Part shown: piece by piece, positions 1-64,000 of the stretch
How the letters are laid out: each line of letters starts with the position of its first letter
Position numbering within the stretch: position 1 is the first letter of the stretch
Assembly: GCA_965200315.1 (NCBI GenBank)
Contig: OZ241362.1
Coordinates: forward strand, 2,944,001 to 3,008,000
Origin: Candidatus Latescibacterota bacterium
GTDB lineage: Bacteria; Latescibacterota; UBA2968; UBA8231
Length of the DNA stretch: 64,000 nt
Reading direction: 5' to 3'
The notes under the pieces: generated by a model
The model's input: the letters and a program-made list of their open reading frames with translations, nothing else
The model's database searches: none
What the model was told of the DNA's origin: nothing
Translations under genes and position numbers: made by a program

Positions 1-294
1 TCGCAAGTGGAGGGCGAAGATCGTCAGAGCTTTGTCGAACGGTGGCAGCAAAAGACGCCAGCCGAGATCAAGGCTCAACTAAGGCGAGAAATAGCCGAAG
101 AGCGCATCATCAACGAACGCATTGGTTACTTACTCTTCGATTCCTCTACGCTAGGCGATCAGCGCACATCGCCATTCTTTTATTTTCTTCGCGATTCCAA
201 TGGTTGGAAAATCACTTCCCACCTAGACAGCACCTTCCACCAAGAGTTAGAGCAAGCCATTGAGCGCGGTGAGTACAAACTACCCGACTTCTAA
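1..294 (+). CDS. Hypothetical protein, C-terminal part (runs off window start)
   Basis: Frame 1 is open from position 1 to TAA at 292-294; no family recognised. Confidence 0.5.
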   Translation, partial: SQVEGEDRQSFVERWQQKTPAEIKAQLRREIAEERIINERIGYLLFDSSTLGDQRTSPFFYFLRDSNGWKITSHLDSTFHQELEQAIERGEYKLPDF

Positions 295-323
295 CTCCTT
301 CCCATCAGACATTAACTCTTTCC

Positions 324-857
324 TCAACTAGGCGGCTCTAAGTTCCAAGTCCCTATAATGCCCATTATCATATCCCACTGTTTGTCGTCCATCGCCTCTA
401 CCAGAGCGAGCAGGCGTAACACATCGCGCTCCTTCTGTTTCTTGCGCGCCCGAGCAACGACCTCTAACCACGGTTGATCCCCGAGTAGAGCCAAGATTTC
501 TGGATTAGATAGTATCCCTAAGAGGGCTGGGTCCAAGGACTCTTGGCTAGACAGGAGCTTGTTGACTACTGGGTCCGACAGCGAGCGCATCATCTTGCCA
601 TAGAGCGCACGTCCTTCCTCCGAACTCGCCTTGGCCTCATAAGCAGCAATCAACACTCTGTTAGAGTCGAGTTCCAAAACCTCGGCCAACTTGAGACACA
701 CTTCGTCGGAAGGTACCTTCTCCCCTTTCTCAATTTGTCCTATATAGGTTGCCCATACGCCCTTGGGCCTTCGCGTCGTCACGAGTTGTTGGGCCAGTCT
801 CTGCTGGCTCAGGTGGGCTTGTAACCGGGCCTCCTTGATCATTTCTGCAAACTGCAT
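324..857 (-). CDS. XRE/Cro-C1 family HTH transcriptional regulator
   Basis: N-terminal MIKEARLQAHLSQQRLA...YIGQIEKGEKVPSDEVCLKLAEVL is an HTH_3 pattern; GAGGGA SD upstream. Confidence 0.85.
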   Translation of the reverse strand: MQFAEMIKEARLQAHLSQQRLAQQLVTTRRPKGVWATYIGQIEKGEKVPSDEVCLKLAEVLELDSNRVLIAAYEAKASSEEGRALYGKMMRSLSDPVVNKLLSSQESLDPALLGILSNPEILALLGDQPWLEVVARARKKQKERDVLRLLALVEAMDDKQWDMIMGIIGTWNLEPPS

Positions 858-896
858 TTGCGATCCCTCTGAACTATTTTCAAATCATCTCTGTCA

Positions 897-925
897 AAGA
901 TACGCACACACTTGTAAGTGTGCAA
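897..925 (-). promoter_or_regulatory. Sigma70-type promoter of the XRE gene, with palindromic operator in its spacer
   Basis: Minus strand TTGCAC(925-920)-N17-TATCTT(902-897); palindrome GCACAC-N8-GTGTGC at 904-923. Confidence 0.55.
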
Positions 926-961
926 GACTCCCTTGTTATTTCTTTGGATCCATTTTTCCGC

Positions 962-990
962 TTGACAACACAATCTAGCGTGTGTATTTT
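962..990 (+). promoter_or_regulatory. Sigma70-type promoter of the candidate ncRNA, with operator in its spacer
   Basis: TTGACA(962-967)-N17-TATTTT(985-990); ACAC-N8-GTGT at 968-983. Confidence 0.65.
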
Positions 991-996
991 TGTTTC

Positions 997-1200
997 TAAA
1001 TAGAGTGTGGCGGTCCGCTGAGCGTGGCCAAAGTCTTGATACGCGAAGCTCGGATTTCCCTTTTCGGGCCGTTGAGATCTTCAAAACTACCTCCCCACAC
1101 CGCCTCGTTTGAGGATCTCACTTGCTCTTCAAGATCACACCATCTGGCCGCCATACTCTTTATTTTATAAGCAGCCCATTTTTAGATGGGCTGCTTTTTT
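997..1200 (+). ncRNA. Candidate structured small RNA, family not recognised
   Basis: Nested helices 1002-1015/1146-1159 (14 bp), 1033-1039/1129-1135, 1048-1054/1063-1069 and 1073-1085/1108-1120 (13 bp). All non-Watson-Crick pairs are G-U on the + strand. Bounded by a promoter and an intrinsic terminator. Confidence 0.65.
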
Positions 1201-1206
1201 ATTTTT
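1169..1206 (+). terminator. Intrinsic terminator
   Basis: AAGCAGCCCAT-ttttag-ATGGGCTGCTT followed by a T run. Confidence 0.85.
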
Positions 1207-1233
1207 AGCCTTTACGCCGATTCTTTATACGCC

Positions 1234-2349
1234 ATGCGTATCTGTATGGTCGCCTTCACCGACCTGAACTTCGACTACCGCATCTACCGAGAGGCTACTT
1301 CGCTGCGCCGCGCTGGTCACCAAGTCGTCATTGTCGCCTCCTCTTTCAACTCAGCCCCTCTCAAGGGATGGGACGATTTTGAAATCTATCCGATTCCGCT
1401 AGACCGGAGCCGCTCCCTGCGCCGCCTCTACCCTTTGTTTTGGCAACGGGCCTATCCCCTGCTCGTCGAGACCCAGCCGGATGCTTATCACGCCCACGAC
1501 TTAGACTCGCTCTGGCCAGCAGTACGAGCGGCACAACGACTAGATCGGCCTATCATCTATGATGCACACGAATTTTGGACCGAGCAGTCCTCACTGGTCA
1601 ACCGACCGCTGATGCGGTCCTGCTGGCGTTTGCTAGAGAGACGGCTGATAAGACGGGTAGATCGCGTCATAACCGTCAGCGGGTCTATCGCCCAATCGCT
1701 CAGGGAGCGTTACCGCCTTGACGAGGTCGTCGTTCTGCGCAATTTGCCACTGTTTCGCCACAAGGTCCAAAGCAACCTGATACGCGAAACGCTAAATTTG
1801 CCCGATGATCGCCCCGTTGCTCTCTACCAAGGAGGATTTCTCACCGAAAATGGCTTGCGCGAGCAAATTGAGGCCGCCGCGGGACTGGACGCCGCCCTAG
1901 TTCTAATTGGGGACGGGCCGAGTGAACAGGCCCTGAGGAACCAAGTTCGCGCTGCGAGCCTAGAGGACCGGGTCTATTTTATTCCTCGGGTGCCCTTTTA
2001 CCAACTTCACAATTATACTTGCTCGGCCGACTTGGGGCTGTGTCTGATCAAAGGCACAGGCAAGAGCTTCTATTACTCGCTGCCCAACAAGCTTTTCGAG
2101 TATATGATGGCCGGATTACCCGTTCTAGCTAGCAACTTTCCTGAAATGGAGCGCATTGTCCGCAAAACGCGCACCGGAGCCACGGTCGATCCAACCAATA
2201 TAGCCGCTATTCGAGATCAGATCGCCGCTTTTTTGGACAATGCAGCACAGCGAGAGACGTGCGTCAAGGCGAGTTTGCAGGCGGCACGGCACTATAACTG
2301 GGAACGAGAAGCCGCTCAACTTACCCAGCTTTACGAAACCTTAACATGA
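1234..2349 (+). CDS. Glycosyltransferase family 4
   Basis: YHAHD, IIYDAHE and SLPNKLFEYMMAGLPVLAS motifs; start moved to ATG 1234 (MRICMV). Confidence 0.9.
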   Translation: MRICMVAFTDLNFDYRIYREATSLRRAGHQVVIVASSFNSAPLKGWDDFEIYPIPLDRSRSLRRLYPLFWQRAYPLLVETQPDAYHAHDLDSLWPAVRAAQRLDRPIIYDAHEFWTEQSSLVNRPLMRSCWRLLERRLIRRVDRVITVSGSIAQSLRERYRLDEVVVLRNLPLFRHKVQSNLIRETLNLPDDRPVALYQGGFLTENGLREQIEAAAGLDAALVLIGDGPSEQALRNQVRAASLEDRVYFIPRVPFYQLHNYTCSADLGLCLIKGTGKSFYYSLPNKLFEYMMAGLPVLASNFPEMERIVRKTRTGATVDPTNIAAIRDQIAAFLDNAAQRETCVKASLQAARHYNWEREAAQLTQLYETLT

Positions 2350-3275
2350 GTGCCCCGCTGACGCTTAGCGTCGTAATACCTACCTATGACGAGCCTGAGC
2401 GCCTCGAAGCAGCACTTAAGAGCCTGTCGCAGCAAGATTACCCTCGCGAAGCGACCCAAATCATCGTGGTGGACGATGCCTCCCCCCATTTGGACGCCGA
2501 GCGGCTGTATGCGGCGATCGCGCCGTTAGAGTTGCAGCTACTCCGCAACGAACAGAACCAGGGACGCGCTCGGGCGCGCAACGCTGCACTTCGGGTCGCC
2601 AGCGGCGATATCGTCGTCTTTCTCGACAGTGACATGACCGTCGGCACCAATTTTCTCCGCGCCCATGCCCAACGGCATCAAAACCACGCGGAAGCCGTTT
2701 TTGTCGGCAATATCCGCTTTGCCAGTGAAATTCCCGCTACCTCCCTGACTCGCTATCTCGAAGGGAGGGGGGTCCATAGGGTCAATGCGGATAAGACCAT
2801 ACCTTTCAAGTGCTTCGTCACCGGCAACTCCTCGGTTCGCCGGTCATCCCTGCTGCGCGTAGGATTTTTCGACGAGGACCTCACGGCTTATGGGGGCGAA
2901 GATCTAGAATTAGGGTATCGCCTCCATTTGGCGGGTATTCCGCTTTGCTATGCCCCTGAAGCCCTGTCGCACCACAATCACTTGCGTTCGTTGGAGCCGC
3001 TCTGCCGCCTGATGCAGACCTACGGCAGCAAGTCAATCCCGATCCTTTTAAAAAAGCATCCCGAGCTCGACGCCGTACTCCGGTTGGACTTTATCAGGGC
3101 CGCTGCTTTCTCCCCTCGGCGGCTCGCGCTCCAGCTAGTCCTGTTGTCGCCGATTCACTACCCAATTCGCTGGGTGACCCGCTGGCTTGTGAAAATCTAT
3201 GTCCCGGATCTGTTTTTTAGTTATTTGTTCTGGTCCAGCCGTACGCGGGGTTACATGCGTCCTCTAAACAAATAA
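2346..3275 (+). CDS. Glycosyltransferase family 2
   Basis: SVVIPTY, IIVVDDAS, FLDSD (DxD), GGEDLELG. Confidence 0.9.
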   Translation: MSAPLTLSVVIPTYDEPERLEAALKSLSQQDYPREATQIIVVDDASPHLDAERLYAAIAPLELQLLRNEQNQGRARARNAALRVASGDIVVFLDSDMTVGTNFLRAHAQRHQNHAEAVFVGNIRFASEIPATSLTRYLEGRGVHRVNADKTIPFKCFVTGNSSVRRSSLLRVGFFDEDLTAYGGEDLELGYRLHLAGIPLCYAPEALSHHNHLRSLEPLCRLMQTYGSKSIPILLKKHPELDAVLRLDFIRAAAFSPRRLALQLVLLSPIHYPIRWVTRWLVKIYVPDLFFSYLFWSSRTRGYMRPLNK

Positions 3276-3303
3276 AGAATAACGACTTATATTATATAGC
3301 CTT

Positions 3304-4134
3304 ATGGGTACGCACTATCCCCGTTTCTCCCAAGTTCTCCGCGTAGCTCTACCTGCGCTCCTGCTAGCCCAATTCGTAGTTTGGCCCATCGTCGGCCTTT
3401 TATCTCTACATGCTGGTATTGTTGCCGCCGAATGTACCCTTTTGTGGTTTGTTGCTCTTTATATTCGCCGTCATCGCCTAATTGCCGAAGACCTGCTTCT
3501 GTTCAACGCCACACCGGCTGCGACCCTGTTGCTGACAATCCCGGCGACTATTTGCTGTAGCCTCGTAATCGCCGAACTCGACTTGTATATGGCCTATCTT
3601 CTCGGCCTGATAGACCTGTCCATGCCGCTGTCTTTGAAGAAAAACCTGCTAGAGATTCAGATTGTCCGCGGACTAGCGGAGATCCCGAAGGGACTGCTAA
3701 CACTAGTGCTAGTACCTGTGTTTTGCGAAGAGCCCCTCTTCCGAGGACTTGTGTTCACGAGCCTTTGCGCCCATTATGGGCCGCGCTGGGCGCTAGGCGG
3801 TTCAGCCCTGCTGTTTGCCATTTCTCACTTCAACCCTTGGCAAATGATCCCTCTCTTCCTCTTTGGGCTCTTCCTCGGCGCTTTAGTTTACTGGACTCAC
3901 AGCATCTATCCTGCCATGCTCGCCCACGCGGTCAACAACTTGACTTCGATGACTGGGATCAACTTGCACACTTACTTAGGCATAGATGGCCTCGGTCCCT
4001 CCCAACATCTCCCCATGCCCTTGGCCTTGCTCGCCGGCTTACTCCTGCTTGCCGGCCTCCTGCTTATCAGCCGTCAACGTACCATTATGCCGCTGTTGAC
4101 TAGGCGGGAATTCGCTCCGCCCGATTACAACTGA
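3304..4134 (+). CDS. CPBP (CAAX protease/Abi) family intramembrane metalloprotease
   Basis: EEPLFRG, FAISH and AHAVNN motifs; multiple TM segments. Confidence 0.85.
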   Translation: MGTHYPRFSQVLRVALPALLLAQFVVWPIVGLLSLHAGIVAAECTLLWFVALYIRRHRLIAEDLLLFNATPAATLLLTIPATICCSLVIAELDLYMAYLLGLIDLSMPLSLKKNLLEIQIVRGLAEIPKGLLTLVLVPVFCEEPLFRGLVFTSLCAHYGPRWALGGSALLFAISHFNPWQMIPLFLFGLFLGALVYWTHSIYPAMLAHAVNNLTSMTGINLHTYLGIDGLGPSQHLPMPLALLAGLLLLAGLLLISRQRTIMPLLTRREFAPPDYN

Positions 4135-4182
4135 ACTGTTTAGAGGAGAGGCAGTTACATAGAAAAACGTTCCCTGATTAAA

Positions 4183-5052
4183 TCAGCTCAGTACCTTCGC
4201 TACTGTTTCCCCAATTTCCGCAGGACTCTCACAGATGTGAATGCCTGCTTCCCGCATCGCCGCCATCTTGTCCTCGGCCGTCCCCTTACCCCCTGAAATA
4301 ATAGCTCCTGCATGTCCCATCCGCCGCCCCGGAGGTGCCGTGCGCCCCGCGATAAAGCCAACAACAGGCTTGTCGTAGCACTCTTTGATATAGGCAGCCG
4401 CTTCTTCTTCAGCCGTGCCCCCGATCTCGCCGATCATTACGACCGCATCGGTCTCGGGGTCGTCCTTAAAGAGTGCCAGCGCGTCCACAAAGCGCGTACC
4501 GATGATTGGGTCGCCGCCAATGCCGATAGCTGTGGACTGGCCTAGGCCCTGCTCAGTGAGCTGCCCCACGGCTTCATAGGTCAGCGTTCCACTGCGCGAG
4601 ATAATGCCCACGCGACCGGGCTGGTGGATAAAGTGAGGCATAATGCCGATTTTGCACTTTCCCGGCGAGATTACGCCGGGGCAATTAGGCCCGATCAGTC
4701 GAGTGGAGCGCACCTGTACATAATGGTAGGCTTTAACCATGTCACTCACGGGGATGTTCTCGGTGATACAGATGACTAGCTCTATACCGGCATCGGCCGC
4801 TTCCATGATGGCGTCAGCGGCAAAGGGAGCTGGCACAAAGATGATTGAAGCATTGGCTCCCGAGGCCTCAACGCCTTCGGCGACCGTGTTAAACACCGGA
4901 ACGCCTTCAAATTCTTGGCCGCCTTTGCGAGGTGTTGCTCCCCCGACCACTTTAGTGCCGTACTCCAGCATTTGTCGCGTGTGAAATGATCCCTCCGACC
5001 CCGTAATCGCCTGTACGAAGACCTTGGTGTTTTCGTCGATTAAAACGCTCAT
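4183..5052 (-). CDS. sucD: Succinyl-CoA ligase alpha subunit
   Basis: [25 protein letters not shown]; start set at ATG 5052. Confidence 0.97.
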
Positions 5053-5065
5053 CCCTGTATTCCTT

Positions 5066-6223
5066 TTACCGAATAGCCGCCTTGACCATCGCCGCCGCGT
5101 CTTGCAGCCCGTGTCCAACGGCAAAGTCCATGTCGGAGTTTGCCAGCATCTCGGCGGCCACATCTGCGTTGGTACCAGCCAGCCGCACGACGATCGGCAC
5201 ATTGATTTCGATATTTTTGCGCGCCTCAATCACGCCAGCGGCCACGCGGTCGCAGCGCACAATGCCTCCGAAGATATTGATGAGTATGGCCTTTACATTC
5301 GGGTCGGAGAGTAAGATTCGGAAGCCATTTTCCACGGTCTCAGCGCTGGCCCCCCCGCCTACGTCCAGAAAATTGGCCGGCTCAGCACCGGACAGCTTGA
5401 TAATGTCCATGGTGGCCATCGCCAGTCCGGCACCGTTGACCATACAGCCGATATTGCCGTCGAGTTTGATGTAGTTCAGATCGTATTTGGCCGCTTTGAC
5501 CTCCAACTCCTCTTCTTCATCTAGATCGCGCATTTCCGCTAAATCAGAGTGGCGGAAGAGTGCGTTGTCGTCTAGGTCTATTTTGGCATCTAGCGCCAAA
5601 AGCTGCCCATCGGCGGTCGCCACCAAAGGATTGACCTCGACCAGTGAGCAGTCGGCATCGACATAAGCTCTGTAGAGACTGAGGATAAAACTGGCTGCTT
5701 GGCGAACCTGCTTGCCCTCGAAACCAAGCCCAAAGGCTAGGCGCATCGCTTGGAATGCCTGTAGCCCTACGCTAGGATCAACCGTTTCCTTGAGAATTTT
5801 TTCTGGGGTCGCCGCGGCGACCTCTTCGATCGCAACGCCGCCCTCTTGGCTGGCCATAATCACTGGCTTGCTCTGGGCCCGGTCGAGCGTGATGCCCAGA
5901 TAAAACTCGCGTTCTATATCCGAGGCCTGCTCCACTAGGACTTGCTTGACCTTTTGGCCTTCCGGGCCGGTCTGGTGCGTAACGAGCTGCATGCCGAGAA
6001 TCTCGCTGGCCGCTTGGAGAGCCTCTTCGGGATTAGCAGCCAGTTTGACGCCTCCGCCCTTGCCGCGACCTCCAGCGTGGATTTGGGCCTTAACTACGAC
6101 CTTTCCACCCAATCCAGCGGCCACGCGTTCGGCTTGATCGGCTGTGGTGGCCACGTCGCCACTTGGTACGGCGACTTGGTACTGGTGCAAAATTTTTTTG
6201 GCTTGATATTCGTGAATTTTCAT
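5066..6223 (-). CDS. sucC: Succinyl-CoA ligase beta subunit
   Basis: [31 protein letters not shown]. Confidence 0.97.
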
Positions 6224-6380
6224 AAGCGTTATCTATTTAATTAGGTGAAAGGAACGCAAAAGAGTATAAAAACCTTCCCCCACCAGCAAGGCGATCTAGG
6301 AAGAACCAAACTAGGGCTGTTGATCGTTGGGAAAGTCCCGTAATATTCAGGCACATCCAAAGACCCCAAGGAGGTAACCC

Positions 6381-7133
6381 GTGAAGATTTTGTTAGTCGG
6401 CGGGGCTGGCCACGTCGGCACCTGCACTACTCCCTACCTTAGACGCCATCACGATCTGCGCGTGTTGGACCTAGCCAAGCCTCGGCATGAGGTAGAATAC
6501 ATTGAAGGCTCTATCGCCGACCCGGAGGCCCTCGCCTGCGCCCTAGATGGGGTGGATGCCTTCATCAACTTGACCATGAAGAGCGGCCAAGGCGGCCTCG
6601 ACAACCACCAGACCGAGCCCCAGATCGTCGATAATTACACGGTCAACTGTATGGGGCTGCACCTGCTCCTGTACACTGCTTGGAGGCTAGGTATCAAAAG
6701 AGGCGTTCACACCTCCACCATGAGCACCCACTATCGCGCCCGTTCCTATTATCCGTCCGAGGAGGAAGTACCACTTGATAGCCCTAGTGTGTACGGCTTC
6801 ACTAAGGGGCTCGCCGAGGGCATTTGTCACTACTTCGCCCGCCAATTTGACCTGAACTTGGCGGTCCTTCGCATTACTGGTCCGCGCACTCGAGAGCAAT
6901 TCCTAGAACAAGCCAAAAATCCACCACACTACCCTCCCGGCGGTCTTTACTTTACCGACGAGGAAGATTTGGCCAACGCCTATCTAGCGGCTCTAGACTA
7001 CGTTTACACTGGTCATGGCCGCTGCGACGCCTTCTTCATATCGGGCGACGCCGACCACCGCGAGATGAACATGTCCAAAGCACGATCTATTTTGGGCTGG
7101 GAGCCTAAATCGCACCTGATGCTGGAGGAGTGA
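6381..7133 (+). CDS. NAD-dependent epimerase/dehydratase family protein
   Basis: GGAGHVG Rossmann motif, YGFTK (YxxxK); SD AGGAGG. Confidence 0.85.
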   Translation: MKILLVGGAGHVGTCTTPYLRRHHDLRVLDLAKPRHEVEYIEGSIADPEALACALDGVDAFINLTMKSGQGGLDNHQTEPQIVDNYTVNCMGLHLLLYTAWRLGIKRGVHTSTMSTHYRARSYYPSEEEVPLDSPSVYGFTKGLAEGICHYFARQFDLNLAVLRITGPRTREQFLEQAKNPPHYPPGGLYFTDEEDLANAYLAALDYVYTGHGRCDAFFISGDADHREMNMSKARSILGWEPKSHLMLEE

Positions 7134-7218
7134 GAATCCCACGCGGATAAGTATGTTCCTAATGACTGCAAACTCTGAACAAAATCTGCCGAAATCCCCA
7201 ATCACCTAGGCACAAGTC

Positions 7219-7250
7219 AAAAAACAGGCCCAACCATTTGGTGGAGCCTG
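7219..7250 (-). terminator. Probable intrinsic terminator after rpmA
   Basis: Minus strand CAGGCTCCACC-aaat-GGTTGGGCCTG-TTTTTT. Confidence 0.6.
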
Positions 7251-7298
7251 CTTCATTCACTGTTGGACTATTCGCGTTGTGATTTAGTAACGCATTTC

Positions 7299-7553
7299 TT
7301 AGGCGGCGTAAACGTTCACCCGCTTGCCCTTCCTGCCAAAAGATTCAAATTTCACCTGCCCGTCAATGGTGGCGAAGAGCGTGTCATCCCCGCCCTTCTT
7401 GACGTTGACGCCCGGATGAATGCGCGTCCCGCGTTGCCGGACGATAATTGAGCCCGAGCGGACTTTCTCGCCACCAAAGCGTTTGACACCCAGACGCTGG
7501 GCATTGCTATCGCGCCCGTTTTTAGAACTGCCGACACCTTTTTTATGAGCCAT
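7299..7553 (-). CDS. rpmA: 50S ribosomal protein L27
   Basis: [16 protein letters not shown]...RLGVKRFGG. Confidence 0.98.
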
Positions 7554-7573
7554 AATACCTAATCCTTTCGCAC

Positions 7574-7891
7574 TCAGTTCGGGAGAACGATGTCCTCGAC
7601 CCGAATCTCTGTGTAATCTTGGCGGTGGCCGGTGCGCCGCCGGTATTTCTTGCGCCGTTTCTTCTTGAAAACGACAATCTTGTCGCCGCGACCATGGCCG
7701 ACGACCGTCGCCGAAACACTGGCCCCCTCGACCGTGGGACTGCCAACCCTAGTTTCGTCGTCGCCGGAAACCAGCAGGACGTCGGTAAATTCTTGGGTGC
7801 TACCTTCTTCGGCCTGAAGCCGAGGTACGCGCAGACACTGACCCTTGTCGACTTTGACCTGATGGCCGGCGATATTGACAACTGCATACAT
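7574..7891 (-). CDS. rplU: 50S ribosomal protein L21
   Basis: [14 protein letters not shown]...[19 protein letters not shown]; start 7891. Confidence 0.97.
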
Positions 7892-7972
7892 GAATTGCAC
7901 TCCTACGCTAAGACTGCACTGCTTCACAATCAACCAAGAAACTTTTAAAGATATAGGTCGGAATTTTTTCTG

Positions 7973-9496
7973 TCAAACTCGAAACTCGGCCGTCACATCT
8001 AGGCTGCGCTTGGTCGAGAAGAACCGATAGTCTTGGGGCCCCAACGTGGAATCGGTTTCTATTTGGAGGCGAGCTTTGGTCGCCTTGCGCAATGACTTGA
8101 GCCGTTCTTCGCGGTTTTCTAGCATATAGGTGGCCACCTCGGGATGGACCTTTAACACGTAGCGCCTTTCGCGGGTGGCTGCATAGGAACGCTGAAGCCA
8201 GCGTTCAATCCAAGTAAGGGTGGTGTCTGGCCCCATAATTCGGCCCGTGCCGCTGCAAATGGGACAAGGTTCACTATGAGTGTACAAGAGGTTTGGCCGG
8301 ACGCGCTGGCGCGTCATTTCGACCAAGCCAAACTCGCTTATGTGTGGGCTGATGGAGACCTTCGCCCGATCCCTTTTGAACTCCTCGACTAAGCAGTCAA
8401 CGACCTTTTTGCGGTTGCGCTCCTCGTTCATATCGATAAAATCGATGACGATAATACCGCCAATGTCGCGGAGCTTGAGCTGGCGGGCAATCTCACGAGC
8501 TGCCCTCAGATTGGTATTGAGATTGTTTTCCTCCTGATCGTCGGAGCCGAGGTAACGGGCTGAATTCACGTCGATAAAAGTCCCCGCCTCAGCGTAGTCG
8601 ATGACCAAGGCTCCGCCGCGGCGCAACCACACAGTGCGATTGGTCGCCTTCTCGATGTCTTCCTCAATGCTGAAGGCATCGAAAATGGGCCGACGATCCC
8701 GGTAAAGCTCCACCCTTTGGCGCAATTCAGGTGAAACTTGTCGCAAATAAGCCGTGATCTCTTTGTACAGCTCTTTGCTATCGACGACTAGTCGTTCCAC
8801 ATTGTCGGTGAACAAGTCGCGTATTATGCTGGAGGTCATGCCCATTTCCTTGTACACTAAGGCAGGTGCTTCGACCTTTCTGCTCGCCTTGGTCAGACGC
8901 TCGTGGTTTCTCACTAGCTGCTTCATATCGCGTTTGAACTCGCGATCACTCTGCCCCTGTCCTTCGGTGCGCACGATTACCGAGTAGCCATCGGGCTTGA
9001 TCCTAAATACCAGATCTCTCAGTCTTTTGCGTTCGTTTCGACTGGTGATTTTGCGCGAGACACCAACCCAGTTGCCTCCCGGAACCAACACCATAAAACG
9101 CCCCGGAAGCGATAGCTGAGTCGTCACACGGGCACCTTTGGTGCCGATAGGCTCTTTGGTGATTTGCACCAACACCTGTTCGCCCTTCTTGATAAGGTTT
9201 TGAATACTAGGATAACCGCGATGGCGAGTGCGGTGCCCGTTGCGCGCCCCATCAGTCTCTCCTCTATCCGCTTCTACCATATCGCGCACTTGGAGGAACG
9301 CGGTGCGGTCGTGGCCTATCTCGACAAAAGCGGCCTGTAATCCAGGCAAAACGGCCGTTGCAATCCCTTTGTATATATCCCCTACCGTCCGTTCGTTTTC
9401 GGGTCTTTCGATCCAGACTTCAGCTAGACGCCCAGCTTCCAAGATGGCAATACGGGATTCGTGAATTCCTTGGTTGATAAAAATTTCTGTTTGCAC
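7973..9496 (-). CDS. rng: Rne/Rng family ribonuclease (RNase G-like)
   Basis: S1 domain, IDVNS, RDIGGIIVIDFIDM, CPICSGTG Zn link. Confidence 0.92.
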   Translation of the reverse strand: MQTEIFINQGIHESRIAILEAGRLAEVWIERPENERTVGDIYKGIATAVLPGLQAAFVEIGHDRTAFLQVRDMVEADRGETDGARNGHRTRHRGYPSIQNLIKKGEQVLVQITKEPIGTKGARVTTQLSLPGRFMVLVPGGNWVGVSRKITSRNERKRLRDLVFRIKPDGYSVIVRTEGQGQSDREFKRDMKQLVRNHERLTKASRKVEAPALVYKEMGMTSSIIRDLFTDNVERLVVDSKELYKEITAYLRQVSPELRQRVELYRDRRPIFDAFSIEEDIEKATNRTVWLRRGGALVIDYAEAGTFIDVNSARYLGSDDQEENNLNTNLRAAREIARQLKLRDIGGIIVIDFIDMNEERNRKKVVDCLVEEFKRDRAKVSISPHISEFGLVEMTRQRVRPNLLYTHSEPCPICSGTGRIMGPDTTLTWIERWLQRSYAATRERRYVLKVHPEVATYMLENREERLKSLRKATKARLQIETDSTLGPQDYRFFSTKRSLDVTAEFRV

Positions 9497-9561
9497 GATC
9501 TGTCCTCACGCTTAGTAGTCATTATTAGTATCGGCGATTTCAAAGTCCTGATTATCGCCAT

Positions 9562-11409
9562 TCACTTGGCTTCTTCCGCGGCCAATACCCCCAGATACTG
9601 GTCTTGGTCTGCGAGCACCTCTATGGCCTTCGCTAGCTGTACATCCTCTTGCAATTCTTCGAGAAGTTGGGCCTTTCTGCCCTTGAAGCGCAAAATTAGT
9701 TCTCGACGTAAAGCACTCTTTATATAAGGCTCCAATTCGCTGCTATACCGCTGCTCCCACTCCTTTTTCACTGCTGCTCTTAGCTGATGGATCGACTCTT
9801 GTGCAGCCACACCCCAATCCATTTCCTCGGCCAAGTCCTCAAGTTCTTCTATTTCATTCAATCCTTTTTGGCCTTGGTCTAGGCTTTTGTCTTGGACGAA
9901 CTCCATAAAGCCCTCGACCATCTCATCGCTGACAGTCAGGTCTGGGTGTTCCTCGGCCCAAGACGAGTCGGTCGAGACATAATCTATGACAAAGTCGAAG
10001 AAGAGCCGGCGGCGCCCTAACTCTTGTACGTAGGGAGGAAATGGTTCCGACTCAACGCTAATATCGGGCTTAATCCCGCCGCCGAAGACCTTGCGACCGC
10101 GCTGGGTATAATACGTCCGGTTTGAAATAGTATCCGGCAAACCGGCCGCTCCCATCTTGGATTTACCCGCTAAATCGCCCAAACGGATCAGGAGAATGCT
10201 CTCTGCGGCCTCAGAATCCATATCAAAATGAGATTGGAGCGCAGAAAGGGCCTTAGTCCTATTCTCTGAACGCAAAATAAGGTCCATCACCAACTGATGC
10301 GGTAGTTCCTTGTCGCCAAACAGAACGCTATGTACGGGCTTGGCGATGTTCTGTTCGCGGTGAATACTGCGTCCACTGGGCGCGTAGTAGAGCGCCGTCG
10401 TCAGCTTTAAAGCACTAGCTTCCTCTTCACGTTCACGTAGGTCGAAAATGGTCTGTACCGAACCTTTGCCAAATGATGCCGCTCCGACAATTACACCTCG
10501 GTCGTTGTCTTGGATGGCTCCAGCAACGATTTCGGAGGCACTGGCGCTCCCCTCGTCAATTAGAACTACCAAGGGCACATTGTATGCAATAGAATGACGG
10601 CGGGAATACTTGACTTCTTCTCTCCGCCCGTCGCGTTCCCTAATCGAAACGATCGGCACCCCTTGGGGTAAAAACAAATCCGCAACTTGGGCGGCTTGAC
10701 TAAACAATCCTCCAGGATTTCCTCGCAGGTCTAAAATTAGCCCTTCAACCCGAGGGAGGCTTTTTATTGCCTCTTCCACTTCACTGGAGGTATGCTCGGA
10801 AAAACGCGTCTGGCGCATACTTATATAACCGATTTTTTCCGGGAGTTCCTCTACCAACACAACGCTCTTGATCGTGATTATCTCCCGTTGAATTTCAACT
10901 TCGTGCGGCGTGGCTCCCAAGTGGGGTGCGACCGAGATTGCAACCTTTGTGCCAGGTTCTCCGCGCAGCGTATTGACCACAGATTCAAGCTGCATATCCA
11001 AGGTACTTTTGCCCTCCACGGCGACGATCAAGTCGCCCGGTCTCAGCCCCGCCCGAAAGGCAGGAGTACCTTCAATAGGGGAAATTACCACGGGAAAGCG
11101 ATCTTTTATGCCAACCGTAATCCCCAATCCCTCGAACTTGCCCGTCGTGTCTTGGCGCAACTGGCGCAAACCCTCCTCGTCGTAATACTCGCTGTATGGA
11201 TCCAATTGGCCGAGCATGCCTTTGATGGCTGCGCTCATAACTTCCCCTTGGTCCAGAGGGGCGTAATAGTTTTCCAAAATGCGCGAATACACGGCTCCGA
11301 AACGCTCCCAACTGGCATTTACCTCCGCATACTGATCTTCCGTAGGCGCAGCTTGGATTGCGTTCGCACTTGCAAATAAAAAAATCAATCCGACTAAGAG
11401 GTGTCGCAT
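9562..11409 (-). CDS. S41 family carboxyl-terminal processing protease
   Basis: Signal peptide, PDZ domain, DLRGNPGG, SASASEI, SFGKGSVQ. Confidence 0.92.
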   Translation of the reverse strand: MRHLLVGLIFLFASANAIQAAPTEDQYAEVNASWERFGAVYSRILENYYAPLDQGEVMSAAIKGMLGQLDPYSEYYDEEGLRQLRQDTTGKFEGLGITVGIKDRFPVVISPIEGTPAFRAGLRPGDLIVAVEGKSTLDMQLESVVNTLRGEPGTKVAISVAPHLGATPHEVEIQREIITIKSVVLVEELPEKIGYISMRQTRFSEHTSSEVEEAIKSLPRVEGLILDLRGNPGGLFSQAAQVADLFLPQGVPIVSIRERDGRREEVKYSRRHSIAYNVPLVVLIDEGSASASEIVAGAIQDNDRGVIVGAASFGKGSVQTIFDLREREEEASALKLTTALYYAPSGRSIHREQNIAKPVHSVLFGDKELPHQLVMDLILRSENRTKALSALQSHFDMDSEAAESILLIRLGDLAGKSKMGAAGLPDTISNRTYYTQRGRKVFGGGIKPDISVESEPFPPYVQELGRRRLFFDFVIDYVSTDSSWAEEHPDLTVSDEMVEGFMEFVQDKSLDQGQKGLNEIEELEDLAEEMDWGVAAQESIHQLRAAVKKEWEQRYSSELEPYIKSALRRELILRFKGRKAQLLEELQEDVQLAKAIEVLADQDQYLGVLAAEEAK

Positions 11410-11411
11410 AA

Positions 11412-12053
11412 CTACTTTTTCTCCTCGGGAAACCACGACCACTGCCGACGCAGCGCATCCTGAATCCTTTCGGCTAGTTGATCTATTTCGAGCTGCGCGT
11501 CAAAAACCAAGCCTGTTGGATCTTTTTGGGCTATCTGTTGGTAGCCTCGGGAAACCTTCTCTTGTAGTACCATTCCTGTTTGCTCCAACCGATCCGCAAC
11601 ATCCCGCTGTCTCAGGCGAGCCCAAGCCACTTCTACAGGCAAGAGCAGATATATTGTCGCGTCCGGTAAACACTCCCCCACAGCCAACCGATTGACTTGT
11701 TCGATCACTTTTAGGTCCAAACCGCGCCCATACCCTTGATACGCTAGTGACGATGCAATATAGCGGTCGCAAATAACCACAGCTCCCCGGTTGAGCGACG
11801 GTGCGATCACCTCTTCTAGGTGCTGTGAGCGACTGGCTGCATAGAGGAACAATTCCGCCGTCGGGGATACACTCTCTAGGCTTGGATCGAGAACAAGCTG
11901 GCGAATCTTCTCTGCGACCGGCGTCCCGCCTGGCTCTCTGGTCAGTGTAACCGGAAGACCTGCTTGCCTTAAATGCGAGGCTAGCAGGCGGGATTGGGTT
12001 GTAGTTCCACTGCCATCAACTCCTTCAAATGCGATAAAATAACCCCGGGACAC
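11412..12053 (-). CDS. tmk: Thymidylate kinase
   Basis: FEGVDGSGTTTQ, REPGGT, DRYIASSLAYQG (P-loop Lys appears as Thr). Confidence 0.93.
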   Translation of the reverse strand: MSRGYFIAFEGVDGSGTTTQSRLLASHLRQAGLPVTLTREPGGTPVAEKIRQLVLDPSLESVSPTAELFLYAASRSQHLEEVIAPSLNRGAVVICDRYIASSLAYQGYGRGLDLKVIEQVNRLAVGECLPDATIYLLLPVEVAWARLRQRDVADRLEQTGMVLQEKVSRGYQQIAQKDPTGLVFDAQLEIDQLAERIQDALRRQWSWFPEEKK

Positions 12054-12072
12054 GACGGCAAGGAGTAGCTTA

Positions 12073-12690
12073 TTAGGACTGCTGGACAGAGGCGGGCGAA
12101 TTGGGACCTGATTTCAGCCTGTTGCGAATATGAGCGAGGCGCTCAACAACCGTATAGTTGGTCGTAACGGCCAATAAAACCAGCACGAAAACCAAACCTT
12201 GATGACCTATCAGGCTCCCTACGGCCAAGGCCGTTAGACGTTCTGGGCGCTGCATGAAGCCCACCTTGCAATCCTCGCCCAGCCCCTCTGCACGAGCCCT
12301 CACATAACTAACCATTAGCGAACCAGTAATTGCAAAAAAGAGGATCCCCGAGGGAATCCACTCATCGCGGCCAATCAAATACGCACCGATTCCAAAATAA
12401 ATAAATATCTCAGAGTAGCGATCTGTCGTCGAATCCAATAAGGCCCCAAACTTGGTCTCCTTGTGGCCCTCTCTTGCAACTTGTCCATCCAAGATGTCGC
12501 AGAGGCCCGCCACCATCATAATGAGAGCCCCCCATTGCAAGTAACCCTTGGCAAACGCCGCAGTTGCCCCCACGTTCATAACTAGCCCCATCAGCGTCAG
12601 CCAATCGGGCCTAAAGCCCAAGCGAATAAACAAATGCGCCAACGGCCTAAGGATGACCAGACACCACTCTTTCAGATACTTATCTAGCAA
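12073..12690 (-). CDS. CDP-alcohol phosphatidyltransferase family protein
   Basis: DILDGQVAR...GALLDSTTDR motif. Confidence 0.9.
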   Translation of the reverse strand: MLDKYLKEWCLVILRPLAHLFIRLGFRPDWLTLMGLVMNVGATAAFAKGYLQWGALIMMVAGLCDILDGQVAREGHKETKFGALLDSTTDRYSEIFIYFGIGAYLIGRDEWIPSGILFFAITGSLMVSYVRARAEGLGEDCKVGFMQRPERLTALAVGSLIGHQGLVFVLVLLAVTTNYTVVERLAHIRNRLKSGPNSPASVQQS

Positions 12691-12803
12691 AAAAGGACCT
12701 ATTTCGCAGACGATTGAGAACGACCATTGATAACCCTTGGCCTCGGAAACTACGTTAAAATATACTTGTTTTTTGCTTTTCTTCCAAAGGATTTACCGCA
12801 GAG

Positions 12804-12972
12804 TTTTCCACTTTCTTAAGAGCAAGTTTTCCACATCAAACCTCATCGTCTTTAACTTAGTACTTCGCTAAATTGTGGCCTATCTATTAGGAAAATTAGA
12901 CATATACGTCCCTCAAAGGGCCTAAATTTCACAATTCTTTTAATTTTTGGGTGTGGATAAGTATGTGTAAAA
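12804..12972. promoter_or_regulatory. DnaA-box cluster in an AT-rich intergenic region
   Basis: TTTTCCACT 12804, TTTTCCACA 12827, perfect TGTGGATAA 12952, TGTGTAAAA 12964. Confidence 0.55.
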
Positions 12973-13000
12973 CTACACTCGGAACGCCCGACAATAGCAA

Positions 13001-13606
13001 TTAGTAGAAAAGCCCCAATGCACTCTCCACCCGATCAGCCCTCCATGCCAACAACTCCGAATGAGCGGCATCTTTTTTAAGCGTCGAAAGAATCCAACCA
13101 TGAGGAGATAAATGCCTTTGTACTAAAGCAAGCAGTTTATCCGGAGAAGCCACGGCTCTCGCCGTCACCAAATCCGCGCACATTGGACTCAAGCTCTCTA
13201 TCCGCTCGTTTACAACCTCTATTCGTTCAAGCCCCACCGACCTTACAACTTCCTTGAGAAAGTGCGCCCGCTTCCTACTGCTTTCAACGAGAATAAAGTA
13301 GGCATTGGGAAGAGCTATTTTCAGAGGAATCGCCGGAAATCCAGCTCCTGATCCCAGATCCATAACCAGCCGATGCGGGAGACTTGCTACGACCGGAATC
13401 ATAGTCAACGCCTGTCCCAAGTGCTTGGTTGCTACGACGGACCGGTCTCGCCGAGAGACAAGGCCGACTCTTCTCGACCACCGACTCAAAATATATAGAT
13501 ATGTTTCCAGCTTAGGCCAGATAGCTTCAAAAGAACCAGAGAGAACGCTTTCTCTTTTCAATCTCTCAAAATCCTCCTGAATATCAGAGGGCAATTGAAC
13601 TACCAT
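13001..13606 (-). CDS. rsmG: 16S rRNA m7G527 methyltransferase
   Basis: DLGSGAGFPAIPL, VTARAV; position downstream of mnmE. Confidence 0.92.
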   Translation of the reverse strand: MVVQLPSDIQEDFERLKRESVLSGSFEAIWPKLETYLYILSRWSRRVGLVSRRDRSVVATKHLGQALTMIPVVASLPHRLVMDLGSGAGFPAIPLKIALPNAYFILVESSRKRAHFLKEVVRSVGLERIEVVNERIESLSPMCADLVTARAVASPDKLLALVQRHLSPHGWILSTLKKDAAHSELLAWRADRVESALGLFY

Positions 13607-13615
13607 ATCAAAAGA

Positions 13616-13631
13616 TGTTTCACGTGGAACA
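13616..13631. other. parS centromere site
   Basis: TGTTTCACGTGGAACA matches the parS consensus. Confidence 0.9.
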
Positions 13632-13686
13632 TTTAACTATACGGCTTGAAAGAGTTTTGTGGAGGAGCATCTGAAACGAGATTCAA

Positions 13687-13702
13687 TGTTTCACGTGAAA
13701 CA
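13687..13702. other. parS centromere site
   Basis: Perfect palindrome TGTTTCACGTGAAACA. Confidence 0.95.
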
Positions 13703-15064
13703 TTACTTGCCGATGCAAAATTGGGAAAAAATGGAATCGAGAACTTCCTCTTCTACGGTCTCTCCCAGCATCTCACCCAAGGCATTCAATGCGTCCTGAA
13801 GTTCGGCAACGACGCACTCATCAGGCTGGCTGGACTTCAGAAGCTCCTCTGCGATAGTGCCAGATTTAGCTACTCGCAGCAGGCAGTCTTGGTGGCGCTG
13901 GCGAGTGATTCCTATCCCATCTACTTCCGTCCTATGGGGCAACTGGGCCGTCACTTCTCTCTTTAATTCCTCAATACCGAATTCCCTAAGTGCTGATATT
14001 TCAATAGATACCGAGATCCGTGCTTCGATCTTAGATCGGGTGCTCGCACCCGGCAAATCTATTTTGTTGAAGACACCAATTGACTTCTTATCCAACGGGA
14101 TAAAATCTAATACAGCCATATCGTCCTCACGCGACTCAGCAGAACTGTCAAATATCGCTAAAACCACATCCGCTCCCCCAATCGCCTGCGACGCTCGTTC
14201 AATTCCCTCTTTTTCGATCAAGTTATGGCTTTGTCTAATCCCGGCCGTATCGACTAGCCGGATCGTCTCTCCTGCCCACGTAGTTCGACCTTCTACTAAG
14301 TCTCGCGTCGTTCCTGGTAGGGGAGTAACTATTGCCCGATCTTCGCCGAGCAACACGTTGAGCAACGTGGACTTACCTACGTTGGGACGCCCGATGAGTA
14401 CGACTAAATATCCCTCTTGGCGACGCCTTGTTCCCTCGAATGTTTCGGCAAGCCGCAAAGAGGACTCAACCACCTCGCGCAGCGCGATCTTTATTTTTTG
14501 ACGCCCAATACTATCGATGTCTTCGTCGGAAAAATCGAGCCCTATCTCAAGCAGGGACAGCATTTTAACTAACTTCCCCTTAAGCTCTTTTACCATCTTA
14601 GATAGACGGCCACAGGCCAAGCCATAGGCATTGTCGAGATGCGCTTTAGAGCTGGCTTGGATGAGGTCAATTACAGCCTCAGCTTCTAATAAGTCCAACC
14701 GACCATTGAGAAAAGCTCGACGAGTAAACTCTCCTGGTGCGGCAGCGACGGCCCCCAAGCGAAGCGCTTCCTCGACGACTGACTCTAATACGACCATACT
14801 GCCGTGGCAGCTAATCTCGACGGTATCTTCACCAGTATAAGAATGAGGAACAGCAAAGACCCAAGCGACGCCTGTGTCGATTGCTCGGCCATTAGCCCAT
14901 ATACGCCCGTATTCGACGTATCGGACTCGCTTACCGAGCGGAGGACGAGACCGAAAAATCTGCTGGCCTATCGCTAGGGCTTCTGGCCCGCTCAAACGCA
15001 CGATCCCGATACCCCCCTCCCCCCGTGGCGTAGAGATAGCGACAACAGTGTCCGGCTGTATCAA
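13703..15064 (-). CDS. mnmE: tRNA modification GTPase
   Basis: SYTGED, GRPNVGKS, DTAG, NKID, C-terminal FCIGK. Confidence 0.97.
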   Translation of the reverse strand: MIQPDTVVAISTPRGEGGIGIVRLSGPEALAIGQQIFRSRPPLGKRVRYVEYGRIWANGRAIDTGVAWVFAVPHSYTGEDTVEISCHGSMVVLESVVEEALRLGAVAAAPGEFTRRAFLNGRLDLLEAEAVIDLIQASSKAHLDNAYGLACGRLSKMVKELKGKLVKMLSLLEIGLDFSDEDIDSIGRQKIKIALREVVESSLRLAETFEGTRRRQEGYLVVLIGRPNVGKSTLLNVLLGEDRAIVTPLPGTTRDLVEGRTTWAGETIRLVDTAGIRQSHNLIEKEGIERASQAIGGADVVLAIFDSSAESREDDMAVLDFIPLDKKSIGVFNKIDLPGASTRSKIEARISVSIEISALREFGIEELKREVTAQLPHRTEVDGIGITRQRHQDCLLRVAKSGTIAEELLKSSQPDECVVAELQDALNALGEMLGETVEEEVLDSIFSQFCIGK

Positions 15065-15086
15065 GATTCGAGGTCCGGCTGAAATT

Positions 15087-16793
15087 TCAAGTGCTGGAAG
15101 GAGCGGCTTCCTTCTTAAAATGATTGACCAATAGCTGTTGGCCGATAGTCAGGACATTGAAAATAGTCCAATAGAGCACTAATCCCGACGACATGCTCCA
15201 AAAGATAAAGATCATCAGTACCGGCATCATGTAAACCAGAACGGCCTGCTTGGGATCCTTCATAGTCATCTTCTGTTGGATGAGCATGGAAATCGCCATT
15301 AACAATGGCAGAATATGAAGACCAAAACCGCCGATAAGCAACTCGTCAGGAAGGGAAAGATCTTGTATCCAGAGAATAAAGGGGGCTTGGCGCAACTCAA
15401 TTGTCTTGCCAAAAAGATTGTAGAGTGCAATGAAAATGGGCATCTGCAACAAGAGAGGCAGACACCCGCTAAGAGGATTGACGCCTTCTTCCTTATAGAG
15501 CTTCATAGTCTCTCGGCTTAGGCGTTGGTTGTCGTTCTTGTACTTCTCGCGTAGCGCCGTAATTTTCGGCTGAAGTGCCTGCATTTTCGCCGCGGACTCA
15601 TAGGTTTTGTGGGTAAGTGGATAGACGATAATTTTAATGACAACGGCGAAAACGACGATGATCCAACCATAGTTGGGGATGTATTGATGGGTGGCGATAA
15701 ATAGAATGAGTAGAAAGCGGCTTATTTGACTTACGAGCGGCCACCCGAAATCAATAGCCTGCTCTAGTTCGGCCTCATAGCCGACAAGCTCGTCGTAGTT
15801 GAGTGGGCCTAGATAAATCGTGTTGTGCCAAGAGCCAGACCGTTCGAGCCGGCGACCTACCTGGAAAGAATAGTCGGGCAACAAATTCGCCCCTTGGTGG
15901 TTGCCCTGTAAGACGACGAGAGAACGCTGCTCTCTATCGGCAGGGACGCAGGAAATCAAGAAGTACTTGTTGCGGATACCCGCCCACTTTAGCAACCCTT
16001 TGTCCTCTAATTCGTCCGATTCTCCATCATCCACCTTGAGTTCGACCCGCTCTTCGTTGATATAGGCAAAAGCCCGCATTTCAGGTAGGTCAATTTCCGG
16101 CTCACGCTCGGTAAACGCGATACCGTTTTCCCAAGTGAGTATGGCTTCGGTATCGTCGTCAAACCCTTCGTAGCGCACCTGGAGATCGAATCCATAGCGG
16201 TCCCCATTAAAGGTCAAAATCTTTTCCAGTCTTCTACCGCCATCGAGTTGGGCTACCATGATTAGGGATTGCTCTTCCCCGGATCCAACCTGCAGACTCG
16301 ATTGGTTGGCAACAAACTCGGCCGAGGAGATATCCTCCCTGTAGTTCGCTCTTTGTAGATGAACTCCCAAGCCGCGGCCGGTTGGAGGCAGCAGTTCGAT
16401 AATACTTCCATCTACGTACCTGTATTTTAATAACTTACATGATATGATATTGCCGCCCTTTGTGGAGACAACAAAACTCTGAAGCGGCGTTTGTACTAGG
16501 ATTTCTTCCGGGGTAAAGGACGGATATTTGTCCGATTCGACTCTTTCAATGGCCTGAGCCTGAACGGGTGTTGGCTCTTCCGAATGGAGCTGTTCTACAG
16601 ATTCGGGATCTCGTACGCGCTCGGGCTCATATTGCTCTTCAGCAACAGGGTCTGTTTCAGGCTCCGGCTTTTGCGACACAGATTCCTGCGACTGAGGCTG
16701 AGGATTTAGCCCCAGCCATTCATTATAATAGGGAAGCAAGAGGAAAATCAGGCCGATAAATAGAAAGGCCAACAGGGTCCGCTTATCTTCCAT
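15087..16793 (-). CDS. yidC: Membrane protein insertase
   Basis: Periplasmic domain, GCLPLLLQMPIF, WIQDLSLPD. Confidence 0.96.
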   Translation of the reverse strand: MEDKRTLLAFLFIGLIFLLLPYYNEWLGLNPQPQSQESVSQKPEPETDPVAEEQYEPERVRDPESVEQLHSEEPTPVQAQAIERVESDKYPSFTPEEILVQTPLQSFVVSTKGGNIISCKLLKYRYVDGSIIELLPPTGRGLGVHLQRANYREDISSAEFVANQSSLQVGSGEEQSLIMVAQLDGGRRLEKILTFNGDRYGFDLQVRYEGFDDDTEAILTWENGIAFTEREPEIDLPEMRAFAYINEERVELKVDDGESDELEDKGLLKWAGIRNKYFLISCVPADREQRSLVVLQGNHQGANLLPDYSFQVGRRLERSGSWHNTIYLGPLNYDELVGYEAELEQAIDFGWPLVSQISRFLLILFIATHQYIPNYGWIIVVFAVVIKIIVYPLTHKTYESAAKMQALQPKITALREKYKNDNQRLSRETMKLYKEEGVNPLSGCLPLLLQMPIFIALYNLFGKTIELRQAPFILWIQDLSLPDELLIGGFGLHILPLLMAISMLIQQKMTMKDPKQAVLVYMMPVLMIFIFWSMSSGLVLYWTIFNVLTIGQQLLVNHFKKEAAPSST

Positions 16794-16838
16794 AGGTTTT
16801 ACTTACCCTTTTATAAACAACGTGTTATTAACATATTA

Positions 16839-17048
16839 CTAGCGCAAAGGATCGTATCCATGCCCTCCCCAAGGATGGCATCGACTAATCCGCTTTAGCG
16901 CAAGCATTCCGCCCTTGAATGGTCCGTACTTATCTAGTGCTTCTTCGGCATATTGGGAACAAGTAGGTAGATAACGACAGGACGGGGGAAGATATGGAGA
17001 CAGGAGAAAACGGTAGGCGCGGACGACGAAAATGGCGATTTGCTTCAT
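16839..17048 (-). CDS. yidD: Membrane protein insertion efficiency factor
   Basis: [10 protein letters not shown]...[12 protein letters not shown]. Confidence 0.95.
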
Positions 17049-17317
17049 TGTGGGGCAAAAAAAATAGGTAGTTTGGCCACCAAGGAGTCCAGCTCCCTTT
17101 CCAAGTTAGCAAAGGGAGCTCCGATGGCTGACGGTTGGCATAAAACGACTAGATCACAAGGAAAGTGCGGGCGATTACGGCAAATGCTGCGCAGGCGTCG
17201 CTTGAGCCGATTGCGCTTTACAGCATTGCCTAGTTTGCGTCGGACGACAAAAATTTGACCGCGACCTTCTCGACCGCAGCGGATCCAAAAACAGCGGCCT
17301 CTAACCCAATCCATCAA
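17045..17317 (-). CDS. rnpA: RNase P protein component (short form)
   Basis: RNR motif [16 protein letters not shown]; lies between rpmH and yidD. Confidence 0.85.
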
Positions 17318-17320
17318 GCA

Positions 17321-17455
17321 CTAGACGGCTAGCTGCTTGCGTCCTTTTCTTCGACGACGATTGATGATATTGCGACCAGCCGGCGTACTCATGCGCTTGC
17401 GAAAACCGTGCTTGTTGCGGCGGCGCCTGTTGCTAGGCTGAAATGTGCGTTTCAA
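17321..17455 (-). CDS. rpmH: 50S ribosomal protein L34 (absent from ORF track)
   Basis: TTG start; [44 protein letters not shown]. Confidence 0.97.
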
Positions 17456-17505
17456 AATAAAATTCTCTCTCGTTGGTTTATGTGCAGCATACGCATAAAC
17501 GATTC

Positions 17506-17534
17506 AATTTAGTGGCTATTATAATAAGTGTCAA
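17506..17534 (-). promoter_or_regulatory. Sigma70-type rpmH promoter
   Basis: Minus strand TTGACA-N17-TAAATT. Confidence 0.6.
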
Positions 17535-17587
17535 TACTTTCAACTCTTTGAACGCTAGCGATTTCAATGAAACTTCGCGGTGGACTC

Positions 17588-17616
17588 TTGACTGACGTAT
17601 GCCTTCTTCATAGGTT
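17588..17616 (+). promoter_or_regulatory. Sigma70-type dnaA promoter
   Basis: TTGACT-N17-TAGGTT. Confidence 0.5.
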
Positions 17617-17655
17617 GAAAATCTCCCTTAAAAATAGCGAGCTTCGCTTCAATAA

Positions 17656-19050
17656 ATGGCACTGGAAATACAAGATCCCCAAGAACTTTGGGCCCAATGT
17701 CTGCTCAATATCGAGCGTCAAGTTCGTCCCCAGAGTTTTACTAATTGGTTTAAGCAGCCTTCAGTAAGCCACTTCGACCAAGACTTATTGGTCATCCAAG
17801 TTCCCAGCGCATTTTCTGCCGCTTGGATAGAAGAGCACTACTTGCAGATGATCCAATCCGTAGTATGGGAAGAGACGGCACTGACTCCCAAGATCTCCTT
17901 TGTTGTTGCACAAGCCTCCCAATCTGCTGGCGATCAAGTGCTACCTGTTGAGCAGGAGGTACCTGCAAACGAAGGAGAACCGGCAGAAGATGAACCAGAA
18001 GAAATAGAAGCAGTTCCAGCCCGATCGCTAAACAAGCGCTATACATTTGAAGAATTCATCATTGGCGATAGCAATCAGATTGCCCATGCAACGGCCTTAG
18101 CCGTAGCCAAGGCCCCAGGTAAAACGGACTTTAATCCCTTGGTGATCTACGGAGGCGTAGGACTGGGTAAAACGCATCTGCTGCAAGCGATTGGGCATCA
18201 CGCCTATAAGCACAACCTCGCCGAGAAGATCGTTTACGTTCCCTCGGAAAAGTTTATGAGGGATTTCATCCAATCGCTCCAAGACCGCAAGTCCATAGGT
18301 GAATTTCAGAGTTTCTATCGGAGCGCGGACATTCTCCTCGTCGACGACATCCAGTTTTTGATCCGCGGTGAACAGACCCAAAATGAGTTCTTTCACACTT
18401 TTAATGCCTTACACCAGTCCGAGAAGCAGATCGTCATGACCTGCGACAGTCCTCCCGGCCATCTAGATGGATTAGAAGAAAGACTGAAATCCCGCTTCAT
18501 CTGGGGACTGACCACCGCCATAGATGCGCCCGAGCTCGAGACCCGGATTGCCATCCTGCACAGAAAGGCCGAGCGCAACGGCATACGGATTTCCGATGAT
18601 GTGGCCACTCTGCTGGGCAATCACATCCGATCAAATGTCCGCGAACTCGAAGGCACCTTGATTAGCTTGATGGCCTACTGCTCAATCCATAAGAAGGAAC
18701 TCGACCTAGAGGCGGCCCAGCATATTATACAGGAACAGGGGCCCAGCCCATCGGAAGTGAGCATTGAAGCAATCCAGCAGCAGGTCGCCGACCATTTTAA
18801 CCTGACTCAAGAGCAACTTACTGGAAAAGGACGCACGCAAGACGTGGCAACGGCACGGCAGATTGCAATGTTCTTAATTAGGACTCTCATCGGCAGTCAC
18901 TTCACTACCATCGGCTTACACTTTGGTAACCGCGATCACAGCACGGTCATCCACGCTGTAAACACTGTTGAGAAGAAGTATAAAAACGATCCCTCCTTTG
19001 CTAGACTAGTCGAGGATTTGTCGGAAACCGTCCGTCGGCAAAGCCGCTAG
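17656..19050 (+). CDS. dnaA: Chromosomal replication initiator
   Basis: GGVGLGKTHL, DDIQF, RELEG, RDHSTVIHA. Confidence 0.98.
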   Translation: MALEIQDPQELWAQCLLNIERQVRPQSFTNWFKQPSVSHFDQDLLVIQVPSAFSAAWIEEHYLQMIQSVVWEETALTPKISFVVAQASQSAGDQVLPVEQEVPANEGEPAEDEPEEIEAVPARSLNKRYTFEEFIIGDSNQIAHATALAVAKAPGKTDFNPLVIYGGVGLGKTHLLQAIGHHAYKHNLAEKIVYVPSEKFMRDFIQSLQDRKSIGEFQSFYRSADILLVDDIQFLIRGEQTQNEFFHTFNALHQSEKQIVMTCDSPPGHLDGLEERLKSRFIWGLTTAIDAPELETRIAILHRKAERNGIRISDDVATLLGNHIRSNVRELEGTLISLMAYCSIHKKELDLEAAQHIIQEQGPSPSEVSIEAIQQQVADHFNLTQEQLTGKGRTQDVATARQIAMFLIRTLIGSHFTTIGLHFGNRDHSTVIHAVNTVEKKYKNDPSFARLVEDLSETVRRQSR

Positions 19051-19593
19051 CCCCATCTCTTTAGTCCTCTCTGTCTGTATTTTTTACTACTATAGTGCCT
19101 ATTTGTCAGTGGAAAACTATTAACATCTATCCCCGCATAGGTATTGATTGGGTGTGGATAAGTCTGGCGAAAAAAGAAAACCGTCGTTTTTGACCTCTTA
19201 CGTGTGGAAAACTTTGGTTTTCCACTCCACAATCCACAGACAAGCTCCTGTTACCAAGTTATCAACTTTATCACGTAAGTATCTTATTAACAATATATTT
19301 TGTTGCTTGTAGATAACTTTTTAATACAGTTATCCACATATCCACAGTACAACTATAACTAAAAAAAGTAAAAGAACACGAAAAAGTGTAGTTCTATCAG
19401 AAGTATGGATGTGGATTGCGTTTTTTGGTTATACACACTTTTTATTCTTTTGCCACACACATACTCATATGTTCACCTCTATTAAAAAACGGGACACTAT
19501 ACTATAGAACTTGACGTAAGTAGGGATAAAAGCTAAATTTATATTGGTATTCAAAAGGCGATTTTATCCAGACATGATCCTACGAGAAGTGCT
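19051..19593. other. Replication origin oriC
   Basis: AT-rich dnaA-dnaN spacer with DnaA boxes at 19153 (TGTGGATAA), 19203, 19218, 19308, 19330 (TTATCCACA), 19338 and 19429; dominant gene strand switches around this locus. Confidence 0.9.
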
Positions 19594-20757
19594 ATGAAGT
19601 TAAAAGTAGATCGCAGTGAATTATGGCGGGGCATTGATACTGTATTAGAAGCTGTGTCTTCAAAACCCTCCCTACCGGTGTTGGCCAATATCCTGCTTGA
19701 GGCCGATGGGAAAATCCTATCCCTATCGGCGACGGATTTAGATTTGTCCATCCGGACTCAAGTCTCTGCTATAGTAGAGGAGAGTGGGAGGACGACTGTT
19801 TCGGCGCGCAAGCTGGCAGAAATCACCCGAGAATGGCCCGAGGCGGAAGTGAGTATTGAGGTGCAGGACGAGCGACTCAAGCTCTCAGGGCAGCTCGGGG
19901 ACGCCGAAAGCAGCGAAGGAGCGTATAGCCTGTCGGGCATAGAGGCTAACGAGTTTCCCCCTATGCCGACAGCTCTCGACGGCGTAAGCCTGAGTCTGGG
20001 AGAGGACGATGGCGAGACCAATGTTCTGGTAGATATGATCAACAAGACGGTCTTTGCCGTCTCCGGCGATGATACGCGGCCCGTGTTCAATGGGGTGCTC
20101 TGGCGCATCGATGCACAGGGAATGGAGATGGTGGCTACCGACGGGTCGCGCCTAGCTTGTTACAGATTAGCCATAGATTTGCAGGATCAGGTACAGGGCG
20201 ACCAAGAGACCGCGGTCATCGTCCCCCCCCAAGCGTTGAACCAGATCGTCAAATTTTTGGGCAGCCATAAAGGGCCAGTCAACGTCACGCTAGGCGAGAC
20301 GCAGATCCTGTTTGACATAGGACATACGCATTTGCTGTCGCGTCTGATCGAGGGACCGTATGTCAACTATGCCCAAGTCATTCCGCAAAATAACACAAAA
20401 GAGCTAAGAATAGCTAGCGAAGATCTGCTGCCGTCCGTCCGTCGGGTATCCATCCTCTCCAGTTCTTATACGCGCCAAGTGCGTTTTAAGCTGGACAGTG
20501 GTCAAGTTGAGCTGTCGGCCGCCAGTCCCGAAATCGGTGGCGAAGCGAGGGAAATCGTACCGGCCCAGTACGCCTCTGAAGAGCTAGAAGTTGGCTACAA
20601 TGCCCAATATCTGATGGATATCCTGCGCAGAATGGACGCGTCCGAAGTCTGTTTCCAGCTCAACGACCACGTCACCGCAGCCTTGTTGCGGCCGATGGAA
20701 CAAAAGGAAGGTGAGGATTACTTCTGCTTGCTAATGCCCTTGCGGCCGACAGGATGA
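19594..20757 (+). CDS. dnaN: DNA polymerase III beta clamp
   Basis: ATDLD, ATDGSRL, SRLIEGPY, LLMPLR. Confidence 0.97.
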   Translation: MKLKVDRSELWRGIDTVLEAVSSKPSLPVLANILLEADGKILSLSATDLDLSIRTQVSAIVEESGRTTVSARKLAEITREWPEAEVSIEVQDERLKLSGQLGDAESSEGAYSLSGIEANEFPPMPTALDGVSLSLGEDDGETNVLVDMINKTVFAVSGDDTRPVFNGVLWRIDAQGMEMVATDGSRLACYRLAIDLQDQVQGDQETAVIVPPQALNQIVKFLGSHKGPVNVTLGETQILFDIGHTHLLSRLIEGPYVNYAQVIPQNNTKELRIASEDLLPSVRRVSILSSSYTRQVRFKLDSGQVELSAASPEIGGEAREIVPAQYASEELEVGYNAQYLMDILRRMDASEVCFQLNDHVTAALLRPMEQKEGEDYFCLLMPLRPTG

Positions 20758-20771
20758 GGTAAGCGGGAATA

Positions 20772-21834
20772 GTGCGGATCTGTGAATTAACGCTGAGACC
20801 CTTCCGCAATTTTGCCGCGATTCACTTGGGCTTTGCCGCAGATCACGTGCTGATTTTTGGCCCAAATGGCCGCGGTAAAAGCAATATTCTAGAAGCGATT
20901 TCCTATTTATCTATCGGTAAGTCAGTGCGCGGGGCCAAGGATCAACACGTCGTGCCGCACGGCGAAGACTTCTTTGATATCCGAGCCTTGTGTAGTGATG
21001 GTCGCCACGACCAGCAAGTACGCGTCTTTTACAGTAAAAAGGAAGGTAAGAAGGCATTTGTCGATGCCACTTCCTTGCCTCGAGTCTCGGAACTGCTGGG
21101 TACCTTCCGCACCGTTCACTTCTCTCCTGAAGACGTATCGCTGGTGTTGCGCTTTCCGGCCCAGCGAAGGCGACTCCTCGACATACTTATCGTGCAGTCT
21201 AGCGCAGCGTACTTGCGATACATGCAGCGCTATTACCGCGTGTTAGCTCAGAGAAATCACTTGTTGCGTACCGCAAAAAAGTCGAAACACGGGCTTGTCG
21301 ATGGTCAAGTAATGGAACCTTGGAATGCCCAGCTAGTGGATTTGGGTGCCCAACTTCGACTATATCGCCTAGAGGCACTGAATAGGTTGAGAGTGCCCTT
21401 TCTCCGCTATTACGGCCGTTTCGCCTTAGCTGGTGAAGAGGCAGCTATTGTCTATCAAGGTACCAAGAAACAGGATTTGGAAGACCTTCGAGCCGAGTTA
21501 CGCGAGGCACTCAGTCGCCGCAGGGAACAGGAGACCCAAATAGGCTATACGCTGTGTGGGCCACACCGCGATGATTTGAAGTTCATATTGAACGGAGAAC
21601 CGGCCGATCTCTATGCCTCTGAGGGCCAATTAAGAGCCGTACTCATATCGTGGAAGCTGGCCGAGGCCCGTTACATGGAGGAGCAAACGGGCCGGCAGCC
21701 CGTACTTCTCTTAGACGATGCTTTTTCAGAGTTGGATTCAGGCCGGATAGGAGAACTATTGGACATAGTGGGTGAGTTTGAACAGGTCGTAGCGACGACT
21801 CCCCAAGAGCCTAATACAAGGCAGGCAGCCTGTT

Positions 21835-21860
<26 letters not shown>
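20772..21860 (+). CDS. recF: DNA replication/repair protein RecF
   Basis: GPNGRGKSN, GPHRDD, SEGQ, LLLDDAFSELD. Confidence 0.96.
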
Positions 21861-24155
<2,295 letters not shown>

Positions 24156-24179
24156 AACGACAAAGCTAGGATTTAATTA

Positions 24180-26725
<2,546 letters not shown>

Positions 26726-26729
<4 letters not shown>

Positions 26730-26753
26730 CTAAGATAGGGCCTCATGTATATT
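26726..26753 (+). promoter_or_regulatory. Promoter of the tRNA cluster
   Basis: TTGACT-N16-TATATT just upstream of the first tRNA. Confidence 0.55.
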
Positions 26754-26769
26754 TTTTCCTCGGGGAAAA

Positions 26770-26856
26770 GGAGGGTTAGACCTAATTGGTAAGGCAGCGG
26801 TCTTGAAAACCGCCGGGCTCACGCCCTTGAGGGTTCGAGTCCCTCACCCTCCGCCA
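26770..26856 (+). tRNA. tRNA-Ser(TGA)
   Basis: Acceptor GGAGGGT/ACCCTCC-GCCA; anticodon arm GCGGT-CT-TGA-AA-ACCGC; long variable arm. Confidence 0.95.
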
Positions 26857-26935
26857 TTTACCATATTTGATGCCGCCACAATCCCATCCCGTTTAGCGGT
26901 GGGAGCACGTCAAAAGTTTGTTTTGCAATGGTCGC

Positions 26936-27029
<94 letters not shown>

Positions 27030-27041
27030 ATTTTCGTTAGT

Positions 27042-27117
27042 TGCCCTCTAGCACAATTGGAAGTGCGCCTGACTCTGGATCAGGAGGTTCTAGGTTCGAG
27101 CCCTAGGGGGGCAGCCA
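27042..27117 (+). tRNA. tRNA-Gln(CTG)
   Basis: Acceptor TGCCCTC/GGGGGCA-GCCA; anticodon arm CCTGA-CT-CTG-GA-TCAGG. Confidence 0.95.
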
Positions 27118-27122
27118 ATCTC

Positions 27123-27160
27123 GGCTCCTGAAGGGAACGCTTCAGGAGCCTTCTTCTTTT
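27123..27160 (+). terminator. Intrinsic terminator after the tRNA cluster
   Basis: GGCTCCTGAAG-ggaacg-CTTCAGGAGCC-TTCTTCTTTT. Confidence 0.85.
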
Positions 27161-27238
27161 GGTCTAATCCTGCCGAGAATCGGGACGAGGCCACATTCTC
27201 CCCGCATTAAGATTCTCCCTCAGCATTATCTCACGCCG

Positions 27239-28405
27239 ATGAGTGCCCGAAGCAGAGAACAACAGCTTGCCTGGGGCCTCCTCGCGCCGGCACTCGTCGT
27301 GCTGGGCGCGTTTGGAATCTTCCCTATTGGCTATGCCTTGTACGTCAGCTTGCACAAGTGGCGGATCAAGAAGGAAGCGGTGGTTGGACTCGACCACTAT
27401 GTCCGCGCCTTGGGAGACCCGCAGTACCTGCTGCCCTTCGTCGCCGGGATCGTTCTCGTATGGGCGGCCTATCGCCTGCGTGCCACGTTAGCATCGCCAA
27501 TACTGGCGACGGGAGGCTCCAAGCGCGGTCTTCGTCCTCGTTATGTCCGCATCGCATGGGGCGCGGTCGTGCTGCTGGGACTTTGGGTGGGATTGGCTCA
27601 GGGCTTGGGCGGCCTAGTTGAGACGGGCGATTCAGCACTGTACAACGGCTTCAAGGTCACGTTTTTCTACGCAGTCGGGACGATCCCGTTCCAATTGAGC
27701 TTGGCGACCGGACTGGCGTATTTGCTCTTCAAGATCACGCGGGCTAGAGGCGCGTTTCGTACGCTGTTTTTCCTGCCTTATATCACGCCGATCATCGCCT
27801 CAGCCGTGGTTTTTCGCACCATCTTTAGCCCTCACCCTTCCTCGCTGGCCAATCGCTTCTGGAGCTTTTGGGGGCTGGAGAATCAGCGCTGGCTCTACGA
27901 AAGCAAGTCCGTCGTAGCTTTGTTACTACAGGGTGCCGGTTTTGCTTCGTACCCCGCATGGGTGGACAGCATCTTCCCGAGCTTAGCCCTGACCTCGATT
28001 ATCCTCTACAACATTTGGGTCTATGTCGGGTACGACACGGTGATTTTACTGGCCGGCCTCAGTGCGATCCCCAAGCAATACTACGAGGCCGCGGAGATGG
28101 ACGGTGCTGGCGAGTGGCAAGTCTTCCGCCACATTACCCTGCCCTTGGTCTCACCAACCCTGTTCTTTTTGTCTATGGTGGCCGTCATTGGGACCTTCAA
28201 AGCCTTTAATCATGTTTATATCCTGCGGACGCCGGGGGCCCGCGACTCGGTCGATGTGCTCAGTATTGCCATTTTCGACCAAGTTTTTGAGTACCACAAC
28301 GCCGGCTATGCCTCGGCGATGGCCTTTGTGCTCTTCGTCGCAATTTTGGCGTTGACGCTGCTACAAAACCGGGTGCTCGGCAGGCGGGTGTTTTATGGCG
28401 ACTAG
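27239..28405 (+). CDS. Carbohydrate ABC transporter permease (CUT1)
   Basis: EAA loop YYEAAEMDGA...FRHITLP. Confidence 0.92.
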   Translation: MSARSREQQLAWGLLAPALVVLGAFGIFPIGYALYVSLHKWRIKKEAVVGLDHYVRALGDPQYLLPFVAGIVLVWAAYRLRATLASPILATGGSKRGLRPRYVRIAWGAVVLLGLWVGLAQGLGGLVETGDSALYNGFKVTFFYAVGTIPFQLSLATGLAYLLFKITRARGAFRTLFFLPYITPIIASAVVFRTIFSPHPSSLANRFWSFWGLENQRWLYESKSVVALLLQGAGFASYPAWVDSIFPSLALTSIILYNIWVYVGYDTVILLAGLSAIPKQYYEAAEMDGAGEWQVFRHITLPLVSPTLFFLSMVAVIGTFKAFNHVYILRTPGARDSVDVLSIAIFDQVFEYHNAGYASAMAFVLFVAILALTLLQNRVLGRRVFYGD

Positions 28406-29231
28406 GGGCGGCAAAGATAGGCTGATTTACGGCGGCTTGAGCTTGGGGGGGCTGGCTGCTGGCTTTCCGTTCGCGTGGATGCTTTTGGCTTCTTTTATGA
28501 GCCGCGGCGAATCGCTGCGGCGGGCCTTGCTGCCCGAGCGCGTACAATGGGACAATTATATCGAAGCATGGCAAGAGGCGGATTTCGGTCTGTATTTTGA
28601 GAATTCGCTGATCATCGCCGTCCTCCAGGTCAGCGGGACCCTGCTTTTCTCAGTGATGGCGGCTTATCCGCTAGCGAGGATGCAGTTTCGCGGACGCGAC
28701 GTGGTGTTTACCGGCGTATTGGCTACGCTGATGATCCCCGAGGCCGTGACCATCGTGCCGAATTTTCTCGTCGTGACTTGGTTGCACGGCAATACGCCGT
28801 TTGCTTGGCTCAATAGCTGGCCGGCCCTGACCATTCCCTTTATGGCCAGTGCTTTTAGCATCTTTCTCTTGCGCCAGTTTATGCGGGGCCTGCCCAACGA
28901 ACTGTGGGATGCGGCCCGGATTGAGGGAGCCGGCCACGTGCGCTTTTTGTTTCAGATCGCGGTCCCCTTGTGCCGAGCACCCCTTTTGACGGTTGGTATG
29001 TTTACGTTTATTGGTTCATGGAACGCCTTGGCTTGGCCGCTACTGGTGACCAATACGCCGGATTGGCGTCCGATTGCCGTGGGTTTGCAGCAGTTTGCCA
29101 GTGAGGCCGGGACCGAAGTCCACCTGCAAATGGCCGGAGCGGTCATTGCAACGGCTCCCGTACTTTTGGCGTATTTTCTCATCCAGCGAGAATTCACCGA
29201 AGGCATTTCCATTTCTGGACTCAAAGGATAA
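28395..29231 (+). CDS. Carbohydrate ABC transporter permease (CUT1)
   Basis: ELWDAARIEGA, FIGSWN. Confidence 0.92.
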   Translation: MATRGGKDRLIYGGLSLGGLAAGFPFAWMLLASFMSRGESLRRALLPERVQWDNYIEAWQEADFGLYFENSLIIAVLQVSGTLLFSVMAAYPLARMQFRGRDVVFTGVLATLMIPEAVTIVPNFLVVTWLHGNTPFAWLNSWPALTIPFMASAFSIFLLRQFMRGLPNELWDAARIEGAGHVRFLFQIAVPLCRAPLLTVGMFTFIGSWNALAWPLLVTNTPDWRPIAVGLQQFASEAGTEVHLQMAGAVIATAPVLLAYFLIQREFTEGISISGLKG

Positions 29232-29235
29232 CGCC

Positions 29236-30558
29236 ATGAAACCAAGAAGTGCGATGACGTTGGTTTGGTGTGCCTTTTTGTGGGCTTGTAGCGGCCAACA
29301 GGAGGCCGTACACGAGCAGCAGACCAATCTTGAAGCCCTCGATCCGCAGGGCCAAAAGATCGTCTTTTGGTACCAACACACCGGCCAGCGCGAAGATGCC
29401 ATGCAAGAGCTGATTGCCGACTTTAACCAGACCAATCGCTATGGAATTGAGGTGCGCGGCGAGTATATGGGGCGCTACGGGGACATCTACAACAAGATGA
29501 ACGTGGGTATCCAGAGCGGTTCGCTGGCCGCCAGCTTGGTAGTAGCCTACCAAAATCAAGCCCTCGCCTACTACCAGGCCGACGGCATAGTGGATATAGC
29601 ACCCTATATGGATTCGCCCCAATGGGGCTTGTCGCCAGAGGAGCGGAGCGACTACGTCCAAGCGTTTCTGGCGCAGGACAATATCGGCGGAGTGCAGGTT
29701 GGTTTCCCACCGAATCGCTCGATGGAGCTGCTCTACTACAATGCTGATTGGTTGCACGAGCTGGGCTACGACAGCCCGCCGGCGACGTGGGACGATTTTG
29801 CCGCGATGTGCCGCCAGGCCAAAGAGCAACCCTTTAGCAAAAATGAAAACCCCGCCGGCAGTTTGGGTTTTTTGCTTGATTTTGACGCCAGCCGATTTGC
29901 CGCGATGGTCTTTAGCCGCGGCGGAGACCTAGTAGATGCAACCGGCACTGCCTATGCGCTAGACTCGCCCGAAGTTAAAGCGGTCCTAGCACTGTTGCAG
30001 GAACTAGCGCGGGACGACGCGCTGGACATCGCAGGAGAACAGGATGTCGAGGTAAACGAGTTCGTCACCGGTCAGATCCTCTTCTCGCAGGATTCTTCCT
30101 CTGGTTTGCCCTTTTACAAGAGTGGCATTGAAGACTCTGGGCTGGCCTTTGAGTGGGGAGTAACCCATCCGCCGCAGACGGGATCGCGGCCGGTTGTTGA
30201 CGTGTACGGGGCCAGCGTATCGATCTGCGCTGGTAAGCCCGCAAAACAGCTAGCGGCGTGGCTTTTCCTCAAGTGGTTTACGGCCCCAGAGCAACAAGCG
30301 CGGTGGGTGCGGGCGAGCAACTACTTTCCGGTGCGCAAAAGTACGGCGCGGGAGTTGGAAAGCTATTTTGAGGAAAACCCGCACTATGGAGTGGCGTTTG
30401 GCATGTTGGACTACGGGAAGTCAGAGCCGACGATGGCAGGGTATGAACGGGTACGGCGATTGATTCAAGAGGCGATGATAGAGGTGATTGAAGGCGAGGA
30501 CGTCGAACAAGTGGTGGAAGAATTGCAACGTGCAGCAAATCAGACACTTGAGCCGTAG
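29236..30558 (+). CDS. ABC transporter substrate-binding lipoprotein (UgpB-like)
   Basis: Lipobox LWAC, LLYYNAD, AAWLFLKWF; start ATG 29236. Confidence 0.88.
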   Translation: MKPRSAMTLVWCAFLWACSGQQEAVHEQQTNLEALDPQGQKIVFWYQHTGQREDAMQELIADFNQTNRYGIEVRGEYMGRYGDIYNKMNVGIQSGSLAASLVVAYQNQALAYYQADGIVDIAPYMDSPQWGLSPEERSDYVQAFLAQDNIGGVQVGFPPNRSMELLYYNADWLHELGYDSPPATWDDFAAMCRQAKEQPFSKNENPAGSLGFLLDFDASRFAAMVFSRGGDLVDATGTAYALDSPEVKAVLALLQELARDDALDIAGEQDVEVNEFVTGQILFSQDSSSGLPFYKSGIEDSGLAFEWGVTHPPQTGSRPVVDVYGASVSICAGKPAKQLAAWLFLKWFTAPEQQARWVRASNYFPVRKSTARELESYFEENPHYGVAFGMLDYGKSEPTMAGYERVRRLIQEAMIEVIEGEDVEQVVEELQRAANQTLEP

Positions 30559-30582
30559 GCGAAAAAGGAGAGCAAGTGCAAA

Positions 30583-31941
30583 ATGGCTGGAGACAATAGA
30601 CAACCAAACGTCATAGTCTTTTTTACGGATCAACAGCGCTGGGACACAACGGGGCTACACGGTAATCCGATGGGCCTTACGCCGCATCTCGATCGCTTAG
30701 CCCGCGAGTACACCCACGCGGCCCATTCCTTTACGTGCCAACCCGTCTGCGGCCCGGCGCGCTCCTGTCTGCAAACGGGTCTCTACGCCACGACCACAGG
30801 CTGTTACCGCAACGGCATTCCCCTGCCTGCCGACAGCCAAACCCTCGCCCACTACTTTGCTGAGGCAGGCTACGACACGGGATATATCGGCAAGTGGCAT
30901 CTCCACGAGCGAGGGACCACCGGTCCAGTGCCAGCCGCGGACCGCTTTGGCTATCAGTACTGGTTGGCGTCGAATGTTCTCGAGTTTACTTCCGACGCCT
31001 ACAGCACGGTCCTCTACGACAATGACGACCAACCTGTCCGCCTACCTGGTTATCGAGTGGATGCGGTCACGGATGCCGCAATTCGCTACGTGGATGCGCA
31101 TCAAGATCGTCCCTTTTTTCTTTTTATCTCCTATATTGAACCTCATCACCAGAACCACTTGGACGACTATCCACCCCCCGACGGCTACCGGGAAGTCTAT
31201 ACCGGAGGCTGGATCCCGCCCGATCTAGCGGCACTGGCCGGCTCGGTTCACCAGCACTTAGGCGGCTATTACGGGATGGTCAAGCGGCTCGACGAAGCCT
31301 ATGGCCGCCTGCACGATGCGCTCAAAAGCTTGGATCTAGCCGACGACACCATCGCGCTCTTTACCTCGGATCATGGCTGTCATTTCAAGACGCGCAACAA
31401 CGAGTACAAACGCTCTTGTCACGAAAGTTCGATCCGCGTACCGACGGTCTTGACTGGCCCTGGTTTTCGCGGCGGCCAATTGCAAGAATTGGTTAGCTTA
31501 ATCGACCTGCCGCCAACTCTTTTGGATGCGGCCGGTCTGGAAGTCCCCGAGCAGATGCAGGGCCACTCGCTCATGCCGCTTTTGCGCGGTGAAGAAGCCG
31601 ATTGGCCCGCAGAGGTCTTCGTGCAGATCAGCGAAGCCCAAGTGGGGCGGGCCGTTCGCACTCATCGGTGGAAGTACGGGGTGGATGCTCCGGACGGGCA
31701 AGGAAGAGACGTGGCAGGAGCCGATCACTACGAAGAGCAATATCTCTACGATCTCCAAGCAGACCCCTACGAACTGAACAATCTAGTCGGTCTCGAGTCG
31801 CACCGGGAGGTGGCCGAGGTAATGCGGGAACGGCTCTTGAGACGCATGGAAGAAGCCGGAGAGGCTCGCCCTCACATCAAAGAGGCCGAGCAGCGCCGCT
31901 CTGGCCAGCGGAAGGTCAGCCCAGCGGAAGCGTATTCTTAG
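30583..31941 (+). CDS. Formylglycine-dependent sulfatase
   Basis: PNVIVFFTDQ, CGPAR (CxPxR), GKWH, SDHG. Confidence 0.93.
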   Translation: MAGDNRQPNVIVFFTDQQRWDTTGLHGNPMGLTPHLDRLAREYTHAAHSFTCQPVCGPARSCLQTGLYATTTGCYRNGIPLPADSQTLAHYFAEAGYDTGYIGKWHLHERGTTGPVPAADRFGYQYWLASNVLEFTSDAYSTVLYDNDDQPVRLPGYRVDAVTDAAIRYVDAHQDRPFFLFISYIEPHHQNHLDDYPPPDGYREVYTGGWIPPDLAALAGSVHQHLGGYYGMVKRLDEAYGRLHDALKSLDLADDTIALFTSDHGCHFKTRNNEYKRSCHESSIRVPTVLTGPGFRGGQLQELVSLIDLPPTLLDAAGLEVPEQMQGHSLMPLLRGEEADWPAEVFVQISEAQVGRAVRTHRWKYGVDAPDGQGRDVAGADHYEEQYLYDLQADPYELNNLVGLESHREVAEVMRERLLRRMEEAGEARPHIKEAEQRRSGQRKVSPAEAYS

Positions 31942-33037
31942 TAGAGTCCAGCTTTTCGTGCAGCGTTTGAAGTTCAAATAGCCGCTTGACGACCAAAGAG
32001 ATAGACCGGGCGAACTCGTGCAAGATGGTCGGTAGCTGTTTGGTGGGCCTCGGTCCGTCCATAGGTAGCCCTAGCCCCAACATCCCTTGTGCAAAGGGCA
32101 CATCGATCAGCAGTCCGGGGCGATATAGCGAGTCCGAGAAAATTTCTTGGGTCATCTGGCGAAAATCCTCGTCGGCCTCGCGCTCCCAGACCTTGTGGCC
32201 GTGGCGATGGCGATAGCAGTGCCAATGGCTCACCAACCCCTCTAGGGAGGCGAAGCGACCGAGCGATTCGTGGAGATTTACGACGTTCTGTAAGGGGCGG
32301 TAACCACGCGCTACGGAATAGGCGCGATAGCAAGCCAAGAGGTTTCTCTGTTCGTCAATGACCTGTAGGTCAACCGCCTCGAATTGGACGCCCATCGCCT
32401 CTAGCTCGGCACCTAGAATGCACACGACCGTGCTTAGATCGCGCATCTTGTCGGCGTCGCAACCAGCCTGCAAGACGCGGAAGGCCCCTTGCTGACAGCA
32501 GTGAGCGGTAATGTCTCGCATAATGGCTAAGCGCTCTTTTTCGCTGATATTGACGTTGGTGATCTCGACGGGAAGAAAGCTGCCGTCATTGCGCACCATG
32601 AGTGCATCATAGGCATTGGACGAGCCGCTGGCGACCATGTGTCGGGCTGTGGGACGAGACTGGGGAGCGAACAATAGTTCAATGCCATCCTTGGCTAGCA
32701 ATTCTTCCCCGCGATAACCCAATAGGTCGGCCAAGGTCTGGCTGATGAAGCACAAGTGTCCGTTTTCGTGGATGACAAAGGCGTTGAGGGTCTCGGCGAT
32801 TTGATGCAAACGATCTTTGTGGACTCGGGCCAAGCGTGCCTTATCGTCCATTAGAGAGTCTGCCGAAACGCCGAGGGCGTCAGCCAAATTTTTTAGAGCC
32901 GACGAGCCTGGCTGGCGCACTCGGCCGGTTTCAATGCGGGAGATGGTGGCTTGGGAGACACCGGAGCGATCTGAGAGGTCTTTCTGGTTAAGCGATTTTT
33001 TCTGTCGCAGCTCTTTCAGGTTTCGTCCTAAGGACAT
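31916..33037 (-). CDS. XRE-HTH + PAS domain transcriptional regulator
   Basis: N-terminal HTH_3 (GVSQATISRIETG); PAS signature LLGYRGEEL...RNDGSFLPVEI. Confidence 0.8.
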   Translation of the reverse strand: MSLGRNLKELRQKKSLNQKDLSDRSGVSQATISRIETGRVRQPGSSALKNLADALGVSADSLMDDKARLARVHKDRLHQIAETLNAFVIHENGHLCFISQTLADLLGYRGEELLAKDGIELLFAPQSRPTARHMVASGSSNAYDALMVRNDGSFLPVEITNVNISEKERLAIMRDITAHCCQQGAFRVLQAGCDADKMRDLSTVVCILGAELEAMGVQFEAVDLQVIDEQRNLLACYRAYSVARGYRPLQNVVNLHESLGRFASLEGLVSHWHCYRHRHGHKVWEREADEDFRQMTQEIFSDSLYRPGLLIDVPFAQGMLGLGLPMDGPRPTKQLPTILHEFARSISLVVKRLFELQTLHEKLDSTKNTLPLG

Positions 33038-33158
33038 GGGCTGTTCCTATGAATGAGCTCTAAAATACAAGGTGTTTGATATGTAAATAATACTACACGG
33101 AGCGGATGATTACCAAAACGGAAGGCGATAAAAACAAAATGTACACAAGGGTTTACGC

Positions 33159-34211
33159 ATGAAAATAACCGAAGTGCAATCAGTTTATCCCCGCTATCGC
33201 GTCGCGCCCGCGGCTTGGCGGCGGCACTTCTGGCAGATGGTCGTGCGCATCGATATGGATGTCGGCGTCAGCGGCTGGGGAGCAGGTGGCGGCGGGATTG
33301 CCGCCGTAGAGGTGATCAACCGCCACCTGCGCGAGTTGCTGGTGGGGTGCAGCATCGACAGCATTGAAGATATCGCCCGGCTCTGGGACGACCAGTACAA
33401 GGCCAGCCTGCCCTACGGCCGCAGTGGGGTCGCCGTCATGGCCATCAGCGGCGTGGATTTGGCACTGTGGGATGTCTTGGGCCGGGCAGAAGGGAAATCT
33501 GTCTGCGAGTTGCTGGGCGGTCGGCAGCGGGACGAGGTGCGGGCCTACGCCACAGGCCCAGATTGCGCTTGGTATCGCGACTTGGGCTTTAGTGCTCATA
33601 AGTCTTCACAGACGCGGCGAGGAAGCCAAGCCGCAGATGCGGTGCGCATACTTGAGTGGGCCCAAGAGGTGCGCCAGACCTTAGGCGAAGACGCGCTCTT
33701 GATGATCGACGCGTACATGTCGTGGTCGCCCGACTTTGCCGTGGCCCTAGCGCAGCAACTCGCGCCATTCAACATATACTGGTTTGAAGACGTGCTGTTG
33801 CCCGACGACCTAGCCGGCTTGGCGGCGTTGCGGCCGCAGATCCACCCTGTTTTGCTGGCTGGCGGCGAACACGAATTCACTGCGCGGGATTTCGGTCATA
33901 TCGCTAGGATGCGGGCACTGGACTTGTGGCAACCGGACGTCACTTGGTGCGGTGGTTTGACGGCGGCGCTGCGCATTGCCAAGCTGGCCCAAGCCCACGG
34001 CATCCCCGTGGTGCTTCACCGCGGCGGCGAGATTTGGGGGCTGCACTTTTTGGCGGCTGGCTACGGCGACAATTTGGCCGAAATGGTCATGGGCCGGCGC
34101 AATGCGCAGCGCGACAAGCTGTGGTTGGGTGAGCCGCAACCGCAGGAAGGTCACTTAGTGCTGCCCGAAGGCCCGGGATTTGGCGTAGAGGTGAACGAGG
34201 AACTGCTATAG
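33159..34211 (+). CDS. Mandelate racemase/enolase superfamily sugar-acid dehydratase (L-rhamnonate dehydratase-like)
   Basis: AISGVDLALWD, MIDAY, WFED, GGEHE, QPDVTWCGG. Confidence 0.88.
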   Translation: MKITEVQSVYPRYRVAPAAWRRHFWQMVVRIDMDVGVSGWGAGGGGIAAVEVINRHLRELLVGCSIDSIEDIARLWDDQYKASLPYGRSGVAVMAISGVDLALWDVLGRAEGKSVCELLGGRQRDEVRAYATGPDCAWYRDLGFSAHKSSQTRRGSQAADAVRILEWAQEVRQTLGEDALLMIDAYMSWSPDFAVALAQQLAPFNIYWFEDVLLPDDLAGLAALRPQIHPVLLAGGEHEFTARDFGHIARMRALDLWQPDVTWCGGLTAALRIAKLAQAHGIPVVLHRGGEIWGLHFLAAGYGDNLAEMVMGRRNAQRDKLWLGEPQPQEGHLVLPEGPGFGVEVNEELL

Positions 34212-34247
34212 GTTTCTCTTAGAAGTCGTCTGAAACCTGTGGCAACG

Positions 34248-34278
34248 TATCCGCAAATGAACGCAGATGAACGCAGAG
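34248..34278 (+). repeat. TATCCGCAGATG-type intergenic repeat, copy 1
   Basis: TATCCGCAAATGAACGCAGATGAACGCAGAG; relatives at 58272 and 59145. Confidence 0.65.
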
Positions 34279-34322
34279 GCAGGATAACGGATACCTAGAG
34301 GCCCTCTCGATTTTATGAATCC

Positions 34323-34910
34323 CTACTCTTTAACCGCCAGTGATAATAGGTAGGTCCCCCGCTGTTTGATCTTTTTGTAGTTGCCGAATACTTCCCTGAA
34401 ATTGCGCTTGATGTACTCCTTTAGCCCAGCAATGGTGACGACCCACAGGTGCCCGCCCGGCTTGAGGCGGGCGCAGGCGTCGTGCATGATGATTGTCAGG
34501 AGTTCGTTGCCTGTTTTCGCGGGCAAGTTGGAGGCAATAGTGTCAAAGCGCACGTGGGCGGGCACGTGGCTGAAGGCATTGCTCAAATAGGCGCGACAAT
34601 TGGTCAGCCCGTTGCGTTCGGCGTTTTGCTCCGCGTACTCGACGGCGACGAAGTCCTTGTCGATCAGATGGACCTCGCCCTCGGGGCAGAGATCGCCCAA
34701 CGCCAAGCCGATTGGACCATATCCGCACCCTAAGTCGAGGCAGCAATCGGCATGTCCGGGTTTGATGTGGTTGATGAGAAGCCGCGTACCCGGGTCAATG
34801 CGCTTGGGGCTGAAAAGGCCCCAAGTGGAGTGAAGGGTAAAAACGCGCCCTCTGAGGGTCTCTTGAAATACGATGTCTTCGCCCGAGCGGTATGTGTCTC
34901 TGGCAGGCAT
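34323..34910 (-). CDS. Class I SAM methyltransferase (RsmC/MTS-like)
   Basis: GLFSPKRIDPGT, LDLGCGYGPIG, SNLP. Confidence 0.88.
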   Translation of the reverse strand: MPARDTYRSGEDIVFQETLRGRVFTLHSTWGLFSPKRIDPGTRLLINHIKPGHADCCLDLGCGYGPIGLALGDLCPEGEVHLIDKDFVAVEYAEQNAERNGLTNCRAYLSNAFSHVPAHVRFDTIASNLPAKTGNELLTIIMHDACARLKPGGHLWVVTIAGLKEYIKRNFREVFGNYKKIKQRGTYLLSLAVKE

Positions 34911-34924
34911 TGAAAGCGGCTAGA

Positions 34925-36949
34925 CTAATAAGCCAAGCCCAGCGGCTGCTGGTAGCGGAAGGTTTTGAATTCCGACTTGAGGGCGACCTCCACCAGATAC
35001 AGCCCCGGGACCAACAACTCACCGCCCGCGTCGCGTCCATCCCAATGCACGGTCTGCGGCCCGGCCCCCTGCTCTCCTAGTTCGAGACCGCCTACCCGGA
35101 TGCCGCGCAAGTCGTAGATATTGAGGGCCACGGGCACCGGCCCGGGCAGGCGAAACAAGGTATAATTGATGGCTAGCACATCGTTGGCCCCGTCTCCGTT
35201 GGGGGTCAATATGTCGCTTGAAAAAGCAAGGTTTTCGATGAGTGCCCCGGCATCTTGTGCGCCACCCAACACCCGCAGGCTGTTGGTGTTGACTTCGTCG
35301 GTGGCGTTACCGGCCTCAATCTGCTGAGGCAGGCTCTCCTCGTTCGCGTCAAATACCTCGCCGGCGAACGTGTTGGCAAAGATAAAGACCTCTGTGCCGA
35401 AGACCAGCCGCACTGGTTCATTGCGGCTGCGCGTGATTGACTGGGGCAAGCGCACGACTAGCTCGTTGTATCTCTCTATCACCTCGGTCGGTTCTATGAC
35501 TTGGAGTGGCTGGCCCATCTCTAGCCGTTTGAACTGGGGGCGGCTACCTGTGCGAATTCGGATGGTATCAAAGCCCGGCTGGCTCGCTGCGTCGAACTGG
35601 GTACTCACATCGTAGGTAAAATCCGTCATCTCACCTAAGTACACTTCGGTTAGGCCGCCGCCGGGCGTCGGCTCGTCGAGGCGGGCGACCTCGCCGATGA
35701 CTTGCGAGGCCAACGGCGGTGCGGTCTCAATCCACAGCGAATCGAGCCGCACGAAGTCGAAGAAGGAACGGCTCTCGAAGGTGAGCCTCACTTGGATGTG
35801 GTTGCCGCGCTCCAGCGGGGCGGGCTGCCCGGACTCAGCAATGGGAAAAGACCAGAAGGTCCAGTTGTCTTGGTCGTAAATAATGGAGGCTCTGAGGCCG
35901 GGCTTGCCCTCTTGGATATAGCCTTCGGTGGTCTGATCTGGTTGCTTGAGTTCGTTCTCAAAGCGCGTCCGCGAGACCGTCCGCTCAGCACCGGTGTCGG
36001 TGAATTCGTGATAGACGTTGGGGTCGTCGTCGCGGCCAGAGCGCACGGAGATTGCAAGTCGGGCGTGGGCGTCGTCAACAGGAGTAGGGAGCCCTTTGAC
36101 CATTCGCATGGGGGTGGCATCCCAGAATAGACGCCCGAAATTCACTGTGCGGCCGAGGGAAATAATTTTAGAGAGATAAAACACCCGCTTAGGCACCCCT
36201 TCGCCCTTTAGCTCAAACTCGCCGATGGTTCCCTGCTGGACATTGGCTTGGCCCGAGGCAAAGGCTTTGTCGTCGATGGAAGGGTTGCGTCGTAGGCGGA
36301 TGAAACGCACGTACTGTTTGGGAAATTCGAGCTGGACATTAGCATCGAAATTGAGCGGCACATCGGCTATCAAGGTCTCCAAGCGGTGATAGTCGTTGTC
36401 GTTGTTTTCGAGGTTGAGGACCGGGTCGAACTCTCCGGCGATCGAGACTTCAAACGCCTTGAAGATATCGTCGCGCAGCAGCGTACCGTCGGCGCGAAAA
36501 CCGTGCGGCGGCGTGTAGAATCCGACTACGTCGGCTGGCACTGGAACCCCCACGTCGAAAGTGTACCACTCCGAATTGATGCCGCGTGCTACCGGCGGGC
36601 TGTACGAAGAGCTGTCGCCATCGACCCACTCGGTCGTCAGGGTTCCGGCCGTGAACCAATAGAAGCCGTTGGCTGCGCGCCAAACTCGCGGAATGAGGCC
36701 GTCTTCGTAACCTAAGTCGGTGGGAAACTTAAAGGGCGACCAGAAAGGGAGCTTGGAAAGGATGTTTTCCTCGCCGTCGAAGTAAATCGGTGCTATTGAG
36801 CCGGGGAAGGTTTGGAAGTCGATAAAGACTTCGCTACTGTCATTCTGGCTCCAAGCCAAGCCTTGGCCGCCCATTTTCCACAGCGAAATCTGGGCGGCTG
36901 CCGGTGCTGTAGAAAGCGCGAGCGCGATGAGAATTGACCATTTGTGCAT
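34925..36949 (-). CDS. Secreted protein with C-terminal FlgD-Ig/T9SS type B-like domain
   Basis: Signal peptide MHKWSILIALALSTAPAAA; LTPNGDGAND and WDGRD..G..LVPGLYLV. Confidence 0.75.
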   Translation of the reverse strand: MHKWSILIALALSTAPAAAQISLWKMGGQGLAWSQNDSSEVFIDFQTFPGSIAPIYFDGEENILSKLPFWSPFKFPTDLGYEDGLIPRVWRAANGFYWFTAGTLTTEWVDGDSSSYSPPVARGINSEWYTFDVGVPVPADVVGFYTPPHGFRADGTLLRDDIFKAFEVSIAGEFDPVLNLENNDNDYHRLETLIADVPLNFDANVQLEFPKQYVRFIRLRRNPSIDDKAFASGQANVQQGTIGEFELKGEGVPKRVFYLSKIISLGRTVNFGRLFWDATPMRMVKGLPTPVDDAHARLAISVRSGRDDDPNVYHEFTDTGAERTVSRTRFENELKQPDQTTEGYIQEGKPGLRASIIYDQDNWTFWSFPIAESGQPAPLERGNHIQVRLTFESRSFFDFVRLDSLWIETAPPLASQVIGEVARLDEPTPGGGLTEVYLGEMTDFTYDVSTQFDAASQPGFDTIRIRTGSRPQFKRLEMGQPLQVIEPTEVIERYNELVVRLPQSITRSRNEPVRLVFGTEVFIFANTFAGEVFDANEESLPQQIEAGNATDEVNTNSLRVLGGAQDAGALIENLAFSSDILTPNGDGANDVLAINYTLFRLPGPVPVALNIYDLRGIRVGGLELGEQGAGPQTVHWDGRDAGGELLVPGLYLVEVALKSEFKTFRYQQPLGLAY

Positions 36950-37060
36950 TGTTTTGCTCCTTGAGCCAATCGCCAAGGTTGCCAGCGACTCTTTTACGCA
37001 GTCCAAATTTTCGCTTAATCTATAAGGCTAGTATCTCAAGCTCAAGCGAACAGGCGATCC

Positions 37061-38191
37061 ATGGCCGATAAAGTAACACGCGGGCCTCTGAGGTGGCTCC
37101 GCGGCGATATGCACAACCACTGCGAAGAGCACGCCTTGATCGCCGAGCATTTGGCTGGAGCAGGCGACGCACTCGATTTTATCGCACTGACCAATCACGC
37201 GCAAAAGCCCGTCTTTTTTGAGCAGCACCGCATGATTGAGCGCGTACGCTGCATCTTGCCGGAATTCCCCATCTTCTTCGGATTAGAGTGGAACGCGCCG
37301 ATAGGAGGTCACGCCGGACTCGTCTTTCCGATCGGTGCGCACGAGGCCGAAAACGCCTATGCCTTCGCCGCAACCCACGACCGGCTAGGGGCGGCGACTC
37401 CCGGCAGCGTAGAAGCGGCTTTAGATCACTTGAACGCATTGCCGGCAGTGGAACGCCCCGTCCTCTTCTTCAACCACCCCGCTGCCGGTCAGTGGTCTGC
37501 AAATAGCATCAACCGCTATCTCGCCGCTGATCCGGCGGGCCTTGTCGTCGGCATCGAAGCCCTGCACGGACACCAAGCACACGCCAAAGTCGCGGCGCTG
37601 GACCCGTGTGCTTATCCGGGAGGAGCTGTCGGCGGCTTGGTCGATCAAGTGTACGCCTGCCAGCGGCCATTTTCCCTGCTGTTGAACTCCGACTTCCACG
37701 TCCACAAGCAGTCACAGCAGCCCGATTATCCGCTGGGCGTTTTCAATCACACTTGGGTCGGCGTGGAAGCGGGGCGTCCATCTACACCAGAAGCGATTTT
37801 CGCGGGCTTGCGCCGAGGGCGCACGTGTGCTTCTCAAGGGCACTGGCTCGACCTCGTCGATTTCTCGGTCGATGACCATTTTATCGGCGACACTTGGACG
37901 GGAGGGGCCGGTGCTTTGCGCGTTGCTTTTGCGGCGACCGAAGCGGTTGAAAAGGTTGAGTTGATTGGCCAGTGGCAGCCAAACGTCGCGCCCACCGTGC
38001 TGGAGTGCTTGGAGTCCCGGCCCGCTGGGCGTTGCGAATGGACGCTGGAGATCCCAGCCGATGCCCAAGGCTTTGTGCGCCTGCGCATAATCGCCGAGAG
38101 CTGGGTGCGCCCGGCCCCAGGGCCACCGGCCCCCAAGCACTTTCTCACTTCGGCGATCTTTTTGGACACCGGCCGCGATTACAAAGAATGA
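37061..38191 (+). CDS. PHP-like metallohydrolase
   Basis: WLRGDMHNH, ALTNH, GLEW, FNHP, NSDFH. Confidence 0.75.
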   Translation: MADKVTRGPLRWLRGDMHNHCEEHALIAEHLAGAGDALDFIALTNHAQKPVFFEQHRMIERVRCILPEFPIFFGLEWNAPIGGHAGLVFPIGAHEAENAYAFAATHDRLGAATPGSVEAALDHLNALPAVERPVLFFNHPAAGQWSANSINRYLAADPAGLVVGIEALHGHQAHAKVAALDPCAYPGGAVGGLVDQVYACQRPFSLLLNSDFHVHKQSQQPDYPLGVFNHTWVGVEAGRPSTPEAIFAGLRRGRTCASQGHWLDLVDFSVDDHFIGDTWTGGAGALRVAFAATEAVEKVELIGQWQPNVAPTVLECLESRPAGRCEWTLEIPADAQGFVRLRIIAESWVRPAPGPPAPKHFLTSAIFLDTGRDYKE

Positions 38192-38197
38192 CACCGG

Positions 38198-38222
38198 GCG
38201 GGCGAGACGCCCGCGCTCCCAG
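38198..38222 (+). repeat. REP-like palindrome, copy 1
   Basis: GCGGGCGAGACGCCCGCGCTCCCAG. Confidence 0.7.
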
Positions 38223-38291
38223 CGGAACCTCAAACCACCGGAGCTTTTCATGTATATCCAACTTGCCGTACTCGTCTATAGGAAAATTTCT

Positions 38292-40607
38292 ATGCTCCCC
38301 TACCTACTCTGCATCCTTCTCTCGTCTGCCCTCCACGCCGAGTACTCCCCCGGTCAGATCCGCTTAACGCCCAAGATCGACCTTCACCTCGAACCGGTGC
38401 CGGTCGAAAGTCTGCCCGATCACGTCCTCAATGTTCCGCCCGGCTTTAAGGTCAAACTCTTTTCCGACCAAGTAGATAAGGCTCGCTTTATGGCGTGGGA
38501 TGACCAAGGCGTCCTGCACGTGGCCAACATGAAGACTCGGGGGAGCAGTCAATGGAGTCCGGCCTCGGGCCGCCAAGGCACGGTGTTGGCCTTGCCCGAC
38601 AAAAACGGCGACGGCCGAGCCGACACTGTGTTCAAGGCGGCCGATGACTTTCACTGGCCCCACAGCGTCGCCTTCTACCAAGGGGCACTCTTCGTTGCCG
38701 ACGACCATGCGATCTTCCGCCTCGAAGACCGAGATGCGGACGGCTTTTACGAGGAGCGCGCTGTCTTCGCCGAGGTCCCCGGCTTTATGGGTCGCTCCTC
38801 TGAGCACGTGACGCACACGCTGGTTTTCGACGAGTCCAACGACAAGCTCTACTTCCACGCCGGTTCGAGTTGCGACCTGTGCCGCGAAGACGACCCGGAG
38901 CGGTCCACCGTCATACAGATGAACACCGACGGCACGGGTCGGCGGATTTATGCCTCTGGCCTGCGCAATGCCATCGGCCTCGATTTGCACCCGGTCACTG
39001 GCGAGCTGTGGGGTGCTGGCAATGGGCACGACCGCGAGGGCCGAGTGCTGCCGCCGGAGTGGATCACCCCCCTCCGCGATGGCCATTTCTACGGCTGGCC
39101 GTTGGCGTACGCCTATCAGGTCTGGACGGATTTCTCCATTGGCGCGTACCAACGGGCGATCTTCCCGCTGACCGCTGCCGACTCGCTGTTGGTTGCCAGC
39201 ATGGAGCGTCCGGCGGCCCTCGTCCCCGCCCATTTGGCACCCATGGCACTGCATTTCTACAAGCACGACCAGTTCCCGCCCCAGTACAAACACGCCGCGT
39301 TTGTCGCCTTTCGTGCGGGCGTCTTGGGCAATGATCCGGGCTACAAGGTCATGGTGCTCTTTGCCGAGCCGGATGGGTCCAACGCCCGCATCGCCGACTT
39401 TCTCACCGGCTTCCGTCCTGACCCGAACAGCAATTCCTTCTGGGGGACGCCGGTCGGGCTGACCACCGATGAACAGGGCGTTCTCTATCTGACGAGCGAC
39501 CGCTTCACGCAGGCCATCTTCCGCATCGAAGCCAGCCCCCTCCAAGGCACTTGGGAAAACCCCCCGCCCGACACCCTGCTCGCTGGCGCAGCACTGCCTT
39601 TGCGTTCGACGATTCGCCTCCAGCGGCAGGTAGAGGGCGCAGCACCAGCCCAGCTCACGGCTGATCTGAGTGCATTGGATGGTCCCAAGGCCCTGCCACT
39701 TCAAGGGATAGACGACCAGACCTATCGCCTTGAAGCCGACCTATCGGCTGGTGAGTACAATGGCCGCAAAAAACTGGTGGTGCATCTCGCGCAAGGCGAC
39801 GAGGCGACCAAGCTAGTTCATTCTATCGTCGTGCTGCCCAGAGAGGATCAAGTCCTCTTTGCCGACGAGCTTGCATGGGAGCAAGGCGCACTCTACAGCG
39901 CACAACTCGACCCGACCCATGCCGATACCGCGTTCGCCGGCCAGCGGGCACTGCGAGTGGATGCCCGAGGTTTTACCATTGAATTCCTTCCCAGCGTGCC
40001 GGTCGCTAGCGTCGGCTACGCGGTGCTGCGCTTAGCCTTGCATCCCGGCACGGCTACCGGCGGTTTCCGGCCCTCCTTCGGCCTTGTCGTCAACGGTGAC
40101 GCCGCCCGCCCGCTGAGCCTCATTGACCAAATTGATCTGGACTTGAATCAGTGGCAGACCGTCGAGATCGCCTTGGACGAACTGGCCCTCGACGGCCCCA
40201 TCGAGTCGCTGCGCCTAATCGGCAGCCTGCGCGGAACCTTCTACCTCGACGAAATCCGCTTGGTCGCCGCCCAGTACTCTGGAGGTGTTACGGCTGTGCG
40301 GGAAGAGGACGCCCAAAGCGGTGCGCCGCGAGAATTTGCCCTAGACCCGAACTATCCCAATCCGTTCAATAGCTCCACCACCATCCACTATCGCATCGCA
40401 GAGCCGGGTCGGGTGCGCTTGGAAATTTTCGACATCCAGGGTCAGAAAGTGAAGATGCTCGCCGCCGGCGATGTAGGACCGGGCATTTACCAAGTTCAAT
40501 GGGATGGGTTGGACGCCAGCGGAAAACCTGTGGCCACTGGCGTTTATTTAGTGCGTCTCCAGAAGGGCCGCGGCGCACTAGTCCACAAGATGCTGTTGCT
40601 CAAATAG
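38292..40607 (+). CDS. Secreted glucose/sorbosone dehydrogenase-like beta-propeller with T9SS type A/FlgD-like C-terminal domain
   Basis: DKNGDGRAD, GLRNAIG, YGWP, HLAP; C-terminal NYPNPFN...WDG...GVYLVRL...KMLLLK. Confidence 0.82.
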   Translation: MLPYLLCILLSSALHAEYSPGQIRLTPKIDLHLEPVPVESLPDHVLNVPPGFKVKLFSDQVDKARFMAWDDQGVLHVANMKTRGSSQWSPASGRQGTVLALPDKNGDGRADTVFKAADDFHWPHSVAFYQGALFVADDHAIFRLEDRDADGFYEERAVFAEVPGFMGRSSEHVTHTLVFDESNDKLYFHAGSSCDLCREDDPERSTVIQMNTDGTGRRIYASGLRNAIGLDLHPVTGELWGAGNGHDREGRVLPPEWITPLRDGHFYGWPLAYAYQVWTDFSIGAYQRAIFPLTAADSLLVASMERPAALVPAHLAPMALHFYKHDQFPPQYKHAAFVAFRAGVLGNDPGYKVMVLFAEPDGSNARIADFLTGFRPDPNSNSFWGTPVGLTTDEQGVLYLTSDRFTQAIFRIEASPLQGTWENPPPDTLLAGAALPLRSTIRLQRQVEGAAPAQLTADLSALDGPKALPLQGIDDQTYRLEADLSAGEYNGRKKLVVHLAQGDEATKLVHSIVVLPREDQVLFADELAWEQGALYSAQLDPTHADTAFAGQRALRVDARGFTIEFLPSVPVASVGYAVLRLALHPGTATGGFRPSFGLVVNGDAARPLSLIDQIDLDLNQWQTVEIALDELALDGPIESLRLIGSLRGTFYLDEIRLVAAQYSGGVTAVREEDAQSGAPREFALDPNYPNPFNSSTTIHYRIAEPGRVRLEIFDIQGQKVKMLAAGDVGPGIYQVQWDGLDASGKPVATGVYLVRLQKGRGALVHKMLLLK

Positions 40608-40609
40608 CC

Positions 40610-41044
40610 ATGCAGGGCCTCAACCTCCCGGCCGCAGCTTTTGACATCCGCCAAGTCGAAGGCAAGCGCGAAATACTCGACCCCTTGCGCCGCAAGTACG
40701 TGCGGTTGACGCCCGAGGAGTGGGTGCGGCAGCACTTGGTGCAATACCTAATATCGGACTTGGGCTACCCGCGCGGGTTGACCGCCATTGAGAAAAGCAT
40801 TGACCTCCACGGCAAGCGATCTCGCGCCGATGTGATCGTCCATGACCGCGCAGGCCGTGCCGTGCTAATGGCCGAGTGCAAAGAGCCGGACGTTTCCATC
40901 AGTCAGGAGACCTTCGACCAAATTGCCGCATACAACCGCGTGGTTCAGGCCCGCTGTCTTTTGGTCGCCAATGGCTTGGTCCACTATTGCTATGTCGCTG
41001 GTCGCGGCTTCATTGACTGGGTGCCGCGGTACGACGAGCTGTAA
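40610..41044 (+). CDS. Stand-alone type I restriction HsdR N-terminal (HSDR_N_2) domain protein
   Basis: DPLRRKYVRLTPEEWVRQ, RADV, ECK, QIAAYN. Confidence 0.85.
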   Translation: MQGLNLPAAAFDIRQVEGKREILDPLRRKYVRLTPEEWVRQHLVQYLISDLGYPRGLTAIEKSIDLHGKRSRADVIVHDRAGRAVLMAECKEPDVSISQETFDQIAAYNRVVQARCLLVANGLVHYCYVAGRGFIDWVPRYDEL

Positions 41045-41097
41045 GTGCTTCTTTAGCCCGCCTCCGCCCTCCAGAGGTCTATGCCGTTCTCCCAAAG

Positions 41098-41997
41098 CTA
41101 AGAATCCGGATCGGTCTTAAAGCGGCCTTGGTTGTCGATGCGCAAAGAGGCCCGCGTCTCACCCTCTTTGTCGTAGAAGTCCAGCTTCGGGTTGCCGCCG
41201 GTCGGTGCGCCTAACCCCACGCGGAAACGCTGCTCCTCGTCGAGAACTCCAAGCCAAGCGATTCCCTCTTCGAGGACCCCGACGATGGTACGCGTGTGGC
41301 CGTCTTGGTCGCGCATTTCGAGCAGGGTCATGCCATCGGCCTGTACGCTCAAGGTGGCGCGGACCTCGCCTTGGGCATCGAAGAGCTTGAGCGAGGGGGT
41401 TTCTCCGTCTTCGATGCCGCTTTGCAGCCGCATCCGTCCTTGGGCATCGAAGAAACTCAGCCGCATTGCGCCGGTGTGGCCGCTGCCTAAGCCGGCGCGA
41501 GGTCGCCCGGTTTCGTCGTAAAAGGCCAAACTGCCGGCCCCGTCCTCGCTCAGCGAAAGGCCCGCCCGCACTTCACCCCGCTCGTCGTAGAGCTCCAGCA
41601 GCGGGGCCTTATCGCTCTCCAGCCGCAAGTCGGCCCGCGCCCGTCCTGTTCGGTCGCACAACTTAAGTCCACTACCCAGCACCGCGGTGATTTCACCGTC
41701 GGCATCCCTCAACTCCAACTCGCCGCCATTCGGGCCTTGCACTAATTGAGCGATTGGTTGGCCCTCGTCGCCGCGCAAGACAAAGCTCCGCGCCTGCACC
41801 GTCCCCATCCGCCAACGTGCGACGAGCAGCCCCAGCGAGACCAGCAGTGCCACCCCACTGGCCAAACCCACGAAATAGACGTCGCGCTCCAACGCCTGCA
41901 AGTTCTCCCTCAACGCCTCCTCTTCTAGGGGCTGAGCTCCGCCAAACGAGCTGAGCAGGACCAGCAATTGCACCGCCCTCAGGCAATGGATCGACAT
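41098..41997 (-). CDS. Membrane-anchored beta-repeat hypothetical protein
   Basis: Signal-like N-terminus, TM segment, then about 10 LxxxDxxGxxRxxL repeats. Confidence 0.7.
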   Translation of the reverse strand: MSIHCLRAVQLLVLLSSFGGAQPLEEEALRENLQALERDVYFVGLASGVALLVSLGLLVARWRMGTVQARSFVLRGDEGQPIAQLVQGPNGGELELRDADGEITAVLGSGLKLCDRTGRARADLRLESDKAPLLELYDERGEVRAGLSLSEDGAGSLAFYDETGRPRAGLGSGHTGAMRLSFFDAQGRMRLQSGIEDGETPSLKLFDAQGEVRATLSVQADGMTLLEMRDQDGHTRTIVGVLEEGIAWLGVLDEEQRFRVGLGAPTGGNPKLDFYDKEGETRASLRIDNQGRFKTDPDS

Positions 41998-42008
41998 GCC
42001 GCAGTGGC

Positions 42009-43019
42009 CTACGAAGTTCGCGCTGCGGCCCCAATGTTGAGGCCGGACCGCTCTTTGTTGACCGCTTGGATCATGGCGATGATATACCCGAACTGAAAGG
42101 CCCAAGCTTGGCGCACCCGGCCCGAAACACCCTCAGGTGCCTTGTCGTCGGGGTGGGATGGCGCGTGGTCGGGCATTAGCATGTACTGATAGCCTACGTC
42201 CCTCAGGGTGCGCGCCACCTCGTGCATGTCCACGTCGCCTTCGTCTGGCCAGACCTCTTGGAAATTGTGCAGCCCGCCCTTGATGTTGCGGTAGTGGATG
42301 TTGAAGAGTTTCCCTCGCTCGCCGAAGTAGCGCACGATGTCGCAGAGCTCCTCGGCCGGATTCTCCAAGCCCTCAGACGCTACGCCGCAGCAAAAGTTAA
42401 AGCCGTGATACGGGCTATCGACCAGCTCGGAAAAGCGCTTGAGCCCCTCCATTACCGGCCAGTTCCAGCGCTCGACGCCGCGCAGGACTGGAGCTGGCGG
42501 GTCGTTGAGATGGCAGGCCATCTGCACCTTGTTTTCCTCGGCTACTGGAATCACGCGCTCCAGCCAGTAGGCCGCCCGTTCAAACGCTTCTTCGCGGCTG
42601 ACCTCGCCCGCTTCACTCAGCGTTTCGTTGTCGAATTTCGCTAGGTCAAATGAGCTGTACGTCACGCCCCCGCGCCCGGGCGTGGGGGCGGTGCGCTGGT
42701 GCGGCAGGATGCAGAAGTTGTAGAGCAATGCCCGCAGCCCGGCCTGGGCCGCGTTTTCGATCCAGCGGCAGACCTCGTCGAGGTCCCGGTCTCGCTGCGG
42801 GTCCTGCGCCAGCGTGATGCTTTTGGGTACGCCGATGTGGATCGACTCCATACTCACCCCGTACTCGGCCGCTTCCTCCTTGTGCCGCACCAAGGTTTCG
42901 GCCTCGTTGTCCTCAACACTGGCGTCCATGTGCGTCACTCCGTGCCGCACCAGAAACTCTAGCTCCACCTTTGAGGTCCCGATTCCCTGCACCCCGACGT
43001 GCATTTCGCTGCCACTCAT
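42009..43019 (-). CDS. Mannonate dehydratase (UxuA family)
   Basis: YNF, HLNDPP, FNIHYRN, DEGDVDM, LMPDHAP; SD AAGGAG. Confidence 0.85.
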   Translation of the reverse strand: MSGSEMHVGVQGIGTSKVELEFLVRHGVTHMDASVEDNEAETLVRHKEEAAEYGVSMESIHIGVPKSITLAQDPQRDRDLDEVCRWIENAAQAGLRALLYNFCILPHQRTAPTPGRGGVTYSSFDLAKFDNETLSEAGEVSREEAFERAAYWLERVIPVAEENKVQMACHLNDPPAPVLRGVERWNWPVMEGLKRFSELVDSPYHGFNFCCGVASEGLENPAEELCDIVRYFGERGKLFNIHYRNIKGGLHNFQEVWPDEGDVDMHEVARTLRDVGYQYMLMPDHAPSHPDDKAPEGVSGRVRQAWAFQFGYIIAMIQAVNKERSGLNIGAAARTS

Positions 43020-43061
43020 TTCCGTTGCTCCTTTATAAGAAAATGGCAAAATGGGCCATCG

Positions 43062-43847
43062 CTAGGCCGATGCTCCCGAATAGTGCCGCACCCCCCACAG
43101 CCAAAACGCCCGCGCTCCCACCAGCATTCCCCCCGCCATCGCCAACGCGCCCCCCAACACCCCTGGCGACAGCCGACCCACCAAGGCTTCCGAAGGCACG
43201 GTCACCGCAAAGGCCACGGGCACCAGAAAGGTCATCGCCAGCTTGAGCCAGCGCGGATAGATGGCCACCGGATATTTGCCAGCGCTGTAAACGGCTTGGA
43301 AGATGACGAGGATGTTCTCCGCTTTGATAAACCAGAACGCAGTTGTTGCCAGCACCAGCCAAAAACTGTAGACGATTGCCGCGCCAGCCGCAAGCGTCAG
43401 GGCAAAGGCCGCCGCATGGGTAAGGCCGGCCCGCGTCCCGATCTCGACTAGAGCCACGGCAATCAGCACCACCCCCTGCACTACGTCCAAAAACTTCCAA
43501 ATCCGCACCTCGCCGACGCTCACCAGCACTTGTGCGTCCTCCGGCTTGGTGAGGGTAAAGTCCAGTGTGCCGAGGCGCACATCCTCCATAAAGTGCTGCA
43601 TTGACGGCTGGATCAGTGCGCCAATCAGGCCGCTCATCAGGAAGAACACCCCCAAGAGAGCCACCAGTTCGGCGGGCTGCCAGCCGCCTAGTTCTTCGGT
43701 GTGCGAAAAGATCACCGCCAAGCCCGCCAGCGCGACGCCCAGATTGAGCAAGCTCTGCACTAGCTGCACCCAGAAGTTGGCTTGGTATGCCAGCTCGTTC
43801 ATTGCGCCGATGCGCAGGAAAACCCACAGTAGCCGCAAATAGTTCAC
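43062..43847 (-). CDS. ABC-2 family permease (DUF990)
   Basis: GTLDFTLTKP, KYPVAIYP; GTG start overlapping the upstream stop. Confidence 0.88.
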   Translation of the reverse strand: MNYLRLLWVFLRIGAMNELAYQANFWVQLVQSLLNLGVALAGLAVIFSHTEELGGWQPAELVALLGVFFLMSGLIGALIQPSMQHFMEDVRLGTLDFTLTKPEDAQVLVSVGEVRIWKFLDVVQGVVLIAVALVEIGTRAGLTHAAAFALTLAAGAAIVYSFWLVLATTAFWFIKAENILVIFQAVYSAGKYPVAIYPRWLKLAMTFLVPVAFAVTVPSEALVGRLSPGVLGGALAMAGGMLVGARAFWLWGVRHYSGASA

Positions 43848-44647
43848 GAGCCGACCGCCGAGTATCTGCGTACGCCGCACGACCAGACCGCGGTCAGAAT
43901 CCCCCCACTCAGCCCCAGCCACACCACCTGCGCGGCCGCGCCCCAGAGCACTTCGGTGGGCGTGAGTCGGCCGAGTAGGAGCTCGGTGGGAAAGGCCAGC
44001 ATCCAGCGGAAGGGCAAAATCGCGGCCAATGCTTGGAGCCACTCGGGCAAAAGCGACAGCGGTGCCATCTGGCCCGAAAAAAAGAGAAAGGCCGCGAAGT
44101 AGAGCTGGTTGGCCGCGGCCGTGCGCGTGGTCCACAAGGCCACCAAAGCCAGTGCCCACTCGACGAAAAAGCGCACCAGAAACGCCAGCAGGATGACCGG
44201 TATTGCGGCCCAAATGGCCCAAGCTGGCGGGTCAAAGACCGGATCGAAGAGCCAGATCATTAGCCCCATCGTCGGCAGCATGACCGCTAGGGTCAGGAAC
44301 TTGTAGGAAATGTTCGTGGCGATGTCGCGGTGGATCGGATGCAGAGGCTGGAGCAGGAGCGGCGAGAAGGCCCCCGACCGCACCCGGTATTCAAACTCGT
44401 ACATAAACCAAGTAAACGTCAGGTGCCCCATCATCATCAGGACAATGTAGTAGGCGGCAAAGTCCCCGCTGGCGAAGTCCCCCACCTGCCCCCCCTTGGA
44501 GCGGGCTACGGCGGTCCACACCGAAAGGAAGACCAGCGTATCAACGACGCGCCCGATCAGCCATATCACCATTGCCGCCCGGTACTGGAACTGCACGGCT
44601 AGATCGGTGCGAAAGAGCGTGGTGTAGATGTCTGCTAGCCCCCTCAT
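43844..44647 (-). CDS. ABC-2 family permease
   Basis: QYRA, LLQPLHP, FSGQMAPL, LPFRW. Confidence 0.88.
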   Translation of the reverse strand: MRGLADIYTTLFRTDLAVQFQYRAAMVIWLIGRVVDTLVFLSVWTAVARSKGGQVGDFASGDFAAYYIVLMMMGHLTFTWFMYEFEYRVRSGAFSPLLLQPLHPIHRDIATNISYKFLTLAVMLPTMGLMIWLFDPVFDPPAWAIWAAIPVILLAFLVRFFVEWALALVALWTTRTAAANQLYFAAFLFFSGQMAPLSLLPEWLQALAAILPFRWMLAFPTELLLGRLTPTEVLWGAAAQVVWLGLSGGILTAVWSCGVRRYSAVGS

Positions 44648-45624
44648 GCGCGTTCAAAGACCTCTTCGATCACGTCCTCAATCGGTGGGTCCTCCACCGT
44701 CAGATCGAGGACGGGTTGCTCGCTAAGGAGCCGCCCGGTCACCTGCGCTGTCTCGGCCTTGGGCACTCGCAGCGATACGCGCCCCTCGCTACTGGCGACG
44801 ACCTCTCCGTAGCCGCCGAGATCGCCATGCCCGTTTTCTAGCTCGACGACAATCGTCTTGTGCGGTGAGAAGCGCTGCACGAGCTGGGTGAGCTGGCCGT
44901 CAAACAGCAGCAGCCCGTGGTGGATGACCACCACTCGTTTACACAGTGCCTCGACGTCGGCCATGTAGTGACTGGTGAGGAGCACGGTGGCGCCGTAGCG
45001 CTGATTGTATTCGCTTAAAAAGGCTCGGATCCGACGCTGCATGGTCACGTCGAGGCCGATGGTCGGCTCGTCGAGGAAGAGGACTTGCGGCTTGTGCAAA
45101 AGTGCGGCGGCAATTTCGCACTTCATGCGCTCGCCCAAGGAAAGGTTGCGCACGGGCTTGTCGAGGAGTGCGTCTAAGCCGAGAAGCGCGGTCAATTCTT
45201 CGACCGTCTGCTGGTACGCGCTCCGCTCTAGGCGGTAGATGGCCCGGTTGCGTTCAAAAGAGTCGAGTACCGGAATGTCCCAGATAAGTTGGTTGCGGTT
45301 GCCCATTACTAAGGTGATCTGGCGGAGGAAGTCGCGCTGCCGTTTGAACGGCTCAAAACCGAGGACTCGACCTTGCCCGCCGGAGGGATACAGGAGGCCG
45401 GATAGCATCTTGAGACTCGTGGTTTTGCCCGCGCCATTCGGGCCTAAGAAGCCGACGATTTCGCCGGGAGCAACCGCAAAGCTGATGCTTCTGACGGCCT
45501 CGACTTGGCGCGTCTGGCGGCGTACTAGGCTCTTGAGGGCCGCGGCCAAGCCGCCTTGGCGCACGGGCACGGCATAGGTCTTGCTCAACTCGCGGACATC
45601 AATGGCGGATGCTGACCGGGACAA
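44644..45624 (-). CDS. ABC transporter ATP-binding protein
   Basis: GPNGAGKTT, LSLGE, LFLDEPT. Confidence 0.95.
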   Translation of the reverse strand: MSRSASAIDVRELSKTYAVPVRQGGLAAALKSLVRRQTRQVEAVRSISFAVAPGEIVGFLGPNGAGKTTSLKMLSGLLYPSGGQGRVLGFEPFKRQRDFLRQITLVMGNRNQLIWDIPVLDSFERNRAIYRLERSAYQQTVEELTALLGLDALLDKPVRNLSLGERMKCEIAAALLHKPQVLFLDEPTIGLDVTMQRRIRAFLSEYNQRYGATVLLTSHYMADVEALCKRVVVIHHGLLLFDGQLTQLVQRFSPHKTIVVELENGHGDLGGYGEVVASSEGRVSLRVPKAETAQVTGRLLSEQPVLDLTVEDPPIEDVIEEVFERA

Positions 45625-45684
45625 AGGCTGGGTATCTCTCGCAGGTTGGAGGGGTCTGCCTTGGCGCGGGCGGAGAGGGCGGTG

Positions 45685-46293
45685 CTAAGCGAGGGGTTGG
45701 ACGCGGAGCCGAGCGCGGAGGGCGTCGAGGGGAAAGGCCGGGCCGGGGTCGACCTTGCGAGAGGGAGCAATTTCCTCGTGGCCGAGGATGTACTGGATGC
45801 CGTAGTGCTCGATAAGCGCGACGCAAATCGCCTCGACCTGCGCTAATTGTTCGTCGGTATAGCAGTGCCAATAGGAAGCCGTAGCCTGATTGCGATGTAC
45901 ACCGCGCACGACTTCGGCAGGCGGGTATGCCCGCCCGAACCACGACTCATAACGGCCCCCCCGTTCGCAAAGCTGGCCGGCGTTGTCAATCTCAATGCCG
46001 AGCGCATACTTGTTGAACCCGGAGCGCGTCCCCCACTCACTCGCGCCCGCGTGCCAGCCGATGATGTCGAAGGGCAATAACTGGGTCACTGAGCCGTCGC
46101 GGGCAACCACTAGATGGGCTGAGACTTTGTGTTTGCGCTCGCTGTCGCAGAGGGTGCGAATGGCCGATTCGGCACTGGCTGAAGCCGTGTAGTGAATGAT
46201 GATGGTGTCGGGTGCGCCCGGGGCGAATGGGCCGCCTTGGTTGGGCGATGCGATATAACGGACATCTTTGAGGTGGTGGTTGTCTATGTACAT
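45685..46293 (-). CDS. N-acetylmuramoyl-L-alanine amidase (Amidase_2, AmpD-like)
   Basis: IIIHYTA, SAH, WHAG, GIEIDN, GHEEIAPSRKVDPG. Confidence 0.9.
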   Translation of the reverse strand: MYIDNHHLKDVRYIASPNQGGPFAPGAPDTIIIHYTASASAESAIRTLCDSERKHKVSAHLVVARDGSVTQLLPFDIIGWHAGASEWGTRSGFNKYALGIEIDNAGQLCERGGRYESWFGRAYPPAEVVRGVHRNQATASYWHCYTDEQLAQVEAICVALIEHYGIQYILGHEEIAPSRKVDPGPAFPLDALRARLRVQPLA

Positions 46294-46332
46294 CCCATAA
46301 GAATCACCGAGGGACTAATAGCCGAGTGCCGG

Positions 46333-46385
46333 TTACATCCCGCGTTTTTGAGGGCAAGATGCCCTCGGTCCCAGCGATTGGGAAG
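46333..46385 (+). repeat. REP-like palindrome, copy 2, with shared flanks
   Basis: CATCCCGCGTTTTT-GAGGGCAAGATGCCCTC-GGTCCCAGCG, near-identical to 56421-56472. Confidence 0.8.
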
Positions 46386-46459
46386 AATAAACGGCGTTCT
46401 CTATTTTGGGTCAAGGAGAGATTTTTACATTCACGGTTGTGCTATATATTTATAAAGAC

Positions 46460-47629
46460 ATGATACCTTCTGCGTACTTGGCGGGTTACGAAAAAGCTCG
46501 CGCTCAAGACCCGGAAACGGCTGCCAACTATATCGCGCACACTACCTTGGGGGATCCAGAGGCAGATGCCGCTGTCGAGGCACTCGCGTCTTTGAGTCAA
46601 AGAGAGAGTGCCCAGCTCATTCAGGCGTTGATGGATCAACAGCCGGGCATTCTGCGCGACGCGCCAGAGCCGCTGCGGGAGCTTTTTGAACGGCTGGAGA
46701 CGCCCCCCGCGTGGTTTGACCCTGCGGCAGTCAACTTTGGCTGTCGCGCCTTCCAAGCCAACTCAGATCTCTTTATAGCGGCCTTCGTTGCAGCGGTCCT
46801 CGTAGAAGGCTTCACTACGCTGATCAGCAAATCGTTTTTTATTACGGGACGGCTGACTAGCCATGGGGTTCGGCGGCTGCAGCAAAACAATCGGCATCTC
46901 GTGGAAATTTTTCTGCCCGGCGGTCTCGAGCAACAGGGGGATGGTTGGAAGCTGTCCGTGCGCATCCGATTGGTTCACGCGCAGATTAGACGGCTGCTCA
47001 ATCACTCGAGCGAGTGGGACGCTGAAGCCTGGGGTGTGCCGTTGAGCGCGGCGCACATTGCTTTGGCGGTGGCTAATTTTTCGGCGAAACTGCTGAAACG
47101 GGCTAGCCGCTTTGGCCTTGTTTTGAACAATGAGGAACGCCAGAGCTTCATGATGATCTGGCGCTACACTGGCTATTTATTGGGCGTACCCGAAACCATT
47201 CTCTTTCGCGACGAAGAAGAGGCGTACAATTTTTACCGGATCGCCGACCTGTGCGAACCACCGCCCAATGTTGAGTCGATCGTTTTGGCAAATGGGCTGA
47301 TCAACTCGGCTCCTGTGGTGGCCGGCATTGCCGACCCAACAGAGCGGAGACAAGTAGTGAACCACATTTACGCCGTATCTCGGGCACTCATTGGCGATAG
47401 GCTTGCCGATCAACTTCACTTTCCCCAGCAACGGACGCGGGGCTTGCTTGCGTCTTTATACATGAAAAATCGCTTCTGGTACGCCGTGGGCGCGGTTTTT
47501 CCCCAACTTGCCCAAAACCGCAAAAAGGACAAGTTCTTGGGAGTGCTCAACATATCCGTGTACGACCAAGAGGGCATTGCATACAAAATGCCCGACAAAG
47601 TGGATGCAGAAAAATCGAGTGAATGGTAG
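46460..47629 (+). CDS. MpaB/Lcp-like (DUF2236) heme oxygenase
   Basis: GDPEAD, PAWFD, VRIRLVHAQIRR (heme His motif), WGVPLS, WRYTGYLLGV. Confidence 0.85.
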   Translation: MIPSAYLAGYEKARAQDPETAANYIAHTTLGDPEADAAVEALASLSQRESAQLIQALMDQQPGILRDAPEPLRELFERLETPPAWFDPAAVNFGCRAFQANSDLFIAAFVAAVLVEGFTTLISKSFFITGRLTSHGVRRLQQNNRHLVEIFLPGGLEQQGDGWKLSVRIRLVHAQIRRLLNHSSEWDAEAWGVPLSAAHIALAVANFSAKLLKRASRFGLVLNNEERQSFMMIWRYTGYLLGVPETILFRDEEEAYNFYRIADLCEPPPNVESIVLANGLINSAPVVAGIADPTERRQVVNHIYAVSRALIGDRLADQLHFPQQRTRGLLASLYMKNRFWYAVGAVFPQLAQNRKKDKFLGVLNISVYDQEGIAYKMPDKVDAEKSSEW

Positions 47630-47650
47630 TTAGTTGTAGATTGGTTTGCT

Positions 47651-47770
47651 GTGACAGAGTTCTCTAACCGTCGGCATGATTTAGACGCCTTGCGAGCGGC
47701 TGCTATGCTTTCGGGCATTGCTTATCACGCGGCGGGTGCTTTTATGGACGGGGGCCTTGGTTCGTTTTGA
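47651..47770 (+). pseudogene. 5' fragment of an acyltransferase-3 (OpgC-like) gene
   Basis: GTG-started MTEFSNRRHDLDALRAAAMLSGIAYHAAGAF, stopping after 39 codons. Confidence 0.7.
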
Positions 47771-48642
47771 GCGGAGTTGCAGCGGAGGTCGCGTTCTTCT
47801 TCGGCAGAGTGGCACAGGTATATGTCATGTGGGGAGGGATCGGACCACTCCTGCTTTGGCGATACCTGCCGAGTGCCAAGAAGTCGAGGCAGGCCATGCT
47901 GGACACATACCAGAGCATTTGGGAGACGCAGGCCGCGAGCGACGCACCGGAGGATGTTTACTTTATCGAGCGAGTCAAGAGGTTTTATGCCGAACATCCC
48001 GAACTCATGACAAAGCAAGACGCCATCGCTGCAATCGATTCCTTCTTGAGTGGTGCCATAGTCGCCATGGAAATCCCCATCGCCTTTCTCATCTTCCAGA
48101 TCGCGCAGAATGTAGAGTTGAAGCAGGCCATTGCCGAAGAAGCGGACACGGCCTTTGCCGATGGCCTGCCGACGTGCGATTCGCTGGGGCGAATGGACGA
48201 GCCGCGCCGCGCCGTCATGGAAGTACTGCGCCTGCATCCGCCGGTCCCGGTGGCGATCCGCTATGCTGCATCCAGCTTTGAGTTCCAAGGTTTCGGCATT
48301 CGAGCCGGTGAAAATTGCCTCGTTGCCAATGCGGTTACACACTTCCTGCCGGAGCTTTTTCCGCATCCGCATCGGTTCGAGATAGATCGCTACACTCCAG
48401 AACGCGACGAACACAAGCAGCCGTATGCCTACTCTCCCTATGGAATGGGGGTTCACAACTGCGTGGGTGAGCCTATGGCCTATGTGTTGTTTCTGCTTAT
48501 AACTGCGGTCCTGTTTCACCACTTTGACATTGAGTTGCGGCCTGCGGATCAGACGTTGAATATCACCATCTTGTCTCGGCCCAGCCCTAATAACTGCTTT
48601 CGCGTTGCCATTGCTGGGGAACGCCATTCGTTGCGCCCATGA
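47767..48642 (+). pseudogene. Cytochrome P450, N-terminally truncated
   Basis: EVLR (ExxR), PHRF, YGMGVHNCVG heme motif; only about 291 aa, in-frame stop at 47677 upstream, no convincing start. Confidence 0.75.
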
Positions 48643-49682
48643 TCGCGCAAACGGACGATCACGCCGCTGATCTCGCATGGCAGCGCACAATCCTGCAAGA
48701 TGTCTCGCGCACGTTCGCGCTCACCATTCCGCAACTTCCGTCGGGCCTGCGCGATGTAGTAGGCAACGCGTATTTGCTTTGCCGCATCGCAGACACCATT
48801 GAAGACGAACCGGCCCTGTCGGCTGGCGGGAAGCGCGAGTTTTCCGAGCGATTCATCCGGGTCGTCGCCGGAGAGGAGCCGCCCGCTCCATTCGCCGAGC
48901 AGCTCGCGCCGCGCCTGTCCGATAGCATGCTGCTCGCCGAGCGTCAGCTTGTGGCCAACACCCCCCGGGTGCTTAGGCTTACCCAAAAATTTTCCGACCA
49001 GCAGCGCGCCGCACTGGTGCGCTGTGTGCGTATCATGTCGCATGGCATGGCCGAGTTTCAGCAAAGCCCGGGCCTCAAGGGCCTAGACGACCTCCCCCAT
49101 CTCGACCGCTACTGCTACCACGTGGCCGGTGTAGTCGGCGAGATGCTCACCGAGCTGTTCTGCGACTATTCGGCGGAAATAGACCGGCAGCGCGAGAAGC
49201 TGATGCAGCTCGCGGTGTCGTTTGGCCAGGGTTTGCAGATGACCAACATCCTCAAGGACATTTGGGACGACCGGGCGCGCGGTGCGTGCTGGCTGCCGCG
49301 AGACGTGTTTGAGCAGGCCGGGTTCGACCTGCGCTCGCTCGAGGCCGACCGGACGAATCCCGCGTTCCGCCCGGCACTGAGCAAACTGATCGGCTTGGCC
49401 CGGATGCACCTCGGCCATGCGCTGGCGTTCACATTGCTCATCCCCGGGCGCGAAACCGGCATTCGCCGATTCTGTCTTTGGGCCTTGGGCATGGCCGTGC
49501 TGACGTTGCGCCGCATCCACACCCACGCGGATTTTACCAGCGGGCAGCAGGTCAAAATTTCGCGGCGCAGTGTGTGGGCAACCGTGATCGTGACCAGCCT
49601 TGCGGCGCACAGCGACGTTATGCTCAAAGCACTGTTTGCGCGGTTTACGCGCAGTCTGCCCTCACATGTAGAGGCGGCCTGA
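48639..49682 (+). CDS. Squalene/phytoene synthase family protein (squalene synthase-like)
   Basis: VSRTFALTI, CRIADTIED, YCYHVAGVVG, LQMTNILKDIWDD. Confidence 0.9.
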   Translation: MIAQTDDHAADLAWQRTILQDVSRTFALTIPQLPSGLRDVVGNAYLLCRIADTIEDEPALSAGGKREFSERFIRVVAGEEPPAPFAEQLAPRLSDSMLLAERQLVANTPRVLRLTQKFSDQQRAALVRCVRIMSHGMAEFQQSPGLKGLDDLPHLDRYCYHVAGVVGEMLTELFCDYSAEIDRQREKLMQLAVSFGQGLQMTNILKDIWDDRARGACWLPRDVFEQAGFDLRSLEADRTNPAFRPALSKLIGLARMHLGHALAFTLLIPGRETGIRRFCLWALGMAVLTLRRIHTHADFTSGQQVKISRRSVWATVIVTSLAAHSDVMLKALFARFTRSLPSHVEAA

Positions 49683-49784
49683 CGTTGCGGCCCCAGTGCT
49701 GGGGTCGGACTGCTGGGCACTTAGCAGACGGCGGTGCTGTTTTTTATCTTTTAGCCGCCATCAAATTCTCGGAGAAATTTCACC

Positions 49785-51005
49785 ATGCAGTTTGATCTCA
49801 TACTCAAGGGCGGTCATCTGATCGACCCCCAAAACAGCATTGACGCGCCCAAGGACATCGGCATCACGGGAAAGGTGATCGCGGCCGTAGATGCGGACTT
49901 ACCGACCGAAAGTGCCGGGCAGGTCATTGACGTGAGCGGACTCTACGTGACGCCGGGGCTGGTCGATATCCACATCCACGCCTATGCCACGGCCGGCCAC
50001 CGCGACACTTGGGCCGGCGACAATAGCATCTTGCCCGACGGCTTTAGTTTCCGCACCGGAGTGACGACGCTGGTGGACACCGGCAGCGCAGGCTGGCGCA
50101 ACTTTGCGGATTTTCGCTATCGGGTAATCGACCGCTGCCAGACGCGGCTTTTCGCGCTGGTCAATATCGCCGGCACCGGGATGACGTCAATTGACCACGA
50201 GCAGAATCCGTACGACATGGATCCCGACAAGACAGCGGGCGTGGCGCGAGAAAACGAAGACGTAGTCGTCGGTATCAAGACGGCTCACTACATAGGCCCC
50301 GAATGGATTTCGGTCGACCGCACGCTCGCGGCCGCGGAGAAAGCCGCGACGCGGGTGATGATCGACTTTGGCTACTTCAGAAAAGAGCGGCCCTACTACC
50401 AGCTCTTGGGCGAAAAACTGCGCCCGGGCGACATAAGCACCCACATCTTCCGCGGGCCGACGCCGTGGTTTGACGCCGAGGGCAAGGTGCTGCCCTACCT
50501 GTACGAGGCGCGGGCAAGAGGCATCGTCTTGGATGTGGGGCACGGTGGTGGCAGTTTTTGTTTCCGCAACGCGGTCCCAGCCATCGCCCAAGGCTTCTAC
50601 CCAGACTCGATTTCGACCGACCTGCACGCCCTCTGCATGAATATGGGTATGCTCGATATGGCGACGACCATGTCGAAGTTTCTGGTGATGGGCATGCCGC
50701 TCGGCGAGGTCATCCGCACCTCAACCATCAACCCGGCGCGGGAGATTGGCCACCCCGAGTTAGGCCATCTGTCGGTGGGTGCCGTGGCCGATGTGGCGGC
50801 CTTGAAGCTGATGGAAGGAGAATTTGGCTACGCCGATTCTTTCGACGGCCGGTTGGCCGGCCATCAGCGGCTGTTTTGCGAGCTGACCGTCAAGGATGGC
50901 GAAGTGGTCTGGGATTGGAATGGCCGGGCGGGAATTGACTACCCCGAACTCGGCGACAGCTATGGGATCCGCGAGGGCGAGTACTTGATACTGCCGCCGG
51001 AGTAA
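49785..51005 (+). CDS. Amidohydrolase/deacetylase (dihydroorotase-like)
   Basis: PGLVDIHIH, GIK, DVGHGGGSF, ISTDLH. Confidence 0.88.
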   Translation: MQFDLILKGGHLIDPQNSIDAPKDIGITGKVIAAVDADLPTESAGQVIDVSGLYVTPGLVDIHIHAYATAGHRDTWAGDNSILPDGFSFRTGVTTLVDTGSAGWRNFADFRYRVIDRCQTRLFALVNIAGTGMTSIDHEQNPYDMDPDKTAGVARENEDVVVGIKTAHYIGPEWISVDRTLAAAEKAATRVMIDFGYFRKERPYYQLLGEKLRPGDISTHIFRGPTPWFDAEGKVLPYLYEARARGIVLDVGHGGGSFCFRNAVPAIAQGFYPDSISTDLHALCMNMGMLDMATTMSKFLVMGMPLGEVIRTSTINPAREIGHPELGHLSVGAVADVAALKLMEGEFGYADSFDGRLAGHQRLFCELTVKDGEVVWDWNGRAGIDYPELGDSYGIREGEYLILPPE

Positions 51006-51011
51006 GCATTC

Positions 51012-51824
51012 GTGAGCACCGCTGCCGAACGCGATTATTTGTTGAGGACCGACGACGAGGAACTGCGCCGCCTGCAAGCACAGCACGACACGTGGCACCC
51101 CGAGACCGCAGACTTGTGGGAGCGTGCCGATTTCAGGATCGGGCAGGCGATTCTCGATCTAGGTTGTGGACCGGGCTTTACCAGTCTAGAACTAGCCGAG
51201 CGCGTGGGGACCGAGGGGCGCGTTTTGGCGGTTGATGGATCGCCGAAGTTCGCGGATTTTCTCCGACACCGCGTTGCGTCAGCCGGCTTGCAGCAAGTCG
51301 AGGTCGCCGTAGCGGATGTCCGCTATCTCGACCTGCCAACCGCTTCTATGGACGCTGCGTTTGCCCGCTGGTTGTTCTGTTTCATAGAGGAGCCGCAAGG
51401 GGTGATAGAGCGGGTAGCGAGAGTGTTGCGAACGGGCGGCCGCTTAGTGGTTGTGGATTACTGCGCTTATGGGGCGTTTGTCGCCCGGATTGAGTATCCT
51501 CACTTGCGGCGAGTGTTGCAGGGAGTCCATGAGAGTTTTGGCGAGCGGTTGGATATAGGCGGGAAGCTGCCGGAGCTAATGGCGCGTGGCGGTTTGGAGG
51601 CCGTGGAGGTCGTCCCCATCGGCGGTATTGCCCGCCCCGGCAACCGCCTCTGGTGCTGGATAGAGCAGTTCCTGCGCGTGTATCTGCCCGAGCTTGTGGC
51701 GCGTGGCGTTTTGCGCGAGGAAGAGTGTGCAGCGCACTGGAAAGAGTGGCAGGCAAACGCCCGCGACCCGTACGCTAGCATTTCATCGCCGCCCATGGTT
51801 GGCGTGATAGGTGTCAAGGTCTGA
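51012..51824 (+). CDS. Class I SAM-dependent methyltransferase
   Basis: LDLGCGPG motif. Confidence 0.88.
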   Translation: MSTAAERDYLLRTDDEELRRLQAQHDTWHPETADLWERADFRIGQAILDLGCGPGFTSLELAERVGTEGRVLAVDGSPKFADFLRHRVASAGLQQVEVAVADVRYLDLPTASMDAAFARWLFCFIEEPQGVIERVARVLRTGGRLVVVDYCAYGAFVARIEYPHLRRVLQGVHESFGERLDIGGKLPELMARGGLEAVEVVPIGGIARPGNRLWCWIEQFLRVYLPELVARGVLREEECAAHWKEWQANARDPYASISSPPMVGVIGVKV

Positions 51825-51856
51825 GGGCCGCTGGCCGTATGTAAGGAAAACATCCG

Positions 51857-52297
51857 GTGAAAATTATCGTTACGTTTTTGTTGATCGCGGTATTTGGATG
51901 TGCAAAAGAGCATACCGGCGACCCCATCGTTGTGCGCGACGCTTGGATCCGCGAGCCACCCCCGCGCAGCCCGGCCGCTGGTTATTTGATTATTGAAAAC
52001 CGGGGCGGCGAATCCGTCGCATTGGTCGCCGTGGCAACCGAAGCCGCCGAGCATACCGAGATACACATAATGGAATACAAAGACGACCGGATGACGATGC
52101 GCCAAGTCGCAGAGCTACAGATTCCAGCGGGCGAAGAGGTTGCCCTGAAGCCGGGCGGTGCCCACCTGATGCTGATGGAACTGCGCCAACCACTGCGGGA
52201 TGGCGATGGGGTGGAGTTGGTGCTGCGCTTTGGCGACGGAACGGAACGGCGTGTGCTGGTGCCGGTGCAAAAGAAAGGTCTTTATGAGAACGAGTGA
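51857..52297 (+). CDS. Copper chaperone PCu(A)C
   Basis: Lipobox VFGC; EIHIM...M...PGGAHLML. Confidence 0.92.
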   Translation: MKIIVTFLLIAVFGCAKEHTGDPIVVRDAWIREPPPRSPAAGYLIIENRGGESVALVAVATEAAEHTEIHIMEYKDDRMTMRQVAELQIPAGEEVALKPGGAHLMLMELRQPLRDGDGVELVLRFGDGTERRVLVPVQKKGLYENE

Positions 52298-52895
52298 CGC
52301 GCTGGTCTGTTGCGCGGTGTTTGCACTGCTCGCAGCTTGCGGTGCGCAGCCAGAGGCCCCAAAAGAATCCGCCCCGGTGGAGGTCCCCTCGTTGCAGGAT
52401 TTCGGCGGCATTGGCGGCGACTTCGCGCTCGTGGATCAGCACGGTGCGCCCTTTGAGTTGCAAGGTTTGCGCGGTCAGGCCGCCATGCTCTTCTTCGGGT
52501 ACACCTATTGCCCCGACATCTGCCCAGTGACCCTGTCGAAGATGGGCCGCGTCTATCAACTCTTAGACGAGCGCCAGCAGGAGTTGACGACCCTCTTCGT
52601 CACCGTTGATCCCCAGCGCGATACGCAGGATAAGCTGGCGGAATACCTCGACTACTTCGCCATTGATGCGATTGGTCTGCGCGGCGACAAGGAGGAAATT
52701 GACCAAGTGGTGCGTCAGTATGGTGCTCATTACTCCCTCGGAGAGGAGCAGGACGCTTACTTAGTCGATCATTCGACCTATACTTACCTGATTGATCAGC
52801 AGGGCAAGGTGCGGTTCCTGTTCCGCCAGAGCGACGGCCCAGAGCTGATGGCCGCGGTAGCCGAGCAACTCTTCGCCGAGGAAGAAAAGCCATGA
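52284..52895 (+). CDS. SCO family copper protein
   Basis: Lipobox LAAC; FGYTYCPDICP, VDPQRD, DHS. Confidence 0.93.
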   Translation: MRTSDALVCCAVFALLAACGAQPEAPKESAPVEVPSLQDFGGIGGDFALVDQHGAPFELQGLRGQAAMLFFGYTYCPDICPVTLSKMGRVYQLLDERQQELTTLFVTVDPQRDTQDKLAEYLDYFAIDAIGLRGDKEEIDQVVRQYGAHYSLGEEQDAYLVDHSTYTYLIDQQGKVRFLFRQSDGPELMAAVAEQLFAEEEKP

Positions 52896-53050
52896 AAAAC
52901 GTCTTGTACAAAATAATCAAGGTCGTCCACGCCCTACTCTGGTTTCCGCTCAGTCCGCTCATCGGCCCGGATTTTCCGCAGTGCTTTCTGTTTAGAGGCC
53001 GGCGAAAGTCTGCGCGGGCCAAGCAGACGTCGACTCAGACCAAGCCGTAG
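52892..53050 (+). CDS. Small hypothetical protein (52 aa)
   Basis: ATGA overlap with the SCO stop; MKNVLYKIIKVVHALLWFPLSPLIGPDFPQCFLFRGRRKSARAKQTSTQTKP. Confidence 0.5.
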   Translation: MKNVLYKIIKVVHALLWFPLSPLIGPDFPQCFLFRGRRKSARAKQTSTQTKP

Positions 53051-53101
53051 CCGGCGTTCTAGTTTCATCCGCACAGCATCCCCAAGGAATCCACGCCAAC
53101 C

Positions 53102-54511
53102 ATGCAGCGACCGAATATCCTCATACTCTACACGGATCAGCAGCGGTGGGATGCCCTCGGCGTCAACGGCAACTCCGAAATCCACACGCCGCACTTGGAC
53201 CGGCTCGCGGCTACCGGGGTAAACTTCGACCACTGCTTTGTGCAGAATCCGGTCTGCATGCCCAGCCGCGTGAGCTTTCTCACCGGACAGTATCCATCCA
53301 CGCTAGGGATTTCGCACATGGGCGTACCCGTGCCCGCGGACGCGCCGACCTTGCCGCGCCTGCTGTGCAACTACGGCTATTGCAGCGGCCAGATTGGCAA
53401 GCTGCACTTTCTACCGCACGCCAACCGCGACCACCGCGAGCCCTATCCCGACTACGGCTTCGACCACTTGGAAATCTCGGACGAGCCGGGTTCCTACCAC
53501 GACGCCTATCGCGCTTGGGTGGCGGCGCAAGCCCCCGAGCAACTCGACCACATCAGCCTCGGCGAGGCGCCCAGTTCAATTGAGTGGAAGCGGATTATGA
53601 ACGTCCGCGACGGGATCGCGCATCCAGCAGAGCGCTTTGTCAAGTGCGCCTTGGCTAGCCGCTGCCGCAGCGACCTGACCCACACGGCGTTTGTCGCCGA
53701 GCAGACCATGGAGTTTTTGGTGCGCCACCGGGACGGCCCTTTTCTCTGCGTCGCCGGCTTCTATTCACCGCACGATCCGTGGGTGGCCCCCCGAGAGTTC
53801 CTCGATCTCTACGACCCAGCCGCTCTGACGCTGCCGCCCTTCCCTCCGGCTCTCGACGCCCGCCGAGGCCCACAGCACTTTTCCGACGACGAGTTGCGAT
53901 CTGCTCGCCACGGCTATTACGCCATGGTGTCCGAGGTCGATCACCACGTCGGCCGCATCCTCGACCGGCTAGACGGGCTCGGCATTGCGGACAACACCAT
54001 CGTCGTCTTCACGTCCGATCACGGCGAGTGGCTCGGCGAACATCTGCGCTACGGCAAGGGCTACCCCGGGCACGATGCGGTCACGCGAGTGCCCCTGCTG
54101 ATGCGCTGGCCTGCCGGAGCAAGTGCTGGTGGACGTTGCTCTCGCATCGTCGAAGCATTAGACGTGGTGCCGACGCTGCTGGAAGCCGCCGCAATTCAGC
54201 GGCCAGCGGTATTGCAAGGCAGCTCTCTGCTGGCCGATCTGCGCGGTGAGGAGGGTGCTGGCCCCGGCTGCGCCATCACGGAAATGACCCAGCCCGAGCG
54301 ACATTGGAAAACGCTGCGCGTGGAGGGGTTGCGCTACGTGGTGGATGCGGCCGGAGCCGAGGCCCTCTTCGACTTGGAGCGCGACCCACGGGCCTATCGG
54401 GACGTGGCGGGCGAGAGCGCATACGCCGATCGCTTGCAAGCGGTCCGCAAGCAGCTACTGGAGCGGCTGCTAGAGCGCGAACGGCCGCTGCCGAGGCAGT
54501 GGACGTACTAG
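53102..54511 (+). CDS. Formylglycine-dependent sulfatase
   Basis: PNILILYTDQ, CMPSR, GKLH, SDHG. Confidence 0.93.
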   Translation: MQRPNILILYTDQQRWDALGVNGNSEIHTPHLDRLAATGVNFDHCFVQNPVCMPSRVSFLTGQYPSTLGISHMGVPVPADAPTLPRLLCNYGYCSGQIGKLHFLPHANRDHREPYPDYGFDHLEISDEPGSYHDAYRAWVAAQAPEQLDHISLGEAPSSIEWKRIMNVRDGIAHPAERFVKCALASRCRSDLTHTAFVAEQTMEFLVRHRDGPFLCVAGFYSPHDPWVAPREFLDLYDPAALTLPPFPPALDARRGPQHFSDDELRSARHGYYAMVSEVDHHVGRILDRLDGLGIADNTIVVFTSDHGEWLGEHLRYGKGYPGHDAVTRVPLLMRWPAGASAGGRCSRIVEALDVVPTLLEAAAIQRPAVLQGSSLLADLRGEEGAGPGCAITEMTQPERHWKTLRVEGLRYVVDAAGAEALFDLERDPRAYRDVAGESAYADRLQAVRKQLLERLLERERPLPRQWTY

Positions 54512-54546
54512 ACCTCGGCAATCGAATCAACGGCCGCAAAAGCGCG

Positions 54547-54575
54547 GGAATGAATCGCGGCGGTGGGGTGTCTAA
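54547..54575 (+). promoter_or_regulatory. Candidate ECF (sigmaE-like) promoter
   Basis: GGAATGA-N16-GTCTAA upstream of a periplasmic helical protein. Confidence 0.3.
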
Positions 54576-54618
54576 TTCGCCGTAGTGTCTCTCAAACTTT
54601 TACAAGGAGAACCGTGAG

Positions 54619-55071
54619 ATGTGCATTCGCAAGGTAGTTCTATGGGTTGTCGCGCTTGGTTTGGCGAGCGTCGCGGTGCTCGAAGCCCAGCCGGGAGGTA
54701 GGCGGGGCGGCACGGGCGGCGGCATGGCACCGGAGCAGATTTTTAGCCTGCTGGCCTTTGATGAGAAGTTCAAGGTGACCGACAAGCAGCTAATCGCGTT
54801 GCGGCAGGAGCTTAAACCGCTATACGTTGAGCAACGGCAGATGTTGGCGGAAATGTTCAGCGGCGATGTCGATTTTCGAGCTATGCGCGAAAAAATGCGC
54901 GAGCAGCAGCCTAAGATGCGCTCCAAGATCATGGCCGCGCTTGCCACGGCGTTAGATGCCGAGCAGGTCGAAGCTCTAAAAGCGCATCTACAGGAGCAAC
55001 AGCGCCAGCAGCAGCGCCAGCGCGGTGGGCCGCGAGGGGGTGGGGACGGTCCGCGTGGAGGCGGGTTTTAG
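54619..55071 (+). CDS. Secreted helical protein (Spy/CpxP-like)
   Basis: Signal peptide, Gly/Arg-rich ends, VTDKQ and LDAEQ (LTxxQ-like) motifs; SD AAGGAG. Confidence 0.65.
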   Translation: MCIRKVVLWVVALGLASVAVLEAQPGGRRGGTGGGMAPEQIFSLLAFDEKFKVTDKQLIALRQELKPLYVEQRQMLAEMFSGDVDFRAMREKMREQQPKMRSKIMAALATALDAEQVEALKAHLQEQQRQQQRQRGGPRGGGDGPRGGGF

Positions 55072-55078
55072 AATATTC

Positions 55079-55447
55079 TCAACGCAACAACAACATTTTC
55101 CGCGTCTCCTCCTGTGCCCCAACCTGCAAGCGGTATAGGTACACGCCGCTGGCTAGGTTGCGGCCGTCCCAAGTGATCCGATGGCGTCCTGCGGCTCGGA
55201 CGCCTCGGACTAAGGTCGCCACCTGCTGGCCGACGATCACCTCGGCGGCAGTCCGCGAGAAGGTGGAGTGGCCTGAGATGTGGCCAGCAAAGGGTGGGGT
55301 GACAAATGTGGGCTGTTGGTACGGCCATCAATTCTCGGCTAGGATCCAGCCGACGCCGGCCAAGTCCGTGTCCGGATCGGCGATGTAAGTCGGTCCGAGC
55401 CAAGCTTTTAACTTGATTTTGCCGATGTGTTCCCCGTTCTCTCCGGT
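55079..55447 (-). pseudogene. Remnant of a vanadium haloperoxidase-like protein fused to a FlgD/T9SS-like C-terminal domain
   Basis: GEHIGKIKLKAWLGP...GVGWILAEN*WPYQQPTFVTPPFAGHISGHSTFSRTAAEV then IVGQQVATLV...WDGRNLASGVYLYRL...RKMLLLR*. Confidence 0.75.
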
Positions 55448-55495
55448 TTTTGCGACTAAGCACCCTTTAGGGAAATAGCAAATTGGTACTGACGC

Positions 55496-56053
55496 TCACA
55501 GCTTCCTTACGATGTCTCCAACCCGTATCGCGCCCGGATGAACAACCTTGGCGTTGACGCCGCGCAGCCGAAGCTGTTTGCCCGCCCGAGAATTGACAAA
55601 CTTCAGGGCGTCCAGCCCAAAGCGGGCGGCGTATTTTTTGCAACCAGTGTGGGGTGGCTCAGTGATTTGGATCACGGCTGCGCCTAGGGACAGACGAGTC
55701 CCGGGTGGCACGTTATCCACGCTTAGGTCGAAGTCGACGTATAGCTGATCCCCTGCTAGGGGCCAACGCTCCTTTTCTTGGGCCACTAGGGCCATCAAGC
55801 GGGCGTTGGTCAGTGTGAGCTGCATGTCTGGGTGCGCCGATCCATCTGCGGTTTGCGAACTGCCGCGCTGTTTCCAGTTGTCGCCCACCAGCCCTTCGGC
55901 TAGATCGAGTTCCCCCAATTCTAATACTTCCCGCACCTCGGTCTGCGGCCGCCGCACGATGAGTTCCAATACGCCCGTGGCTTTGGGCGACTGACGAATG
56001 GCGTCTAGCCCGGCGGTTAGTGTTTCTAGGGATAGGTGTTTCACTTCAGACAA
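55496..56053 (-). CDS. MOSC domain protein
   Basis: GLVGD, GDQLYVD, PHTGCKK, RGVNAKV...GAIRVGD. Confidence 0.85.
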   Translation of the reverse strand: MSEVKHLSLETLTAGLDAIRQSPKATGVLELIVRRPQTEVREVLELGELDLAEGLVGDNWKQRGSSQTADGSAHPDMQLTLTNARLMALVAQEKERWPLAGDQLYVDFDLSVDNVPPGTRLSLGAAVIQITEPPHTGCKKYAARFGLDALKFVNSRAGKQLRLRGVNAKVVHPGAIRVGDIVRKL

Positions 56054-56070
56054 GATTGACCTCCTGAATT

Positions 56071-56369
56071 TTATCGTGGTGCTTCATAGGACCCTTCAAT
56101 CCCCCCAGACGAGAAGAGCACTTGCCAGAGTTGGTTTGACCGGGCGCGGAAGGAGCCAGCGCAAGTCAGCAAGTAGAACGTCCACATCCGGTAGAAGTGC
56201 TCGTCGTAGTGGGCCTTGAGTTCGCTCCAAGCCGCGTTGAAATTGGCGTACCAAGCCATCAGCGTCCGGTCATAATGCGGCCCCAAGGCATGCCAGTCCT
56301 CTAAGACGCGATGCACACGTCGGCCTCTTCGAGCAGTGCTTCTATGCGGCGATAGGCGGTCTGATTCAT
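56071..56369 (-). pseudogene. cfa: Cyclopropane fatty acid synthase with large internal deletion
   Basis: MNQTAYRRIEALLEEADVCI joined out of frame to LEDWHALGPHYDRTLMAW...FYRMWTFYLLTCAGSFRAR. Confidence 0.8.
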
Positions 56370-56420
56370 GGCGGCTCGTCTTTTGAGAATCGTTCTGAAA
56401 ACCCCCGTCGGGCGGCTTTG

Positions 56421-56472
56421 TTGCATCCCGCGTTTTTCGAGGGCGAGACGCCCTCGGTCCCAGCGGTTGGAA
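56421..56472 (+). repeat. REP-like palindrome, copy 3
   Basis: CATCCCGCGTTTTTC-GAGGGCGAGACGCCCTC-GGTCCCAGCG. Confidence 0.8.
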
Positions 56473-56663
56473 AGACCCAACCCGGCATGTTCAGACCGCT
56501 TCTAAGAAAATGGCAGCGCATAGTATGCGTAACGAGTATGCGGCAAACAACCCTATATCGGAGATCACGCGCTTGACAGTTAGCCGCGTCTCGCTGCAAT
56601 TTTCGGCACGGCGCGAGAGGCTTGAACCATCACTCTGTTAGCAAAAAGTAAGGCAAGGAGTTT

Positions 56664-58259
56664 ATGGCCAAGGATCGCAGACCCAATTTCCTGTGGATTT
56701 CATTTGAGGATACCAACCCCCGGTACGGGTGCTACGGCGACCCGGTGGCGCGCACGCCCACGCTGGATCGGCTCGCCGCCGAGGGATGCCGCTGGACGCG
56801 CTGCTTCTCCACGGCTGGCGTCTGCGCCCCGGCCCGGTCGGCCATCATCACCGGCATGTACGCGATCTCGATCGGCACTCATCAGATGCGCACGACGCAC
56901 GCCAATCGCGCTACGCCGGAAATGCCCACGCCGTATTCGGCTGTTTTGCCGCACTACGTAAAGTGCTTTACGGAGTATCTGCGAGCGGCTGGGTATTATT
57001 GCTCCAACAACGCCAAGACCGACTACCAGTTTACTCCCCCGCTGACGGCTTGGGACGCGCTTGGCCCGGACGCCCACTGGCGCGACCGTCCCGACCCCGA
57101 CCAGCCGTTTTTCGCGGTATTCAACCCCACGCGCACCCACGAAAGCGGCATGTGGCCGGAGAAGTGCCCTGAGCCGGAGTTCGACCCGGACGCCATTCCG
57201 CTGCCGCCCCATTTCCCCGATACCCCGGTAGTGCGCCAAGCCATGGCGCGGATGTACACGCATATTGCACACAGCGACCAAGAGCTTGGCCAATTCCTGC
57301 AACAGCTCCGCGAAGACGGCTTGTCCGAGAATACGTACATCTTTCACTGGAGCGATCACGGCCCGCTGCCGCGCGGCAAGCGCTGGCCGTACGACGCAGG
57401 CATTCACGTGCCCCTGATCGTCCGCGGCCCGGGCATGGAAGCGGGGCAGGTCTGCGAGGACTTGGTAAGCACGGTCGATCTAGGCCCTACGATGCTCTCG
57501 CTTGCGGGTATCGATGTGCCCGCCCATATACAGGGCCGTGCGTTTTTGGGCCCCCAAGCCCAACCGCCTAGGGAGTACATATACGCGAGCAGGGACCGAC
57601 ACGACGAGGCGTACGACATGGTGCGGGCCGTGCGTGACCGCCGCTTTAAGTACATCCGCAACTACCGGCCCGACCTCCCCTACTTGGCGTGGATCCCCTA
57701 TCGCAATCGGCACCCCATTGTGCAGGAAATGTGGCGCTTGCACTTGGCCGACGAGCTGGACGAGACGCAATCGGCCATGTTCCGCTACCCGAGGCCGGTC
57801 GAAGAGCTGTACGACACCGATGCCGATCCGCACGAGATAGACAACTTGGCGGCCAATCCCCAGTACCAGCCGGAGCGAGATCGCCTGCGCGGAGCCTTGG
57901 ACGAATGGCTGCGCGAAGTGGGCGATATGGGCCGAATGGCAGAAAGCGAAATGGTGCGACGGTGGTATCCCGATGGCCAACAGCCGCAGACGGCCTCGCC
58001 GGTGTGCGTGCCCATCTGTGCCGACAGTCCCGGAACTGAGCCGACGCAAGGCGGTACATTCCAAGGGCCGCTGCTGGTGCAGCTCCACTGCGCCACGCAG
58101 GGGGCTTCTATGGCATACGCTGTGGACGATGATCCGCACTGGTGCCTCTACACCGAGCCGTTGCGCATGGAAGCTGGAACGACCACCTTGCGGACCAAGG
58201 CAATTCGCATTGGGTACGAGGAGAGCCAAGAGATACGTGCGACCTTTGTCGTAGAGTGA
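56664..58259 (+). CDS. Formylglycine-dependent sulfatase with C-terminal Fn3-associated/chitobiase-like domain
   Basis: PNFLWISFED, CAPAR, KTDY, SDHG; C-terminal CATQGASMAY...YTEP...KAIRIGY. Confidence 0.92.
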   Translation: MAKDRRPNFLWISFEDTNPRYGCYGDPVARTPTLDRLAAEGCRWTRCFSTAGVCAPARSAIITGMYAISIGTHQMRTTHANRATPEMPTPYSAVLPHYVKCFTEYLRAAGYYCSNNAKTDYQFTPPLTAWDALGPDAHWRDRPDPDQPFFAVFNPTRTHESGMWPEKCPEPEFDPDAIPLPPHFPDTPVVRQAMARMYTHIAHSDQELGQFLQQLREDGLSENTYIFHWSDHGPLPRGKRWPYDAGIHVPLIVRGPGMEAGQVCEDLVSTVDLGPTMLSLAGIDVPAHIQGRAFLGPQAQPPREYIYASRDRHDEAYDMVRAVRDRRFKYIRNYRPDLPYLAWIPYRNRHPIVQEMWRLHLADELDETQSAMFRYPRPVEELYDTDADPHEIDNLAANPQYQPERDRLRGALDEWLREVGDMGRMAESEMVRRWYPDGQQPQTASPVCVPICADSPGTEPTQGGTFQGPLLVQLHCATQGASMAYAVDDDPHWCLYTEPLRMEAGTTTLRTKAIRIGYEESQEIRATFVVE

Positions 58260-58271
58260 GAAGCGATAGGT

Positions 58272-58292
58272 TATCCGCAGATGGGCGCAGAG
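58272..58292 (+). repeat. TATCCGCAGATG-type repeat, copy 2
   Basis: TATCCGCAGATGGGCGCAGAG. Confidence 0.6.
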
Positions 58293-58354
58293 TAGAAGCA
58301 AGAAGCTCCGCATGTAGTGCAGATTGCCCAAGAAGCTGGCGTGGAGGTAGAGAC

Positions 58355-59110
58355 GTGAACGAAGAATTGCAAGCCGCAGCCGAGCATATAGACGCCTATG
58401 GGTACTGCGTACTAAAGGACCGCATGCCCCGCGAAGCCGCCTTGGCGTTGGGCCGCCGCTGTCTGGTGCTACACCGCGACCCGCGCTGCCAAGACTATAT
58501 CGTGGGCGACGAGTTCTATCAGACCTTGTTCGGCATGCTCAATCAAGACGACGAGGTTTGGAACTGCGCCTTCCACCCAGATACTGTGGCCCTTGCGCGG
58601 CACTTTTTGGGGCCGCGCTGCCGCGTCGTCGAAGCGTGCTCCAAGCCGACTTGGCCTGAGGCGCCCGCTCAGCATTTACACGTCGATTCTGCGGGATCGT
58701 TTGCCCAAGTGCCCGATGTGCCGTGGATGATCAACAGCATTTGGATGCTCACGGACTTTACCGCGGCCAACGGGGCCACTGGCGTCGTGCCCATGAGCCA
58801 CCGGTCGCGGCGGTCCAGCCCACCGCCCGATATAGGTGCTGATAGCCCGTTGATCAAGCCCGTAGAAGGCCGCGCTGGCTCGGTGATGCTGTGGCACGGG
58901 GGAGTTTTTCACCAAGCCCGGGCCAATCAGAGCGAGGACGTGCGGATAGGGCTGAATATCGCGTATTATCCTCCTTGGTTTAACAATTGGATTGAAGGCG
59001 GGCACCAGCCCTTGTGGCCAGAGACGTACGAGCGCATGCCCGCAGACTTCCGCCGCCTGTGCCCGGGGCTGTTGGGTCGCCGCCGCGCTGACCGCTATGA
59101 GCCGCGGTGA
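58355..59110 (+). CDS. Phytanoyl-CoA dioxygenase (PhyH) family Fe/2OG enzyme
   Basis: LHVD (HxD), NGATGVVPMSH, FH...N..R; SD GGAGG before GTG 58355. Confidence 0.88.
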   Translation: MNEELQAAAEHIDAYGYCVLKDRMPREAALALGRRCLVLHRDPRCQDYIVGDEFYQTLFGMLNQDDEVWNCAFHPDTVALARHFLGPRCRVVEACSKPTWPEAPAQHLHVDSAGSFAQVPDVPWMINSIWMLTDFTAANGATGVVPMSHRSRRSSPPPDIGADSPLIKPVEGRAGSVMLWHGGVFHQARANQSEDVRIGLNIAYYPPWFNNWIEGGHQPLWPETYERMPADFRRLCPGLLGRRRADRYEPR

Positions 59111-59144
59111 TTCACCGCGCCGTTAGGCGTGATGTGGGAATGAC

Positions 59145-59165
59145 TATCCGCCGATGGACGCAGAG
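59145..59165 (+). repeat. TATCCGCAGATG-type repeat, copy 3
   Basis: TATCCGCCGATGGACGCAGAG. Confidence 0.6.
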
Positions 59166-59196
59166 GCGATCCTTTAAGACTGACAAGGAGTTTCCC

Positions 59197-59940
59197 ATGA
59201 AAACAGTAGTCTTCGGTGCCGCCGGTTGGCTCGGCCGCGCCGTCTTGCAAAACTTGGCTGGCAAACACGATATCCGCGCCTTTGACTACGGCCCCCAAGC
59301 TTGGGAAGCCGGGCGCGACATAGACGGCGATTGGACCGGCGGCGAAGTGATCCACGGCGATATAGCCGATTACAACGCGGTGGAGCAAGCCATCAGCGGC
59401 GTGGATTGCGTCATCCACACGGCGGTTTACTTCGTCGGCGACCCCAACGACGACAAGCCCTTCCTCATCAACCTCAAAGGTTTGTGGAATGTCCTACAAG
59501 TGGCCCAAGAGCAAGGCGTCCGCAAAGTAGTACACATCGGATCGTGCCAAACCGTGCATTCCGAAGGAGTTTTCTTCTCCTCGGAAGTGCGGCGGCCCGA
59601 TGGTAGCCTGTATGCGGTATGCAAGCGGCTACAGGAGGAAATGTGCCGCCAGTTCCACGAAGCCTTTGGGCTGCCCATTGTGGTCTTGCGGCCCGACTAT
59701 ATTGTGGATTCGCGCTTGGGGATTGGCAAATATCGGGAACCATTGCAGGACATCCGCAACGGCTTGGTCTGCCGCCACGATTTGGCCGAAGCCTGTCGGC
59801 TGGCCTTGGAGCGAGACGAGGTGCAATTCGACGTGTTGCATGTGGTTGGCATGCCGGAAGCGGACGCTACTTGCAATACGGCACGGGGACGGGAGGTGTT
59901 GGGGTTGGAGTACAGGGGGGATTTGGATCAGTACCGATAA
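59197..59940 (+). CDS. NAD-dependent epimerase/dehydratase family protein
   Basis: GAAGWLG, YAVCK; SD AAGGAG before ATG 59197. Confidence 0.87.
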   Translation: MKTVVFGAAGWLGRAVLQNLAGKHDIRAFDYGPQAWEAGRDIDGDWTGGEVIHGDIADYNAVEQAISGVDCVIHTAVYFVGDPNDDKPFLINLKGLWNVLQVAQEQGVRKVVHIGSCQTVHSEGVFFSSEVRRPDGSLYAVCKRLQEEMCRQFHEAFGLPIVVLRPDYIVDSRLGIGKYREPLQDIRNGLVCRHDLAEACRLALERDEVQFDVLHVVGMPEADATCNTARGREVLGLEYRGDLDQYR

Positions 59941-59957
59941 CAGGCAACGCGAGGTTA

Positions 59958-61151
59958 CTACAAACGATCCCGCTTCATGTTATCGAGGAATTGTTTGATT
60001 TGTTCTCGCAGTTTGGCCTCGTCCTTCATCATCTGCTTGACCTTAGCTCTTGTCGGTTCGGTGCCATGGGCCATAGCATTGCGAAGCTCACGAAGGTTTT
60101 TGTATGAATTCGACATTCTCGCCTTCTCATATTCATCCTTTGCGTCTTGGCGATCCGCGTACCGTGCGGGATCTCCTCCACGCCGGGAGACGAGATAGGT
60201 CACAAAGGCTTCTTGTGCGTAAATCGTGGCTCGGAGATAGTCGCGCCTTTTTAGGTAATCCTCGGCGAGTTGGCTCTGCCGGCGCTGTGGAGTCTTTTTG
60301 TGACTCCAAGCCAATCGGTCTTGAAGAGTTAACTGAAACAGGCGAGCGACCCCAGTGAAGGGGTCAGATTTAAGGGCATCGTCGATACTCTTGATCTTTT
60401 CTTTGGCAAGAGATTCTTGAGAGGTTCGTTCAAAAAAGGCAGCCTTGTGCATGGGAGCCGCCAAACTAAGGTTCGCATTTGGCAGCAACTCCGCAAAAAC
60501 TCCGTAGTCGCCGGTATGTTCAAACTGACTCAAGGATCGGACCCAGTCGAACAGGTGCAACAGTCCCTTCAGATCATACACCGTTCCGGTCTTGGTGTCT
60601 GGGTCGTAAAAGCCATGCCAGAGTGCTTGCAACGTAATGTTCTGAACGGCTTGGAGATAAACTCCCGCCACCATCGCAATCATGGGCAAATGGCGAAAGG
60701 CGTGAGAAACGTCCAAGGAAAGCTCGGCGACGTCCTTGGTTGCCTTCGCCATAGTGTGCAGAACGTCGAGTTGTTCCGTTTCCGTGAGTCCCTTGGGTAT
60801 GAGATGAAGCTGGGTCTTGACGCCGAGATGATCTTTAATCAAGGGTTCGATAGCTCGGAGGTAATTGTCTGAAACGGTTTGTTCTTCTACTGCGTCCATG
60901 AGCTCTTCCCAGACCTTTTCCAGATCTGGCCTATCCGCTATCCCGGCGGATAGGGCCAAAAAGTCCCACATGCTGCCGCTGGTGCCGAGAACGATCACGA
61001 GGTCGGGTTCCAAGTGCTCAGCCAAGTGCCACCCCAGTACTGCGGTCGTACTCTTGTGTCCATCGGGGAACTGATACGTGGTGGTTTTGTATCCATCGGT
61101 TTGGTCGTCACGGGGAGTTCGGCCCAGAAAGGTGATCAGAGCATGAGTCAT
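59958..61151 (-). CDS. csx1: CRISPR-associated CARF-HEPN ribonuclease (Csx1/TM1812, TIGR02221-like)
   Basis: LITFLG, LGTSGSMW, LDVSHAFRHLPM (DxTHG variant), HEPN RNAMAH. Confidence 0.88.
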   Translation of the reverse strand: MTHALITFLGRTPRDDQTDGYKTTTYQFPDGHKSTTAVLGWHLAEHLEPDLVIVLGTSGSMWDFLALSAGIADRPDLEKVWEELMDAVEEQTVSDNYLRAIEPLIKDHLGVKTQLHLIPKGLTETEQLDVLHTMAKATKDVAELSLDVSHAFRHLPMIAMVAGVYLQAVQNITLQALWHGFYDPDTKTGTVYDLKGLLHLFDWVRSLSQFEHTGDYGVFAELLPNANLSLAAPMHKAAFFERTSQESLAKEKIKSIDDALKSDPFTGVARLFQLTLQDRLAWSHKKTPQRRQSQLAEDYLKRRDYLRATIYAQEAFVTYLVSRRGGDPARYADRQDAKDEYEKARMSNSYKNLRELRNAMAHGTEPTRAKVKQMMKDEAKLREQIKQFLDNMKRDRL

Positions 61152-61456
61152 GGGGAGTTCTCCGGTTCGATGCGGATGACGCGGTATTCTTCGAGGCGGG
61201 CACCAGCTTGATTCATCTGCTCGGCTGAAAGCTCTCGGCCTCGCAGTTCGGCGGGCAGGTCAAGGGAAAGATGCAAATAGCGGGCACCGCGTACTTGCAA
61301 TTCGGCGGCCAAATGAATGGGGAGCGTTCCAATCACGATATCGCCGGGATTGACGGAAGAAATATCGAGATGGTTGACCCAAACGTCGACGCTAATCCCG
61401 TGGGCCTCCGCCCATTCTATCGCACCGCGATGGCGGGTGATGAAGCGGACGGTCAT
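61148..61456 (-). CDS. csx16: CRISPR-associated Csx16
   Basis: FITRHRGAIEW, GDIVIGTLPIHLAA, RGRELSAEQM. Confidence 0.9.
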   Translation of the reverse strand: MTVRFITRHRGAIEWAEAHGISVDVWVNHLDISSVNPGDIVIGTLPIHLAAELQVRGARYLHLSLDLPAELRGRELSAEQMNQAGARLEEYRVIRIEPENSP

Positions 61457-61469
61457 AGATTAGGCTCCT

Positions 61470-62645
61470 CTACGAATCATTACTGCGGATTTTAGCGATG
61501 GCTTCTCGCCGTTTTGCCTCTTGTCTCGTTCGTTGCTTCTTGTTCTTTCCGGAGTCAAACCAGCCGATTTCATCGTAACATGCTTCAAGCGCGGTTGCGG
61601 CGTCTTTTCTTTCGTCAGCGTCTGTCCACTCAAAATCGCCTTCAGTTAGCTTATTGGCCGCTGCCTTGACCTGTTCGCGGATTCCTTGTTTTTCTTTATC
61701 GCTTTTCGCCTCCTTAAACTTTTTGATCGTCTGCTGTATATCCTCAAGTCGCCTCCTTCCTTCTGACAACGCCTCTCGGCGTTGTTGTTCCGCCTCTTGT
61801 TCCCGTCGTTCCCCTTCTTCTCTTTTCAAACGAGCGGTCTCTTCCTGTTGTCTTGCGACTTCCCGTTCTTTTTGCTTTCGCCGGGCGGCGTCTTCCTCGA
61901 ACAGACCGTACCCTGCACTCGTCTTGGCCCCAGCTCCCCGAGTACTCAGCGCATCAATCAGCATTTGCTCTGCTAGTTCTAACCAAGCAAGCGGCCCTTC
62001 AAGCACGAACAAAAAGGTACCCTGTACGGCGACTTGGGCATTTGGGACTGGGCTGTCGAAATCAGTGGCCGGCGTTGCACCGTCTTTGCCGTAGTAGTCT
62101 AGATGGTGAGAGGTGACAATTTCTTGTACCAACGGATATTTGGCTGAGTTAGGCACCCACCAAGCGTCGTGAAAGGTAATCAGCCCGGACAAGCCGGCTG
62201 GCCGCTCTTTGGTGCCCGGTGCACCAAACAGCTCCTCGCGGATGTCGTCTCCCTGTGTACCGAATCGTTCGCGTACGTGTGCATTGACGACGCCTTTGAT
62301 GCTTGAACCGGGAATGTACGGCATGCCGTGGCTGTGACTGATGGCGCAGCCCGTCTCTAGCAGGCCACCACCACTCAGGCCGATGAACAGCCGGGTATTG
62401 AGCTTCAGAAATACGTGGCGAAAGCGGTTCGTATCCTTGGTGGCTTTTTTCCAACGTTTATAGGTACGCACGTAGAAGTCGCTGGCGGTGCGCTCGCACA
62501 CGCGCTTTATGTATTTTGTTTTTGCCTCTTTGTCATTTTTATCATACTCAGGTAGGCCGCGTTGTAGCAGCAAGCCCGGATGGGCATCTTGCGCCACTTT
62601 GTACAGGCAGCGCAGACTATTGCGCATCAACTGCGTTGTCATCAT
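61470..62645 (-). CDS. cmr6: Type III-B RAMP Cmr6 with C-terminal extension
   Basis: GMPYIPGSSIKG, FHDAWW, DFDSPVP, GAGAKTSAGYG. Confidence 0.93.
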   Translation of the reverse strand: MMTTQLMRNSLRCLYKVAQDAHPGLLLQRGLPEYDKNDKEAKTKYIKRVCERTASDFYVRTYKRWKKATKDTNRFRHVFLKLNTRLFIGLSGGGLLETGCAISHSHGMPYIPGSSIKGVVNAHVRERFGTQGDDIREELFGAPGTKERPAGLSGLITFHDAWWVPNSAKYPLVQEIVTSHHLDYYGKDGATPATDFDSPVPNAQVAVQGTFLFVLEGPLAWLELAEQMLIDALSTRGAGAKTSAGYGLFEEDAARRKQKEREVARQQEETARLKREEGERREQEAEQQRREALSEGRRRLEDIQQTIKKFKEAKSDKEKQGIREQVKAAANKLTEGDFEWTDADERKDAATALEACYDEIGWFDSGKNKKQRTRQEAKRREAIAKIRSNDS

Positions 62646-63040
62646 CCATCCCCCTCTGACTCGGCGTCGCCGGTGGCGTTCACGCCCAAAACGCCCTGCA
62701 CGTAGCGTTTGATCCAGCCGCTTGCCTCTAGGGATTGGCGCGTGAGATTCAAAGTCTGGCTGAGGTCGCTGGCGATAACTAGCTGGTGAAGGGCTGGACC
62801 GTCGTTCGCGGTGCTGGCTTTGGCAGCACCGACGACGGTATTCAAATCGTTGAGCAGGGCGCGATGCTCGGGTTCGCCTTTGGCAAGCAGGAAGCCAGTG
62901 GCTTGGGCAAGGCCGTTGTTGAGTATCATGCTTGGTAACTTATGTGCCAAAGCACCATACTTCTTCTTATTCTGGTCTTCGCTGCGATCGGCAACGCATT
63001 TGTAAGCCGCACGGGCGACCTTGTGGGTGCGGATATCCAT
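62642..63040 (-). CDS. cmr5: Type III-B small subunit Cmr5
   Basis: KLPSMILNNGLAQATGFL...WIKRY. Confidence 0.92.
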   Translation of the reverse strand: MDIRTHKVARAAYKCVADRSEDQNKKKYGALAHKLPSMILNNGLAQATGFLLAKGEPEHRALLNDLNTVVGAAKASTANDGPALHQLVIASDLSQTLNLTRQSLEASGWIKRYVQGVLGVNATGDAESEGDG

Positions 63041-63042
63041 AC

Positions 63043-63936
63043 TTACGCCTCCTTGAGAAAGCGGACTAATCCGCTACCTACGCCGGCATTGCCGCCAAGC
63101 TGCAATGGCGCGTCGGGATTTGGTAAGGCCGCATTGAATGTGTCATCCGCCTTTTTGAATGTGTCATCCGCCTTTTGATTGTTGAATTCCGACAGCGCGA
63201 AAATTCCCCACAGCACGGCCTCGGCAGGTAGATTTTCCTCATTCCATAGTGCGCCTTTGCGGACGGTGCCAGTGTTGGGATCAATGGCGATACGGGTGCG
63301 AATCTCGGTGGCGGTTTCGGCGAGAAAGCTCATGACTTCATCGGGCAGCAACGCAAAGCGGCAGGTAAAATCTTTCCGGGCTTCGGCATCGTTATCGTCA
63401 TCGTTGGGATGCACGATCCGTGCGATGCGTTTTGCCCACGGATCTAGTGACTCTTCCTTGTTTGCCTGCAAGTCGAGGTCTTCGAGCACCAGCTTTCCAT
63501 CAATGAGATTGACAGAGGCCCCCGTCACGTTTGCCGTATCATTGGCGGGGCTGTCCGGCAACTTAGGTGGGGAAACGCCTGCCAACTTTAGATCGCGTTC
63601 ATAGCGGGTCAGGATGAACGGCGAGGTGACGTAACTGACGATGCCAGCTAAGCAGCGCACCGGCAACACCAGCAGATGTGCGTCTCCAATGGCCAAGGCA
63701 CCGGCAAAGGCGGCCTTATCGCTCTTGATCTTCTTGGGACCAAACAAGGTTTCTGCGATGTTTGGGTCGTAGTTGGTAGTGTGCTCGCGCAGTACGCCGC
63801 GTAGCGAAGAGCCTGGCACGATGGGGAGTTGGGTTGCCCGCGCACGGGCGATGGGCAGGTCCACCACGCCCGCGGACTGACCAGTTCCGCAGTGCAATGC
63901 GGAGAGGGCGTAGAGATGAAAGAGTTTTGCTTGCAT
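63043..63936 (-). CDS. cmr4: Type III-B RAMP Cmr4
   Basis: LHCGTG, VDLPIAR (catalytic Asp), PGSSLRG, GALWNEE, QLGGNAGVGSG. Confidence 0.95.
   Translation of the reverse strand: MQAKLFHLYALSALHCGTGQSAGVVDLPIARARATQLPIVPGSSLRGVLREHTTNYDPNIAETLFGPKKIKSDKAAFAGALAIGDAHLLVLPVRCLAGIVSYVTSPFILTRYERDLKLAGVSPPKLPDSPANDTANVTGASVNLIDGKLVLEDLDLQANKEESLDPWAKRIARIVHPNDDDNDAEARKDFTCRFALLPDEVMSFLAETATEIRTRIAIDPNTGTVRKGALWNEENLPAEAVLWGIFALSEFNNQKADDTFKKADDTFNAALPNPDAPLQLGGNAGVGSGLVRFLKEA
63134..63175. repeat. Perfect 21-bp tandem duplication inside cmr4
   Basis: (TTGAATGTGTCATCCGCCTTT)2, giving KADDTF twice. Confidence 0.9.
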
Positions 63937-63972
63937 AAAAATTGTCCTTTCAGAAACAGGCTATGCAACCTA

Positions 63973-64000
63973 TCAGACGGGTTTCCACAGGCTAGGCAGG
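63973..64000 (-). CDS. 3' end of the upstream gene (probably cmr3), partial
   Basis: ...LPSLWKPV*; identity inferred only from usual cmr gene order. Confidence 0.3.

Follow-up and report, generated by a model that had tools for sequence, protein, structure and literature searches.

A family-specific structured RNA facing an XRE-family regulator in Latescibacterota, with a predicted base-pairing partner upstream of pentose phosphate genes

In enterobacteria, SgrR/SgrS, OxyR/OxyS and GcvA/GcvB are pairs in which a regulator and a small RNA (sRNA) are transcribed divergently. A system of another kind comes from Bacillus subtilis, where, in the part of the published account drawn on here, the C-rich sRNAs RoxS/RsaE and the sponge RosA are described as two RNAs with separate transcription factors and with processing involved (PMC8216469); a second account, again in the part drawn on here, has RoxS pairing with a 5' end (PMC5419742). 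Since the Latescibacterota are known only from metagenomes, gene regulation in this phylum is a blank. We describe here a locus of a Candidatus Latescibacterota bacterium (assembly GCA_965200315.1, contig OZ241362.1) in which, as in the SgrR/SgrS-type pairs, an RNA gene that has a promoter and a terminator of its own is transcribed away from the gene of its presumed controlling factor, in this case an XRE-family regulator. The window is the whole stretch of 64,000 nucleotides that was analyzed (positions 2,944,001 to 3,008,000 of the contig), and its numbering is used below except where noted. We give a probability of roughly 0.6 to the reading that the RNA is repressed by XRE, processed, and acts in trans by base-pairing, aimed at a leader of pentose phosphate genes.

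A first-pass annotation of this DNA, made from the sequence alone, had called the RNA unrecognised, and searches with Rfam 15 agree, in that no family, 6S included, matched it. At gathering scores the only matches in the window are three tRNAs, which form a gene cluster at 26770-27114 on the plus strand. When the threshold was relaxed to E <= 10 on 850-1300, only sub-threshold matches driven by the terminator were obtained, for example to STnc430 and PyrG_leader, and no riboswitch or leader family matched the RNA. The annotation was also right in seeing no SRP, tmRNA or RNase P signature. These identities were rejected, each of the three genes being located elsewhere in the 5.36-Mb single-contig genome. 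There was no match to 6S on 850-1300 at E <= 10 and none genome-wide at E <= 1; the Rfam 6S model exceeds its cut-off in 0 of 101 genomes of the phylum, so that this search has little power and the missing match carries little weight. A literature search on small and non-coding RNAs of Latescibacterota and on sRNAs in sponge-symbiont metatranscriptomes, supplementary files aside, found nothing relevant. The locus encodes a new structured RNA family, absent from Rfam, of a known kind.

The RNA promoter, of the sigma-70 type, lies at 962..990 on the plus strand and consists of TTGACA, 17 nt and TATTTT (10 of 12 matches in a promoter scan). The scan, which called 5 promoter-like sites over 300-2400 against 1.3 expected, thus places it exactly where the first-pass annotation had. 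The promoter block CTTGACAACACAATCTAGCGTGTGTAT is essentially unchanged across loci L001-L025. The structured core of ~160 nt follows at 997..1160 on the same strand and is defined by its fold, by the covariance model R1, by covariation and by high-depth RNA contigs; the 5' end at ~997 is taken from the position of the -10 box and the 3' end at ~1155-1160 from contig ends. Behind the core, at 1169..1202 (plus strand), the scan finds an intrinsic terminator, made up of a 12-bp stem (1169-1196) and a T run, in which the changes seen in relatives keep the stem paired. The strong terminator that had been claimed at 1169-1200 is therefore real; its end at 1200 agrees with the T run, although the stem itself stops at 1196. 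Possessing an intergenic promoter and a terminator, both conserved, the RNA has its own transcription unit, with the terminator absent in the distant loci L064 and L067. To this extent the earlier description of a stand-alone regulatory RNA is apt, but a glycosyltransferase gene begins 34 nt past the terminator, and in L064 and L067 no terminator stands between the two.

A similar qualification applies to the size of the RNA. In the window the closing stem, P1, comes directly after the promoter, as had been proposed for an RNA of ~160 nt that starts just downstream of it. In most genera, by contrast, 70-90 nt separate P1 from the promoter, and in the distant genera another palindrome lies in this interval. 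With this spacing the ~160-nt core must come from excision out of a longer transcript, and, as far as comparison of these sequences can tell, the conserved unit would have to be the P1-closed core, processed from longer transcripts.

Folding of the plus strand from 995 to 1200 yields a minimum free energy (MFE) of -81.9 kcal/mol, with a z-score of -7.20 that was equalled by 0 of 200 shuffles. For the minus strand of the same stretch z is -3.96, and the centroid is different and poorly defined. Our recomputation returns the four helices of the first-pass annotation at identical coordinates, all on the plus strand: the 14-bp closing stem P1 (1002-1015/1146-1159), a 7-bp stem (1033-1039/1129-1135), the 7-bp hairpin P4 with a conserved C-rich loop (1048-1054/1063-1069) and the hairpin P5 (1073..1120), whose 13-bp stem (1073-1085/1108-1120) carries a 22-nt apical loop (1086-1107). 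The six non-Watson-Crick pairs in these helices are G-U on the plus strand, every one as claimed; in the whole MFE structure, which adds small helices at 1024-1026/1136-1138 and 1043-1046/1122-1125, G-U pairs make up 8 of 64. The overall shape, supported by covariation, is a long irregular stem leading to a three-way junction with two hairpins. The P5 loop is unpaired in the MFE and consensus folds and nearly invariant family-wide, and its stretch CCTCCCCACACCGCCTCGT (1090..1108, plus strand) is unchanged in 30 of 30 close relatives. The letters of the P4 loop, likewise, do not change anywhere in the 30-sequence alignment.

The first-pass annotation had suggested looking for covariation among relatives. 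When 39 sequences were aligned to R1, a model of 159 positions and 48 pairs, double changes were found in 23 of the 48 pairs, compared with 6.4 +/- 1.8 after shuffling, and 0 of 500 shuffles reached 23. Sliding the partners by 1-3 columns left 6-11 double-change pairs, so that the signal stands well above both controls. In this alignment 97.3% of cells are paired. P5 contributes double changes in 8 of its 13 pairs (99.2% of cells paired) and P4 in 1 pair (98.9%); among the 14 pairs of P1 (96.7%), 3 show double changes, 9 only one-sided changes, and 2 never vary. Because the R1 alignment was fitted to the model, the test was repeated on 27 diverse sequences that were aligned with plain MAFFT and folded with RNAalifold. 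This recovered P1, P3, P4 and P5, with compensation in 21 of 38 pairs, but not the poorly aligned middle part. When only close relatives are compared, 6 of 58 pairs show compensation. Two loci, L023 and L025, carry a 10-nt tandem duplication of the P1 3' strand (columns 166-175 of the close-relative alignment), which provides two alternative partners for the 5' strand. A small protein was considered as a product of the region and rejected: a minus-strand frame is free of stops in many close relatives, but 5 of 39 sequences have stops in it and there are frame shifts, and no reading frame is conserved across the 39 RNA sequences.

By BLAST, 28 of 30 other genomes of the genus contain one copy each of the RNA, 82-96% identical, and the two genomes without a match are 58% and 77% complete. 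R1 likewise detects a single copy in 40 of the 63 genomes sampled from one Latescibacterota family, and it gave 0 matches in 87 genomes of 13 other families of the phylum. The RNA is family-specific and single-copy. On one side of it lies the XRE gene (324..857, minus strand; 177 aa; Pfam HTH_3). On the other side is the gene for a GT4 glycosyltransferase (1234..2349, plus strand), assigned from Pfam, NCBIfam and synteny, which is a possible recipient of read-through; the genes for a GT2 glycosyltransferase (2346-3275) and for a CPBP protease (3304-4134) come next, both recognized by Pfam and NCBIfam. In 25 of the 30 RNA loci all four genes are present in the order upstream gene, XRE (minus strand), RNA, GT4, GT2, and XRE and GT4 accompany the RNA at 30 of 30. 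The order XRE, RNA, GT4, GT2 persists as GT4 identity falls from 94% to ~54%. R1 also matches an RNA at 14 of 19 more distant XRE loci; the five without a match (L065, L066, L068, L070 and L073) have an XRE that is 37-39% identical or a chance match. In L071 and L072 the RNA is beside XRE and GT4 is absent within ~1 kb, and in L061 GT4 is ~275 nt from the RNA. Inspection of the regions upstream of XRE orthologues, another step that the annotation had proposed, thus shows an RNA conserved beside XRE across the family. No Shine-Dalgarno-like stretch precedes the GT4 start (window 1197-1236), which is 34 nt past the terminator stem, and the same is true of zwf behind the partner element described below; yet the 16S rRNA tail has the usual CCTCC. 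Translation starts at GT4 and zwf may not be reliant on Shine-Dalgarno pairing.

The XRE protein has an N-terminal helix-turn-helix (HTH) of the Cro/cI type (Pfam HTH_3, E 6.9e-09) and no other Pfam match. A single-sequence structure prediction was useless (pLDDT 45), and an AF2 model from 16 homologues reached a pLDDT of 83.6. Against the PDB this model matches through the HTH only (P22 c2, 434 repressor, SinR, ClgR), and Foldseek superimposes the HTH on P22 c2 and the 434 repressor with an rmsd of 1.0-1.5 over 68 columns. The recognition region of the HTH, GVWxTYxGQIEKGEKVPSDE, is invariant or nearly so among the 16 homologues, down to 37% identity. The C-terminal helical part of ~100 aa (window 324-620) is also conserved and gave no Pfam, NCBIfam or PDB fold match; presumably it serves in signal sensing or oligomerisation.

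Palindromes occupy both of the divergent promoters. A putative XRE promoter was placed by eye at 897..925 on the minus strand (-35 at 925-920, a 17-nt spacer, -10 at 902-897) and was missed by the scan because its -35 has 3 of 6 matches only. Its spacer contains the operator-like palindrome O_A, CACAC-N6-GTGTG (907..922), one of 3 in the genome. A second operator-like palindrome, O_B (968..985), reads ACAC-N8-GTGT, with N6 in distant genera, and fills the spacer between the -35 and -10 boxes of the RNA promoter. ACAC-N6-GTGT is found at the place equivalent to O_A in 11 of 13 intergenic regions, with an N10 variant there in L064, and L071 has a palindrome at this place only. Counted from the first T of TTGACA, a site of the O_B type starts 6 nt further on in 11 of 13 regions, L071 and L067 being without a strict match. 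Overall, ACAC-N6/8/10-GTGT is present in 13 of 13 intergenic regions, with 57 overlapping matches compared with 0.13 in shuffled sequence. The palindromes occupy fixed places ~60-68 bp apart, the first in the spacer of the XRE promoter, the second in that of the RNA promoter and, where distant genera are concerned, a third downstream of the RNA promoter. An operator that fills a promoter spacer implies repression, and from the arrangement of these sites we infer that XRE would repress the RNA promoter through the candidate palindromic operators. The annotation had pictured a repressor facing the RNA, with the latter in the position of a cro-like gene, and the palindromes inside both promoter spacers back this picture. 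A genome-wide regulon of XRE operators was considered and rejected: the 18-nt operator core of the RNA promoter occurs only once in the genome, and the 3 occurrences of CACAC-N6-GTGTG in 5.36 Mb are at about chance level.

Twenty public sequencing runs, of which 14 are recorded as RNA, hold part of 860-1300, and the contigs of four RNA runs (X1, X2, X5 and X7) from three studies were compared over 300-2400. In X1 and X2, which belong to one study, contigs of 36-60 nt inside 1033-1153 have word depths of 1,200-13,362. Summed depth bins in the RNA core reach 12,368-40,139 in these runs, compared with 185-267 for bin 1152-1222 and with depths of 7.5-43.8 for long contigs over XRE and GT4. The contig depths of the RNA body are thus hundreds of times higher than those of its flanks in this study, with the reservation that contig depth is a poor measure of expression and that contigs are unreliable as to ends, strand and level. 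In X5 and X7, from the two other studies and with contigs 90-95% alike, depth is flat (~20-40 and 8-9, respectively) and equal in RNA and flanks. Contig ends tagged with adapter sequence fall at 1023-1033 (read-2 adapter) and 1153-1155 (read-1 adapter), and this orientation fits short inserts from plus-strand RNA, if the library was dUTP-stranded. We take these data as a strong hint, not a measurement, of a very abundant core RNA without the terminator hairpin, which is probably trimmed from the abundant species. The first-pass annotation had expected metatranscriptomes to contain a discrete plus-strand transcript of ~200 nt ending at about 1200. High-depth contigs over the core in one study speak for such a transcript; the abundant species, however, seems to be without the terminator hairpin, and there was no enrichment in two studies.

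A scan of the genome for the complement of the P5 loop returned, as the best site, a perfect 15-nt match at C1:2302240-2302254 in the organism's own genome, outside the window. A 15-nt match somewhere in 5.4 Mb is not rare, with a roughly estimated chance of 0.1-0.4 per genome, and the weight of the match between the loop and this seed rests on its location and conservation. As for location, the seed is part of an element with a promoter and a terminator hairpin (C1:2302233-2302286) that lies between a divergent epimerase gene and zwf. As for conservation, the 20-nt 5' part of this partner element is unchanged in all 25 genus loci (own genome and 24 others). Searching with a model of it, R2, recovered the element from 30 of 30 genus genomes and from 7 of 8 of genus g20, and by inspection it was recognized in g4, g24, g18, g7, g17, g3 and g26, where a TTGACA promoter and one or two hairpins accompany it every time. 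Immediately behind it comes zwf in the own genome, in 3 loci of g20 and in 1 of g7, and transaldolase in 4 of 4 loci tested (g18, g17, g3 and g24). These two genes are both part of the pentose phosphate pathway.

For the 15 genomes in which both RNAs are present, the RNAduplex energies all lie between -33.8 and -43.5 kcal/mol, compared with -15.9 +/- 3.2 for 1000 shuffles, the best of which reached -28.6 kcal/mol. About 17 consecutive loop and seed positions can pair in 16 of 16 tabulated genomes from 7 genera, when wobbles and up to one mismatch are allowed; G161, of an eighth genus and outside the 16, has a loop and seed that are canonical by eye. Genus g3 has a loop in which one C has become U and a seed in which the facing G has become A, one compensatory double change that is a single event in one genus and that a shared DNA motif explains equally well. 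Three other changes, each on one side, result in G-U wobbles. In genus g18 (G100 and G120) a U-to-A change in the seed creates an A-A mismatch with the loop, and in the window's own clade one loop/seed position is a mismatch or bulge. Unless P5 opens, the closed 22-nt loop cannot accommodate a helix of 17-21 bp; a pairing surface of ~17-21 nt displayed by a hairpin loop differs from the short seeds of known sRNAs and may require structural rearrangement of the large RNA. RNAcofold of both RNAs showed no gain; this method cannot place an intermolecular helix in a hairpin loop, and its null result therefore says nothing.

The partner is not found wherever the family has been sampled. Five near-complete family genomes are without the exact seed; four of these have no R1 match either, and the fifth, G159, is of genus g6, in which R1 matched 0 of 2. 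In g2, g22, g21, g5 and G036 no partner was found despite the presence of the RNA, in some cases with an altered loop, and searches with the altered loops of G036, G031 and G115 as queries gave no convincing partner in those genomes. Weak matches to R2 or to the pattern in G099, G113, G036, G031, G115, G124, G095, G034, G116, G120 (second site), G101, G139 and G126 were rejected as GC-rich coding-like sequence.

Several further sequences related to the loop or the seed were encountered. Genome G130 has the partner element twice (L272 and L273), with near-identical flanks on two contigs of one MAG, which may reflect either a genuine duplication or an artefact of assembly or binning. In three species of the divergent subclade of the genus (L110, L111 and L112, from G017, G015 and G024, respectively) a second intergenic locus holds a 23-nt copy of the loop sequence at ~975-1000, beside a two-way terminator and between the gene for a SlyD-like isomerase and a convergent gene for an AraC-type response regulator. 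One strand of this copy would be a further site for the G-rich partner, and the other a second perfect partner for the loop; blastn found no counterpart of the locus in the window's genome. That genome does contain, at C1 ~2364965-2365080 and at 1807900-1808015 on the minus strand (L278 and L279), two paralogous elements of ~115 nt with a conserved tail and a hairpin, the G-rich arm of which is seed-like, with 13-14 nt complementary to the loop, and the C-rich arm loop-like. They have no Rfam match at E <= 0.1.

These observations can be assembled into the following mechanism, which we favor. A strong sigma-70 promoter would drive a primary transcript, and XRE would block it via the spacer palindrome. 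The primary transcript would be trimmed to a stable core of ~160 nt, closed by the 14-bp stem, in which the larger hairpin, P5, displays its C-rich loop of 22 nt. This loop would pair in trans with the G-rich 5' end of a predicted short transcript or leader upstream of zwf or transaldolase. Depending on how the pairing acts, the small RNA may be sequestered, as by a sponge, the 5' end of the leader may be protected, or termination may be altered by attenuation. The pairing would in this way tie pentose phosphate expression, or the availability of that small RNA, to the signal sensed by XRE.

The match between loop and seed could have a different origin, namely a double-stranded DNA site shared by the two loci and bound by one DNA-binding protein, with the RNA acting in some other manner. 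In the genus the seed does sit in a CACAC-N6-GTGTG palindrome, one of 3 in the genome and built like the operator-like site at the XRE promoter, and the paired change in g3 might equally be one motif variant present at both sites. However, outside the genus the left (5') half of the palindrome is lost and the 15-nt seed is kept, which argues for RNA pairing rather than for a DNA operator. Moreover, across genera there are 4-5 positions at which the two copies are not the same, and 3-4 of them give G-U wobbles, for which the rough probability without pairing is p ~0.05; wobble changes preserve RNA pairing and not DNA identity, and so count against a common DNA motif. One copy, finally, coincides exactly with the unpaired apical loop of a hairpin that covariation supports, and the other with the 5' end of a predicted transcript. 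We consider a shared DNA site unlikely. A proposal that accepts the complementarity but gives it another meaning is that the RNA is a diverged form of 6S, or resembles 6S in sequestering a protein, with the complementary small transcript serving as a genome-encoded release RNA. Since SRP RNA, RNase P RNA and tmRNA are found elsewhere, 6S is the one housekeeping RNA unaccounted for. Such an identity would agree with an RNA of ~160 nt that has a long closing stem, is present once per genome, is apparently processed at its ends and has RNA contigs of very high depth, and also with the near-invariance of the P1 sequence itself, expected of a protein-binding or processing site. But no 6S-type model matches the locus at E <= 10, a search that is weak phylum-wide, and the fold has a three-way junction, with P4 on the 5' side and 2-5 unpaired bases on the 3' side, in place of a two-sided central bubble. 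The RNA is moreover limited to one family, with 0 of 87 genomes elsewhere in the phylum, and a dedicated repressor with two or three operators would be atypical. Its most conserved part is an apical loop with a conserved complement in trans; we know of no such feature in 6S RNAs. Taken together, a 6S identity appears quite improbable.

The position of the RNA ahead of the glycosyltransferase genes raises the question of whether it might instead be the cis-acting leader of that operon, a riboswitch-like attenuator or an element of processive antitermination, with the abundant fragment as the stable remnant of terminated leaders. The GT4 start is on the same strand and no separate promoter was called for it, and the gene order is kept over the whole range of GT4 identity. 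In L064 and L067, where the intervening terminator is missing, the RNA is part of the GT4 5' UTR. In addition, one contig from an RNA library bridges 1124-2400; it is of low depth, and it may be DNA. Several features are nevertheless hard to reconcile with a leader. By inspection of the close-relative alignment the terminator is an independent hairpin behind an A/U-rich linker of varying length and sequence, and no alternative pairing between terminator and RNA body is visible. L071 and L072 keep the RNA with no GT4 within ~1 kb, the GT4 of L061 is at some distance, no riboswitch or leader family matches, and the invariant loop and its conserved trans complement would be left unexplained. We therefore regard a cis leader as very unlikely, and return to the reading of a trans-acting RNA that pairs with a pentose phosphate leader.

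A more elaborate version of this reading can be entertained, which we offer as a speculation that is rather doubtful in its entirety. The two RNAs would form a switch, in which release of XRE fills the cell with the RNA, the loop captures the pentose phosphate leader and resets the flux of NADPH and sugar phosphates, and read-through feeds the glycosyltransferase operon. If this were true, uncultivated sponge symbionts throughout the family would use RNA to couple their central carbon flux with the making of surface polysaccharide. Should the link to zwf and transaldolase alone be correct, these symbionts may tune redox and sugar flux post-transcriptionally. The locus presents a complete circuit that can be tested in vitro, with a putative repressor and its candidate operators, a structured RNA of high abundance and a specific partner, conserved as well, where the pentose phosphate pathway begins, and it offers a rare computational case of covariation between two separate loci. 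The abundance of the RNA could also make it a handy marker of the activity of these bacteria in sponge and coral metatranscriptomes.

How does this locus compare with systems already described? The outward form is that of a phage cI/Cro switch, with divergent promoters, a short control region, several palindromes (for which binding is here predicted), an XRE-type HTH protein and one operator-like site at the regulator's own promoter. Unlike such a switch, it has a non-coding RNA as the partner transcript and not a cro-like gene, its operators are ~60-68 bp apart rather than adjacent, and it is chromosomal, with family-wide synteny and no phage genes nearby. Like 6S RNA (RF00013), the RNA is a single-copy molecule of that size with a long closing stem, apparently processed and highly abundant; it differs in that the model does not match, there is no central bubble, its distribution is family-restricted, and the key part is an apical loop with a trans-encoded complement. 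The RoxS/RosA system, in the part of its description drawn on here (PMC8216469), resembles the present one in combining a C-rich RNA of central metabolism with a separately encoded partner RNA, the pairing being predicted in our case. There is no homology, the phylum is different and, unlike the RosA sponge as presented there, the G-rich partner immediately precedes pentose phosphate genes, of which it may be the leader. With the SgrR/SgrS-type pairs there is no relation in sequence or in Rfam. The likeness to them, apart from the layout of the genes, lies in a trans-acting base-pairer, here proposed, with a link to sugar or redox metabolism. The regulator, in contrast, is of the XRE/Cro-cI type, with 2-3 regularly spaced palindromes, and is placed to repress rather than to activate; the RNA is, on our reading, a processed rod-plus-junction molecule of ~160 nt; and its 22-nt hairpin loop, with ~17 complementary positions, is far longer than the usual seeds.
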